64,000 nucleotides of DNA from Squalus acanthias (lineage: Eukaryota), in NCBI GenBank assembly GCA_030390025.1, contig CM059432.1:100008001-100072000 (forward strand), written 5' to 3'. Positions 1 through 64,000 of this stretch are shown piece by piece (positions within the stretch are counted from its first letter, which is position 1; the number at the start of each line of letters is the position of its first letter). The position numbers and the translations under genes were made by a program. The notes beneath the pieces are model-generated. The model was given only the letters and a program-made list of their open reading frames with translations. It had not been told where the DNA came from and searched no databases.

Positions 1-209
1 TTTTGTGTTTGTTTTTTGTGTTTGTTTTTTTTGTGTTTGTTTTTTTTTAAACTGGAAAGACAGACAACGATGTCAAGTCACGTTCTGTAGCGTGACATGA
101 ACCCGATATCCCTATTGAGGCCGTCCTCATGAGTGCGGAACTTGGCTATCAGTTTCTGCTCGATGATTTTGCGTTGTCGTGTGTCTCGAAGGCCGCCTTG
201 GAGAACGCT
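1..209 (-). mobile_element. Penelope-like element fragment (GIY-YIG C-terminus and 3' UTR), runs off window start
   Basis: 78-209 closely matches 57269-57400, which encodes SVLQG..RQRKIIEQKLIAKF.THEDGLNRD.GFMSRY on the minus strand; T-rich simple repeat at 1-48. Confidence 0.8.
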
Positions 210-222
210 AATCTCTGCATCA

Positions 223-306
223 TTCATAAATAGAGGCATAGAGTACAAAAGCAAGGAAGTTATGATGAACCTTTATAAAACACTGGCTCAGCTTCAACTG
301 GAGTAT
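223..306 (+). mobile_element. CR1 LINE ORF2 fragment
   Basis: FINRGIEYKSKEVMMNLYKTL..QLEY, near-identical to 39099-39180. Confidence 0.8.
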
Positions 307-309
307 TCA

Positions 310-741
310 GTGTGTCAAGAAGATCTTTTGCCCCACTATGGGTAGAAGACGTGTCTCCTCCTGTACACCCCCTCCACCAAGGCCGCCAGTGCTGCATCTG
401 AGAACCGAGGTGCATGCTCTCTCCCCTGTTGAGACATATTGCTCAGCTCCTGCCACAATGAGGTACTTCTTATCACAGTACCTCCCCTTTAATAAGTGCA
501 GAACAGCCTTTGACTCTGCAGGCAACCTTTCAATAGAGAGCAGGCTCCACATGATATTGGGCCCCCTGTTGAGCGCTGAGCCAACCAGCAGCGCGTTTAG
601 TGCTGGGCTCAGCACTTCAATCATTGTAATGAGCAGGCAGCATGAATTTTGCATGCTGCCTGCACCACTATCAACGGGCGCGGGCAGATTGTGCATAATG
701 ATCTCCACGCTCATTTTCAGGCCTAATCAAATTTTGCTCTC
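310..741 (-). mobile_element. Harbinger end fragment (Myb-like gene 5' part and terminus)
   Basis: Clear similarity to 30650-31044 (gagcaggcagcatgaattttgcatgctgcctgcacca; aagccaaccagcagc). Confidence 0.65.
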
Positions 742-1633
742 ATTGTTTCAAAAAACTGTTCCAAATAAATTCTAAAGATTCATTGCCTTTACTACTTGAG
801 CTATTCTACTTCTCCCAGTCTATGTGAAAATTAAAATCTTATTATAACCACATTGTTTCGGCTACATGCTACCTGATCTCCATGTTTATACGTCCCTCAA
901 TACATCACTACTGTGAGGAGGTCTGTAGAAAATCCCGCTAGAGTCTTAGTCCTAAGCATAGTATTGCCACTGCCTGATCACCCTTACTGAAATACTTTCT
1001 TTTTACTGCTGATTTAAAAAAATGCTGATATTGTGTAAAAATCTCTGAAGGGAATACTTACATCCTTCAGAGTTCCCTAATGTCTGGATATATTCGTAAT
1101 CTGTTTATTTTCATGGAATTAACCAATTTAATTTCTTTTGTGTGACTCGTTTAATCCCTCTGATGGCAGATTCGGATTGATTTTCTTTTCAAGCGACAGG
1201 ATTTGGTTCAATGTTTTATTCAAATCTTTGTTGATTTTTATCCAGGGCAGCTCAGCTGAAATAGACATGGGAGTTGTGCCTGTCTCTGATACTTGAGCAT
1301 CCAATATGGGCTTTTCCTCTGGGGTATCTCTAGGAAGCAGTGAGGGCTTTGATTTTTTTTGGGTTGTTGGTTTTTATTTGACAGAAATTTCTATTTGCTT
1401 GGTTACAAAACTCTTGGAGGGATAAAATCATTGTTTCTAAATGATATAGCAGCATGTAAAATATTTTTGTGCAGTCTTTGTGATGGTTGCCAGCAGCAGA
1501 AGTGAATGATGTTGATTTGTTTGGAACATCCTATAACTAAAGATTTATCCTTCCTGCTATGACTCAGTAATGACCTGCAGTCTCTCATTTGCCTCCTGCC
1601 TTTAGTGCGAATCCATCATCGAAATTTGGGTTT

Positions 1634-1988
1634 TAGAATCATAGAATCATAGAAGATAGGAGCAGGAGTAGGCCATTCGGCCCCTCTAGCCTGCTCTGCC
1701 ATTCAATGCGATCATGGCTGATCATCCAAATTCAGTACCCTGTCCCTGCTTTATCCCCATATCCCTTGATCCCTTTAGCCTTAAGAAATATATCCAACTC
1801 CTTCTTGAATCTATTTAATGAATTGGCCTCTACTGCCTTCTGTGGCAGAGAATTCCACAGGTTCACCACTCTCTGGGTGAAGAAATTCCTCCTCATTTCT
1901 GTCCTAAATGGCTTACCCCTTATCCTTAGACTGTGACCCCTGGTTCTGGACTCCCCGACCATCGGGAACATCCTTCCTGCATCTAGTC
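1634..1988 (-). mobile_element. CR1 LINE 3' end, 5'-truncated
   Basis: ORF 1732-1971 MFPMVGESRTRGHSLRI..NFFTQRVVNLWNSLP; (atagaatc)n CR1-type tail at 1634-1654. Confidence 0.9.
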
Positions 1989-2293
1989 AATTATATTTTT
2001 CAGAATTGAGCTGAGATGGTTGAAATTCATTTAGGCCAGTTTTCAGGCCGACAATCAACGTGACATCAGCAGCACACGCCTAATCACAAGGGCGGGGCAA
2101 GACTGATAAATTGGTCAGGGATCCTCATTCTAATTAAATAGGCGGGCTGCTAGTGTGAGTCCCACTGTTGATTGGCAGCTCACCTAATCAGAGCCTTTAT
2201 TGATCCCACACAAGACAGCTGGTCCAAACTCCCCCTGCCGATGCTAAGACACAGCAATCTGCAGCCAGGGACTCAAGGCCCAGAGCTGCTCAA

Positions 2294-4882
2294 ATTAGAT
2301 AGTGATGAGGATAGTTATAGGCTTCAGGATGACATAGAGAGGATAGTGAAATGGGCAGAGGCATGGCAGATGTAGTTCAATGCGGAGAAGTGTGAAGTGA
2401 TGCACTTTGGGTGGACTACTATGGAAAGACAGAATACTATAAATGGCCTGATTTTGAAAAGTGTAGCCGAGCAGAGAGACCTTGTTGTCCATATACACAA
2501 ATCTTTAAAGGTGGCAGGGCAAGTTGATAAGGTGGTTAAAAAAGCACATGGGTGACTTGGGTTTATAAATAAATGCATAAAATATAAAAGCAGAGATCAT
2601 GCTAGAACTTTATAAATCAGTGGTTAGGCCTCAGCTGGAGTAGTGTGGCCAATTCTGGGCACCACACTTCAGGAAAGATGTAAAAGCCTCAGAAAGAGTA
2701 CAGAGGAGGTTTACCAGGATGTTACCAGGGATGAGGGACTTCAGTTATGAGGAGAGGTTGGAAAAGTTGGGGCTGTTCTCCTTGGAACAGAGAAGGTTAA
2801 GAGGCGTCCTAATAGAGGTTATCCAGATGATGAGAGGTTTTAATAGAATAGATAGAGAAAAACTATTCCCTCTGGTGAGTAGGTCAATACCTGAGGTCAT
2901 AAGAACATAAGACGTAGGAGCAGGAGTAGGTCATTTGGCCCCTCGAGCCTGCTCCGCCATTCAGTAAGATCATGGCTGATCTGATCTTGGCCTCAACTCT
3001 ACCTTTCTGCCCGCTCCCCATAACCCTTGACTCCCTTACCTTTCAAAAATCTGTCTATCTCCACCTTAAATATATTCAATGACCCAGCCTCCACAACTCT
3101 CTGGGGAAGAGAATTCCAAAGATTCACAACCCTCTGAGAGAAGAAATTCCTCCTCATTTCCGATTTAAAAGGGTGCCCCCTTATTCTGAAATTATGCCCC
3201 CTCGTTCTAGATTCCCCCACAAGGGGAAACATCCTCTCTGCATCTACCCTGTCAAGCCCCTTCAGAATCTTATATGTTTCAGTAAGATCCCTTCTCATTC
3301 TTCTAAACTCCAATGAGTATAGGCCCAACCTGCTCAACCTTTCTTCATAAGACAACCCCTTCATCTCCGGAATCAACCTCGTGAACCTTCTCTGAACTGC
3401 CTCTAATGCAAGTATATCCTTCCTTAAATAAGGAGACCAAAACTGTACGCAGGTATGGTCTCACCAATGCTCTGTACAGTTGTAACAGGACTTCCCTACT
3501 TTTATATTCCATTCCCTTTGTAATAAAGACCAACATTCCATTTGCCTTCCGAATTACTTGGTGTACCTGCATGCTAACTTTTTGTGATTCATGTACAAGG
3601 ACCCCCAGATCCCACTGTACCTCAGCATTTTGTAATCTCTCCCCATTTAAAAAATAATTTGCTTTTTTATTTTCCTACCAAAGTGGATAACCTCGCATTT
3701 TCCCACATTAAACTCCATCTGCCAGATTTTTACCCACTCACTTAGCCTATCTATATCCCTTTGGAGATTATTTGCGTCCTCCACACAATTTGCTTTCCCA
3801 CCTATCTTTGTATCATCAGCAAATTTGGCTACATTACACTCGGTCCCTTCATCCAAGTCATTAATATAGATTGTAAATAGTTGAGGCCCCAGCACTGATC
3901 CCTGCGGCACACCACTAGTTACAGTTTGCCAATCTGAAAATGACCTATTTATCCCAACTCTCTGTTTTCCGTTAGTTAGCCAATCCGCTATCCATGCTAA
4001 TATATTACCCCCAACCCCATGAGCTCTTATCTTGAGTAGTAACCTTTTATGTGACACCTTATCGAATGCCTTCTGGAAATCCAAATACACGACATCTACT
4101 GGTTCCCCTTTATCCACTCTGCTCGTTACATCCTCAAAGAATTCCAGCAAATTTGCCAAACATGATTTCCCTTTCATAAAACCATGCTGCCTCTGCTTGA
4201 CTATATTATGATTTTCCAAATGTCCTGCTACCACTTCCTTAATGATGGACTCCAGCATTTTCCCAATGACAGATGTTAGGCTAACTGGATAGTTGCCTGC
4301 TTTCTGTCTCCCTCCTTTCTTAAATAGGGGCGTTGCATTTGCAGTTTTCCAATCCGCTGAGACCTCTCCAGAATCCAGGGAATTTTGGTAGATTACAATC
4401 AATGCATCCACTATCTCTGCAGCCACCTCTTTTAAGACTCTAGGATGCAGGCCATCTGGTCCAGGGGACTTATCCACCTTTAGTCCCGTTAGTTTGCCCA
4501 GTGATAGTGATTGTTTTAAGTCCCCCCCCCCACCCCCGCACCCCAATAACCCCTTGATTATCCATTATTGGGATGCTTTTAGTGTCTTCTACCAGTCATA
4601 TATTCAAAATCATTGGCAAAAGATCTAGAGGGGAGATGATGAGAATTTTTTTCACACAGACACTTGTCGAGATCTGAAACACTCTACCTGAAAAGGTGAT
4701 AGAAGCTGATTCCATAAATAATTTTAAAAGGGAGTTGGACAGGTACTTGAGGATGAGGAACTTACAGGGTTATGGACAAAAAGCAGGGATGTGGGACTAA
4801 GCACGACTGCTCTTTCAAAGAACCAGCACAGGCACGACGGGCCGAATGGCCCCCTTCTGTGCTGTAAGTTTCTATGATTCTA
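2294..4882 (+). mobile_element. CR1 LINE 3' portion, interrupted by an opposite-orientation CR1
   Basis: DSYRLQDDIERIVKWAEAWQM, MRDFSYEERLEKLGLFSLEQRRLRG; resumes at 4601 and ends in a ttctatgattcta tail. Confidence 0.85.
2902..4594 (-). mobile_element. CR1 LINE (RT domain, frameshifted), nested
   Basis: ORF 3647-4546 has [28 protein letters not shown] and FADD; GTCATA TSD at 2896-2901 and 4595-4600. Confidence 0.92.
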
Positions 4883-7111
4883 AAGTCACCCACCACGGCC
4901 ATCTAAAGTGCCCTCAGTGGATGATCAGCAGCCTCCCACCTCCCAAGCTCCTGTGGTAGGGGAAGCACTTCATAGGAACAGTAGAATGGGTCAAGTGTCA
5001 CAAAAGCCAGGCACAAAGGGATTGCACTAAGGTGATTTAATTTCTATATGAAGAGGAGAGAAAAGTTGTAAAGTGCACAATGTGAAGTAAACAGTTTTTA
5101 TTTGCATGGCTTTGCTGTTGGTTTTCATATTCATAGTATGTAGGAGGAAGACCAGTGATGTAATAATGTTGGAAGGCATTCAGAAGGTGGGTGGAAGGAA
5201 TGGGTCAGATAATGGGAATGCTGGTGTTCTGGACGAGGGTTTGCTTAGAAGAATCTCTCCTCCATAATTTGTTGCCTTGCAGCTCAGGCAGCTGGCCACA
5301 CTGCTCGGCCTTGGTCTTCCTCATCATCTTTTTCTTCCTCAGCCGCTTCTTCATCTTGGTCCTGCACCTCTTTCTCCTGTGGCAGCTGCAAGGTTTGACC
5401 CCTCCAAATGGCATAGTTGTGCAGCATGCAGCAAACCACCACAAATCAGGCGACCCGCTCAGGGACTATGCTGCAGGTTTCCACTGGATTCCAAGCAGCG
5501 GAATCTTTGGTTGAGGATGCCTGTGATTTGCTCAAGGAGAACGGTTGTTCCTCTGTGGTTCTCATTGTTTCAGTGTTCCACGTCTGTGCCCAGATTCCTG
5601 ACAGGAGTCATGATCCAGGTTTCGAGGGGATATTCCCTGTCTCCAAGGAGTCGGCCTGACACCGCTGGTCTGGGTCAAAGACAGGGGAGATTGAGGACTG
5701 GCGCAGCATGAAGGAATCATGACTTTTGCCAGGATACTGGGAACAGACCTACATTATTCGCTGCCTGTGGTCACACACCGGCTGAACATTCATGGAGTGG
5801 AACTCCTTCCTGTTATGAAACATGGATGGTTCATGATGGGAAAGCGCAGGGCAATGTGTGTGCAGTCAATGAGACCTTGCAACTGGGGAAATCCAGCAAT
5901 GGGGGCAAATCCGAGAGCTCTCCCTTCCTGGGTAATGTTATGTATTGCTCTCGCTTGGCAAAGTGGGCATCCATCGCTTACTTAATGGCTGCCTGGACAG
6001 CAAGCTGACTGATGTTGCTGATATTACCTGTTCCTGATATCACCTGCTGCAGCCTGGAAAGAACCTGTGACATAGAAAATGAGAACCACCATTACCTTCA
6101 CAGCAACAGGCAGTGCTATGTATGCTCTGATGTTTTGTTCCAATTCCTGCTGCAGCAGGTGACATAGGTCATGCCTGCCTGCCTGCTGAACCACAGCCTC
6201 CTCACACTCTGCTCCTCTGACAACTTGAGGTACAACATCCTGCTCCAGCAGATAAGCATGCTGTAACACCTCCTTGGCACTTGCCTCCTTCATCATCTTC
6301 TTTGACCCTCCACAAGTCTTTGCTGCTGTGCCAGCTATAGATGTTGCTGCTGCTGGTGCTGCCGCAGTGGCAGCCTCAATGGTAATCCGAGCAACATTCC
6401 CATCTGTCTGCATTCGCCGAGATGTCTGCACGCATTCAATTCTTATTAGACTTGCAGGTGCGGGCTTTGTTTAAGCATCTCGGCTACAAAATTCCCCCTC
6501 TTAGCGCCGGCATTTAAGGCCGGTTTCGGTCAAAAAATAGCGGCCGCCTCGCTTCTGGCCACTTCCAGCACGGGCCGGAGCAGGTGGGTAGTGCAGCCGT
6601 TGCCTGCGTTTGGCAGAAGAATGCATATAAGGAAGATTGTGGCGTCAATCAGCATGCAACGCTGATTTGATGCATGACCTGCTATTTTGGATGTTGCCGC
6701 TTGACTGTACACCCTCTCCAAACTGTACATGTATTCAGCTGCATGAAGGACCCTCCACCAACGATATTTAAAGTGATCATCAACAACTTTCAGGTAACTT
6801 GCTTTTTAATTTCTATTGGCTCAATGTATGTTTGTGGAACTGTTTGTAGCTTTCTACAGTTATTTAAAGTTGGTGAGGTGACAGGGAGTGGTGTGGCAAG
6901 TGGAGAAGGCTTTGCTTCTGAATTCAAGTGTTCTGCTCAGACCACTTGCTCCCAATCATGGGGGCTTCTACTTGCAGTCCCCCTCGCGCTGCAGCATGAC
7001 AGGGAGATGGAGCAGAGGCAGCAAAGAAGAGGACAAGGTGATCACAGAGGGAGAAGGAGGAGGGGCAGGAGGGCTCTCAGTAGGAGGCCTTACCTACCTA
7101 GGATCTTCCAA

Positions 7112-8825
7112 TGTGAAGGAATAAGCCATATAACCTATTTAGAAAAATACACCATTCTATGAAAGAATTCTGGCCTTATTAAAACATGACAAACTGGGTC
7201 TGGAAATCTAGAAACCTAACTATGAAAAAGCTGTGAAAGCATTCTGGCTATAGAGATAAGATAGTTGTTGACACTAAATCAATAACCTTATTGAAACAGA
7301 AGGTTAAAGGCTCTGGTAGTCTGAACCTTTCGGAACAAGACAATGGTTCACCCTGGACAAGGTGTTCCAACTTACACTTCATAAAGAAGCACATAAAAGT
7401 AAGAAACATTGTAAAAATGACATCAAGTAAAACACACCTGCCGTAACACCGTTTTTTATGGTAAACTTAGAACACCTAGAGAAGAGACATAATTCTGTAA
7501 TGCTACCAGCTGAGGTGACTAAGAATTGCAGGGGTCAGCAGAAAAATGACTAGTGATAATTAGCTCACATCAGCAGAAAACCTTAAAGGAAATACCACTG
7601 GAAAAGGGTATAAATATTGAACTCTCAAATGGGATAGTAGACTCTCTTTAAAGGGGCAAAGTGATTCTTGGCTTCAGAGGCAGCTCTGTAAGTCTCCAAC
7701 TCTTTGTACCTCGGGGATCAAAGGTATTTGATTTTGGTGGATATCCTGTAGAAAACTAAGAACTGTAAAACTGTAGCGAAGTTAAGATTTGAGAGTAACG
7801 TTCTCTGATAATAGGATTGTAAGCTTTCTCTTTTTGGAACTGTTAATGTTGCGATTGACTCACCAACTGTAAATTATATGTTGGTTCTTTAATAAATCTA
7901 TATATTTTTAGAATTGTCTCTCATAAGACTTCTGTATCAAACTTGCGAACTCAATGGGCAGAATTTTCATTGACCCGTGGAGGTGGGTTTGGAGGCATGT
8001 GGGGGGTTAAAATTGTGAAAACTGGTGGGCGGGCACAAGTCCACCTCCACACAATTTTCATTAAATTGTTTTTGCTGGTCCCGACTCTGTCCCGCCTCTA
8101 AGAGGCGGGATTGACTGTTAAGACCCTTAACGAGCACTAAATTGCCTCTATAATGCCATTTTGAAAGGCCTTTGTGATTTTAACCCTTTTTCTACGTGAA
8201 GCACACCTGTGAAAACTGGAGGGAGCACATTTCAGGTGGTGGTGGTGGTGGTGGTGGAAAAATATCTGGGAGCAGACTTAGGGCTGCTGCTGCTCATTTT
8301 GCCTTCAGGTCCTCTCACAGCAAAGGCCAGGCAGTTTTTGCAGACCTTCAATGCAGCAGCAATGATGACATCATCAGAGGCGAATTTCAGACTGAAAACA
8401 ATAATTGGGTCATGGGTTCCCACATGCTGGAACTCAATTGCCCAATTAGGTGAAAATCGCATCAATCTCCCACATCCAATTGCAGTCAGGTGGATAACAC
8501 AACCCCAACCCGCCCCAGTATCAAAATCCAGCCCATTCTCTGTACACTCTTTGGTGAGGAATTGCAGAATTCTGGGGGAGTTTTCCGGACCCTCATAATA
8601 TCCAGAACGCTACAGTCTAGCTAAACTTATTAAAAGTGCTATCTGGAGGACGGTAACATTTTCAGGTTGTTCCTTTCCTTTAGGGAGAGATAGTCCGGAC
8701 CTTTAGACCCAATTAAGCGTCTTTAGGATTCGGCTACCTCAAACTTTAGTTGAAAGTGAATGTCTGAGGAATACGCCTGATCTGGGATAGCCCTAAAGGT
8801 GCTAGGACTAGTAATTATCCCTTCA
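7112..8825 (+). mobile_element. Solo LTR (~1.1 kb after removing the nested MITE), ERV/Gypsy type
   Basis: TG..CA ends (tgtgaagg / ccttca); 4-bp TSD CCAA/CCGA; TATAAA at 7609 upstream of AATAAA at 7891; cleanly splits the transposase reading. Confidence 0.65.
7956..8534 (+). mobile_element. Non-autonomous Harbinger-type TIR element (family M2)
   Basis: Ends gggcagaatttt / aaaatccagccc; inverted second copy at 28256-28930. Confidence 0.85.
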
Positions 8826-9665
8826 CCGAGACCAGTACTCTTACCTGCACTTAATCCCAGAGCCGTGTATTCGGAGGCTCTGCTTCACCAAGGAGGTGGT
8901 CACAGAAATCTGCTACCTCTTGGAACCAGACCTGCAGCCTCAGAGCAGGGCAATGACGGCACTGCCAGTGGCCCTCAACGTCACCGTGGCCCTGAATTTT
9001 TTTGCCACCGAATCATTCCAGTCTGGAGCAAGCGACATAGCTAACATGTTCGCCATCCATCGCTGCATCTGGGAGCTCACAGAGGCTCTATATTCCAGGT
9101 GAAGGGACTTCATTGTCTTCTCTCTAAACAGAGAGGAGTGCACATGTGAATTTGCCAGGATATTGGGCTTCCCCATGGTGCAGGGTGCCATTGACTACAC
9201 ACACATGGTTTGCGGGCACCGTACACTAATCTTGAGCTGTACTGTAAGCGCAAAGGCTACCATTCACTTAATGTGCAGTTGGTGGGTGACCACGGCCAGC
9301 ACATCATGATGGTGAATGCCTGGTATCTTGGCAGCAGTCGTGATGCCTTCATCCTGCGCCAGTCCGGTGTGCCAGCAATCTTCTAGCCACACGTTGAACC
9401 CAAGGGTGGCTGCTCGGCAACAAGGGTTATCCGCCCTACACCTGGTTGATGGCACCCTTCCGCAACCCCACTACTCATGGCCAGCACTCATATAATGAGA
9501 GCCACGCTGCCACGAGGAACCTCATCGATCAGACCATCGGGGTGCTGAAGCAACGGTTTCACTGCCTTGACCACTCGGGAGGAGCTCTCCAGTACACATT
9601 GGAGCGGATGTCCCATTTTGTGGTGGTCTGCTGTATCCTCCACAACTTAGCCATCATGAAGGCGC
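8826..9665 (+). pseudogene. Harbinger (HARBI1-like) DDE transposase, disrupted; N-terminus lies at 6958-7110
   Basis: ALPVALNVTVALNFFATESFQ, GAIDYTH, HSLNVQLV, YNESHAATRNLIDQTIGVLKQRFHCLD; frameshifts and stops. Confidence 0.85.
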
Positions 9666-9807
9666 AGTCTTGCCACCACGGAAGCAAACTCCCATTCCTG
9701 ACAGGTTGTCCGTGAGCACCACATCAGACTCCAGTTCCAATGACGGAAACCCCAGATCCCGATGGTGAACAGTTCCCCACCTTACCATTTCACTGTCATA
9801 AAACATC

Positions 9808-10550
9808 GGGCCGAAAATTGATCCCGGGACGCGAGAGTACGCACTGCGTACTCTCGCGTATTCCCACTCCAATTGCCGGTTTTCTGCATGCCCTGCGCAT
9901 GCGCTGAAAACCGGCAATTGCTCTTCTGAAAAGGGGGCGGGTCCTGGGTGCATCGCGTGCACGCTACAGGCTGCGCGCACGCTGTGCACTTCATGCTTTG
10001 GACGCGCAGGTAAGTAGGGAAGATTTTGGAAATGAAAAAAGGAGGAGTAAGACCCGCTTTTAAGAAGGTAAGTAGTGAATTAAGTATTTTTTTGAATTTT
10101 TTTTTACAGGTATATCTTTTTTAGAGACTTTAAAGACAGGTAAGTTTATTTTTATAACTTTTTAAAAGATTTTAAATTTTTTCAAAAATTTAATTTTTTA
10201 TTTAAAATGGTTAATTTAATTAACTATACTTATTTTATTAATGTGATGGTTTTTTTTTTAAATTTAATTGAGGTTTAGCTATTATTTTGGGGGGGTGTAA
10301 GATTCATAGATTTCACAGCCATGCTGTGAGACTTATGAATGGAAGATGGTGTGCTGCCATTGGCTCTATTGAGTCACGTGATCCCACAGCTCGCACGAAT
10401 TCACTACGCCGCTGGGATACGCAAGCCCAGCACAGCTGATGTCTGGAACATCAAGTTCGTGCGAGCTGGATCTGAAAAAGCACAAGCGAGGTGAGACATC
10501 GCGGGGAAGGCTTACCCCCGCGGGAACAGAGCGAGATCAATTTCTGGGCC
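9808..10550 (+). mobile_element. Harbinger-derived MITE family M1, copy 1
   Basis: 16-bp imperfect TIRs gggccgaaaattgatc / gatcaatttctgggcc; ATC TSD; near-identical copies at 12480 and 46280, more diverged copy at 47485. Confidence 0.92.
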
Positions 10551-11429
10551 ATCACAGTGCCATCAGCACAAAGCTGAAATGAAAGCTACCACAAAAGAAA
10601 CATTCCAAATATAATTTATCAATTATTATTTTGAATCTTACATATCAAAGTCAAGTAATCACCCTTGTGCATTCCCTTAGTGTCTGTCTTTTATGTTTCT
10701 TTGCCTATTCTATTGCCCCAATGTAGTTGTTGGGGGTTTTCTCTCTGCCCCAACACAGACGGAGACGAGCACGTACTGGTTTCAAGCAATCTTTATTCAA
10801 GCACGTGCAGGGAGAGGCTCTCTCAGCCACAGCTGAGACGAGAGTCTAATTTTTACATTCGAGCTTATATACAATCTTACATCTTGTTTCCTTCACATCT
10901 TTGGGACTTGGCCAATTAATTGTCCAAGTCACGTACACTTAATCACATCTCCACAAAACCAGAGGGCCGTATATTCCGCTCGGAGGCTTCCCACTGACGG
11001 AAGCCCCCGACCTGCAAAAAAGAACCGCATCGATCTTAATGCTCTGGGCCCATGTAATCTTCCAATTTAATCCTGAGGACTCCTGGGCAGCATATGACAT
11101 CACGCCGCCCAGGAGCGCAGCGTGCATGGAGCCTAGGGCTTCGCGCGTAGGGGAGACCCGCCCTCAAAAGTTATATTTGCATAGGCCACGCCCCCGATTT
11201 TTTTTCAACTCTTCAGAAGCATTCGAAACTGAAAGTAGCTGCAAAACTCAATGGTAAGTTGTTTCTTTATAGTTTTTTGAATCTTTTGTAAACTTTTAGA
11301 AACTTTTAAAGACTTTTACATGATTTGAAGAATCTTAAATAGTTTTAAAGAGATTTGAAGCAATTTAAAGATTTTTAAAAGCCCTGAAAACATTTTTTTT
11401 CATTCATTTTAATTAATCAGCAAAGTGAA

Positions 11430-11681
11430 ATGGAAGGACTGAGCACAATTCGCATGATTAAGAGAGCTCAGAATTTCAGTGACAATGACATCAGCACACT
11501 CCTCAATGAGGTTGAGGCAAAGTGCCCGTGGATCATTGGGAATGAGAAGTCCAGGGCGCCGCGCAAAGGACAGATGACAGCTTGGTCAGAAGTTGCCCAG
11601 GCTGTCAGCGCGAACTCCACCATTCCACGGACAGCGGAACAATGTCGCAAAAAATTTTATGATATAATGCGATCTGCCAAG
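11430..11681 (+). CDS. Harbinger Myb/SANT-like (trihelix) DNA-binding protein, first coding exon
   Basis: RAQNFSDNDISTLLNEV..AWSEVAQAVSANSTIPRTAEQCRKKFYDI; ends at donor AAG|gtttgt; a polyQ/basic last-exon remnant lies at ~11870-12128. Confidence 0.8.
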
Positions 11682-12479
11682 GTTTGTACAGTTATTAGAA
11701 AAGTCAACTGTAACATTTCTTTAAATTTAACTGAACTAGTTTTAAAAAGCTCTTAGATGCATGTGTGTTGTCAAGTGACTTTATTATCCAGGCATGTTGT
11801 TAGTAAAGATGTTACTATGGCGCTTAATCAGATAAATGAGTCTCTCGTTTGACTCTTGCTGTTGCTTGAAACAGTTTCTGCTGCCATTACTTTGGCTCCC
11901 GCAGAACCGCCCTTACCTGCTCTCAGCACAGAAACAGTGCAGGCCCACGAGACAGCAGCTCCACCAATCCTGATGCAAGCAAATGTTGCCTTTCAGCAGC
12001 AGCAGCAGCAGCAGCAGCAACCCTGTCACGAGGCAATTGCTGAAGGTCAAGAGATGGCACACAGGGGCCTTTCAATTGGCAGCAGAGGGCTCCGGTCACG
12101 GGGAAGGGGAAAGTGCAGGAGACAGTAGGTTGTCACCTTTTGCACAATCCACCTCCTTTGACCCTCAGGCACAGATGCGAGGGGGCAAATCATTCAACTC
12201 TTTAATGTTTCGTTTTATTTAAATGTTAAATGTTGTCGTTGCTTTTTTTATTGAAATATATATTTGTGACTGAAAGTGTGTGTAACCATTTTGTTTAAAA
12301 AGTACAGCCTCTAGTCACTTTGAAAATAATTTCAACTTTTTTATTTGCAAAAATATTTAAAATTACAACTGTTTGAAAATTAGAAAATACTGTGGCTAGT
12401 TTCCATCTTGAATGTCTTTATTGCACTAAGAAACAAAAAAGTCACTTTAAACTGTTTACAAACTTTATTCAAAAAAAAT

Positions 12480-13221
12480 GGGCCGAAAATTGATCCCGGG
12501 ACGCGAGAGTACGCACTGCATACTCTCGCGTATTCCCACTCCAATTGCCGGTTTTCTGCATGCCCTGCGCATGCGCTGAAAACCGGCAATTGCTCTTCCG
12601 AAAAGGGGGCGGGGCCTGGCTGCATCGCGTGCGCGCTACAGGCTGCGCGCACGCTGTGCACTTCATGCTTTGGACGCGCAGGTAAGTAGGGAAGATTTTG
12701 GAAATGTAAAAAGGAGGAGTAAGACCCGCTTTTAAGAAGGTAAGTAGTGAATTAAGTATTTTTTTGAATTTTTTTTTACAGGTATATCTTTTTTATAGAC
12801 TTTAAAGACAGGTAAGTTTATTTTTATAACTTTTTAAAAGATTTTAAATTTTTTCAAAAATTTAATTTTTTATTTAAAATGGTTAATTTAATTAACTATA
12901 CTTATTTTATTAATGTGATGGTTTTTTTTTAATTTAATTGAGGTTTAGCTGTTATTTTGGGGGGGTGTAAGATTCATAAGTCTCTCAGCCATGCTGTGAG
13001 ACTTATGAATGGAAGATGGTGTGCTGCCATTGGCTCTAACTGAGTCACGTGATCCCACAGCTCGCACGAATTAACTACGCCGCTGGGATACGCAAGCCCA
13101 GCACAGCTGATGTCTGGAACATCAATTTCGTGCGAGCTGGATCAGAAAAAGCATAAGCGAGGTGAGACATCGCGGGAAAGGCTTACCCCCGCGGGAACAG
13201 AGCGAGATCAATTTCTGGGCC
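12480..13221 (+). mobile_element. MITE M1 copy 2
   Basis: Near-identical to 9808-10550; flanks AAT/ATT. Confidence 0.92.
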
Positions 13222-13410
13222 ATTATGTTTGCGAATGTTTGAAAAGTAGAAAATAGCTAGTTAACATGTAAAAGTTAAAAATTAAGAACATCAAAACTGA
13301 ACCTCAAAAGTCTTTGATGCTGCAATAAAAGTTCACTGTTTCACTTTAAATTGTGTCTGTTCCTTTCTTTGCCTTGCTGGGGGAGGGGGAGGGAAAAGGC
13401 AACACTATCA

Positions 13411-14537
13411 TCACCTCGTGAAGGTGTTGGCTACTAGCAGTTCCCGAGCAGCCTTACTTTCGGCAGCACTTGGCTCCTCCCCATCAAGCCTGGCCACAGG
13501 CACGTTGGCATCGTCCATGTCCTCCATTTCAGCAGGGAGCTCCTCTGCAGGGTTAAGGGTCAGTACTTCCCGCAGGTCAAAGTTAGGAAAAGCACAACAG
13601 GTCACCACAATCCTTGCCACTTTCAGAGGAGAATACTGCAAGGGCCCCCTTGACCTGTCCAGGCACCGGAAGCATGATTTCAGAACCCCGATTGTCCTCT
13701 CCACCACTTGCTGTGTGGACACATGTGCCTGGTTGTATCTCTCCTGAGCCTCATTATTAGTCTTGCGGTAGGGAGTCATCAGCCATGGTCTTAGCAGGTG
13801 GCCCTTGTCGCCCAATATCCATGAGGATCCTGGAGGCAATGTGCTGAGGGTGCCATATAAGTCCGAGTTACGGAGGACGAAGGAGTCATGAGCACTTCCC
13901 CGGTGATCTGCATTCACATTTAGGAACCTGAGGTGCGCATCACAGACTATCATGACATTCAATGAATGAAACCCCTTCCTGTTGATGTATGTCACAGGTG
14001 CATCCAGTGGTGCCTTCAATGCAACATGGGTTCCATCGACGGCCCCAATCACTTTGGGGAATCCAGCAATGCTATAAAATGCAAGGGCCGTCTCCTTTTG
14101 ATGGTGAGTGGACAAGTCAAAGTCTATGAACTCAGAAGCCCTACGGAAAATGGCATCTGTGACCTGGTGAATGCAGGCCAACGCAGCACTCTGGGAGATG
14201 TTGGAAATGACCCACTTGCAAAGAAGTTCAAAGTTGTGGTTACCTTCATGTTCACTGACAAGGCAGTGCAGGTCTTCGAGCGTGTTTGAAGGTCCTCCTT
14301 TAACATGTCACATAGTCGGCCGATTGCCTCTTTACTGAAGCGCAGCCTCCTCACACACAACTCCTCCGACAGCATCTCAAATGACAGCCTCCCCCTGTAC
14401 ACGCTCTGGGGTGGGGAGTAGTTCCTCCTGATCAGGAGACGGTGATGGTTCCTCAGTCTTCTTTGTTGTTCCCTGGCGTTTCCAATTCTCTGATGCACAA
14501 TCGCACCGAGGATCAGGGCAACATCGTCAAAGGGCAT
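13411..14537 (-). pseudogene. Harbinger DDE transposase (HARBI1-like), one frameshifting lesion near 14200
   Basis: ORFs 14124-14537 and 13411-14181: LNFFASGSF, VIGAVDGTHV, INRKGFHSLNV, ILGDKG, VERTIGVLKS.FRCLD. Confidence 0.9.
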
Positions 14538-16344
14538 GTTTCTCCCTCACAGGCTTCCTCTTTAAACAGATGAAATACTTGTAAGGAAAAAATGAAAAGA
14601 GTTGTAAAAGTAATTTTAATAAAGTGAGTGGCTAGAAAATCACGTCGGGCTATGGTGGGAAACGGGCGGTATCGGATTGGGAACACATCATACCCGCCTG
14701 ATGAATATTACAGCCCGAGATGATTTTCTAAGAACGTTAACATTTTCACAAAGTCATACATACAATTTTTAAAGGGCATGGAAAAGTTAACATATAACTA
14801 ATTGATATTTTCTGGCATAATTTTTTAAAACTTTAGTAAATGTTAAATAATTCATTTTTAAACAGTCATTTTCACATTTAAGAAAATGAAATTTAATTCA
14901 ATAGAATGATTACCTTGCACACAGCGAGAGTTGCTCTTTAAATTAACTACATTACTCAAAACAAGATCCAAAACCGATAAAGTTTTTAACAAATTAAAGT
15001 TGATAAAAACTTACTTCAGGCTTTCTACAAAGAACTTTGCTCACTTTCACAATTAAAAATGTTCCATTTCCAAGCCCACTGCTGAAAGAGTTCTTCTTCC
15101 TGCAGCTTCTTCTGGTAGAATGCAGGCTGTACGCCTGCTTTTACTAGGCGCAGCTGTTTCAGAGTTACCTGGACTGAAGCATTTGAGAAAAAAATCGGAG
15201 CTTTGAGCCGGTAGCGCTGCCTTTCCTGCACATGCGTTTGATCTGTCAAACGCTTTCTTGACAGATCGGAAATGCCGGTTTCCAGTGCATGCACTGTGCA
15301 TGCCTGAAACCGGCATTTCCAATGTCCCTACGGGTGAGTACACAGTGCGTACCCACCCGTAGGGATCGGAATATCCGGGCCATCTTGTTTATCTCATTTG
15401 TCCTGTTTCCATATCTGCCATTGTTCTACTCTTCAGCTCTTATCCAATGTACGTTCACCTTAACCACATCTTCGCAAATCACATCTGTTTATCTCATTTA
15501 TTCTCCTTCCATTCCAAGTATTGACCGCACATCCTTGATTGGCGGCCCATTGTTCAATGCATAGCCTCCTCGCTGCCTTTCACTCCCCTAATCATCGTGT
15601 AATATGCTTTTTCCAACTGTCAGCAACTGTCTTTGTTCTGCCAGACTTCTCCTTTATTACATCAGCCAGCTAGTCAGTTAAGCTGCTAATCTAACTTTTA
15701 AACCCTTCACAGTGATACCCCAGTGGCTGCAGCATGGATGGTGGAAGGCTGCTGACTTTCCATGGGGGAGACTGCAGGATGATCTTGAGCAGATCTGGGC
15801 CTGGAAGCCCGGGCTGTAGACTGCACCGCCTTGGCATGGGCAGCAGCAGTCTGGGCTGGCTGGCTGACAGGCAACAGCAAGGGCACTGGCGGAGTGGCAG
15901 TGGTGGGAGTAGGATTGCTGTCATCCTGAGAGAGGACAGCAGGTTCTTGCTCCACGGAGCCACTGCCACTCCCCTGGGGTGGCGCCTCAGCATTCCTAGC
16001 CATCTGTTGGGGGACAGATTGCTGGAGTGCAAGCCCCTTTCCACCCAGCCACGATGGCAGCAGTCTGAGCTTGTGTGGCAGCAAACTGAGATTGCATGAA
16101 GCAGTCTGAGCTCCCACTGCAGCACTGAGATGTTGGGTCGCTTCCGCTTGTTCTGCAATGGAGGCTGCGACATCAACCATCACACCCGGCATCATGGTTG
16201 GGTCAACAAGTGCTCTATAGAGTTTCCCATCACTTTCATCCTGGAAACTTCTTTACCCAGAGAGTGGTGAGAATGTGGAAGTCGCTACCACACGGAGTGG
16301 TTGAAGCGAATAGTATAGCTGCATTTAAGGGGAGGCTAGATAAG

Positions 16345-16795
16345 CATATGAATCCCCATTCATACGGAACTGTCATAAGTATGAATGGAGATGACTTAAA
16401 AAATACATGAACACATGAAATAAATTTTTAAAAAAACATTACATATATAAAATTAATTAAAATGGCATTTAATTAACTATTTTAAACAAAAATTTAATTT
16501 TTGGAAAAAAAACAGGGCTAAAAATAAACTTACCTTGTTGGACAGGGATTTAAAGCATAAGTGAGAGATGAAATTTTATTTTTCTATTTTTAAAAACTCT
16601 TATGCTGGTAAAAGCAGGCCTTACGCCTGCTTTTACCAGGCGTAAGAATTCCACGGCCTTTCAGTGGATTCTTGACAGATCACAAGTGCCAGGCTTTAGC
16701 GCATGCACATCGCATGCCTAAACCCGGCACTTGCGCAGCCCCTATTGGCACGTGCGCACCTCGTACGCACCCGTAGGGGTCGCAAAATAAGGCTC
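16345..16795. mobile_element. Partial non-autonomous Harbinger element related to the transposase-side end of Harbinger B
   Basis: aaagcaggccttacgcctgcttttaccaggcg and gtacgcacccgtagggg match 15120-15365; preceded by a CR1 scrap at 16245-16345. Confidence 0.6.
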
Positions 16796-17364
16796 ATTGA
16801 AGAATTCTCACAGACAGCAAACCAGGAAGTAAAATACACTGATTTTCCTTCACTTTTAAATCATTTTACAGAGAGCGAAATAAAGATTTGGACATACACA
16901 TGGGATTAAGGTAGAAGCTGAAATATCATAAATAAACTTTAAAAACATTATTATATTAGAAACCTGTGGAATTTTTTTATCATAATGGAAAACATTGACA
17001 TTCCACAAAAATAAAATTAGTTTTCAGGGCCAGAATGGTTGTTCAGCAGTAATTATGACTCAGTGTGCCGTTAAAAACTCAGTTACACCTCATTCAACAA
17101 GGCTTAACTTTTTTGGGGGTTTTAATAGCGATATTCCAGCGTAAAAGGGGAAGTTTTCATCAGTTCAGTGATTTCAATTGATTGCCGGCTCCAGGGAGTT
17201 CAACAGCGCACCCTGTGGAGGAGCAGGGGATGGCTGACAGCAACTTCTGCATTTCCGTGTTTAACTGCAGCTGTGCGTACTCCAGAAGTTGCTGTCAGAT
17301 TCACAGTTGTAATGACGGCGAACACTGAGAGTTTTGTCGTCATTGCAACCACAAATTCTGGGCC
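16796..17364 (+). mobile_element. Partial non-autonomous TIR element (family M3)
   Basis: Ends aaattctgggcc; homologous to 59555-60158 and, inverted, 55751-55960. Confidence 0.65.
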
Positions 17365-17714
17365 AATGAATCAAAACTACCCCAAACCGCTCCCTTGCAG
17401 TGAATAGAAGCTGCTATTCTGTCCTATCAGATAGCTTCTCTATACTGAGGAGAAGTGTCACAACCTTCATTCAAGTGTTTAACAATATTTAGCTATCCAG
17501 GTGCTTGTATTTCTAACACAAGACATTTGTTACTATTATATGAAAATCTATATGCTAGAGGTCAATTGCAAAATCATGTTCTGACTCTACAGCACAAACC
17601 AACCTTTCTGTTGTTAGGATAGCAAAATACTGCAGATGCTGGAAATCCGAAATAACAACAGAAAACGCTGGAAAAACTCAGCAGGCCAGGCAGCATCCGT
17701 GGAGAGAGAAAGAG

Positions 17715-17751
17715 AGTTGACGTTTCAGGTCGATGACCTTTCATCAGAACT
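17715..17751 (-). ncRNA. Minimal type I hammerhead ribozyme motif in Penelope pseudo-LTR
   Basis: Minus strand AGUU-CUGAUGA-A-AGGUC(auc)GACCU-GAAA-CG-UC-AACU: catalytic core, stem II, stem I AGUU/AACU, GUC cleavage triplet. Confidence 0.85.
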
Positions 17752-18032
17752 GGGAAGAGCTGGAAATCAAATAGATTTAAGGCCAGGGTAAAGCTGGGAA
17801 AAGGGGGAGGGGATAAAGGAACAAAGGAGGAGATGAAGAGACATTAAGAGACATTAAGAGATATGCAAGGCTAGAGGTGGTGTTAATGTGACAGATTAAG
17901 GCTGAATGAAGTGTGAAATCTACTGGCAGAATGAAGGACAGCTGCCAGCTTCTAGGAGGAAAAAAAAAAAAAGGTGGGGGGGACAAATAAAAGGGTGGAT
18001 AAAATAAAATATAAATGTGATTGGAGCTGAGG

Positions 18033-19388
18033 TTATGATCTAAAATTGTTGAACTCGATATTGAGTCCAGAGGGCTGTAGCGTGCCTAAACGAAAGATGA
18101 GGTGCTGTTCCTCGAGCTTACGCTGAGCTTCCGTGGAACAGTGTATTAGGCCGAGGACGGTGAGGTCAGAGTGGGAGTGAAGCGGTGAATTAAAGTGACA
18201 GGCCACCGGGAGCTCGGGGTCCCCCTTACGGACTGAACGGAGGTGTTCCGCAAAGCGGTCACCCAATCTGCGTTTGGTCTCCCCAATGTAGAGGAGTCCA
18301 CATCGTGAGCAGCGAATACAGTATACTAAATTGCAGGAAGTACAAGTAAATCGCTGTTTCACCTGGAAGGGGTGTTTGGGGCCCTGGACAGTGGGAAGAG
18401 GGGAGGTATAAGGGCATGTGTTGCATCTCCTGCGCGTGCACGGGAAGGTGCCGGGTGAAGGGGAAGGGGTGCTGGGGGTGGTAGAGGAGTGGACTAGGGT
18501 GTCGCGGAGGGAGCGGTCCCTGCGGAATGCTGAAAGGGGAGGTGAGGGGAAGATGTGTTTGGTGGTGGGATCACGCTGGAGGTGGCGGAAATGGCGGAGG
18601 ATGATCCGTTGAATGTGGAGGCTGGTGGGGTGAAAGGTGAGGACAAGGGGAACCCTATCATGGTTCCGGGAGGGAGGGGCAGGGGTGAGGGCAGATGTGC
18701 GGGAGATAGAACGGACACGGTCGAGGGCCGTGTCGACCACGGTAGAGGGGAATCCTCGGTTGAGGAAAAAGGAAGACATGTCGGAAGCACTGGTATGGAA
18801 GGTGGCATCATCAGAGCAGATGCGGCGGAGACGGAGAAACTGGGAGAATGGAATAGAGTCCTTACAGGAGGCGGGGTGGGAGGAAGTGTAGTCCAGGTAG
18901 CTGTGGGAGTCGGTGGGCTTGTAGTGAATGTTAGTCAATAACCTATCCCCAGAGATGGAGATGGAGAAGTCGAGGAAGGGAAGAGAAGAGTCGGAGATGG
19001 ACCATGTGAAGGTGAGGGAAGGGTGGAAATTGGAAGCATAGTGAATGAAATGTTCTAGTTCAGGGCGAGAGCAGGAGACGGCACCGATACAGTCATCAAT
19101 GTACCGGAAAAAGAGGTGAGGGAGGGGACCCGAGTAGGACTGGAACAAAGAGTGTTCCACATATCCCACGAAAAGGCAGGCATAGCTAGGACCCATGCGG
19201 GTACCCATAGCAACACCTTTAATTTGGAGGAAATGGGTAGAGTCAAAGGAGAAGTTGTTCAATGTGAGAACAAGTTCAGCCAGGCGGAGGAGGGTGGTGG
19301 TGGATGGGGACTGGTTGGGCCTCTGTTCAAGGAAGAAGCGGAGCGCCCTCAGGCCATCCTGGTGGGGAATGGAGGTGTAGAGGGATTG
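18033..19388 (-). CDS. Penelope reverse transcriptase + GIY-YIG endonuclease (5'-truncated open frame)
   Basis: GVAMGTRMGPSYACLF, FFRYIDD, LPFLDF, YKPTD, C..C Zn motif, LVYCIRC..CGLLYIGETKRRLGDRFAEH; frame stays open upstream of 19262. Confidence 0.93.
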   Translation of the reverse strand, partial: QSLYTSIPHQDGLRALRFFLEQRPNQSPSTTTLLRLAELVLTLNNFSFDSTHFLQIKGVAMGTRMGPSYACLFVGYVEHSLFQSYSGPLPHLFFRYIDDCIGAVSCSRPELEHFIHYASNFHPSLTFTWSISDSSLPFLDFSISISGDRLLTNIHYKPTDSHSYLDYTSSHPASCKDSIPFSQFLRLRRICSDDATFHTSASDMSSFFLNRGFPSTVVDTALDRVRSISRTSALTPAPPSRNHDRVPLVLTFHPTSLHIQRIILRHFRHLQRDPTTKHIFPSPPLSAFRRDRSLRDTLVHSSTTPSTPSPSPGTFPCTRRRCNTCPYTSPLPTVQGPKHPFQVKQRFTCTSCNLVYCIRCSRCGLLYIGETKRRLGDRFAEHLRSVRKGDPELPVACHFNSPLHSHSDLTVLGLIHCSTEAQRKLEEQHLIFRLGTLQPSGLNIEFNNFRS

Positions 19389-20722
19389 TACGTCTTTCTG
19401 TTGTTAGGTTGTGTTTGTTCTGCAATCACTTACAGAAAAGTCATCTTCAGCAATTTCACATTAGAGGGCTTTAACATCATTCAGTTTGCCATTACATTCT
19501 GATTATAAGGGCATTATTCTTCTAAACTTCCCCAAAAGGAAGCAACAAAGGTTTACTTCCCTGAATATGTTAACCATCAAAACTGCATTTGCCGGACTGC
19601 ATTCCATATGATAAAGCAGCAATATGTGTCCTGCATTACCATGTAATCATAAACTATCAATCACAACTAATGATCTGCTAAAATACAGCACTACTGCCAG
19701 AAATCACTGGTATTGAACATTAAAGTGTGCTGTGTTTTATTAGACCATACACCAGCGTTTTGTCTGCTTGGGGGCCAAGCCTGATCAAGCTGCAGCAAGT
19801 GAATCCATGTAACAACAAATATGCCAAGAATTTTTCCATTAAGAACATAAGAAACAGGAGCAGGAGTAGGCCAATCGGTCCCTCGAGCCTGCTCCGCCAT
19901 TCAGTAAGATCATGGCTGATCCAATCTTGGCCTCAACACCACTTTCCCGCTCTCTCCCCATACCCCTTGACTCCCTTGTAGTTCAAATGTCTGTCAATAT
20001 CTGCCTTGAATATATTCAATGACTCCGCCTCCACAGCTCTCTGGGGTAGAGAATTCCAAAGATTCACGACCCTCTGAGAGAAGAAATTCCTTCTCATCTC
20101 CATCTTAAATGGGCTACCACTTATTCTGAAACTATGCCCCCTAGTTCTAGATACCACCACTAGAGGAAACATCCTCTCAGCATCCACCCTGTCAATCCCC
20201 CTCAGAATCTTATATGTTTCAATAAGATCACCTCTCATTCTTCTAAAGTCCAATGAGTATAGGCCCAACCTGCTCAACCTTTCGTCATACGTCAACCCCT
20301 TCATCCCAGGAATCAACGTAGTGAACCTTCTCTGTACTGCCTCCAGTGCAAGTATATCCTTCCATAAATATGGAGACCAAAACTGTACGCAGTACTCCAG
20401 GTGTGGGCTCACCAGCGCCCTATAAAGTTGCATCAAAACTTCCCTACTTTTATACTCCATACCCCTTGCAATAAAGGCCAACATTCCATTAGCCTTCCTA
20501 ATTACTTGCTGTACCTGCATGCTAACTTTTTGTGTTTCATGTACTATGACCCCCAGATCCCTTTGTACCGCAGCACTTTGAAGTCTCACTCCATTTAAAT
20601 AATAATTTGCTTTTTCATTCTTCCTTCCAAAGTGGATAACCTCACATTTTCCCACATTATACTCCATCTGCCAAATTTTTGCCCACTCGCTTAACCTATC
20701 TATATCCCTTTGCAGACTTTTT

Positions 20723-21543
20723 GGGGGCGATTTTGCCAGCCCTGGGGAGGCGGGTATGGAGGCGGGACTGCCAGGAAAATGGCAGAATCTGGGAGCGGGT
20801 ACCCATCCTGCCCCCAACCCGCCTGCGTGCCATCTTCCCAGGAGGCGGGTACCCGACCCGCGCCGGGTCCCGTCTCCTCGAGGCGGGAAGGGGATTAGTG
20901 TCAATTAGTGCCAATTTTTGGCTAATCCCTATTTTGCAACCTAAAGTGTGGGCTTCCCGACAGCACCGAACCTCGCCAGGGTCAGTGAGGCGAGCCGTGG
21001 GTCTGCGGGGGTCGGAGGGGCTGAAATGTCCGGTGTGCAGGTGGGTGATGAGTGCAAGTGTGGTGAGGTAAGTGTGTGAGGTTAGTGTAGTGTGTTTTAA
21101 TAAGATTACTTACCTTTGCTTCTTCCTCCAGGCTCCATCCCTTTAGGCTGCGGAGCTGCCTCAACTCACCGGCAGAGAAAGCAGAATGGCCGCTGTATTC
21201 TTAAATGCAGCAGCCTTCTGCTTTCTGCTAAGGAAAGCTTTCTAAGTGAGTCTTCAGTAAAGGACTCAACTTAGAAGACAGATTGTCAGTGTTTGACAGC
21301 TTCACAGAGCTGTCAAACAATGACAATTCATCTGTCAAAAAATCTTGACAGATGAAACATCATACGCTGACGTTCTCTGTCACCGGCTTTCCCTTAATTG
21401 GCCTGCTAAGCCCGCTGGGCGGACTTAACAAGGTCAATCAAGGGAAAATAGCGTGGGTTGGCCAGACGTCAATGGAGGCGGGACTAAAACCCGACAAGCA
21501 GCAGTCCCGTCTCCATCACGTCCCCATTGATAAAATCACCCCC
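20723..21543. mobile_element. Non-autonomous Harbinger-type TIR element inside CR1
   Basis: TIRs gggggcgatttt / aaaatcaccccc; TTT TSD; CR1 RT sequence is contiguous once it is removed. Confidence 0.88.
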
Positions 21544-23675
21544 TTTGTGTCCTCCTCACAACTTGCTAACCCACCTATCTTTGTATCATCAGCAAATTTG
21601 GCTACAGTACACTCGGTCCCTTCATCCAAGTCATTAATGTAGATTGTAAATAGTTGAGGCGCCAGCACTGAAGCCTGTGGCACCCCACTAGTTACAGATT
21701 GCCAAGCGGAAAATGACCCATTTATCCCGACTCTCTGTTTTCTGTTAGTTAGCCAATCCCCTATCCATGCCAATATATTACCCCATGCGCTCTTATCTTG
21801 TGCAGTAACCTTTTATGTGGCACCTTATCGAATGCCTTCTGGAAATCAAATACACTACATCTACTGGTTCCCCTTTATTCACCCTGTTTGTTACATCCTC
21901 AAAGAACTCTAGCAAATTTGTGAAACACAATTTCCCTTTCATAAAACCATGTTGACTCTGCTTGATTGTCTTATGATTTTCTAAATGTCCTGCTATTACC
22001 TCCTTAATAATGGATTCCAGCATTTTCCCAATGACAGATGTTAGGCTAACTGGCCTATAGTTTCCTGCTTTCTGTCTCCCTCCTTTCTTGAATAGTGGCG
22101 TTACATTTGCGGTTTTCCAATCCGCTGGGACCTCTCCAGAATCCAGGGAATTGTGGTAGATTACAACCAACGCATCCACTATCTCTGCAGCCACTTCTTT
22201 TAAGACCCTAGGATGTAGGCCATCAGGTCCAGGGGACTTGTCGGCCTTTAGCCCCATTAGTTTGCCTAGTACTTTTTCTCTAGTGATAGAGATTGATTTA
22301 AGTTCCTTCCTCCCTATAGCCCCTTGATTATCTATTATTATTGGGATTTTTTAGTGTCTTCTACCATGAAGCCCGATCCAAAATAATTGTTTAGAGTCTC
22401 TGCCATATCTCTATTTCCCATTATTAATTCCCCAGTCTCATCCTCTAAGGGACTAACATTTACTTTAGCTACTCTCTTCCTTTTTATATACCTGTAAAAG
22501 CTCTTACTGTCTGTTTTTATATTATTTGCTAGTTTACTCTCATACTCTATCTTCTCCCTCTTTATAATTTTTTTAGTCATCCTTTGCTGGTTTCTAAAAA
22601 TTTCCCAATCCTCTGACCTACCACTAATCTTTGCAACATTGTATGCCTTTTCTTTCAATTTGATACCATCCTTAACTTCCTTAGTTAGTCACGGATGGTG
22701 CATCCTTCTTGTAGAGCCTTTCTTTCTCACTAGAATATACCTTTGCTGAGAGTTATGAAATATCTCTTTAAATGTCTGCCACTGCTGATCTACCGTCTTA
22801 CCCTTTAATCTATTTTCCCAATCCACATTAGCCAACTCTGTCCTCATACCCTTGTAATTGCCTTTATTTAAGTTTAGGACACTAGTTTCAGACCCAGGTG
22901 TCTCACCCTCAAACTGAATTTGAAATTCTACCATGCAATGATCACTCTTTCCTAGGGGATCCTTTACTATGAGATCATTAATTAATCCTGTCTCATTAAA
23001 CATTACCAGATCTAAAATAGCCTGCTCCCTGGTTGGTTCCTCAAAGTATTGCTCTAAGAAACAATCCCGAATACACTTTATGAACTCGTCCTCAAGGCTA
23101 CCCTTGCCAATTTGATTTGTCCAATCTATATGATGATTAGAATCACCCATGATTATTGCAGTACCTTTCTTACAAGCCCCTATTATTTTTTGATTTATAC
23201 TCTGTCCTACAGTATAGCTACTGTTAGGGGGCCTATATACTACTCCCACCAGTGACTTCTTACCTTACTATTTCTTATCTTCACCCAAACTGATTCTATG
23301 TCTTGTGCTTCTGAGCCAATATCATTCCTCACCACTGCAGTGATCTCATCCTTTATTAACAGAGCTGCCCCACCTCCTTTTCCTTTCTGCCTATCCTTCC
23401 GAAATGTCAAATACCCCTGAATATTCAGTTCCCAGCCTTGGTCACCTTGCAACCATGTCTCTGTAATGGCTATCAGATCATACCCATTTATTTCTATTTG
23501 TGCCGTCAACTCATCTATCTTGTTACGAATATTGTGTGTGCATTCAGATAAAGAGCCTTTAATTTTATCTTATCATTTTTCCTTACTCTGACTCTATTTT
23601 CTGGTGCACTCTTATGCTTGTACACACTGCCCCTTCCTGATACATTCTGGTTATCGTTACCCCTGCTGTTGCCCT

Positions 23676-23858
23676 GCATTCATCTACTCTATCTTCCTAT
23701 TTCTGTACTCACTAGCACGTGGCACTGGTAGTAATCTGGAGATTACTACCTTTGAGGTCCTGCTTTTTAACCTCTTTCCTAGCTCCCTAAACTCTGTAGT
23801 TACATGAGTCATACATTGATACATGCAGTGAACTGAATCACTAAATAGGACAGATACT
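23676..23858 (+). repeat. 183-bp local direct duplication of 24139-24321
   Basis: About 4 substitutions seen; includes the CR1 5' junction and ~60 bp of non-CR1 flank. Confidence 0.9.
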
Positions 23859-24589
23859 CCTTTCTCTTTGCCATCCTAAATACCCCTTCACCTGAACCCC
23901 TATCTTCTATTTCCAGCTTAGCTTTTCTCCCTTCTGATTCTACCCTCAGGTTCCCATCCCCCTGCCAAGCTAGTTTAAACTCTCCCCAACAGCACTAGAA
24001 AAACCGCCCACGAGGATATTGGTCCCGTTCCCGTTGAGGTGCAACCCATCTGGCTTGTAGAGGTCCCACCTCCCCCAGAAACGGTTCCAATTCCTCAGGA
24101 ATCTAAAGCCCTCCCTCCTACACCATCTCTCCAGCCACGCATTCATCTGCTCTATCTTCCTATTTCTGTACTCACTAGCACGTGGCACTGGTAGTAATCC
24201 GGAGGTTACTACCTTTGAGCTCCTGCTTTTTAACCTCTTTCCTAGCTCCCTAAACTCTGTAGTTACATGAGTCATACATTGATACATGCAGTGAACTGAA
24301 TCACTAAATAGGACAGATACTGTGGCAACATTGGTTTCACTTAGAGGATGATTAGAATCGGGCCCTCTGTTTCATCAACCTCGGAAATTATGGGGCTGTA
24401 TTATTTCTGTGGTGTTACCCTGGCTCCCTGAAGTAACTCTAGCAGGTGGGGATGGAAAATCGGGCAGGAAGCTAATGTTCCATTACCTGTCACAGGCCAG
24501 AAGCCCACCCAAATTATTGAAGGGTACCTGACCAAGGGAAATCTTAGGCAGGGTGGGCTTGTTTTGAACTTTCAACTTCAACGATTGCA

Positions 24590-24737
24590 CAAAACGGACG
24601 ATATAGGATCAGCAGCCCATTATACACCCTGCCCAATTTTCCTTTCAAGTCAATGGAAGGAAAATCAGGCAGGGTGTATATAATAGACAGCTGATCCGAT
24701 AACACCCATTTATCTTTGGGCACTACCTTAAAATTCC
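24590..24737. mobile_element. Short palindromic MITE-like repeat
   Basis: attatacaccctgcc..ttttcctt / aaggaaaat..ggcagggtgtataat; related to 31048-31234, ~47297-47414 and ~54590-54718. Confidence 0.55.
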
Positions 24738-25009
24738 CAGTTGTTTCTAACTTGATTCCAGGCTGTGCACATTCCTGCATTTGAGCATTCAGGCTTGCCA
24801 TAGCCCTTATGGCTTTGCTCTCTTATTTTGTGCTGGCCTTCTACATCTACCTTCAACCTTTGATATTTAGGTCTACTGGAAGACTCAACCTATCTCCTGG
24901 ACAACATAACACTTCAGTAGATCTTATTGTGGTTTCTCTTTTGTGTAGTTTGCACTTTGATTTCTAACCTACTTCAAGCTTAGCTTCCCCTACTCATCTA
25001 GCTTAGAAA

Positions 25010-25099
25010 TGTAACAGATGCCAAGACTGCTAACCAATTAGCAGCCCTACTCCCTAGAGCAAGGCTGTTAATTGGTTAGTGACCTTGGCATCTGTTACA
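25010..25099. repeat. 90-bp imperfect palindrome (43-bp arms, 4-nt loop)
   Basis: tgtaacagatgccaag..ctaaccaatta / taattggttag..cttggcatctgttaca. Confidence 0.85.
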
Positions 25100-26028
25100 C
25101 TTGCTTAACTGCCCTATCACTCGGATCTCATTTGTAGTCAATACCTTTCTGGAGATATTTTCAAGGGAAAATAATGTCTTAACACAAAGACTGCTTATGC
25201 TGCCCTTGACACTGGTAGTGGATGGTGCTACACAACCATTGTGATAACTCTCCTACAGTACTACTGAGGCTTCTGCAATGCAATTGGCCTGTTTCTTTTA
25301 CAGATACGGAATAGCCTGAACCTTTGCACTAGATTGGTCAAAAGGGAAAAGGTGGATTCTGAATATTGCCTCCATTCATGTGGAATGAGATTCCTACGGG
25401 TCCTGAACTCTCTGTTTGGGACCATATGGTGTCAGTTAATTCAGGGTGGCAATCCTCACCATTCATTTGGAGAATAATATTAGTTGTGCGCTTCAAGGTC
25501 CTGTTTTGCTGCACAAGCACATCATAAGTTAATAAGAGACGAAGGCCCTGAAATTGGAGCCTTTAGCGCCAGCCGTTAAGGCTGGCTTGGAAGAAAAAAT
25601 GGTGGCTGCCTTGCTTCTGCCCACTTCCGGTGGGTCCCGTGGCGGCCGCCATATTGGGAAGGTCAGCAGCGCTGCCATTGCCTGTGCTCACTGCAGATAT
25701 TTAGATGAGGCAGATTGTGGCGTCAATGAGTGCGCAACGCTGATTTGATGCACAATCTGCCATTTTGGACATTACCACTCCATTTAACGACTTCTAATCA
25801 CGACCAGCTGACCATGCGTTCAGCAGCAGGAAGGACCCACCAGCAGCACGATTTGAAAGGATCATCAACTTGCTTTTTCAATTCTACTCGCTCTGTGTAA
25901 GTTTGTGCAACTGTTCGGAGGTTTCTAGAGTTGTTTAAAGTTGCAGAGGTCACATGGCGTGCTGCTGCAAGTGGAGAATGCCTTGCTTCTGATTTCAAAA
26001 GTTCTGCTCACACCACTTGCTCCCAGTC

Positions 26029-27190
26029 ATGGGGGTTCGACTCACAGTCCCCCTTGCACTCAAGTATGACAGGAAGATGGAACAAAGGCAGCAAAGAAGA
26101 GGACAAGATGCTCATAGAGGGAGGAGGAGGAGGGGCAGGAGGGCTTTCAGCAGGAGGCCTTACCCACCTAAGGTCTTCAGGGAGCACTTCTCCTACCTGC
26201 ACTTAAGCCAGGATCAGTGTATTCAGAGGCTCCGCATCACCAAGGATGTGGTCACAGAACTTTGCCAGCTCCTGCAACCAGACCTGCAGCCTCAGAGCAG
26301 GGAGTGGCCCTCAAGGTCACCGTGGCCCTCAATTTTTTCGCCACCGGATCTTTCCAGTCTGGAGCAGGCAACATAACTAACATCTCCCAGTTTGTCATCC
26401 AGCGCTGCATCTGGGAGGTCACAGGGGCTCTGCACTCCAGGAGAAGGGACTTCATTGTCTTCTCTCTGAACAGAGAGAAGCAGGAGGAGTGCGCATGTGG
26501 CTTTGCCAGGATATCGGGCTTCCCCACGGTGCAGGGCGCCATCGACTGCAGACACTTTGGGGGTGCTGCATATCAATCTTCAGATGTTCCGCAACCGCAA
26601 AGTCTACCACTCACTTAATGTGCAGTTGGTGTGCGACCACGCCCAGCGCATCATGATGGTGAATGCCCGATATCCTGACAGCAGTCACGGTGCCTTCATC
26701 CTGCGCCAGTCCGGTGTGCCAGCAATCTTCCAGCCACCATGTCAACCCCAAGGGTGGCTGCTTGGAGACAAGGGCTATCCGCTCTACACCTGGCTGTTGA
26801 CAGCCCTCTGCAAGCCCACCACACATGACCAGCACTCATATAATGAGAGCCATGCTGCCACGAGGAACCTCATTGCACAGACCATCGGGGTGCTGAAGCA
26901 ATGGTTCCGCTGTCTTGACTGCTCATGAGGTGCACTCCAGTACTCGCCAGAGTGGGTGTCCCATTTTGTGGTGGTCTGCTGCATCCTCCACAACTTGACC
27001 ATCACGAGGGCACAGCACTTACGACCACGGGTTCCGGGACAACCACAGGAGGAGGAGGAAAAGGAGGAGGTGGAAGGGAGGAGGTGGTGAAAGAGGAGAG
27101 AATGAGGAGGAAGGGAGGAGGCAGGCAGCAGATCCCCATTCCAGACAGGCTATCCATGAACGCCTCATCAGACTCTGGTTCCAGTGAATG
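26029..27190 (+). pseudogene. Harbinger DDE transposase, frameshifted
   Basis: RRPYPPKVFREHFSYL, ALNFFATGSFQ, GAIDC, HSLNVQLVCD, LLGDKGYPL, TIGVLKQWFRCLD. Confidence 0.88.
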
Positions 27191-27377
27191 AAACCCCAGA
27201 TCCCCATTGCTCACCGCTTCTCCATCTTACCATCCCTCTGTCACAGAACATCACAGCCTTCTCCTTGGCAGAAAGCCGAAAGCCTCCACAAAACAAACAT
27301 TCCAAACATAATTTATAAATGTATCAAATCCAAATCAAAACATCAATGTCAACTAATCACCCTTGTGCATTCCCTAA

Positions 27378-28252
27378 GGCTGCAATTTTATCAGCACTGA
27401 GAGGGCGGGTTTGGAGGCAGGTCAAGGGTCAAAATCATTTTGATTAATGGTGGATTCGATCCCGCCATCAACCCACCTCCAAACAATTTTCCCAAGTGTC
27501 GGGTCCCCGATTTGCGCATGGACCCGACACCTAGCGGCGGGACGAGGATTAAAGCCACTTACCTGGCTGTTAACAGGTACTTGATACTTGTTAAAAGGCT
27601 CTTTTTCATTTTTGCCGCTTTTGCCTCGGGGTTCCCAACTTCCGGACACCACGCCAGGTAAGTGTGGCGTGTTGTGAGTCTGCTGTAGTGTTTCTGCATT
27701 GATAACAGCCGCAGAAGTGGTGTGAAGGATCCAATGGTGCACTGGTGAGTTTCAGAGGTAAGGAAATGCTGGGAAAATCATTTTTAATGCTTTTGCACTT
27801 CTCTGTAGGTAAAAAGTTTTGAAATCGATATCTAGTCTCACCTCATTGGGAGAACCTCTCTCACTAGTGACAGATCGCTTCTGTAACCTCACCTGCAGCT
27901 GCCATCTGTTCCAGCCTATGGAGAGAGTCACTGGAGAGCCTCGGTGCAAGAGCTCACCTTTGTACAGTGATTGTCAGTGTTTGCAGCACCTCAATGCTGT
28001 CAAACAGTGAGAAATGAGCTGTCAAAGAAAGATTGTGCGTGGTCCCTTCAAGAAAACCGGCAGATGACGCATCATCAAATGATATCATCTGACCGGATTC
28101 CTCTTAATTGGCCGGCAAGCCCGCAGGGCGGGCTTAACAAGGTCAATCAGCATAAAATCACGTCCGTGGGCCGGATGTAGTTGGGGGCAGGACTGAAAGC
28201 CAGAAACCACCTGACCCGTTCCCAACCCGCATCTATTTACAAATTTGTGGCC
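27378..28252 (+). mobile_element. Non-autonomous TIR element (family M4)
   Basis: Ends ggctgcaatttt / aaatttgtggcc; inverted relative at 61384-62254. Confidence 0.82.
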
Positions 28253-28255
28253 TTA

Positions 28256-28930
28256 GGGCTGGATTTTGATACTGAGGCGGGTTGGGGTCATGTCATCCAC
28301 TTTTTGTGTTATCCACCCGACTGCAATTGGATGTGGGAGATTGATGCGATTTTCACCTAATTGGGCAATTGAGTTCCAGCATGTGGGAACCCATGACCCA
28401 ATTAGTGTTTTCAGTCTGAAAGTCACCTCTGATGATGTCATCATTTCTGCTGCATTGAAGGTCTGCAAAGACTGCCTGGCCTTTGCTGTGAGAGGACCCG
28501 GATGCAAAATGAGCAGCAGCAGCCCTAAGTCTGCTCCCAGATATTTTTGCACCACCACTCCCAGATATGTCTCCCTTTTACCACCACTCCCAGATATGTC
28601 TCCCTTGTACCACCACTCCTAGGCCAGCCGGCCGGCCAAATGTGCTCCCGCCAGGTTTCACATTCGTGGTTCAGAACAGGCGTGCTTCATGTAGAAAAGG
28701 GGTTAAAATCACAAAGGCCTTTCAAAATGGCATTATAGAGGCAATTTAGTGCATGTTAAGGGCCTTAACAGCCTATCCCGCCTCTTAGAGGCAGGACGGA
28801 GTCGGGACCAGCAGACACGATTTAATGAAAATTGCGTGGAGGCGGGCTTGTGCCCACCCGCCAGTTTTTACAATTTTAACCCCCCACACGACTCCAAACC
28901 CACCTCCATGGGTCAATGAAAATCCAGCCC
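28256..28930 (-). mobile_element. Family M2 element, inverted copy, with internal 28-bp tandem repeat
   Basis: Reverse complement of 7956-8534; TIR gggctggatttt; caccactcccagatatgtctccc unit repeated at ~28530-28620. Confidence 0.85.
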
Positions 28931-28957
28931 TAGTGTCTGTCCTTCATGTGCCTTTGC

Positions 28958-30750
28958 CTACTCTAGTGTTCCTATGAAGTGCTCCCCCCGTGGCTGCAGT
29001 ATGGCTGGTGAAAGGCTGCTGACTTTCTGTGGGGGAGACTGCAGGTGGCCTTGCAGGACGACTTCGAGCAGCTCTGGCGCTAGAAGGCCCGGCTGTAGAT
29101 TCCACCACCTCGGCATGGGCGGCAGCAGTCTGGCTAGCTGGATGACAGGCAGCAGCCAGGGCACTGGTGGAGTGGCAATGGTGGGAGTATAGATGCTGTC
29201 ATCCAGAGAGAGGACAGCAGGTTCTTGCTCCACGGAGCCACTGCCACTCCCCCGGGGCGGCACCTCAGCATTCCTAGCCATCTGTTGGGGGACAGATTGC
29301 CAGAGTGCTGCGACACCCTGCAAGCCCCTTTCCACACTTGTAAACCCAGCCACGATGGTAACAGTCTGAGGTTCCACTGCAGCACGAAGACATTGGGCCA
29401 TTTCCGCTTGTGCTGCAATAGAAGCTGCGACATCGCCCATCACACCAAGCATCATGGTTAGGTCCACAAGATCTATCATGGAGTTGCCCATCATTTCCAT
29501 CCTAGAAATCACGAGCTCCAAGCTCTGCGCAAAGCCCAATGCAATGTTGGAGCTGGACTCCTCCATGCTCCTTGACACTGACAAGAAGCTCTCTGGCAGG
29601 CTTTCTATTGCATCTAGCATTTCTGTGTGCATGCCCATCACCCTTCTTCTGAAGGTCACCCCATCAAAGTCATCACCTGAGTCCTGTGCAGCAGAACTCG
29701 TATGCAGACTGACCCTTCGTAGACCTGGTACCCAAGCTACCCTTTCCCCCTGGCCTGGTTGCAGCCCACTCATGCCTTGTGATTCACCACGTGCAGATCT
29801 AATCTCAATACTACTCTCTAAAGTAGATGCAGTGCTATTTTCTGAGCTGGTGACTGCAAGTGTCAGATGCAGTGCCAGTGTGTCTTCTTCTTCTCTATCA
29901 CTGTCCTCCTCGATCACTTCAGGGTCTGGCTGGCCAGGGTGGAGTTCTTGGGCATCTGAAAGGAGAAAGGCACAAGGGTTGGGTTGTGGTGAGGGGAGGG
30001 GAGGTAAGATGTGCATGTTTATACCATCAGAAGCTTGTTAGTGATAAGAGATTGTGGGATGAGGGGGGAAGTGGGATGTGAGTAGAAGGATTAGGTAAGA
30101 GTATACCATCATCATCAGCAATGCTTTCAACTTCCCCGCTCGCCACGGACTCTGAGATTTCCCCTCTAATTAAGTCAAGAACTGAAACGGTTCTGAAGTC
30201 TGGCTTCCCCTCCACCCGTCTGCTGCTGCTCCCAGCAGTTGTGTGCCACCTTTGCCTGCAAGAAAAAAGGAAGTTTGTCGGTGAGTGTGGTGCAATGTGT
30301 TTGGGTGATATGACTGCCATGTTGAATAGCTGGCAGTGTGTGCAAGGTGTGATATATGGGTGTGAGTCTTGCAGCAGTGCTAAATGTATAAGGGTGAAGT
30401 GAAGCTATGATTGTGAGGTATGAATGGTGTTTGCTAGAGATTGCTGCTAGGTGAGTGCTGGGAGTGTTGTGCATTAAGCAGTGTGTGAGACTTGTGGTGC
30501 AGATGGTGGGATATGGCATTTGGTGTTGCATTCACTCACCTTGACCACTCATGTGCGGTCATTAAACTTTTTGCGGCACTGGATCCGTCACTCGTTGCAG
30601 TGACGGCTTGAGCAATCTCCTCCCACAGCATTCTGCTGTTCAGCCTTGACGGCTTCCTGTCCCCCTTCGGGTAGAGGACTTCACACCATCTTTGCACTCT
30701 CAGGACCAAGGCCTCCAGTGCCACATCTAAAATCTCCTTTCCCTTTCCCA
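28958..30750 (-). pseudogene. Harbinger Myb/SANT-like gene, three exons (~30750-30540, ~30255-30107, ~29956-28958)
   Basis: ALEALV..LYP..RKPSR..WEEIAQAV; GT-AG junctions on the minus strand; long acidic, low-complexity last exon (ORF 28958-30016). Confidence 0.75.
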
Positions 30751-31047
30751 TGGCTCTGTCCACAATGACAATGAGGTGCTTCTGCAACAAAGCACCTCCT
30801 CCTTAAGTAGTACAGAGAGCCTAGGCCAAACTTTATTGGCCCGTAGACTGCACCCGATATTTGGTCCCTTGTTCAGTGCTAAGCCAACCAGCAGCGAGTT
30901 TAACATTGAGTTCAGCGCTGCAAACATTATATTGAGCAGGCAGCACGAATTTTGCGTGCTGCCTGCACCACTTTGAATGGGCGCGGGCACATAGTGCTGC
31001 ACGATGCCCTCGCCCATTTTCGAGACTTATCCAATTTCTAGGCCAAA

Positions 31048-31234
31048 GGGTATGAAATTGGTCTTTAAAAGTAGTGCAAAACGGGTGTTAATGAATCGGA
31101 ACCTATTTTACAACACGCCTGAATTTCTTTTCCATTGAATTCAATAGAATAGTAAATTGGGCGAGGTAAATTGAAATGGGTTACCGATTTGCTATTGCTC
31201 GTTATGCACTACAGCCGAAGACCAATTTCACCCC
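31048..31234. mobile_element. 187-bp palindromic MITE abutting Harbinger C
   Basis: gggtatgaaattggtc / gaccaatttcacccc; AAA TSD. Confidence 0.75.
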
Positions 31235-32009
31235 AAAAGTGGCACAAACGCAAAAATATTTAAAAACATTAAAATAAAAGTATGATTTATGAACTCAGAA
31301 TGGCCCTGGGACAAGGACCATTACACCTAATTATGCTCGGCTTCAGTTCACAAGTCATATATGTATTGAGTTTTAAACTTGCAAAACAGAAGAGAGAAAA
31401 AATAGAAAAATGGGATATTTGCATCATACATTTATTACGATGAATGTGAATCTCCTGCTTCAAAGCGCAGCTGAAATAAAATATTTCCACTCTGATATAC
31501 GATGGGAGTAAACAATTAGGCACACTTCACGAAGTGGATATTATTACCAATTAATTGTAAATTCAAAGTAAATGCGAATTTGCAGCTGAAGTACAAATAT
31601 GGCTTCTGTGGCATTTATAATGCTGGAAAGAATCAGCTCTTTTCTGAACGTGCACGAGCAGAATATTGGCAATATGCCTGCATCTCTATTATTCTTGACT
31701 CAAAAAGACTAATTGCCAATTTATATTTGGCTGTATGCTGCAGTCTGCTGCCACGAGCTAAACCTGGGAAAAGTGCATATTTAATTAAAACCCAAAAAAT
31801 GTTTAGGGGCAAACACTTACAAGATTTTAAAAATCTAGCAACCAAGAAACTAATAGGCAAAATATTTCTTCAATCCAGAAGAGGTGAATTTAGACTGGTC
31901 AAAAGAAACAACAAATGTCACTTTTAAAAGCCCTGTTCTGGATCTTTAAGAAAATCTGGAAAGATTTTAATTTTGGGTAGAATTATTTGAATTCATTTTA
32001 TATCAACAA

Positions 32010-32315
32010 CACAGTGGCTTAGTGGTTAGCACTGTTGCCTCACAGCGCCAGGGACCCGGGTTCGAATCTGGCCTCGGGTGACTGTCTGTGTGGAGTTTGC
32101 ACATTCTCCCCGTGTCTGTGTGGGTTTCCTCCGGGTGCTCCGGTTTCCTCCCACAGTCCAAAGATGTGCGGGTTAGGTTGATTTGGCTATGATAAATTGA
32201 CCCTTAGTGTTAGGGGGGTTAAATACGTGGGGTTATGGGGATAGGGTGGGATATGTGTTGGTGCAGGCTTGATGGGCCTGAAATGGCCTCTATCTGCACT
32301 GTGGGGATTCTGTGA
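32010..32315 (+). mobile_element. tRNA-derived V-SINE (HE1-like) with CR1-type tail
   Basis: A box tggcttagtgg at 32015; B box ggttcgaatc at ~32059; V-domain gtggagtttgcacattctccccgtgtctg..ggtttcctcccacagtccaaa; tail gatgggcc..tggcct. Confidence 0.88.
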
Positions 32316-32485
32316 ACACAAAGCTGCTGTAACTCTGAGAGGGCTCCTGTTTTAATCGCATGATTGCAGCAGTTGTGAGTTGTTTCCATTTAATAACATG
32401 AAATTCAAATAATTTTACACAAAATTAAAATCTTCTGAGAATTTCTTAAAAGTTGATGTCGATATTAAGTAAAATTCAAAATCAT

Positions 32486-33231
32486 GGCCCAAAATTTGCT
32501 GCAGCCCGCTGTTAGTTAGACTTGCCCTTGCCCGTTCAATCTCTGTGACCTTTTGCCCTGCAACTTGCTGGAAGTGGGAGATGGCAATAACGTGGCGCCC
32601 TCTACGGGGCATCAAAGATTTGAGTGAACAGGGCAAGCAATTGTGTATCTCCTTAACCAATCAGATTGAAAGATTGTGAAATTAACAGCGCAAGGACTGA
32701 GAAGGAAGTGTAAATTAGAGTGGGTGAATTCAATGTCAAATCAGGTACAGAAAGAGAAATAACAAGAGGGAAAAAAAGATTGGATTAAGAGAAAGAAAAA
32801 AAAGAAAACATTTAAAAAAATTGTAATTTAATTTTTTTTAAATCTCCAACAACAATTAAAACCTGAATGAATAAGACTCCACGCTTGTAATAGTTAATTT
32901 TCAGTGCCAGAGAAGTTGACTGGCTGTAATTAACACTTATCACATCATTAAAAGTGTACTTGAATTTGAAATGACTTGATTTAACTTTCTGTAGTGAGCT
33001 TACTTCGTATCTACCATGCAAATACAAGATTTTCACACCACTCAATGCATTTGAATGGGAAGCCAGACAGCGGGATGCCGTTTTTGTGAAGCTAATGACG
33101 AATTGGCGCTTCTCCAACAACAACTTTTCAATTTCCACGTTTAATCACGCCTCTGCCCTCGCCTGATATTGCGCATAAATAACGGCAAGCACTATTAGCC
33201 TCACCATTATTTTGATAGTAAATTTTGGGCT
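32486..33231. mobile_element. Non-autonomous Harbinger-type TIR element
   Basis: ggcccaaaatttgct / agtaaattttgggct; flanks CAT/AAT. Confidence 0.7.
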
Positions 33232-33788
33232 AATGTTATGAGATTCCATTGTGAAATGGGTTGCTAAGCCAATCAAGGATCATAGAAAATAGAAATCTCA
33301 GCTGTGAGAATCGTTAATTAGTGGAAAGCTGAATTTAGCAAACCATTATCAGAGAAGCCATGGGCTCTAGACATAAGCTACGATTGGTGACCTTTAACAT
33401 TGTTATTTTACCAATTTCCACCAATAAATTCGCAAGATGTTCTGAGTTGGTGAATTGATTAAAAATTGATCTTTGCCCAATTTTTACCTTTTATTTGTCC
33501 TAAAACTGCTTTCAAAATTCTGAATACTCCTGCTCCTTTTGGATCCTGAAATGTGCGTGCGTCACACAGGTGAAGTCATCACGCTTGTTGTGTGATGCAC
33601 ACAGCCAGTAGTATAGAAACATAGAAACATAGAAGATAGGAGCAGGAGCAGGCCATTCGGCCCCTCGAGCCTGTTCCACCATTTAATGAGATCATGGTTG
33701 ATCATCCAAATTCAGTACCCCGTCCCTGCTTTCTCCCCATATCCCTTGATCCCCTTAGCCTTAAGAAATATATCTAACTCCTTCTTGA

Positions 33789-36700
33789 TTGCTACCAGTG
33801 CCACGTGCTAGTCAGAGTAGAAATAGGAGGATATTTCAAATGAATACGTGGCTAGAGGAATGGTGCAAGGGGGAGGGATTCAAATTCCTTGGACATTGGA
33901 ACCGGTTCTGGGGGAGGTGGGACCAGTACAAACGGGACGGTCTGCACCTGGGCAGGGCTGGGACCGAAGTCCTAGGGGGAGTGTTTGCTAGCGCTGTTGG
34001 GGAGGGTTTAAACTAAAGTGGCAGGGGGTTGGGAACCTGAGCAGGGAGACAGAGGAAAGGGAAACAAGGATAAAAGCTAAAGACAGGAAGGAGAAAAACA
34101 AAAGTAGAAGGCAAAGAACTCAACGGTTTAAATCAAACATGGTCACAGTAAATAATAATTCATATAGGTCTGAGAGCATTAAAAAAACAAGCCTGAAGGC
34201 TTTGTGTCTTAATGCAAGGAGCATTCGGAACAAGGTGGATGAATTAGCTGCGCAAATAGAGGTAAATGAATATGATTTGATTGGGATTACAGAAACATGG
34301 CTCCAGGGTGGCCAAGGCTGGGAATTCAACATCCAGGGTTATTCAATATTCAGGAAAGATAGGCAAAAAAGAAAGGGAGGTGGGGTAGCATTGCTGGTTA
34401 AAGAGGGGATTAACACAATTGAAAGGAAGGATATTAGCTCTGATGATGCGGAATCTGTATGGGTAGAACTGAGAAATAACAAGGGGCAGAAAACGTTAGT
34501 GGGAGTGGTATATAGACCTCCAAACAGTAATACGGAGGTTGAGGACGGCATTAAAAGGGAAATTAGAGAAGCATGCAGTAAGGGCACAGCAGTCATCATG
34601 GGTGACTTTAATTTACATATAGATTGGGCTAACCAAATTAGTAAAAATACTGTGGAGGAGGAATTCCTAGAATGTTTACGGGATGGTTTTCTGGAACAAT
34701 ATGTCGAGGAACCAACCAGAGATCAGGTTCATCTTAGACTGGGTATTATGTAACGAGAAAGGATTAATTAGCAATCTTGTTGTACGAGGCCCCTTGGGTC
34801 AGAGTGATCATAATATGATAGAATTCTTCATTAGGATGGAGAGTGAAGTAGTTGAATCAGAGACTAGGGTCCTGAATTTAAATAAAGGAAACTACGATGG
34901 TATGAGGCGCAAATTGGGTAGGATTGATTGGGGAATGTCACTCAAGGGGTTGATGGTGGATAGGCAATGGCAAACATTCAAAGACTGCATGGATGAACTA
35001 CAGAATTTGTTCATCCCAGTGTGGCATAAGAATAAAACAAAAAGGGTGACTCAACCGTGGCTAACAAGGGAAATTAGGGATAGCATAAGATTCAAGGAGA
35101 GGGCATATAAATTGGCCAGAAAAAGCGGTAACCCTGAGGATTGGGAGCAGTTTAGGATTCAACAAAGGAGGACAAAGGGATTAATTAAGAAGGGGAAAAT
35201 AGAATATGAAAGTAAGCTTGCAGGGAACATAAAAACTGACTGTAAGAGCTTTTATAGATATGTGAAGAGAAAAAGATTAGTGAAATCAAGTGTAGGTCCC
35301 TTGCAGTCAGAAGTGGGGGAAGTTATAATGGGGAACAAAGAAATGGCTGACCAATTAAATGCATATTTTGGTTCTGTCTTAACAATGGAGGACACAAATA
35401 ACCTCCCAGATATGTTGGAGAACATACGGTCTGATGAAAGGGAGGAACTGAAAGAAATCAGTATTTGCAGGGAAATGGTGTTAGGGAAATTGATGGGATT
35501 GAAGGCTGATAAATCCCCAGGGCCTGATAATCTACATCCTAGGGTACTTAAGGAACTGGCCCTAGATATATTAGATGCATTGCTGATCATCTTCCAACAT
35601 TCGATGGAATCTGGAACTGTACCCATGGATGGGAGGGTAGCTAATGTTACTCCACTATTCAAAAAGGGTGGTAGAGAGAAAGCGGGGAATTACAGACCGG
35701 TAAGCCTGACATTGGTAGTGGGGAAAATGCTAGAGTCCATTATAAAGGATGTAATAGCTGAGCACTTGAAAAACAGTGACAGGATCGGACAAAGTCAACA
35801 TGGATTTACAAAAGGTAAATCATGCTTGACTAATCTACTGGAATTTTTTGAGGATGTAACTGGGAAAATAGATAAGGGAGAATCAGTAGATGTGGTGTAT
35901 TTGGACTTTCAAAAGGCTTTCGATAAGGTCCCGCAAAAGAGATTAGCGTGTAAAGTTAAGGCACATGGGATTGGGGGCAAGTATTGACTTGGATAGAGAA
36001 CTGGTTGGCGGACAGAAAGCAGAGAGTAGGAATTAATGGGTCTTTTTCCGAGTGGCAAGCAGTGACTAGTGGGGTACCGCAGGGATCGGTCCTTGGACCC
36101 CAGCTATTCACCATATATATTAATGATCTAGATAAGGGAACTAAATGTAATATCTCCAAGTTTGCAGATGACACAAAGCTGGGTGGGAGTGTGTGCTGCG
36201 AGGAGGATACCGAGAAACTCCAGGATGATTTGGACAGGTTGGGTGAGTGGGCAGAAGCGTGGCAGATGCAATATATAATGTGGATAAATGCGAGGTTATC
36301 CACTTTGGTGTCAAAAACAGAAAGGCAGACTATTATCTGAATGGCAATAGATTGGGAGAAGGGGAAGTGCAACGAGACCTGGGTGTCCTTGTGCACCAGT
36401 CGCTGAAAGTAAGCATGCAGGTGCAGCAGGCGGTGAAGAAGGCAAATGGTATGTCGGCCTTCATAGCGAAAGGGTTGGAGTATAGGAACAGGGATGTCCT
36501 GCTGCAGTTGTACAGGGCCTTGGTGAGACCACACCTTGAATACTGTGTGCAGTTTTGGTCGCCTTATCTGAGGAAGGATGTTCTTGCCATGGAAGGAGTT
36601 CAGCGAAGATTCACAAGGCTGATACCTGGGATGGCAGGAATGACATATGAGGAGAGATTGGGTCGATTGGGCTTATACTTGCTGGAGTATAGAAGAATGA

Positions 36701-37864
36701 GAGGGGATCTCATCGAAACATATTGGGCCAAAAATTCGGCCCTTCCCAGGTGAGCACACAGTGGCACTCACCACAGTAAGGCGTCCCGAAGTGCCGGTTT
36801 CCTGCATGCACTGCGCATGCGCGGGAAACGGCAACTTCCGGTCTGGTGAAGGGGGCGGTTCAGAGGTGAACCGCGTGCGTGGTAGAGGCTGCGTGCACAC
36901 AGCAAACTTAGGTTTTTTTTCAGGTTTCTACGGAAGGGTAAGTATTTAAGAACCTGCATATTTAAAAAGGAGGCGCAGGAGCCGTTTTCAACAAGGTAAG
37001 TGGTTAATTAAGTATAATTTAAAAAAAATTTCAACAGGATTATCTTTTTTAGATACTTTAAAGAAAGGTAAGTTTATTTTTAGCACTGTTAAAAAGTATT
37101 TTAATTTTTTCAAAAATTTAAATTTTTGTTTAATGTGGTTAATTTATTTAACTATAGTTATTTTATAAATGTGATGGGTTTTTTTTTAATTTATTTTAAG
37201 TTTAGCTGTTCTTTTGGTGCCGATTTCAATTCATACATTTGACAGGTCTTCCTGTCAAATCTATGAATGAAAGATGGTCTGCTGCCATTGACTCTCCATG
37301 GCCCACGTGATCCCAGGGGACGCATCGCACTAACTGCGCCCCTGGGACACGCAAGCACTGCGCGCCGGCACTTGGAGCAGGCCCAGGAGCTGAAGTTCCC
37401 GTGGGCCGAAAACACAACGGCAGGCGCGGTAGGTAAGTGCGCGCGCGATCCTTACCCCCGCAGCAAGCCGGAGAGGCGAATTTCAGGGCCATAAAATTCT
37501 GACAGGTCTGGACAAACTAGATGCAGGAAGAATGTTCCCGATGGTCGGAGAGTCCAGAACCAGGGGTCATAATCTAAGGATAACGGGTAAGCCATTTAGG
37601 ACAGAAATGAGGAAGAATTTCTTCACCCAGAGAGTGGTGAACCTGTGGAATTCTCTACCACAGAAGGTAGTTGAGGCCAAGTCATTAAATATATTCAAGA
37701 ATGAGTTAGATATATTTCTTAAAGCTAAAGATATCAAGGGATATGGGGAGAAGGCAGGTACAGGGTACTGAGTTTGGATGATCACCCATGATCTCATCGA
37801 ATGGCGGAGCAGGCTCGAGGGGCCGAATGGCCTACTCCTGCTCCTATCTTCTATGTTTCTATGT
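33789..37864 (+). mobile_element. Long CR1 LINE: ORF1 esterase C-terminus + APE-RT ORF2 with few frameshifts
   Basis: ORFs 33789-34016 (DGLHL), 34139-34753 (LNARS, ITETWL), 34683-35987, 35984-36340 ([14 protein letters not shown]), 36247-36720, 37532-37771; ttctatgtttctatg tail. Confidence 0.95.
36725..37490 (+). mobile_element. MITE, diverged relative of family M1, inside CR1
   Basis: TIRs gggccaaaaattc / gaatttcagggcc; same AT-rich core and GTAAGT array as M1; CR1 frame resumes at 37491. Confidence 0.88.
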
Positions 37865-38117
37865 TGAATATATTTAATGAATTGGCCTCAACTGCCTTCT
37901 GTGGTAGAGAATTCCACAGGTTCACCACTCTCTGGGTGAAGAAATTTATAAGTTTCAAACAGGACTAGACAGACTAGATGCAGGAAGGCTGTTCCTGATG
38001 GTGGGGGAGTCCAGAACCAGGGGTCACAGTCTAAGGATAAGGTGTAAGCCATTTAGGACTGAGATGAGGAGGAATTTCTTCACCCAGAGAGTGCACATGC
38101 ATCATGATGCACATGAT

Positions 38118-38860
38118 GGGAACGGTAGCATAGTGGTTATGTTACTGGATTAGTAATCTAGTAGGCTTGGACTAATGATCTGTGAGACGTGAGTTCAAAT
38201 CAGAGAAGCCATGGACTCTAAATATAAGCTATGATTGGTGACCTTTAACATTGTATTTTTTACCAATTTCCACCAATAAATTCGCAAGATGTTCTGAGTT
38301 GGTGGATTGGTTTAAATCCCACCACGGCAGCTGAGGAATTTAAATTCATTTAATTAAATAAATCTGGAATAAAAAACTAGTATCAGTAATGGTGACCATG
38401 AAACTACAGGATTGTCATAAAAACCCATCTGATTCACTAATGTACTTTAGGGAAGGAAATCTGCCGTCCTTACTTGGTCTGGCCTATATGTGACTCCAGA
38501 CCCACAGTAATGTGGTTGACTCTTAACTGCCCTCTGAAATGGCCGAGCAAGCCATTCAGTTGTAACAAACCGCTACGAAAAACAATAAAAAGAATAAAAC
38601 CGGATGGAGCACCCGGTATCGACCTCGCCACCGGCTTCAGACATGACAAAGACACACCCAGCCCAGTCGACCCTGCAAAGTCCTCCTCACTAACATCTGG
38701 CCAGATTTGTGCCAAATTTGGGAGAGCCGTCCCACAGATTAGTCAAGCAACAGCCTGACATAATCATACTCAGAGTATCACACCTTTCAGCTAATATCCT
38801 AGAATCCTCCATCACCATCCCTGGGAATGTCCTATCCCATCAAAGGTGGCGGCACAGTGG
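38118..38860 (+). mobile_element. tRNA-derived SINE-like head and body followed by the N-terminus of an APE endonuclease (LINE 5' region)
   Basis: A box tagcatagtgg at 38126; B box agttcaaatc(c) at 38192 split by an insert; 38690-38860 translates to SHRLVKQQPDIIIL..L..SITIPG.VLSH..GGGTV. Confidence 0.7.
38199..38312 (+). repeat. ~113-bp copy of otherwise unique sequence 33348-33460 inserted in the SINE B box
   Basis: atcagagaagccatgg..ccaatttccaccaataaattcgcaagatgttctgagttggtg present at both sites. Confidence 0.88.
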
Positions 38861-39720
38861 TATGACACAAAACTTGGAAGTATAGTGAACAGTGAGAGGG
38901 ATAGTGATAGACTTCAACAAGACATAGACAGGCTGGTGGAATGGACAGACACGTGGCAGATGAAATTTAAAGGTCACCTGAGGAAGGGGCGATCGATAGT
39001 TCGAAAGCTTGTGATTTCAAATAAAACTGTTGGACTATAACCTGGTGTTGTGCGACCTCTCAATTTTGTCCACCCCAGTCCAACACCGGCATCTCCGCTT
39101 CATAAATAGAGGCATAGAGTACAAAGCAAGGAAGTTATGATGAACCTTTATAAAACACTGGTTCGGCCTCAACTGGAGTATTGTGTCCAATTCTGGGCAC
39201 CGCACTTTAGGAAGGATGTTAAGGCCTTAGAGAGGGTGCAGAAAAGATATACAAGAATGGTTCCAGGGATGAGGGACTTCAGTTACGTGGATAGACTGGA
39301 GAAGCTGGGGTTGTTCTCCTTAGAGCAGAGAAGGTTGAGAGGAGATTTGATAGAAGTGTTCAAAATCATGAGGTGTCTAGACAGAGTAGATAGAGAGAAA
39401 CTGTTCCCATTGGTGGAAGGGTCGAGAACCAGAGGACACAGATTTAAGGTGATAGGCAGAAGAACCAAAGGCGACATGAGGTAAACTTTTTTACGCAGCG
39501 AATGGTTAGGATCTGGAATTTATTGCCTGAAAGTGTGGTGGAGGCAGATTCAATCATGGCTTTCAAAAGGAAATTGGATAAGTACCTGAAGGAAAAATAT
39601 TTGCAGGGCTATGGGGAAAGGGCGGGGGAGTGGGACGAGCTGAAGTGCTCTTGCAGAGAGTCGGCATGGGATCGATGGGCCGAATGGCCTCCTTCTGTGC
39701 TGTAACCATTTTATGATTCA
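38861..39720 (+). mobile_element. CR1 LINE 3' portion with an internal segment replaced by a Penelope pseudo-LTR
   Basis: DTKLGSIVNS..WQMKF, then ORFs 39137-39484 and 39502-39705. Confidence 0.88.
38974..39098 (+). mobile_element. Solo Penelope pseudo-LTR piece with hammerhead motif (38974-39014, weakened stem II)
   Basis: Matches 58180-58266; tcac-ctgagga..gaaa-gc-tt-gtga. Confidence 0.8.
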
Positions 39721-39723
39721 TAT

Positions 39724-42700
39724 GGGCTCGAAATTCAGTATCGTCCATTTGGGGCGCTAAATTTAAAAAAAGTTGGAGAATTAGCGTCAGGCACTAATCC
39801 TTCTGACTTCCTGCTAAATTGATTGTTAGCGCGCCAAGAAAGAACTGGAGCGCTAAATCAAGCGCTAATCACCTAACTTAGGGCGCTACACACAGAGAGC
39901 GGGGCGCTACACACAGAGCGATAACCAATTGGAGGTGCACTCCAATCGGGACTCATCATTCACACTGACTCCTTTCAGTTCTTAAAGGAGAGTTTCAATC
40001 ATTCTACACAACCTCATTCTCAACATTGCTGGTTCTGAAGGCGACCTCCAAGCAACTCACCAGCTACACCTCTTATCCTCATGGCTGATCCCAGTCCCAG
40101 GGAGCGAGCCCGACCAGGCATTGGAGGCATTGGTCGCGGCAGTCGAAAGAAGGAGGGCAGTGCTGTTCCTGGCCACTGGCAGGAGGCCATTGCCCCAGGT
40201 CTTCAGGGCAATGTGGAGCGAAGTGGCCCAGGACATGTCTCGGCCAGCAGTGTGGTCCTCAGGACCCTCACACAATGCCGTAAAAAATTCAACGACCTCA
40301 CTCGGGTGGTCAGGGTGAGTACATGCTTCAACATGTCCTACATACCAGGATCTGAACCTCGGTCTGTACACACTACACAAACCACCACACCCCCACCACT
40401 CACCCACCAAGCATCTCCACCTACTCAAACTCACATCCACATCTCACACCTTGCCTACAATCACAGCTATTCAACTATGGCAGGCACATCTCCCAAACAC
40501 ATAGCTGCACACTCACTCACACACTTTACTTTCTCTTGCAGGCCAAGCTGAACCACAATAGGAGGGAGCAGGAATGCACAGGTGGGGGTGAAGTGGACAT
40601 CCAACAGCTTACAGACCTGGAGGAGCGAGTGCTGAGAGTCATTGGGCACCAGGTGGTGGGCGCCATGGCCATCAGCCCTTGGGGACAACAATGGTATGTT
40701 CATCCCCTCTCCTTCTCTCATCCCACTTCCCCCTCACACCACAAGCCTTTCCCACTTTCCAGCTCATTATACTGTCTGAATTCCTTGCTCCCTTCCTGCC
40801 CCCCTGCCCTCACCTTAACGCGAGTCTTGTGCCTTTATTTTTTCAGATCATCAGCAAACAGCTGACCAGCCTGTCCCTAAGCCTCCCAGTGAGAGTGAGG
40901 CGGGAGAAGAGGAGGAGGAAGAAAGCACCGCGTCACTGCATGCCGCTGCCCAGCCTGAGATGGTGCAGTGTACAGCCGGGCCTTCCAGGCTCAGAGCTGG
41001 TCGAGGGCGTCCTACAAGGCCATCTGTAGTCTCTGGCACCGACACTCAGCAGCCTTCCACCAGCCCTGCTGAAGCCAGTGGGGACAGAATACGTAGGAGC
41101 AGCAGATTAGGAAAAGGCACTATAAAGAGGGGAAGTAAGGGTTTGCACAAGGGTGATTAGTTAATATTGTTGTTGTACTGAATATTGATAAATTTATCAG
41201 AATTTTGCAGAATTTGTGGTGTCTCTCATTTCAGCTTTGTGCTGTGATATAGCCTGTGACGTGGATAGAATGATGGGGGTGTAGTGAGCAACCGGGATGT
41301 GAGGTTTAATTTATTGGAACCGCAGTCTGATGAGGCGATCCAGAAGGCTGATTGAGTGGCTGCCTCCTCCCTCGCTGCTGTTCCTCCTCCTCCTCCATCT
41401 CTCCCTCTTCCTCCTCCTGAGGTGGTCCCGCTATGCCTGGTGGCAATGACTGGGCTCTCATGATGGCCAAGTTCACCACGACGAAAAGGGACACCTGCTC
41501 AGCCGAGTACTGGAGGGCTCCTCCCGAGCGGTCAAGGCAGCGGAACTGTTGCTTGAGCACTCCAATGGTCTGCTCGATGATGTTCCTGGTGGCGGCATGG
41601 CTCTCATTATATGAGTGCTGGGCAGGAGTGTTGGGGTTGCGGAGGGGAGTCATGAGCCAGGTGGAGAGCTGGATACCCCTTGTCTCCGACCAGCCAGCCG
41701 CGAGCTTGATGTGGTGGCTGGAAGAGTCCTGGCACACCAGTCTGGCACAGGATTAAGGCATCATGGCTGCTGCCAGGATAGCGGGCATTGACCATCAGGC
41801 AGTGCTGGGCGTGGTCGCACACCAACTGGACATTAAGTGAGTGGTAGCCTTTGCGGTTACGGAAGACCTCAGGGTTGTTATGGGGTGCCCGCAAAGCAAT
41901 GTGGGTGCAGTCAATGGCGCCCTGCACCATAGGGAAGGCTGCTATCCTGGCAAAGCCACATGCATACTCGTCCTGCTTCTCTCTGGTGATGGGGAAGGAA
42001 ATGTAGTCCCTTCTCCTTCTGTAGACAGCCTCTGTGAACTCCCGGATGCAGCAATGCACGGCGAACTGTGAGATGTTAGCTATGTCTCCTGCTGCAGACT
42101 GGAAGGATCCACTGGCGTAGAAATTGAGGGCGACGGTGACCTTGACTGCCACTGAGAGACCGTGGTGGTCCTGATCTGTGGCTCCAGGTCTGACTGCAGG
42201 AGGTGGCAGAGCTCTGTGACCACGTCCTTGCTGAAGTGGAGCCTTCTAAGACACTGCTCCGCAGTTAAATTAATGTAGGAGAAGTGCTCCCGGAATACCC
42301 TGGGAGGGTAAGGCCTCCTGTTGAGAGCCCTGTTGGCCCTCCTCCCTCTGGCCACATTTTCCAATCTTTGTCTCTGCCTCCGCTGCCTCCGACGTTGATT
42401 CTGGAGGGCGGGATTGAGTGCCAGTACGGCCCCCATTAATGTAAGCAAGTGTAGGACTTTGAAATCTTACCAGAATGAAAGTGATAAATATTTAGCTGGC
42501 AGAGCACTCCTGAAAGTAAGAAACGTTTAACTCACTGAAAACGGCTGTTTCGCTGTGTGAAACTGAACAGGCAGCATTGATTGGCCAGTAAAATGAAAGC
42601 GGATGTTGATCCCTTTAAATACCGCCCCCACAGCGGCCATCCGAATGCATCACGCCTCCTCTTCCTGCCGTTCTTCCTGCCGTTGTTCAGGCCAGGCGCT

Positions 42701-42890
42701 AAGGCAGGGGGCGCCAGTCAATTTTGCATCTGGGCCATTAACGGGGCGTTCCAAAGTCACTGACATCACGATCTGCCAGGCGCTAAAGGCCTAAGTGCTG
42801 ACTGTTAGCGCCAGTGCTAAATTCCGGGTGAATTTTGCGTGCGGTATTGGATTCATTGCACCCCGTTAGAACCGCCCCCCAGGCACTAAG
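39724..42890. mobile_element. Harbinger transposon (spliced Myb gene + at 40081-41160; transposase -); right TIR not seen
   Basis: Left end gggctcgaaattcagta; LEALVAAVERRRAVLF..WSEVAQ, RTLTQCRKKFNDLTR; splice sites at 40314/40542 and 40693/40847. Confidence 0.85.
41306..42448 (-). pseudogene. Harbinger DDE transposase, frameshifted
   Basis: ALNFYASGSFQ, VQGAIDCTHIAL, NRKGYHSLNVQLVCD, LVGDKGYP, IEQTIGVLKQ.FRCLD. Confidence 0.9.
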
Positions 42891-42894
42891 ACAC

Positions 42895-45436
42895 AGGATG
42901 GTGTGTAACTTGGAGGGGAACATGGAGGTGGAGGTGGTGGTGTTCCTATGTGTCTGCTGCCCTTGTCCTTCTAGGTGGTAGAGGTCGCGGGTTTGGGAGG
43001 TGCTGTTGAAGAAGCCTTGGCGAGTTGCTGCAGTGCATCTTGTAGATGGTACACACTGCAGCCACGGTGCGCCGGTGGAGGAGGGAGTGAATGTTTAAGG
43101 TGATGGATGGGGTGCCAATCGAGTGGGTTGCTTTGTCCTGGATGGTGTTGAGCTTCTTGACTGTTGTTGGAGCTGCACTCATCCAGGCAAGTGGAGAGTA
43201 TTCCCTCACACTCCTGACTTGTGCCTTGTAGATGGTGGAAAGTCTTTGGGGAGTCAGGAGGTGAGACACTCACCACAGAATACCCGGCCTTTGACCTGCT
43301 CTTGTAGCCATAGTATTTATGTGGCTGGTCCAGTTAAGTTTCTGGTCAATGGTGACTCCCCCAGGATGTTGATGTTGGGAGATTCAGCGATGTTAATGTC
43401 GTTGAATGTCAAGGGGCAGTGATTTGACACTCTCTTGTTGGAGATAGTCATTGCCTGGCACTTGTGTGGTGCAAATGTTACTTGTCACTTATCAGCCCAA
43501 ACCTGAATGTCGTCCAGGTCTTGTTGCATCTGAGCATAGACTGCTTCATTATCTGAAGAGTTGCGAATGGAACTGAACACTATGCAATCATCAGAGACAT
43601 CGCCACTAATGATGTTATGATGGAGGGAAGGACATTGATGAAGCAGCTGAAGATGGTTGGGCCGAGGACACTGCACTGAGGAACTCCTGGCAATGTCCTG
43701 GGGCTGAGATGATTTGTCTCCAACAACCACAACCATCTTCCTTTGTGTTAGGTATGACTCCACCCAGTGGAGAGTTTTTCCTGATTCCCATTGACTTCAA
43801 TTTCTTCAAGGGCTCCTTGATGTCACACTCGGTCAAATGCTGCCTTGATGTCAAGAGCAGTCACTCTCACCTCACGTCTGGAATTCAACTCTTTTGTCCA
43901 TGTTTGGGCCAAGGCTGTAATGAGGCCTGGAGCCGAGTGGTCCTGGTGGAACCCAAACTCAGCAATAGTGAGCAGGTTATTGGTGGGTAAGTGCCGCTTG
44001 ATAGCACTGTCGACAACACCTTCCATCACTTTGCTGGTGATTGAGAGTAGACTGATAGGGCGGTAATTGGCCGGATTGGATTTGTCCTGCTTTTTGTGGA
44101 CGTAACATACCTGGGCAGTTTTCCACATTGTCAGGTAGATGCCAGTGTTGTAGCTGTACTACAACAGCTTGGCTAGAGGCACGGCTAGTTCTGGAGATCA
44201 AGGGGGAGAAATTCAGTATCGCCCCATTTGGGGCGCAATTATCGGCCGGGCGCAAAGATTAGCGCCTGGCGCTATTTATCGCCTCCGACTGCAAACTTGA
44301 CTTTTATCGCCCCTGGAGGTGATTGGAGCGCTAAATCAGGCGCTACACATCTGTCTTAAGGCGCAAAGGCCGAGGAGCGAGGCACTAACTCAGAGCCCTG
44401 GCGAATCTCATGTGATGTCAGTCAGCAATGGAACACAAACACAATGGCGCTGGCCAGTTCTTAAAGGGGAGGGTTGATCTTGCTTTCCATCCACATCCTG
44501 CTCATTGCAACCTTGAATCTCGGCCTGAAGAGACCTGTACATCAAATCTGCTGGAAAAAACAATGGAGAGTACCAGGGAAAGAGCTCAGAGTGCAGCCTC
44601 CACAGTCTCTTCTAAATCGATACAAGGAAGGGCAAATCAAAATGAACCTGCAAAGTGCTGCTCAGTACCCAAACTCCTTCACACAGCGTTGAATCTCTCC
44701 AGAAGTCTCTCTCTCTCTCTCTCTCTCAGAATGCGTGGTTCAAAAATGTCACCAACAAAAAAAGGCAGAAAGCGGTCGCCTTTAAATAGCGCTCCCCCAG
44801 TCCCTTCCTGACTGCAAAACGCTCCCTTCAACCTGTTGTTGCTAGCGGCAGGCGGTAAGGCAGGGGGCGCCACTCAATATCCGCTCCGGGGCGTTACCGG
44901 GGCGTTGCGCACTCAACTGACGTCACGATCTGCCGGCGCAGGAGATCGTGGCAGTAGTGTTTAGCGCCACTGCAAAATGTCTGGTTAATTTCGCGAGCGA
45001 CGCAAACATCGCCGTGCCCGGGCGCTAGTTGCTTTGCGCCCCATTAGCACCCTCTTAAGGCGCTAACGGGAGGCGCAACCAACTGAATTTTTCCCCTCCA
45101 AGTCTTCAGCACGATAGCCAGGATATTGTCGGGGCCCATAGCCTTTGCTGTATCCAGTGCGCTCAGCCGTTTCTTGATATCACATGGAGTGAATCGAATT
45201 GGCTGAAGACTCGCTTCTGTGATGGCGGGCACTTCAGGAGAAGGTCATGATAGATCATCTATTCTGGCTGAAGATGGTTGCAAATGCTTCAGCCTTGTCT
45301 TTTGCACTCATGTGCTGGGCTGCACCATTATTGAGGGGGGCATTTTCATGGAGCCTCCTCCTCCCGTCAGTTGTTTAATGGTCCACCACCATTCACGACT
45401 GGATGTGGCAGGACTGCAGAGCTTTGAGCTGATCCA
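42895..45436 (-). mobile_element. Second LINE family (divergent CR1-clade) RT region, decayed
   Basis: KAMGPDNI, NPANYRPISLLS, ALDIKAAFDRV, WADK, IYKAQVRS..EYSPLAWMSAAPTT, SLLHRRTVAA. Confidence 0.85.
44202..45098. mobile_element. Internal-deletion derivative of the 39724-type Harbinger
   Basis: TIR gggggagaaattcagt / actgaatttttcccctc; CAA TSD; both halves align to 39724-40100 and 42600-42850. Confidence 0.85.
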
Positions 45437-45875
45437 TTGCATGGAAATATATCGCCGTTCCTTCATAGTCTCTGGGTCAAAATCCTGGACCTCTGTCCCT
45501 AACAGCACCATGGGAGTACCTTCACCACACGGACTGCAGCGGTTCAAGAAGGCGACTCACCCCCCCCCCCGCTCCCTTCTCAAGGGCAATTAGCGATGGG
45601 CAATAAATGCTGGCCTTGCCAGCGACGCCCACAACCCAGGAACAAATAAAAAGATAATCCTGGGACTGACTTTCAGCGCTAAAAGCTGGAGTCGAAGCCA
45701 GCTCAGGGAATTTCGCTTGTTGATGTATTTTTCATTCTCAGAATGTGGGCGTCACTGGCAAGGCTGGCATTTATTGCCCATCCCTAGTTGTTCTGAGAAG
45801 GTGGTTGTGGGCTGTCTTCTGTTTGTTACAATTGAGTAGCTTGCTGTGCCACTTCAGAAGTTAGTTAAGTCTCAA
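45437..45875. mobile_element. LINE 3' end (+, 45437-45655) and inverted SINE-like 3' piece with the same tail (-, ~45728-45875)
   Basis: gatgggcaataaatgctggccttgccagcgacgcccaca occurs in both orientations; the minus piece also resembles the SINE body at 38520-38565. Confidence 0.65.
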
Positions 45876-46279
45876 GCACATTTCAAGCTGGTCATATTGC
45901 TTAAAGCCTGTATTACAAGCTTCCCTCATACTGCTTCTGCGGTGTTAAACAGGTGAGAAAGGAAGCAAATTGAGGTCACCATCAGCTGAAATCTGAGCAG
46001 TGAAAAAGATGGTGAGTACATGAGTAGTATGGAATGGCAAGAAGCTAAAGAGGAGAAGCAAATAACAGGAAGAACATTTGAAGGAAGTATTTGTAAACTC
46101 TACAATCTTGGTTCATGCGATGTTCAAAATAAAAAATTGATTTGTCACTGATTTTCTTTGAGATTACCCTTGTTTTTGGGAGGTTTCTTTTTCCTAGTTT
46201 TTAATGCTAAAAAACAAAAACTGTAAAACACCCAAATAAAAAATTGTCAATAAAAACTATAAAGGTTCTTAAGTATGAT

Positions 46280-47023
46280 GGCCCAGAAATTGATCTCGCT
46301 CTGTTCCCGCGGGGGTAAGCCTTCCCCGCGATCTCTCACCTCGCTTATGCTTTTTCAGATCCAGCTCGCACGAACTTGATGTTCCAGACATCAGCTGTGC
46401 TGGGCTTGCGTATCCCAGCGGCGTAGTGAATTCGTGCGAGCTGTGGGATCACGTGACTCAGTTAGAGCCAATGGCAGCACACCATCTTCCATTCATAAGT
46501 CTCACAGCATAGCTGTGAAATCTATGAATCTTACACCCCCCCAAAATAACAGCTAAACCTCAATTAAATTTAAAAAAAAAACCATCACATTAATAAAATA
46601 AGTATAGTTAATTAAATTAACCATTTTAAATAAAAAATTAAATTTTTGAAAAAATTTAAAATCTTTTAAAAAGTTATAAAAATAAACTTACCTGTCTTTA
46701 AAGTCTATAAAAAAGATATACCTGTAAAAAAAAATTCAAAAAAATACTTAATTCACTACTTACCTTCTTAAAAGCGGGTCTTACTCCTCCTTTTTACATT
46801 TCCAAAATCTTCCCTACTTACCTGCGCGTCCAAAGCATGAAGTGCACAGCGTGCGCGCAGCCTGTAGCGCGCACGCGATGCAGCCAGGCCCCGCCCCCTT
46901 TTCGGAAGAGCAATTGCCGGTTTTCAGCGCATGCGCAGGGCATGCAGAAAACCGGCAATTGGAGTGGGAATACGCGAGAGTACGCAGTGCGTACTCCCGC
47001 GTCCCGGGATCAATTTTCGGCCC
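46280..47023 (-). mobile_element. MITE M1 copy 3 (inverted)
   Basis: Reverse complement of 9808-10550 and 12480-13221; flanks GAT/AAT. Confidence 0.92.
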
Positions 47024-47484
47024 AATATGTTATTTATATGTTAGTTGATCATGAGGGTGGGGTGAGAATATGTAGCGAGGAATTGAACCCAATTCAAAGT
47101 CTAAATTGGGTCAGTTCGAGGCAACAGCAGAATAATAACATTTGGGCCAATTTGAACAGGAGTTATGTGTGAAAGAATTCTTTTGTTTGCTATTTGTAGG
47201 AAAGGCTAAATAGTTATATAAAGTTTGTGTTTACAATTTTGCTACGAGTAGCAGACAGAAGAAATCATCCAAGATGGTTTCTATATTGCATTAAAATAAA
47301 AATAAGTGGGTGTCATTTGAAGTCAATGTAGAGTCAAATTGGGCGGGGTGCATAACAGGCAACCGATCCCATCCCATCAATTTCCCACTGGATGAGTTAG
47401 ATTACATTTACCCCATGTGTATCCCCATCTGCAGGGATTCTGGAGCTAGAGAAGCTCCTGCACAGAGCACACTAGTTGCACAAT

Positions 47485-48236
47485 GGGCCAAAAATTGATC
47501 CCGCTGCGCGAGAGTACGCACTGCGTACTCTCGCGTATTCTCTCTCCAATTGCCGGTTTTTTGCATGCACTGCGCATGCGCTGAAAACCGGCACTTGGTC
47601 TTTGGAAAAGGGGGCGGTTCCTCGGTGCACCGCGTGCACCGCGTGCACGCTACAGGCTGCGCGCACGCTGTGCACTTAGTGCTTTGGACGCGCAGGTAAG
47701 GACGGAAGATTTTAGAAATGAAATAAGGAGGAGTAAGACCCACTTTTAACAAGGTAAGTAGTGAATTAAGTATTATTTTGAATTTTTTTTAACAGGTATA
47801 TCTTTTTTAGAGACTTTAAAGACAGGTAAGTTTATTTTTATAACTTTTTAAAAGATTTTAAATTTTTTCAAAAATTTATTTTTTTATTTAAAATGGTTAA
47901 TTTATTTAACTATACTTATTTTATTAATGTGATGGTTTTTTTTTTAATTGAATTGAGGTTTAGCTGTTATTTTGGGGGGGTGTAAGATTCATAGCTTTCA
48001 CAGCACGTATGTGAAACTTATGAATGGAAGATGGTGTGCTGCCATTGGCTCTAACTGAGTCACGTGATCCCACAGCTCGCACGAATTCACTACGCCGGTG
48101 GGATACGCAAGCACTGCCCAGCTGATGTCTGGAACATCAAGTTCGTGCGAGCTGGATCTGAAAAAGCCAACGCGGAGTGAGAGATCGCGCCTGCTCCTTA
48201 CCCCCGCGGGAACAGAGCGAGATCAATTTCTGGGCC
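47485..48236 (+). mobile_element. MITE M1 copy 4 (variant subfamily)
   Basis: Same TIRs and body; flanks AAT/ATT. Confidence 0.92.
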
Positions 48237-48499
48237 ATTGAGTTCTGTCCCGGGTCAGCTCAATTAAATAATTATTTAGAACTTCCTGTTAGGATTGCAC
48301 CTAACTGTGGCTGGATGACCACATTGGTGCTAACCATGACCTCTGCACTTCCTCAAATGCAGCAAAGCAGTGAAATTGAACAACTGTGTCATCCTCCTGT
48401 TGTGCCTCAGTAGGAAAAGAGAGGAAGAATGGTGGCCGTGCTAACCAATTCATCATTCATGATATGTGTGAAGCAATCGTGTTAGCTCATACAACAGTG

Positions 48500-50341
48500 G
48501 TAACTTGGAATCGCAGCGGACGCCATTTTGGTGAGGGTGTATGCAGAGTAGGCAGATCATGACGTCAATCAGTGTGCAATGCTGCCACTCCCCCCAGGGC
48601 GGTACCTCAGCAATCCTAGTATCTGTTGGAGAACAGATTGCTGGACTGCTGTGACACCCTGCAAGCCCCTTTGAACACTGGAACCCAGAGCCATGACGGC
48701 AACAGTCTGAGCTTCCACTGCAGCGCTAAGACGTTGGGTGGCTGCTGATGGGGCTGCAATGGAAGCTGAGACATTGGCCATCAGACGCTGCGTCATGGTT
48801 GGGTCCACAAGAGTGCTAATGGAGTTGGCCAACATTTCCATGCTGGAAATGATGGGCTCCAAGCTCTGCACAAAGCGCTGTGCCAAGTTGGTGCCTCCAT
48901 GCTCCTTGACATTGCACGCAGGCTTTCTGGCAGGCTTCCCAATGCACCAAGCATTTCATTGTGCATACCCATCAGCCTTTTTCTGTAGCCTGCCCCATCG
49001 AAGTGCTCATCTGAATCCTCTGCAGCAGAACTTGTGTGCGACCTCGCCCTCCGGCAAGCTGGCACCTGTGCTATCCTTGCCCTCTGCCCTGGCTGCAGGC
49101 AACTCATGCCCGGTGTCTCACAATGTGCAGATCTCGCCTCTAAGCGATCCTCTAAATTATGCGCAGTGTCAGTATCTGAGCTGGTGGTTGCAAGTACAAA
49201 ATCGAGTGATGGTGTATCATCATCATCACTGTCTTCTTGCATTTCTACTATTGCCTGGTCAGATTGCAGTTGATTGGGTATCTAAAAGGAGAAAGGCACA
49301 AGGGTAGGGTTGTGGTGAGAAGAGGGGGTGAAAGCAAGAGGTACATGCTTACACCATCTGCAGCTTGTAAATCAGAAGAGATTGTGGAATGAGGGGGTAG
49401 TGGGATCTGAGAAGGAGAATGAGGTATGAGGATACCATCATCTTCTATGGTTTCAGCCCTGCCACTGGTCACGACTTAAGCAATGGCCATTCCAGTAATG
49501 GCCAGCACTGTCTCCTCCATGGGGGTTAGGACATGCAGGTGGCGCACAACCAAAGCACAACTGGTTGCACACCTGTCCCCCGCCGGTTAGCTCCTGCTGC
49601 CTCCGGTTGTGCGCCACCTTGCCCTGCAAGAAGTGTGTCTGTGAGTGTGGTGCAATGCATTTGGATGATGTGGCGATCATGATTGAATAGCTGACAATGC
49701 GTGAAAGGTGTGAGATGTGGGTCTGAGGCTTACAGCAGTGCTGAGGGTGAGGTGAAGCTAGGAATGTTAGGTACAAGTCCTAATTGATAGAGATTGTTGG
49801 TAGGTGAGTGAGAGGGGTGTGGTTCATTGAGCAGTGGTTGAGGCTAGTGATGCAGTTGGTAGGATATTGCATTTGAAAATGCATTCACTGACATTGACCA
49901 CTTGTGTGAGGTCGTTGAACTTTTTGGGGCACTGCATCCAGGTCCTTGGGGTTTGACTCTTGGCATTGACTGCCACGGCTATCTGCACCCACTGCCTTCT
50001 GAGCATTTGTCTGGAGGGCCTTCTGGCCCACTGTGGATACAGCACATCTCTCCTCCTTTCCACCTCCTCCACCATGGCCTCCACTATAGCGTTGAGTGCT
50101 TTCCAGGTCAGAATCAGTTGTAGAACGACTTCCAGCACTTGCTTCAGCCACAATGCACCTCCCCTTTAAGAGGTGCAGGCCTTCTTTAACTGGTGCTAGC
50201 CTCTCACGAATTTGGGCCCCCTGCTGACGCGTGCAGCCAATGTGTTAGCACTGGCTGCACGCAGAAATCATGCAAATGAGCAGGCAGCACAAAGTTAGCC
50301 TGCTGCCTGCATTACATTGAACGGGCGCAGGTTATCAAATT
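48500..50341 (-). mobile_element. Harbinger deletion derivative retaining the Myb-like gene remnant
   Basis: MVEEVERRRDVLYP..WVQIAVAVNAKSQTPRTWMQCPKKFNDLT; last exon aligns to 29240-29980. Confidence 0.8.
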
Positions 50342-50635
50342 TAGAAAACATAGAATCTTACTGCACAGAAGGAAACCATTCCTCCCATCTTGCATGTGCC
50401 GGTTCTTTGAAAGAGCTATAAAATTAGACCCACTCCCCCACTCTTTCTCCATAGCCCTGCATTTTTTCATTTTCATGTATATATTCAATTCTATTTTGAA
50501 AGTTATTGTTGAATCTGTTTCCACTACCATTTCAGGTAGTGCATTCCAGATCATAACAACTTGCTGCATTAAAATTATTCACCTCCCAGGTTCTTTTGCC
50601 AATTATCTTACATCTGTGTCCTCTGGTTATCCTGT
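50342..50635 (-). mobile_element. CR1 3' fragment
   Basis: VVMIWNALPE.VVE; atagaatc tail. Confidence 0.75.
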
Positions 50636-50746
50636 AGTGGATGGCAAAGCTCTGCAATTGCCTCCCAGCTGACTTGGAATCAATAGAAGCAGTTGTCCTC
50701 AGTCACTGGCAATACAATGATAAAAACTTTTTCTTATTAAGCCTTA

Positions 50747-50819
50747 CAACTTGCAGGGTTAATATTGACAGTTACAGTACAAACAGTACTGTAATCTTTC
50801 GTATTAACCCTGCAAGTTG
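50747..50819. repeat. 73-bp hairpin (18-bp + 9-bp stems)
   Basis: caacttgcagggttaata..ttacagtac / gtactgtaa..tattaaccctgcaagttg. Confidence 0.85.
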
Positions 50820-50994
50820 AAAAACTTACTAACAAAACATGTAGCATCTTTAATCTAATGTTAGAACAATTCATGTAGAATTCATGGTTCCTCAGATAGC
50901 AATGAGCAATTGTTCTGATGCCTGATCAAGCACTGATGCAAAAGTGTTTTTGATTTGTTTGTGATAAAACCAATCTTTGAAGTCAGAAAACTGC

Positions 50995-52240
50995 ATAGAA
51001 TTACACAGAAGCACAGAAACAAGCCATTTGGCCCAACTGGTGTATGCTGGTGTCTATATTCCACATGAGCCTCCTCCCACTCTAATTACTTTTTTTCCTC
51101 TACCCCATATCCCTCTATCCCCTTCTCCCTCGTACTTGCATCAAGCATCCCCTTAAATGGAATAGTGAGCAATTTTGGCAGACGAGCGCAGGACCCGATA
51201 ATGCTTTATGTGGTCCAGCCAGATCTGACGGTGAATGGCTAAACCAGTTGTCTGCCATATCTGTTCAAGTCTGCATCCCTTGGACCTAAGGGAGTGAAGA
51301 TGAGGGCCATACCAGGGGGAACGGCCAGGGTGAGAGGGAGTAATTGTTTTAATAGGGACTAGGGCATCAAAGATAGTGGTTAGGGTGTGGTTGAGCAGAT
51401 CGGTAGCTGCAGAAATGTCATGGTGAATGGAGGGCCAAAGGCTGGACAGTTGGGATTTCGTAAGTACAGTTGTAAGAGAGTTAGGAGAGAGTTTTTTCCA
51501 GGGGCGAACACAGAAAAGTGTAGGGTTGGCAGTGGGGGCTGGGAGGGAGTTGTGGTGGAAGGGGGATGTGGGTGGAGAGCGATAAGAGGAAGTAGTCAGA
51601 GATGGCCTTATCTGTGATTGGCACGATGAGAGTAGAGAAGCCATGTGAGATGGCAAGGTCGAGGGGGTGGCCGTGAATATGGGTTGGGGAGTTTACAAGA
51701 AGGGAGAGATTAAGGGAGGATGGAGGCCAGTGAACTCAGAGTAGAGAGAGTATGATGAATTGAGATGGAGGTTGAAATCACCGAGGATGAGAAGTTGTTC
51801 AGTGCAGAGGCTGAGGCAGGAAAGCAGTGAAGATATCTCGGTGATAACATTTTTATGGTACTTGGGTGGGCGGTAGAGAACGAGGATTTTAAATGAGAGG
51901 CGGGAGGGGTGGAATAAGGTGAGATGCTCAAAGGAGGAGAAAGTGCCGGAGGAGTAGGGGGACAGACCAAGGTGGACTAAGGTGGACACCCAGCTCTACC
52001 TCATCACCCCTTAAATTCATCAATGCTCTCTGCTTCAACCACTCCATGTGGCAGCGAGTTCCACATTCTAACTACTGTCTGTGTAAAGAGATTCTTTCTA
52101 AATACATTATTTGATCTGTTAGTGGCTATCTTACATTTATGTCCTCTTGTTCTGGACTCACCCACAAGTGGAAATAGTTTCTCCACATCCACCTTATCAA
52201 ACCCCTTCATAATTTAAAAGACCTTTATTTTTTGGTCTTC
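50995..52240 (-). mobile_element. CR1 3' fragment (50995-51155 and 52005-52240) interrupted by an L2 endonuclease fragment (~51155-51990)
   Basis: KLFPLVGESRTRGH..MWNSLP; L2-like SSFEHL..LVLYRPPK..ILGDFNLH and SPWYGPHL. Confidence 0.75.
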
Positions 52241-52329
52241 TCTTTTCATACAACCATAAGAAGTGCTAAAATTTGTGAAGAAATGTGACTGAGTACAAAC
52301 AAATTGCCCAATTACTGCACAAATGGCCT

Positions 52330-52590
52330 GGTTCTGTCTCCTTCACTGACATCTGAGATACTTGTTTAGTCGTAGCTTTTTGATGGACCTTTGGGTGTAT
52401 AATCAGATCTGTGTTCTTAACCTTCCTTCAAGATATTTTTAGAGACAGTTTACTGAAGCCATTTATGATGTGACTAGACACCTTCAAATCACAACTGAAT
52501 TTTCCTTGAAGATGACTATTGTTCTGAACATTTATTTATATGAGAGCTTTGCTAAAATAGCAAACACTCAGGTAATCCATTTTTTGTGCT
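52330..52590 (+). pseudogene. Possible very old Harbinger transposase remnant
   Basis: Hand translation LRYLFSRSF..S*PS../RQFTEAIY..SFAKIANTQVI parallels ALNFYASGSF..SQ..REFTEAVY..GFARIAAFPMV at 41607-42152. Confidence 0.35.
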
Positions 52591-53326
52591 TAGTCACAAC
52601 ATTTCTTCACAAATTTGAGCAATATTAACTTTACTAGAAGAAAGCACCTTCCTCTTTGTATCATCTCCAGCTTGTTCTCAGGATTTAATGAATGTTTTGA
52701 TGCTGTCACATTTGGCAAACGGACAAAAGTGCTTGCTTGAGTGCACTTCATATCCATAATTGTATTCATATAAATGAAACATTTGATATTAATTGTTAAG
52801 TACTGCAGCAAATGCAAGTGCCACTTATCTTTCATGAAAGTTTCTTCATGACCATATGACAGCTAATTAAAGATTTTGTTGACATTCCAATCCCCAAGTG
52901 AAAATATATGGTTAAATTGTTTTTGTCTTTAACTCTTATGCCATCTGTAAAAGTTTGAATGCTTTCTATACTTAGCAGTATAATTTGAATATTTCTCCCA
53001 CAGTAAATAGATCCAAAAAGTAATAATTATGGACTTTATTGGAAACGGACAAGGCAGATGTGGGATTGTATAATGTTACGGCTATGTGCCGCATGTTGAT
53101 ATGTTAATAGTTAAAAGAACATCTTATGGCCTGTGTTGCATACATTTGAATAAATTGCTTTAGTTTCTACAGTTGCTACATCCCATACACTATCTGAACA
53201 TATGTAAAGGGATGGCAAGGACTATGAGTATGAATGCAAAATGTGCAACAGAGGACTTTGAATAAGGCCAGAGAGAGACACCCCTAGTGCAAAGAGCAAT
53301 CATGGAAGAGATTTTAACATTTTTAC

Positions 53327-53630
53327 ATGGAATTACAATTGCATTTACAGCACAGAAACAGGCCATTTGGTCCAACTGGTCTATGCTGATGTTTATGCTC
53401 CACACGAGCCTCCTCCCACCCTACTTCATCTAACCCTATCAGCATACCTTTCTATTACTTTCTCCTTTATGTACATATCTAGCTTCCCCTTAAATGCATT
53501 TATGCTATTTGCTTCAACTACTCCATGCGGTAGCAAGTTCCACTCCAACCACTCTGCGTAAAGAAATTTCTCTTGAATTCTTTATTGGATTTATTAGTGA
53601 TTAACTTATATTTATGGCCCCTAGTTTTAA
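53327..53630 (-). mobile_element. Old CR1 3' fragment
   Basis: acagcacagaaacaggccatt tail region; aligns to 50995-51155 and 52005-52150. Confidence 0.7.
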
Positions 53631-54043
53631 TTTATCTCATAAAAGCTATTTTTAATGGTGAGGGAGAGATACTTAAAAGCAAATACGAGTCTGGGGTGTG
53701 AGTTTTCTGAGTTAGCCTAGTTTGAATTGAACAAAGGTAATAAAACTTAGTTGGTTTACTCATCCCTGCCAATACTGATATTGCCATTTTGTTTTCCAAG
53801 TATTGTTTTGTTATGTAAGGGCAAAGCTTCGGAAGCTGAATAAAGTGGAATTGGCATTATTACTCATGAATGTGGATATTTAAATGAATCCCGGTCAGGG
53901 CGGGCGGGAAGTTAATTAGCCAGCGCAATTTCCTGCTGGAAACCCGCTGGCAGTTAAAATCCAGTCCGGGCCTCAGCTCTCATCTCCCACAGCATCCAAG
54001 GCTGTATCCCATCAGCCCCTGGTGCTTTCACTTCTTGTACTCT

Positions 54044-54127
54044 GGAGAGATGTAAAACAGGGGATAGCAAATCGGCAGCCTGTTTTAGACATTACACTAT
54101 CACACAAAGTCAAAATTACTCCTAATG
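54044..54127 (+). repeat. 84-bp local direct duplication of 54639-54722
   Basis: ggagagatgtaaaacaggggatagcaaat..aaagtcaaaattac..aatg at both sites. Confidence 0.88.
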
Positions 54128-54349
54128 ACTTAAGGGAATTGCTCATCGGGCTCTCAACCACTTCAAGATCTCCCTCCTTTTTGATATCCTTCTCTTTAGT
54201 AAAAGCCGATGCAAAGTATTTATTAAATACCTGTTCTGTTTTTTTGGTTAATATCTACAAATTGACAATTCTCTCCATTTAGGGGTCCCACCTTACTTTT
54301 AGCAATTCTCTTTTTACTGATATAATTGTAAAGTAATTTATGGTTCAGT

Positions 54350-54590
54350 CACCTGTCGAGATCCAGTAAGGGTTGGTCGGGCGTCTAGGGTGATGGGGGC
54401 ATTCCTGCTTTTCTGTGTGCCCTCAGGGATGCCAAAGATGTGGATGTTGTTGTGTTGCTCTCTGTTGTTTAATTTTGCAGCACCTCCCGGTCTTTTTTCT
54501 GCAGGTAGATCAGTTGAGTTCTGAATTCTATGAAGTTTCCTAACCGCAACGGTCTGGGTCTGTCCTGGATACTGCGTACTTCTGACAATG
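54350..54590 (-). mobile_element. L1-type ORF1 fragment
   Basis: Minus strand NNREQHNNIHIFGIPEG resembles the L1 ORF1p motif ENRSRRNNIRIxGIPE. Confidence 0.45.
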
Positions 54591-55989
54591 GATCAGCTGG
54601 AAAATCATGGAAATGGACTTCAATTGAAATAAAAATCAGGAGAGATGTAAAACAGGGGATAGCAAATTGGCAGCCCATTTTAGACATTACACTATCGCAC
54701 AAAGTCAAAATTACCCCCAATGTCTTCACTGTATTGCGAAGCGTGAACTTCGCGGTTTATAAATTGGCAAAGTAGCTTTACCAATCTTAATAAAATAATA
54801 TGCACTTATTAAGGCAAAGATTAAACTGAGTAATTGAGTCCTGTATTTTGTACTTAGAAATGTGTGGAGCGGTAAAGTAGTTTACAGATCCAGTGACAGA
54901 GGAAGTCATTTAAACAGATGAGATGTATTCCCTGATATCACAGAAATGTCATTAACTGCATCAGTAAAATCTGAAACTGCAGAGGGCACTGCAATATTCC
55001 ATTCCAGATACAATCAAAGGTACTCATGGATGTTTTCAGTGAATTGGAAAGCTCAGAAAGAAGAGTTCGAGGCCACATTTGAATAGAAGAGTTTTTGAAA
55101 TGGCCTATATTTTCATGTTTAGTCTGCGATTGTGCAAATATCTAATTTTATCGCTACCAAAGTGAAAACTTGTAAAAAGAAATGGCCTCTACATTCCCAC
55201 ATCACAATATGCTATTTATTTATTTTTGCACATTAGATAGCATAAAAGATTGATCCAGAGATAATTGTAATAAGGACAAATGTTTTATCAGTTTGACTCT
55301 GGTGATTATTAAAACCACAAAAATATCTAGACACATTGCACTAAGGTACTGATGGCAAGTCAGATTGCTGTAGCCTAATTCGTATACCAACAACGCCTGT
55401 ACATCAAGTGATGGTTAACCATATCTGAGTTATATAAATAGATGAAATTCCAGTGGTGACGGTCAAACAAGATTTCACAATACAAGATATCTAATGCGTG
55501 AAACTTGAGGCTGGCATTTCAGCGAGGTTTGGCTGGAAGATATAATTTTTAGATGCAGCCACAGCAACTCTTAGACTCTTGATAACAAATATGGAGATCA
55601 AACTCAAGTGCAAATAATGTTTGGTACAGCCATAACCATTATCTTGTAGAGGAATGCCCATCCACATTCATTGTTTGCCCCATTATAAATCAGTTCAAAT
55701 ATGATCATGAAACTAAATAGCTGAATATTTGTAACTGAATAGACTTTAATGGCCTGGAATTTGGGTAACTGTCAGCGTTCGCAGTCATTACTCTGTAAAA
55801 CTGACAGCAACTTCTGGAGTCGCACAGCTGCAGTTAAACACAGCAATCCAGAAGTTGCTGTCAGTGATACCCTGCTCCTCCACAGGGTGCGCTGTTGCAG
55901 TCCTCGCAGATGGAAATCAATTAGAAATGACTGAATTGATGTGAACTTCAACTTTTTACACACTATTTATATATATCTACTGATATATA

Positions 55990-56812
55990 TAGCACATATC
56001 CACTCCATCACCAAAACTGCCTATTTCCACCTCCGTAACATCACCTGTCTCTGCCCTTGCCTCAGCTCATCTGCTTCTGAAACCCTCATCCATGCCTTTA
56101 TTACCTCTAGACTTGACTATTACAATGCTCTCCTGGCCGGCCTTCCAACTTCCACCCTACATCCTGAGCTCATCCAATACTCTGCTGCCCGTGTCCTAAC
56201 TCGCACGAAGTCCTGTTTACCCATCACCCCTGTGCTCATTGACCTACATTGGCTCCCAGTGCAGCAACGCCTCGATTTTAAATTTCTCATCCTTGGTTTC
56301 AAATCCATCCATGGCCTTGCCCCATCCTATCTCTTTAATCTCCTCCACCCCTACAACCAACAATCCCTATAAGCTGCGCAGCCGCGCAGCTCTTTGCCAG
56401 TCCCATGCAGCTCGGGACCGGCTTTTGCAATGTTAATGTTCGTGCATGCGCGAATCTGTGAATGGCACCCAAAAAAAATTATAGGGAACAGCCCTCCGAG
56501 ATCTCTACGCTACTCCAATTCCGGCTTCTTGTGCATCCCCGATTTTAATCGCTCCACCATTGCCGGCCGTGCTTTTAGCTGCCTAGGTCCTAAGCACTGG
56601 AATTTCCTCCTTAAACCTCTCTGCCTCTCTACCTCTCTCTCCTCCTTTAAGACGCTCCTTAAAACCTACCTCTTTGACCAAGGTTTTGGTCACCTGTTCT
56701 AATATCTCCTTATGTGACTCTACGTCAAATTTTGTTTGATAACGCTCCTGTGAAGCACCTTCAGACATTTTATTACGTTAAAGGTGCTATATAAATACAA
56801 TTTGCTGTTGTT
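55990..56812 (+). mobile_element. L2 LINE 3' end, with a ~130-bp short-TIR insert (ccctataa / ttataggg) at ~56360-56490
   Basis: HIHSITKTAYFHLRNI, LIHAFITSRLDY.NALLAGLP, LHWLPVQQRLDFK, AFS.LGP..WN, FKTLLKTYLF. Confidence 0.88.
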
Positions 56813-56893
56813 GCACAATCCTCCCCTGTTAGTTTATGTTAAAATTGAGAGGTCGCACAACACCAGGTTATAGTCCAACAGTTTTATTTGAAA

Positions 56894-56931
56894 TCACAAG
56901 CTTTCGGAACTATCGCTCCTTCCTCAGGTGA
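56894..56931 (-). ncRNA. Minimal hammerhead ribozyme motif (left arm)
   Basis: Mirror image of 58180-58217. Confidence 0.75.
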
Positions 56932-58179
56932 AGTAAATTGGATACAGAATCGTCAGAGCATATATAGATGGAAAAAAAAGCATGTGTACTTTACAATTGC
57001 AGACCAATAAATTAAATCATCCTGACTATCTGCCGAGGTGTGATAAAGTTAATTAAGTCAGCCAGGAAGGTACCACATCAAAAGACATAGCAAGATACAA
57101 CTGAGACAATGAGGTGAAGTCGCAGGGGTTCTAACGTGTCAAAAGCTGCCGTCTGTATGTAAAACGAAAAGCTTTAAAAAAAAAAAATTTACTTTTTTAC
57201 TGGGAAAATTTTTACTTTTTTACTGGGAATCACATCTGTGAACAAGCTAACGACGACTCAAGTCCGGATCACGTCATGTATCGTGACATAAACCCAAGAT
57301 CCCGATTGAGACCGTCTTCATGAGTGCAGAACTTGGCTATCAGTTTCTGCTCGATGATTTTGCGTTGTCGTGTGTTTCTAAGGTTGCCTTGGAGAACGCT
57401 TACCCGCAGATCCGAGGCTGAATGTCCTTGACTGCTGAAGTGTTCCCCGACTGGGAGGTAACAATCCTGCCTGGCGATTGTTGCGCGGTGCTCGTTCATA
57501 CGTTGTCTCAGTGTCTGCATGGTCTCGCCGATGTACCATGCCGCGGTGCATTCTTTCCTGCAAGGTACATCGTGGTACATCGGCGAGACCATGCAGACAC
57601 TGAGACAACGTATGAACGAGCACCGCGCAACAATCGCCAGGCAGGATTGTTACCTCCCAGTCGGGGAACACTTCAGCAGTCAAGGACATTCAGCCTCGGA
57701 TCTGCGGGTAAGCGTTCTCCAAGGCAACCTTAGAAACACACGACAACGCAAAATCATCGAGCAGAAACTGATAGCCAAGTTCTGCACTCATGAAGACGGT
57801 CTCAATCGGGATCTTGGGTTTATGTCACGATACATGACGTGATCCGGACTTGAGTCGTCGTTAGCTTGTTCACAGATGTGATTCCCAGTAAAAAAGTAAA
57901 AATTTTCCCAGTAAAAAAGTAAATTTTTTTTTTTTAAAGCTTTTCGTTTTACATACAGACGGCAGCTTTTGACACGTTAGAACCCCTGCGACTTCACCTC
58001 ATTGTCTCAGTTGTATCTTGCTATGTCTTTTGATGTGGTACCTTCCTGGCTGACTTAATTAACTTTATCACACCTCGGCAGATAGTCAGGATGATTTAAT
58101 TTATTGGTCTGCAATTGTAAAGTACACATGCTTTTTTTTCCATCTATATATGCTCTGACGATTCTGTATCCAATTTACT

Positions 58180-58217
58180 TCACCTGAGGAAGGAGCGATA
58201 GTTCCGAAAGCTTGTGA
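58180..58217 (+). ncRNA. Minimal hammerhead ribozyme motif (right arm)
   Basis: UCAC-CUGAGGA-A-GGAGC(gaua)GUUCC-GAAA-GC-UU-GUGA; stem I UCAC/GUGA; palindromic AAGCUU in place of stem III. Confidence 0.75.
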
Positions 58218-58526
58218 TTTCAAATAAAACTGTTGGACTATAACCTGGTGTTGTGCGACCTCTCAAGTTTATGTTAACACAGTCCTCTCTCCCATTCATG
58301 CTGGCACATTCTCTCGCCCTTCTTCTCTTCATTCTGGAGCATTCCTTCCCTCAGTTTATACTGTTAATGTTCACTCCTAACCCGTAGTCCTTGCCAGAAA
58401 TCTTGTCCTTTCCCCCCAGTTCATGCCAATGCCATTTCCCCTCCCCCTAGTTCATATTGGCACTCTCTGCACAATGGAAGAAAGTGTACATCGACTTAAA
58501 AAAGAAATGCTCACCGATTTAACAAA

Positions 58527-59380
58527 ATCATAGAATCTTACAGCACAGACAGAGTCTACGTGACCCATCGTGCCTGTGCTGGCTCATTGAAAAAACTATC
58601 CAATTAGTACCACTCCCCTGCACTTTCCCCATTGCCCTGCAAATATTTGCCCTTCAAGTATTTATCCAAATCCCTTTTGAAAGTTATTATTGAATCTGCT
58701 TCCACCACCCTTTCAGGCAGTGCATTCAGATCATAACCACTCGCTGCATTAAAAAATTTCTCCTCATCTCACTTCTGGTTCTTTTGCCAACCACCTTAAA
58801 TCTGTGTCTTCTGGTTACTGCCCTTTCTGCCACTGGAAACAGTTTCTCCTTATTTACTCTATCAAAACCCTTCATAATTTTGAACACCTCTATCAAAACT
58901 ACTATTTACCTTCTCTGCTCTAAGGAGAACAACCACAGCTTCTCCAGTCTCCCAACATAACTGAAGTCCAGCTTCTCTGGTGCCATTCTAGTAAATTTCC
59001 TCTGCACCCACTCCAAATCCTTGACATCCTTCCTAAAAGTGTTGCAAAGAATTGGACACAATACTCCAGCATAGGCCTAACCAATAATTTATAAAGCTTT
59101 AGCAGAACTTTATTGCTTTTGTACTCTATGCCTCTATTTATTGAGCCAAGGATCCTGTATGCTTTTTAACAGCCTTCTCAACTTGTCCAGCAACGTTCAA
59201 AGATTTCTGTACGCAAATCCCAAGGACTCTCTGTTGCTACACACCCTTTAAAATTGTACCATTTATTTCATATTGTGTCTCCTCATTCTTCCTACCAAAA
59301 TGTATCACTTCACACTTCCCTGCATTAAATTTCATCTGTCATACGTCCACCCATTTCACCTGTCTGTCTATGTCCTCCTG
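58527..59380 (-). mobile_element. Old CR1 3' portion
   Basis: atcatagaatc tail; reverse-strand similarity to 39100-39720 and 2350-2880. Confidence 0.8.
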
Positions 59381-59384
59381 AAGC

Positions 59385-60158
59385 AACGGCAGTCGCCGCT
59401 GGCCACGAAGAAAGCTGCCCACAGAGATCTCGTGATCTCTGTGGTGAGAAGTTTGCCTTTTTCGACGTGTAATTGATTGCAGCACTGTGAATATGGGATT
59501 TCCTATGGCAATGATGCTGTGACATCAACAAGCTATCTAAGCAGTCAATCACATTGAAGAATTCTCAAAGACAACAAACCAGGAAATGAGAAGCTGCTTT
59601 TATCCGGACTTTTTAAAATGTTACAGTGAGCAAATTAAAGATTGGGACTTTCACATGAAGATAAGGTAAAAGCTGAAATATCATTAACAAACTTTAAAAT
59701 AAAAATTCAAAGTTTTAGAAAAAATTGAAATTTTTATCATAATGGAGAAGCTTGACATCCACAAATATAAGAATTAGTTTTTCGGGGCCAGAACATTTGT
59801 TTAGCAGTTAAGCTGTTAAAATGGTGGTTAGCTGTTAAAACCCCAGTTACTCTTATTCCAAGAAAGATTAACATTTAATGGGGTATTTAACAGCAGAAAA
59901 CCCCAAGTTTATCAGTTTCACTGATTTCACTGATTACATTGATTGTCGGCTATGGCGGGGTGGGGGGGGCGGGGGGCGGGGGGCAGGGGGCTCCACAGCG
60001 CAGCCTGTGTCGGAGCAGTGAATAACTGACCACAATGTCAGGATTTCCGCATTTAGATGCTCATGTGCTTAATCCTGAAGTTGCAGTCAGTATCAGAGGG
60101 GTAATGACAGCAAACGCTAACATTTCACCATCATTACCCACCACAAAAAATCCGGGCC
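59385..60158 (+). mobile_element. Family M3 non-autonomous element, partial
   Basis: Aligns to 16796-17364; ends aaaatccgggcc. Confidence 0.65.
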
Positions 60159-61019
60159 AATAACTTTAATCCTGATCATAACTAGGCAATTCTTGTTTAA
60201 CCTATTAACAGAAGTCCCCTTGTGCGCATATTCTCTCACTAGAAAGCACAGTATTGCAGAATGGAATATTCATAGGCATCCTGCAGTTTATTGCATGTGC
60301 CAGGACTGTATAAGATGAGTACATAGTGTTGTTTTTGAGAGATAACTCCTCTCCAATCTCCAAAGACAGGCAGTAGGTCCCAATCTCCAAGAACGGCCAC
60401 ACAACTACATAGCTGATCGATGGCATGGCACTTTAATCAAGGGGTTGTTGAACTGTCTCAGGTTGCCCCTGTACCCTATAAATGGCCCAGGACCAGAAAT
60501 CCCACTGCATCTGGACCTGAATAGGACTGGAGGCTCCTGTCCAGCAGAGGTGGGGGGAGGTGCATGAAAATCCACTCTAATAATTCCAACTCAGGTTGGG
60601 ATTAATGGCCGCCATTGCTGAATTTATTATCCAATGGAAAAAGCACCAATTCCCCCATTGGTAAAAAAAATCAATCAATGTTAGGAATTTCTAGACAAAA
60701 GACCAAGGTCCATCTAGTTTGCTTTCTGGCAGTTGTATGGTACAACGCTAATGGAGTTGTTAACTAATCAGGGCAACTAATCAAGAATTCTCAAGCTCAT
60801 AAAATTGGTGCTCTTAAAATTTGGCAATTTGTTTGGGTTATTATAGCCTCGTCAATCCTTGTAATGTCAAATATCATACTGTGATCACTGGTACTTAAAT
60901 CCCACCCATGTTTATGTTGAAGATTTGATTGTCTTTATTACTCATAAAATCCAAGATGTTTGTCCCCTTGTTGTATCTTTTACAAACTCTCATAAAACAA
61001 TCTTCTATTAACTCTAGAT

Positions 61020-61286
61020 ATTCCACAATTTGCAATGAGATAAATGACCAGTTAAGCTGTTTTGAATCATGTTGGCTGAAGGATAAGTATTGGCAAGGAC
61101 AAATCTGCTACTGTTCTTTGGATAGTGCTGTGGGATCCTTCATGACCATTTGAACAGGTATACAGTGCCTCGGTTTAACATTTCATCAGAAAGGCGACAC
61201 CTCCAATAATGCAGCATGCCATCAGTGCTGGACTAAATGCTAGCCAAAATTATGTGCTCTAGTATGCCATGGGGATTAAACCCACA
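61020..61286 (-). mobile_element. Deu-domain SINE remnant (SacSINE1/AmnSINE1-like)
   Basis: Minus strand ggaggtgtcgcctttctgatgaaatgttaaaccgagg..ccaatacttatccttcagccaaca resembles the Deu domain as I recall it; B-box-like gggtttaatcc. Confidence 0.65.
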
Positions 61287-62770
61287 GGGCCAGAATTTGC
61301 AGTCGGAGGCATATCTCCAGAGTACGCCTCCGACCGATAAAAAATCCGCATGTACCTTCAGGCTCCCGGGCCTTGGAGACTTCGGCCGTGATTTTGTGAT
61401 CGGTGTCGGGATGGGTGCAGGGCAGCTGGTTTCCAAGTTCCGGTCCCGCCCCCAGCTGCCTCCGCTCCACAGACGTGATTTTTCCTTGATTGACCTTGTT
61501 AAGCCCGCCCTGCGGGCTTAATGGCCAATTAACAGGAAGCGGATCTGATGACGTCATTTGATGACGAGTCATCTGCCGGTTTCCTTAAAGGGACCATGCA
61601 CAATTTTATTTTGACAGTTGATTTCTCAGTATTTGACAGCATTGAGGTGCTGAAAACACTGACAATCACTGCACAAAGATGAACTCTTGCACCCAGGCTC
61701 TCCAATGACTCTCTCCATATGCTGGAATAGATGGCAGCTGCAGGTGAGATGACAGAAGCGATCTGTCACTGGTGAGAGAGATTCTCCCAATGAGGTGACA
61801 CTGGACATATAGTTGGATTTCAAAACTTGTAAGCTAAAGAAATCTGTATATGTTTTAAAAATGCAGTAACCAACATTTTCTTTGCTCTGAAACTCACCAT
61901 GTGCAACATTGGATCCTTCACACAACTTCTGCAGCTGTCATCTTTTCACAAACATTACACCAGACTCACAACACGCCACACTTACCTGGCGTGGTGTCCG
62001 GACATCGGGAAACCCGACCCAGAAGCGGGAAAATCCAAAAACAGGCTGGAAACTACTGTCAAGTACCTGTTAATAGGCAGGTAATTGCCTTTAATCCATT
62101 TTCCGCTGCTAGGTGTCGGGTCCATTCGCAAATTGGGGACCCGACACTTGGGAAAGCTGTTTGGAGGCGGGTTGACGGTGGGTTCGGGACCCGCCGTCAA
62201 TCAATAGGACTTAATCTCTGACCCGCCTCTCTGAGTGCCGGCAAAAACGCGGCCTTCGGGTCCTGGGTCTGCAGGCATACGCCTGCATAAAGACCCACCG
62301 ATCCCAAAGACGCAGGTGGTTCGGAAGTGTCCCTGGGATCAGGTGGGCCAGGTCCTCCAATCAGAAAGGAGGATTCTAATATGCATATGGGGATTCCATG
62401 TCGGAATCCCCAAAAGCATATGAGGAATTCCCAAATAATTAAATAATTTATACAACTGGAATAAAAATAAATGTTCCCATTTTCAAAGTTAATTAAAAGA
62501 CTCTTCAATAAAGTATATAAAATAAAAACTAAATTTTTGAAAAATAATTTTAAACATTTTAATCAGGGCCAAAATTTACATAAACTAATTTTAAATGTTT
62601 GTGCATGGTTTTTTATTTTTTAATTTTTAATTTAAGATTTATATTAACCCTTACACTGGTGAAAGCAAGCCCTATGCTTGCTTTTACCAGGCATAAGGGT
62701 TTCGTGGGCATTTGCTGGAGTGTAGTTGGGCAAATAGCCCAGCTCTGCGCCAGCGAAAGTGAATTCGTAG
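61287..62770. mobile_element. Non-autonomous Harbinger-type element, right end uncertain, split by M4
   Basis: Starts gggccagaatttgc; 62520-62700 resembles 16480-16650. Confidence 0.6.
61384..62254 (-). mobile_element. Family M4 element, inverted
   Basis: Reverse-complement similarity to 27378-28252; ends ggccgtgatttt / aaaaacgcggcc; TTC TSD. Confidence 0.85.
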
Positions 62771-63726
62771 TCAGTGCCAAAGTGAGAATTATTACTCATT
62801 AATTCTTTAGTGACAGAGTGAACAATTTAGAATAGCACTAAATGTGGTTTTCCACCCCTTTTAACACTAACTTCTATTGCTGCAATCAGTGGAAAAACAA
62901 ATCCCCATAATGGGTGTGGAAAGCAGGTTTGAATTATCACATTGTAGTATTGGGAAGGATAGAATGTTAATTTTTCCATCAATGAACGAGAAGATGTTAC
63001 GGAAAAGTGTTCACTATATCGCTACATCTGTGGAGGAACTTAATCATGAATGATCATGGTTATAAATCAGGAGCCAATATAATGACAGGACACAAATAAT
63101 CAATTTGATGTTGTGAAATGAAGAGGGATACTTAGCTGGAGTTATTTCTCTGTCTTTTCACCAGTCTATGAGCAACATTCACAATAGATTTCATTTTGAC
63201 CTCTGCAGACCTGAGTAAAATGGTTTGAGATGCCCAGATTGACAGTGTTGCATTTTCTGGTCATGGTATGGATGTAGAGTTTGTCCACACAATCCAAACA
63301 CTGGGCCTTACATGTTGGTTGGTGAACTCTGGACAGTAACTTTGGAAAGTTACTACACAAACAAATTGTGTTAAAGCTAAACAACTTTATAAAGATGATG
63401 ACAAGTAGTCTTTGAGTTCTACGGGGATATCAGTTGCTTGTACTCAAGGCTGTTGCGTCTTCTTTGATGTTGTCCTCCTTCTTGAGGTGAGCTCCTATTG
63501 CTCTAACCTCCAATTGCAGTGGTCTTTTCGTCCCAATGTCATCTTCTTGTACATTCTTCTTGGTTGGGGCGTGAATACCATTTGTTAGGCCTCAATGATT
63601 GGTAGTTTAGGCTTTGATCATGAGCGTACCTTAAATGATTGACAGGTAAGACAATTGGGGATAGGTGAACCTCATCTCATGTGACTCATCAGAGCCATAT
63701 GTCCTGCCTTTGTTTCACAATTCTAT

Positions 63727-64000
63727 TCATAGAATTATAGAATCATAGATATTTACAACACAGAAGGAGGCTATTCGGCCCATCTTGTCCGTGCCGGCTG
63801 ACAAAGAGCTATCCAGCCTAGTTCAACTTTCCAGCACTTCGTCCGTATCCTTGTAGGTTACGGCACTTCAAGTGCATATCCAAGTACTTTTTAAATGTGA
63901 TGAGGGTTTCTGCCTCTACCACCCACTCAGGCAGTGAGTTCCAGACCCCCTCCACCCTCTGGGTGAAAATATTTCTCCTCAAATCCCCTCTAAACCTTCT
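63727..64000 (-). mobile_element. CR1 3' end, continues beyond window
   Basis: (atagaat)n tail at 63727-63748; gagttccagacc..ctctgggtgaaaa. Confidence 0.8.

Follow-up and report, generated by a model that had tools for sequence, protein, structure and literature searches.

A young tail-less head-to-head insertion of a Penelope-like element in Squalus acanthias and the family to which it belongs

Penelope-like elements that carry an endonuclease (EN+) are known for insertions of a peculiar layout. An inverted 5'-truncated copy together with a tail on one side only is typical of them (PMC8557442, scheme in the legend of Fig. 2), as is a CCHH motif whose two cysteines lie between GIY and YIG (PMC8557442). 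The Adineta elements Pen2 and Pen2a have inverted pLTRs inside one target site duplication (TSD), with an optional tail on one of them (PMC3846280), and minimal hammerheads have been described in pLTRs, with pairs lying 100-700 bp apart on opposite strands (PMC4209133). In Drosophila virilis, siRNAs were mapped to the inverted parts of rearranged Penelope copies (PMC3681739). In vitro work on the anole element PAc has shown that both target strands are cut and extended and that two start sites bound the tail, with an uncleaved RNA as substrate and a predicted dimer (PMC11167929).

Both the head-to-head layout and the siRNA idea are already published for Penelope-like elements, and the origin of their inverted copies and tails is stated as open (PMC8557442, PMC11167929). 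The accessible text of PMC11167929 contains neither an inverted-copy model nor a TG-N16-CA target symmetry, and a term search of the accessible part of bioRxiv 10.64898/2026.07.22.740005 returned nothing relevant. No explicit model of two-ended priming for Penelope-like elements was found in the freely accessible main texts searched.

The palindrome and its insertion site

The locus under study lies in a stretch of 64,000 nucleotides from Squalus acanthias (contig CM059432.1, positions 100,008,001 to 100,072,000), referred to as the window, whose numbering is used below. It is a single, young insertion of a Penelope-like element of the endonuclease-bearing type, its two arms joined head to head. 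Element positions are counted from the short end site S (position 0); the tail runs to T at about +40, ending at the start codon of the ORF. The features of the locus are:

56827-56828, forward strand: TG at -4/-3 of the symmetric target motif (flank comparison)
56831-56842, forward strand: left TSD copy, 12 nt (anti-diagonal comparison; one 12-mer at the empty site in runs X1, X3 and X5)
56843-57563, reverse strand: left, longer arm, a 5'-truncated Penelope-like element without tail (sequence comparison)
56894-56931, reverse strand: putative minimal type I hammerhead motif of the left arm (mirror of 58180-58217)
57269-57562, reverse strand: what remains of the endonuclease C-terminus, CRKECTAAWYIG... 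up to its stop codon (ORF translation; equals the end of the 892-aa ORF of the donor L085)
57539-57563, reverse strand: first part of the spacer, 25 nt that are native to the element and occur in the left arm only (sequence comparison)
57564-57572, forward strand: second part of the spacer, a templated 9-nt repeat of 57574-57582 situated at the inversion junction (sequence comparison)
57573-58266, forward strand: right, shorter arm, which begins at WYIG and reaches end site S (0), without tail (sequence comparison)
57851, forward strand: C>T at a CpG, common to the left arm (57260) and private on the haplotype of the locus
58180-58217, forward strand: putative minimal type I hammerhead motif of the right arm (sequence and fold)
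58266-58277, forward strand: right TSD copy, 12 nt (anti-diagonal comparison; empty site)
58280-58281, forward strand: CA at +3/+4 of the symmetric target motif (flank comparison)

An exact anti-diagonal comparison gave two arms of 694 nt each (56845-57538 and 57573-58266) with no mismatch, separated by 34 nt (57539-57572) and bounded by the 12-mer AGTTTATGTTAA, which occurs in the window at 56831-56842 and 58266-58277 only. Arms, spacer and TSD had been described in these terms in the original prediction, to which only minor overlaps at the boundaries have to be added: the first A of the right TSD (58266) is common to the right arm, and the left arm has two further element bases (56843-56844) plus a 2-base overlap with the TSD. 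Likewise, both the YIG motif and the hammerhead motif that were said to delimit each arm are present in both. Starting at the CxxxC of the GIY-YIG domain, the left arm covers the 3' UTR and the hammerhead motif and reaches S (+2 to +4), and the right arm is nested inside it at both ends. The spacer consists mostly of native element sequence, with the 9-nt repeat making up the remainder; its first part extends the left arm, with the codons C-R-K-E-C-T-A-A, and is therefore not foreign. An exact search for the 28-mer across the centre junction, which speaks for that junction only, found it once in the 3.7-Gb genome, so that there were no further copies with the same centre of the kind by which a MITE-like self-copying palindromic unit would be recognised. 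Another locus (L005, G000:C1721) has a 6-nt tandem duplication where its inversion joins; it lies at about -693, which is also the site of the 9-nt duplication.

The arm fragments encode no working protein. Their ORF matched the Pfam GIY-YIG model weakly (E 0.009, 16.7 bits, under the curated cut-off of 22.6), and this model found the window fragment only, with no match in the full-length 892-aa protein. The motif at 58180-58217 has a stem I (TCAC/GTGA), CTGAGGA, a stem II of 5 bp, GAAA and no stem III. A minimal type I hammerhead is built in this way, from the cores CUGANGA and GAAA with stems I and II alone, and the motif may thus be regarded as a putative ribozyme. The predicted cut falls after 58213, 53 nt before the end of the arm. 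Its folding z of -1.13 is not significant by folding alone, and no hammerhead was matched in Rfam at E<=1. A miRNA identity was rejected, the Rfam hits being hairpin-driven and below their gathering scores.

Of twenty public runs listed, among which there was no small-RNA run, five were compared with the locus, as contigs only; run X6 reaches the repeat part only. In X1 and X3, which represent one sample, and in X5, which comes from another sample and study, an unbroken contig of 426-430 nt connects the two flanks, right to left, by a single 12-mer. This single 12-mer shows that the TSD is an exact duplication and that the insertion is polymorphic. Genotyping of the empty site had been suggested in the original prediction, and two other samples do carry it. 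Its claim of one very recent integration agrees both with their lack of the insertion and with the arms themselves, which differ from the family majority by 1 substitution in 694 nt. No junction of the filled allele was seen in the contig pieces listed from the public runs examined, so that the filled allele is documented by the assembly alone. This would be expected if a single insertion had been mirrored by chimeric reads during assembly; however, both outer junctions lie at the end site of the family and have a TSD in agreement with the empty site as verified, the two flanks are different, and dozens of other loci have the same stereotyped layout, which makes such an artefact very improbable. 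The locus is an ordinary, non-coding, polymorphic insertion.

The insertion follows directly on a decayed LINE-like fragment (55935-56830), presumably L2/CR1-like, whose ORF at 55935-56372 gave no match in Pfam. A short inverted repeat with 24-nt arms (92%) lies at 55795-55870, inside a repeat also present at 17143-17333. Elsewhere in the window, older fragments of the element of this locus are found at 38974-39063 and 78-209 (93% and 89%), and three 750-bp copies of about 98% identity (9798-10554, 12479-13226 and 46275-47033) represent another young repeat family.

The element family, its donor and its targets

A 32-mer from the arm has 1284 exact matches in the genome, and a 30-mer gave at least 3280. 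An intact donor is found at L085 (G000:C2:10236700-10245000), where a 3139-nt tandem unit contains an 892-aa ORF encoding a reverse transcriptase (RVT_1 match at E 1.4e-8) together with a GIY-YIG endonuclease at its C-terminus, with the same C-terminal residues as in the arms. As in EN+ Penelope-like elements, both domains are combined in this single ORF, in which VVYLIRCRKECTAAWYIG is followed by two His (NEH, GEH) to give the CCHH motif. In addition, partial tandems of the 3139-nt unit that form pLTRs, inverted 5'-truncated copies and a one-sided tail are all present in the family, and the TSD of 12 nt has been checked against the empty site. The original assignment to the Penelope-like elements is thus borne out; from motif likeness we assume a place in the Penelope/Poseidon clade. 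Among the matches listed, three-unit tandems at 3139-nt spacing occur at C7:138.55 Mb and in C1494. A family that is very young and has intact 892-aa donors permits predictions that can be counted, namely on end sites, arm lengths, a symmetric target and a hotspot of inner ends.

The target was analysed in 24 pairs whose TSD measures 12 nt exactly and proved to be two-fold symmetric, with T at -4 in 21, G at -3 in 23, C at +3 in all 24 and A at +4 in 21 of them. The form TG-N2-[12]-N2-CA also fits the locus under study. Many loci (L064, L069, L092, L118, L129, L163 and others) are independent insertions in the same 12-mer within copies of another abundant repeat, which we take to be CR1/L2-like, and this recurrent 12-mer fits the symmetric motif as a target hotspot.

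Inner ends, including those of single copies and of longer arms, cluster at -722..-683 in 16 loci against 4.2 expected (P 9e-6), within limits that were chosen after seeing the data. By set (defined below), D alone contributes 11 against 1.7 expected, whereas A and B alone give 5 against 2.5, which is not significant (P 0.11). The inner ends of the locus, at about -717 and -691, both fall inside this hotspot, which explains why its arms begin at the YIG motif. RNA folding near the hotspot revealed no outstanding local minimum and lends no support to a hairpin that stalls the reverse transcriptase. There may be a second cluster of inner ends at -1042..-1003, with 9 loci in 40 nt.

Head-to-head pairs and the origin of the two arms

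Set A, the unbiased set, comprises all 75 loci behind the first 100 listed of the 1284 matches of the 32-mer. It contains 34 head-to-head units (that in L123 being a neighbour of the probe match) and two loci, L097 and L144, in which an inverted piece of the tail only lies beside an S arm, giving 36 in 75. The head-to-head layout is therefore routine and accounts for about half of the sampled family loci. A search of the genome for other TSD-flanked palindromic copies had been proposed in the original prediction, whose surprise at a long palindrome is not supported: the layout is routine and published, and older pairs persist with diverged arms.

Further pairs came from 30-mer matches (set B, 13 pairs), mostly from the 694-nt query (set C, 14 pairs) and from minor-allele probes, classified by reading (set D, 32 pairs). 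L104/L173, L106 and L115, which are truncated or cut by the locus edge, were kept outside the pair counts. In 80 of the 93 other pairs (A 31, B 9, C 14, D 26) one arm ends at T and the other at S; L165 and L168 also look like T/S pairs, were mis-parsed and stand outside the 80. The S arm is the longer one in 40 of these 80, so that the tail sits on the shorter arm, the tail arm is longer in 23, and the two are equal within 12 nt in 17. The imbalance of 40:23 has a P of 0.04 (0.07 without set C), and in set A alone the three classes number 16, 6 and 9 (P 0.05 for 16:6). Deletions arising later at the centre would not be expected to favour the S arm. The arms are not nested in L137 and L257, and in L137, L236, L245, L247, L248 and L257 one of the arms has an internal start, where microhomology to the target is often present. 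The end of single copies is mostly at S, in five copies of set A at T, and nearly all units have a TSD of 12-15 nt. Two S ends, and hence no tail, are found in 2 of 94 units, the locus under study and L255, whose arms measure 0.7 and 5.8 kb.

Variants shared between the arms bear on the number of templates. At 57851 the family has C in 3265 and T in 15 of at least 3280 exact matches, and both arms here have T; inspection of all 11 other T loci placed them on other haplotypes, so that on its own haplotype the C>T change is confined to this locus. Independent insertion of the two arms, back to back, might be imagined in a family of such abundance, but it is extremely improbable, since both arms carry this rare allele, one TSD bounds both of them, and no tail-to-tail pair within 5 kb was present among the 100 matches listed. 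In 34 pairs, selected because both arms matched, minor alleles at -308 and -455 are common to both arms. Allele-discordant pairs were absent from 60 loci examined at +/-1.5 kb, and 10 unpaired matches checked at full length (5.6 kb) included one, the old copy L272. T-run lengths vary from 8 to 16 across loci, with a mean difference within pairs of 0.45 as compared to 2.42 after shuffling (P 4e-5, 11 pairs). The shared minor alleles suggest that both arms of a pair point to one RNA.

A different source of the shared variant would be arm-to-arm gene conversion in an ordinary insertion with one tail and one S end, the tail having been lost later. The C>T is a CpG transition as is typical of genomic decay, and truncated outer ends do occur in the family (L073, L083 and L248). 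However, the deletion would have had to stop exactly at S while sparing the TSD, and the older pairs L172 (25 differences in 594 nt), L239 and L272 have kept arm-specific differences, indicating that conversion is not routine and that such palindromes can persist; we regard this history as very improbable. The arms of L073 (G000:C1:147241900-147243900) end at -53, where the hammerhead is predicted to cut, and at -37, and no TSD was found there.

We consider it rather probable that the two arms are separate cDNAs, each primed from one of the cut target ends and likely on the same RNA. A dimeric enzyme with reverse transcriptase and endonuclease would make cuts in the two strands that are staggered by 12 nt, and reverse transcription would be primed by either 3' end. 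In the usual case one cDNA would start at T, beside the start codon of the ORF, and the other at S, some 40 nt upstream; at the locus under study both would have started at S and come to a stop in the family hotspot, some 690-720 nt upstream, before a head-to-head junction was formed with the 9-nt templated duplication. Priming from both nicks at two known start sites accounts for the asymmetric classes, the target symmetry and the one-sided tail. What counts against it is that double priming at nearly the same RNA site would need strand displacement, an ability still hypothetical in these enzymes. For the family as a whole, it is quite likely that both nicks prime on a single RNA and that the T-primed enzyme follows behind and displaces the S-primed cDNA. 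Whether Penelope-like elements in general use such two-ended target-primed reverse transcription at TG-N2-[12]-N2-CA, with a dimer, one RNA and displacement by the trailing enzyme, appears evenly balanced.

In the original prediction the palindrome was explained by a cDNA that folded back and was copied on itself. Spelled out for this locus, such a cDNA, primed at S from the left target end, would have reached about -717, snapped back, slipped once to leave the 9-nt duplication and then copied itself as far as the point where it had begun. For the locus copy this fits in several respects, as the long arm encloses the short one at both ends around a loop of only 25 nt, the spacer can be read as cDNA from the left only, the private C>T is in both arms, and an S/S unit is the product expected of S-primed cDNA. 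Self-priming is, moreover, the published reading of junction palindromes (PMC3846280). The junction is self-complementary, albeit imperfectly (12/13), but the same homology would also join two separate cDNAs, and microhomology examined across pairs does not separate the two; in addition, the restart after the 9-nt duplication would have lacked microhomology. At the level of the family, the 23 pairs with a longer tail arm and the 17 equal ones also fit, whereas the 40 with the tail on the short arm cannot be products of fold-back, because a copy of the long arm cannot bear a tail that the long arm lacks. Nor can it give the tail-only inversions or the non-nested pairs, so that it would have to be a second, rare route. 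Furthermore, as most single copies end at S, common fold-back should yield many S/S pairs, and the unequal arms of L255 would be hard to make in this way, suggesting that S/S units can arise without it. Fold-back is thus disfavoured as the general route, where the commonest asymmetric class speaks against it, and for this locus it ranks second, as a possible but doubtful explanation.

If priming from both target ends is correct, head-to-head palindromes would be the default product, arising in about half of the insertions, and the tail would tell which primer was which, a tail-less copy showing that both primers can use the upstream site. The rare tail-less copies are the best place to tell fold-back from two-ended priming.

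Comparison with known systems

The value of the locus lies in the anatomy of its family and in its rare tail-less form, not in the palindrome as such. It resembles the inverted-pLTR insertions of EN+ elements in that a 5'-truncated inverted copy adjoins at the 5' end and the whole unit lies in one TSD, in the hammerhead motif within the pLTR, and in the 30-40-nt tail that most family copies have at one end. In contrast to these, the locus copy is tail-less at both ends, and its arms are ORF-truncated stubs of almost equal length. The architecture of its putative hammerheads is that given in PMC4209133.

With PAc, the Poseidon element of Anolis carolinensis, the family shares two end sites about 40 nt apart that bound the tail and an AT-rich target (PMC11167929). 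An uncleaved RNA template would be a further likeness, as the arms of the locus run 53 nt past the predicted hammerhead cut. The ORF of the family, however, begins where the tail ends and lies downstream of the hammerhead; that of PAc has its start in stem II.

Like the rearranged Penelope copies of D. virilis, the locus has long inverted repeats formed on insertion, for which dsRNA and siRNA have been considered (PMC3681739); there siRNAs were mapped, whereas a role of the hairpin of this locus in siRNA production is a candidate by analogy. The putative RNA run X7, available as contigs only and possibly lacking the insertion, showed no cover over the unique left flank (56386-56514).

In L1 twin priming, both target ends prime on one RNA, which results in an inversion with microhomology at the junction inside one TSD, and the two halves do not overlap. 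Here, in contrast, the primers would start within about 40 nt of each other, so that the arms overlap and form a palindrome.
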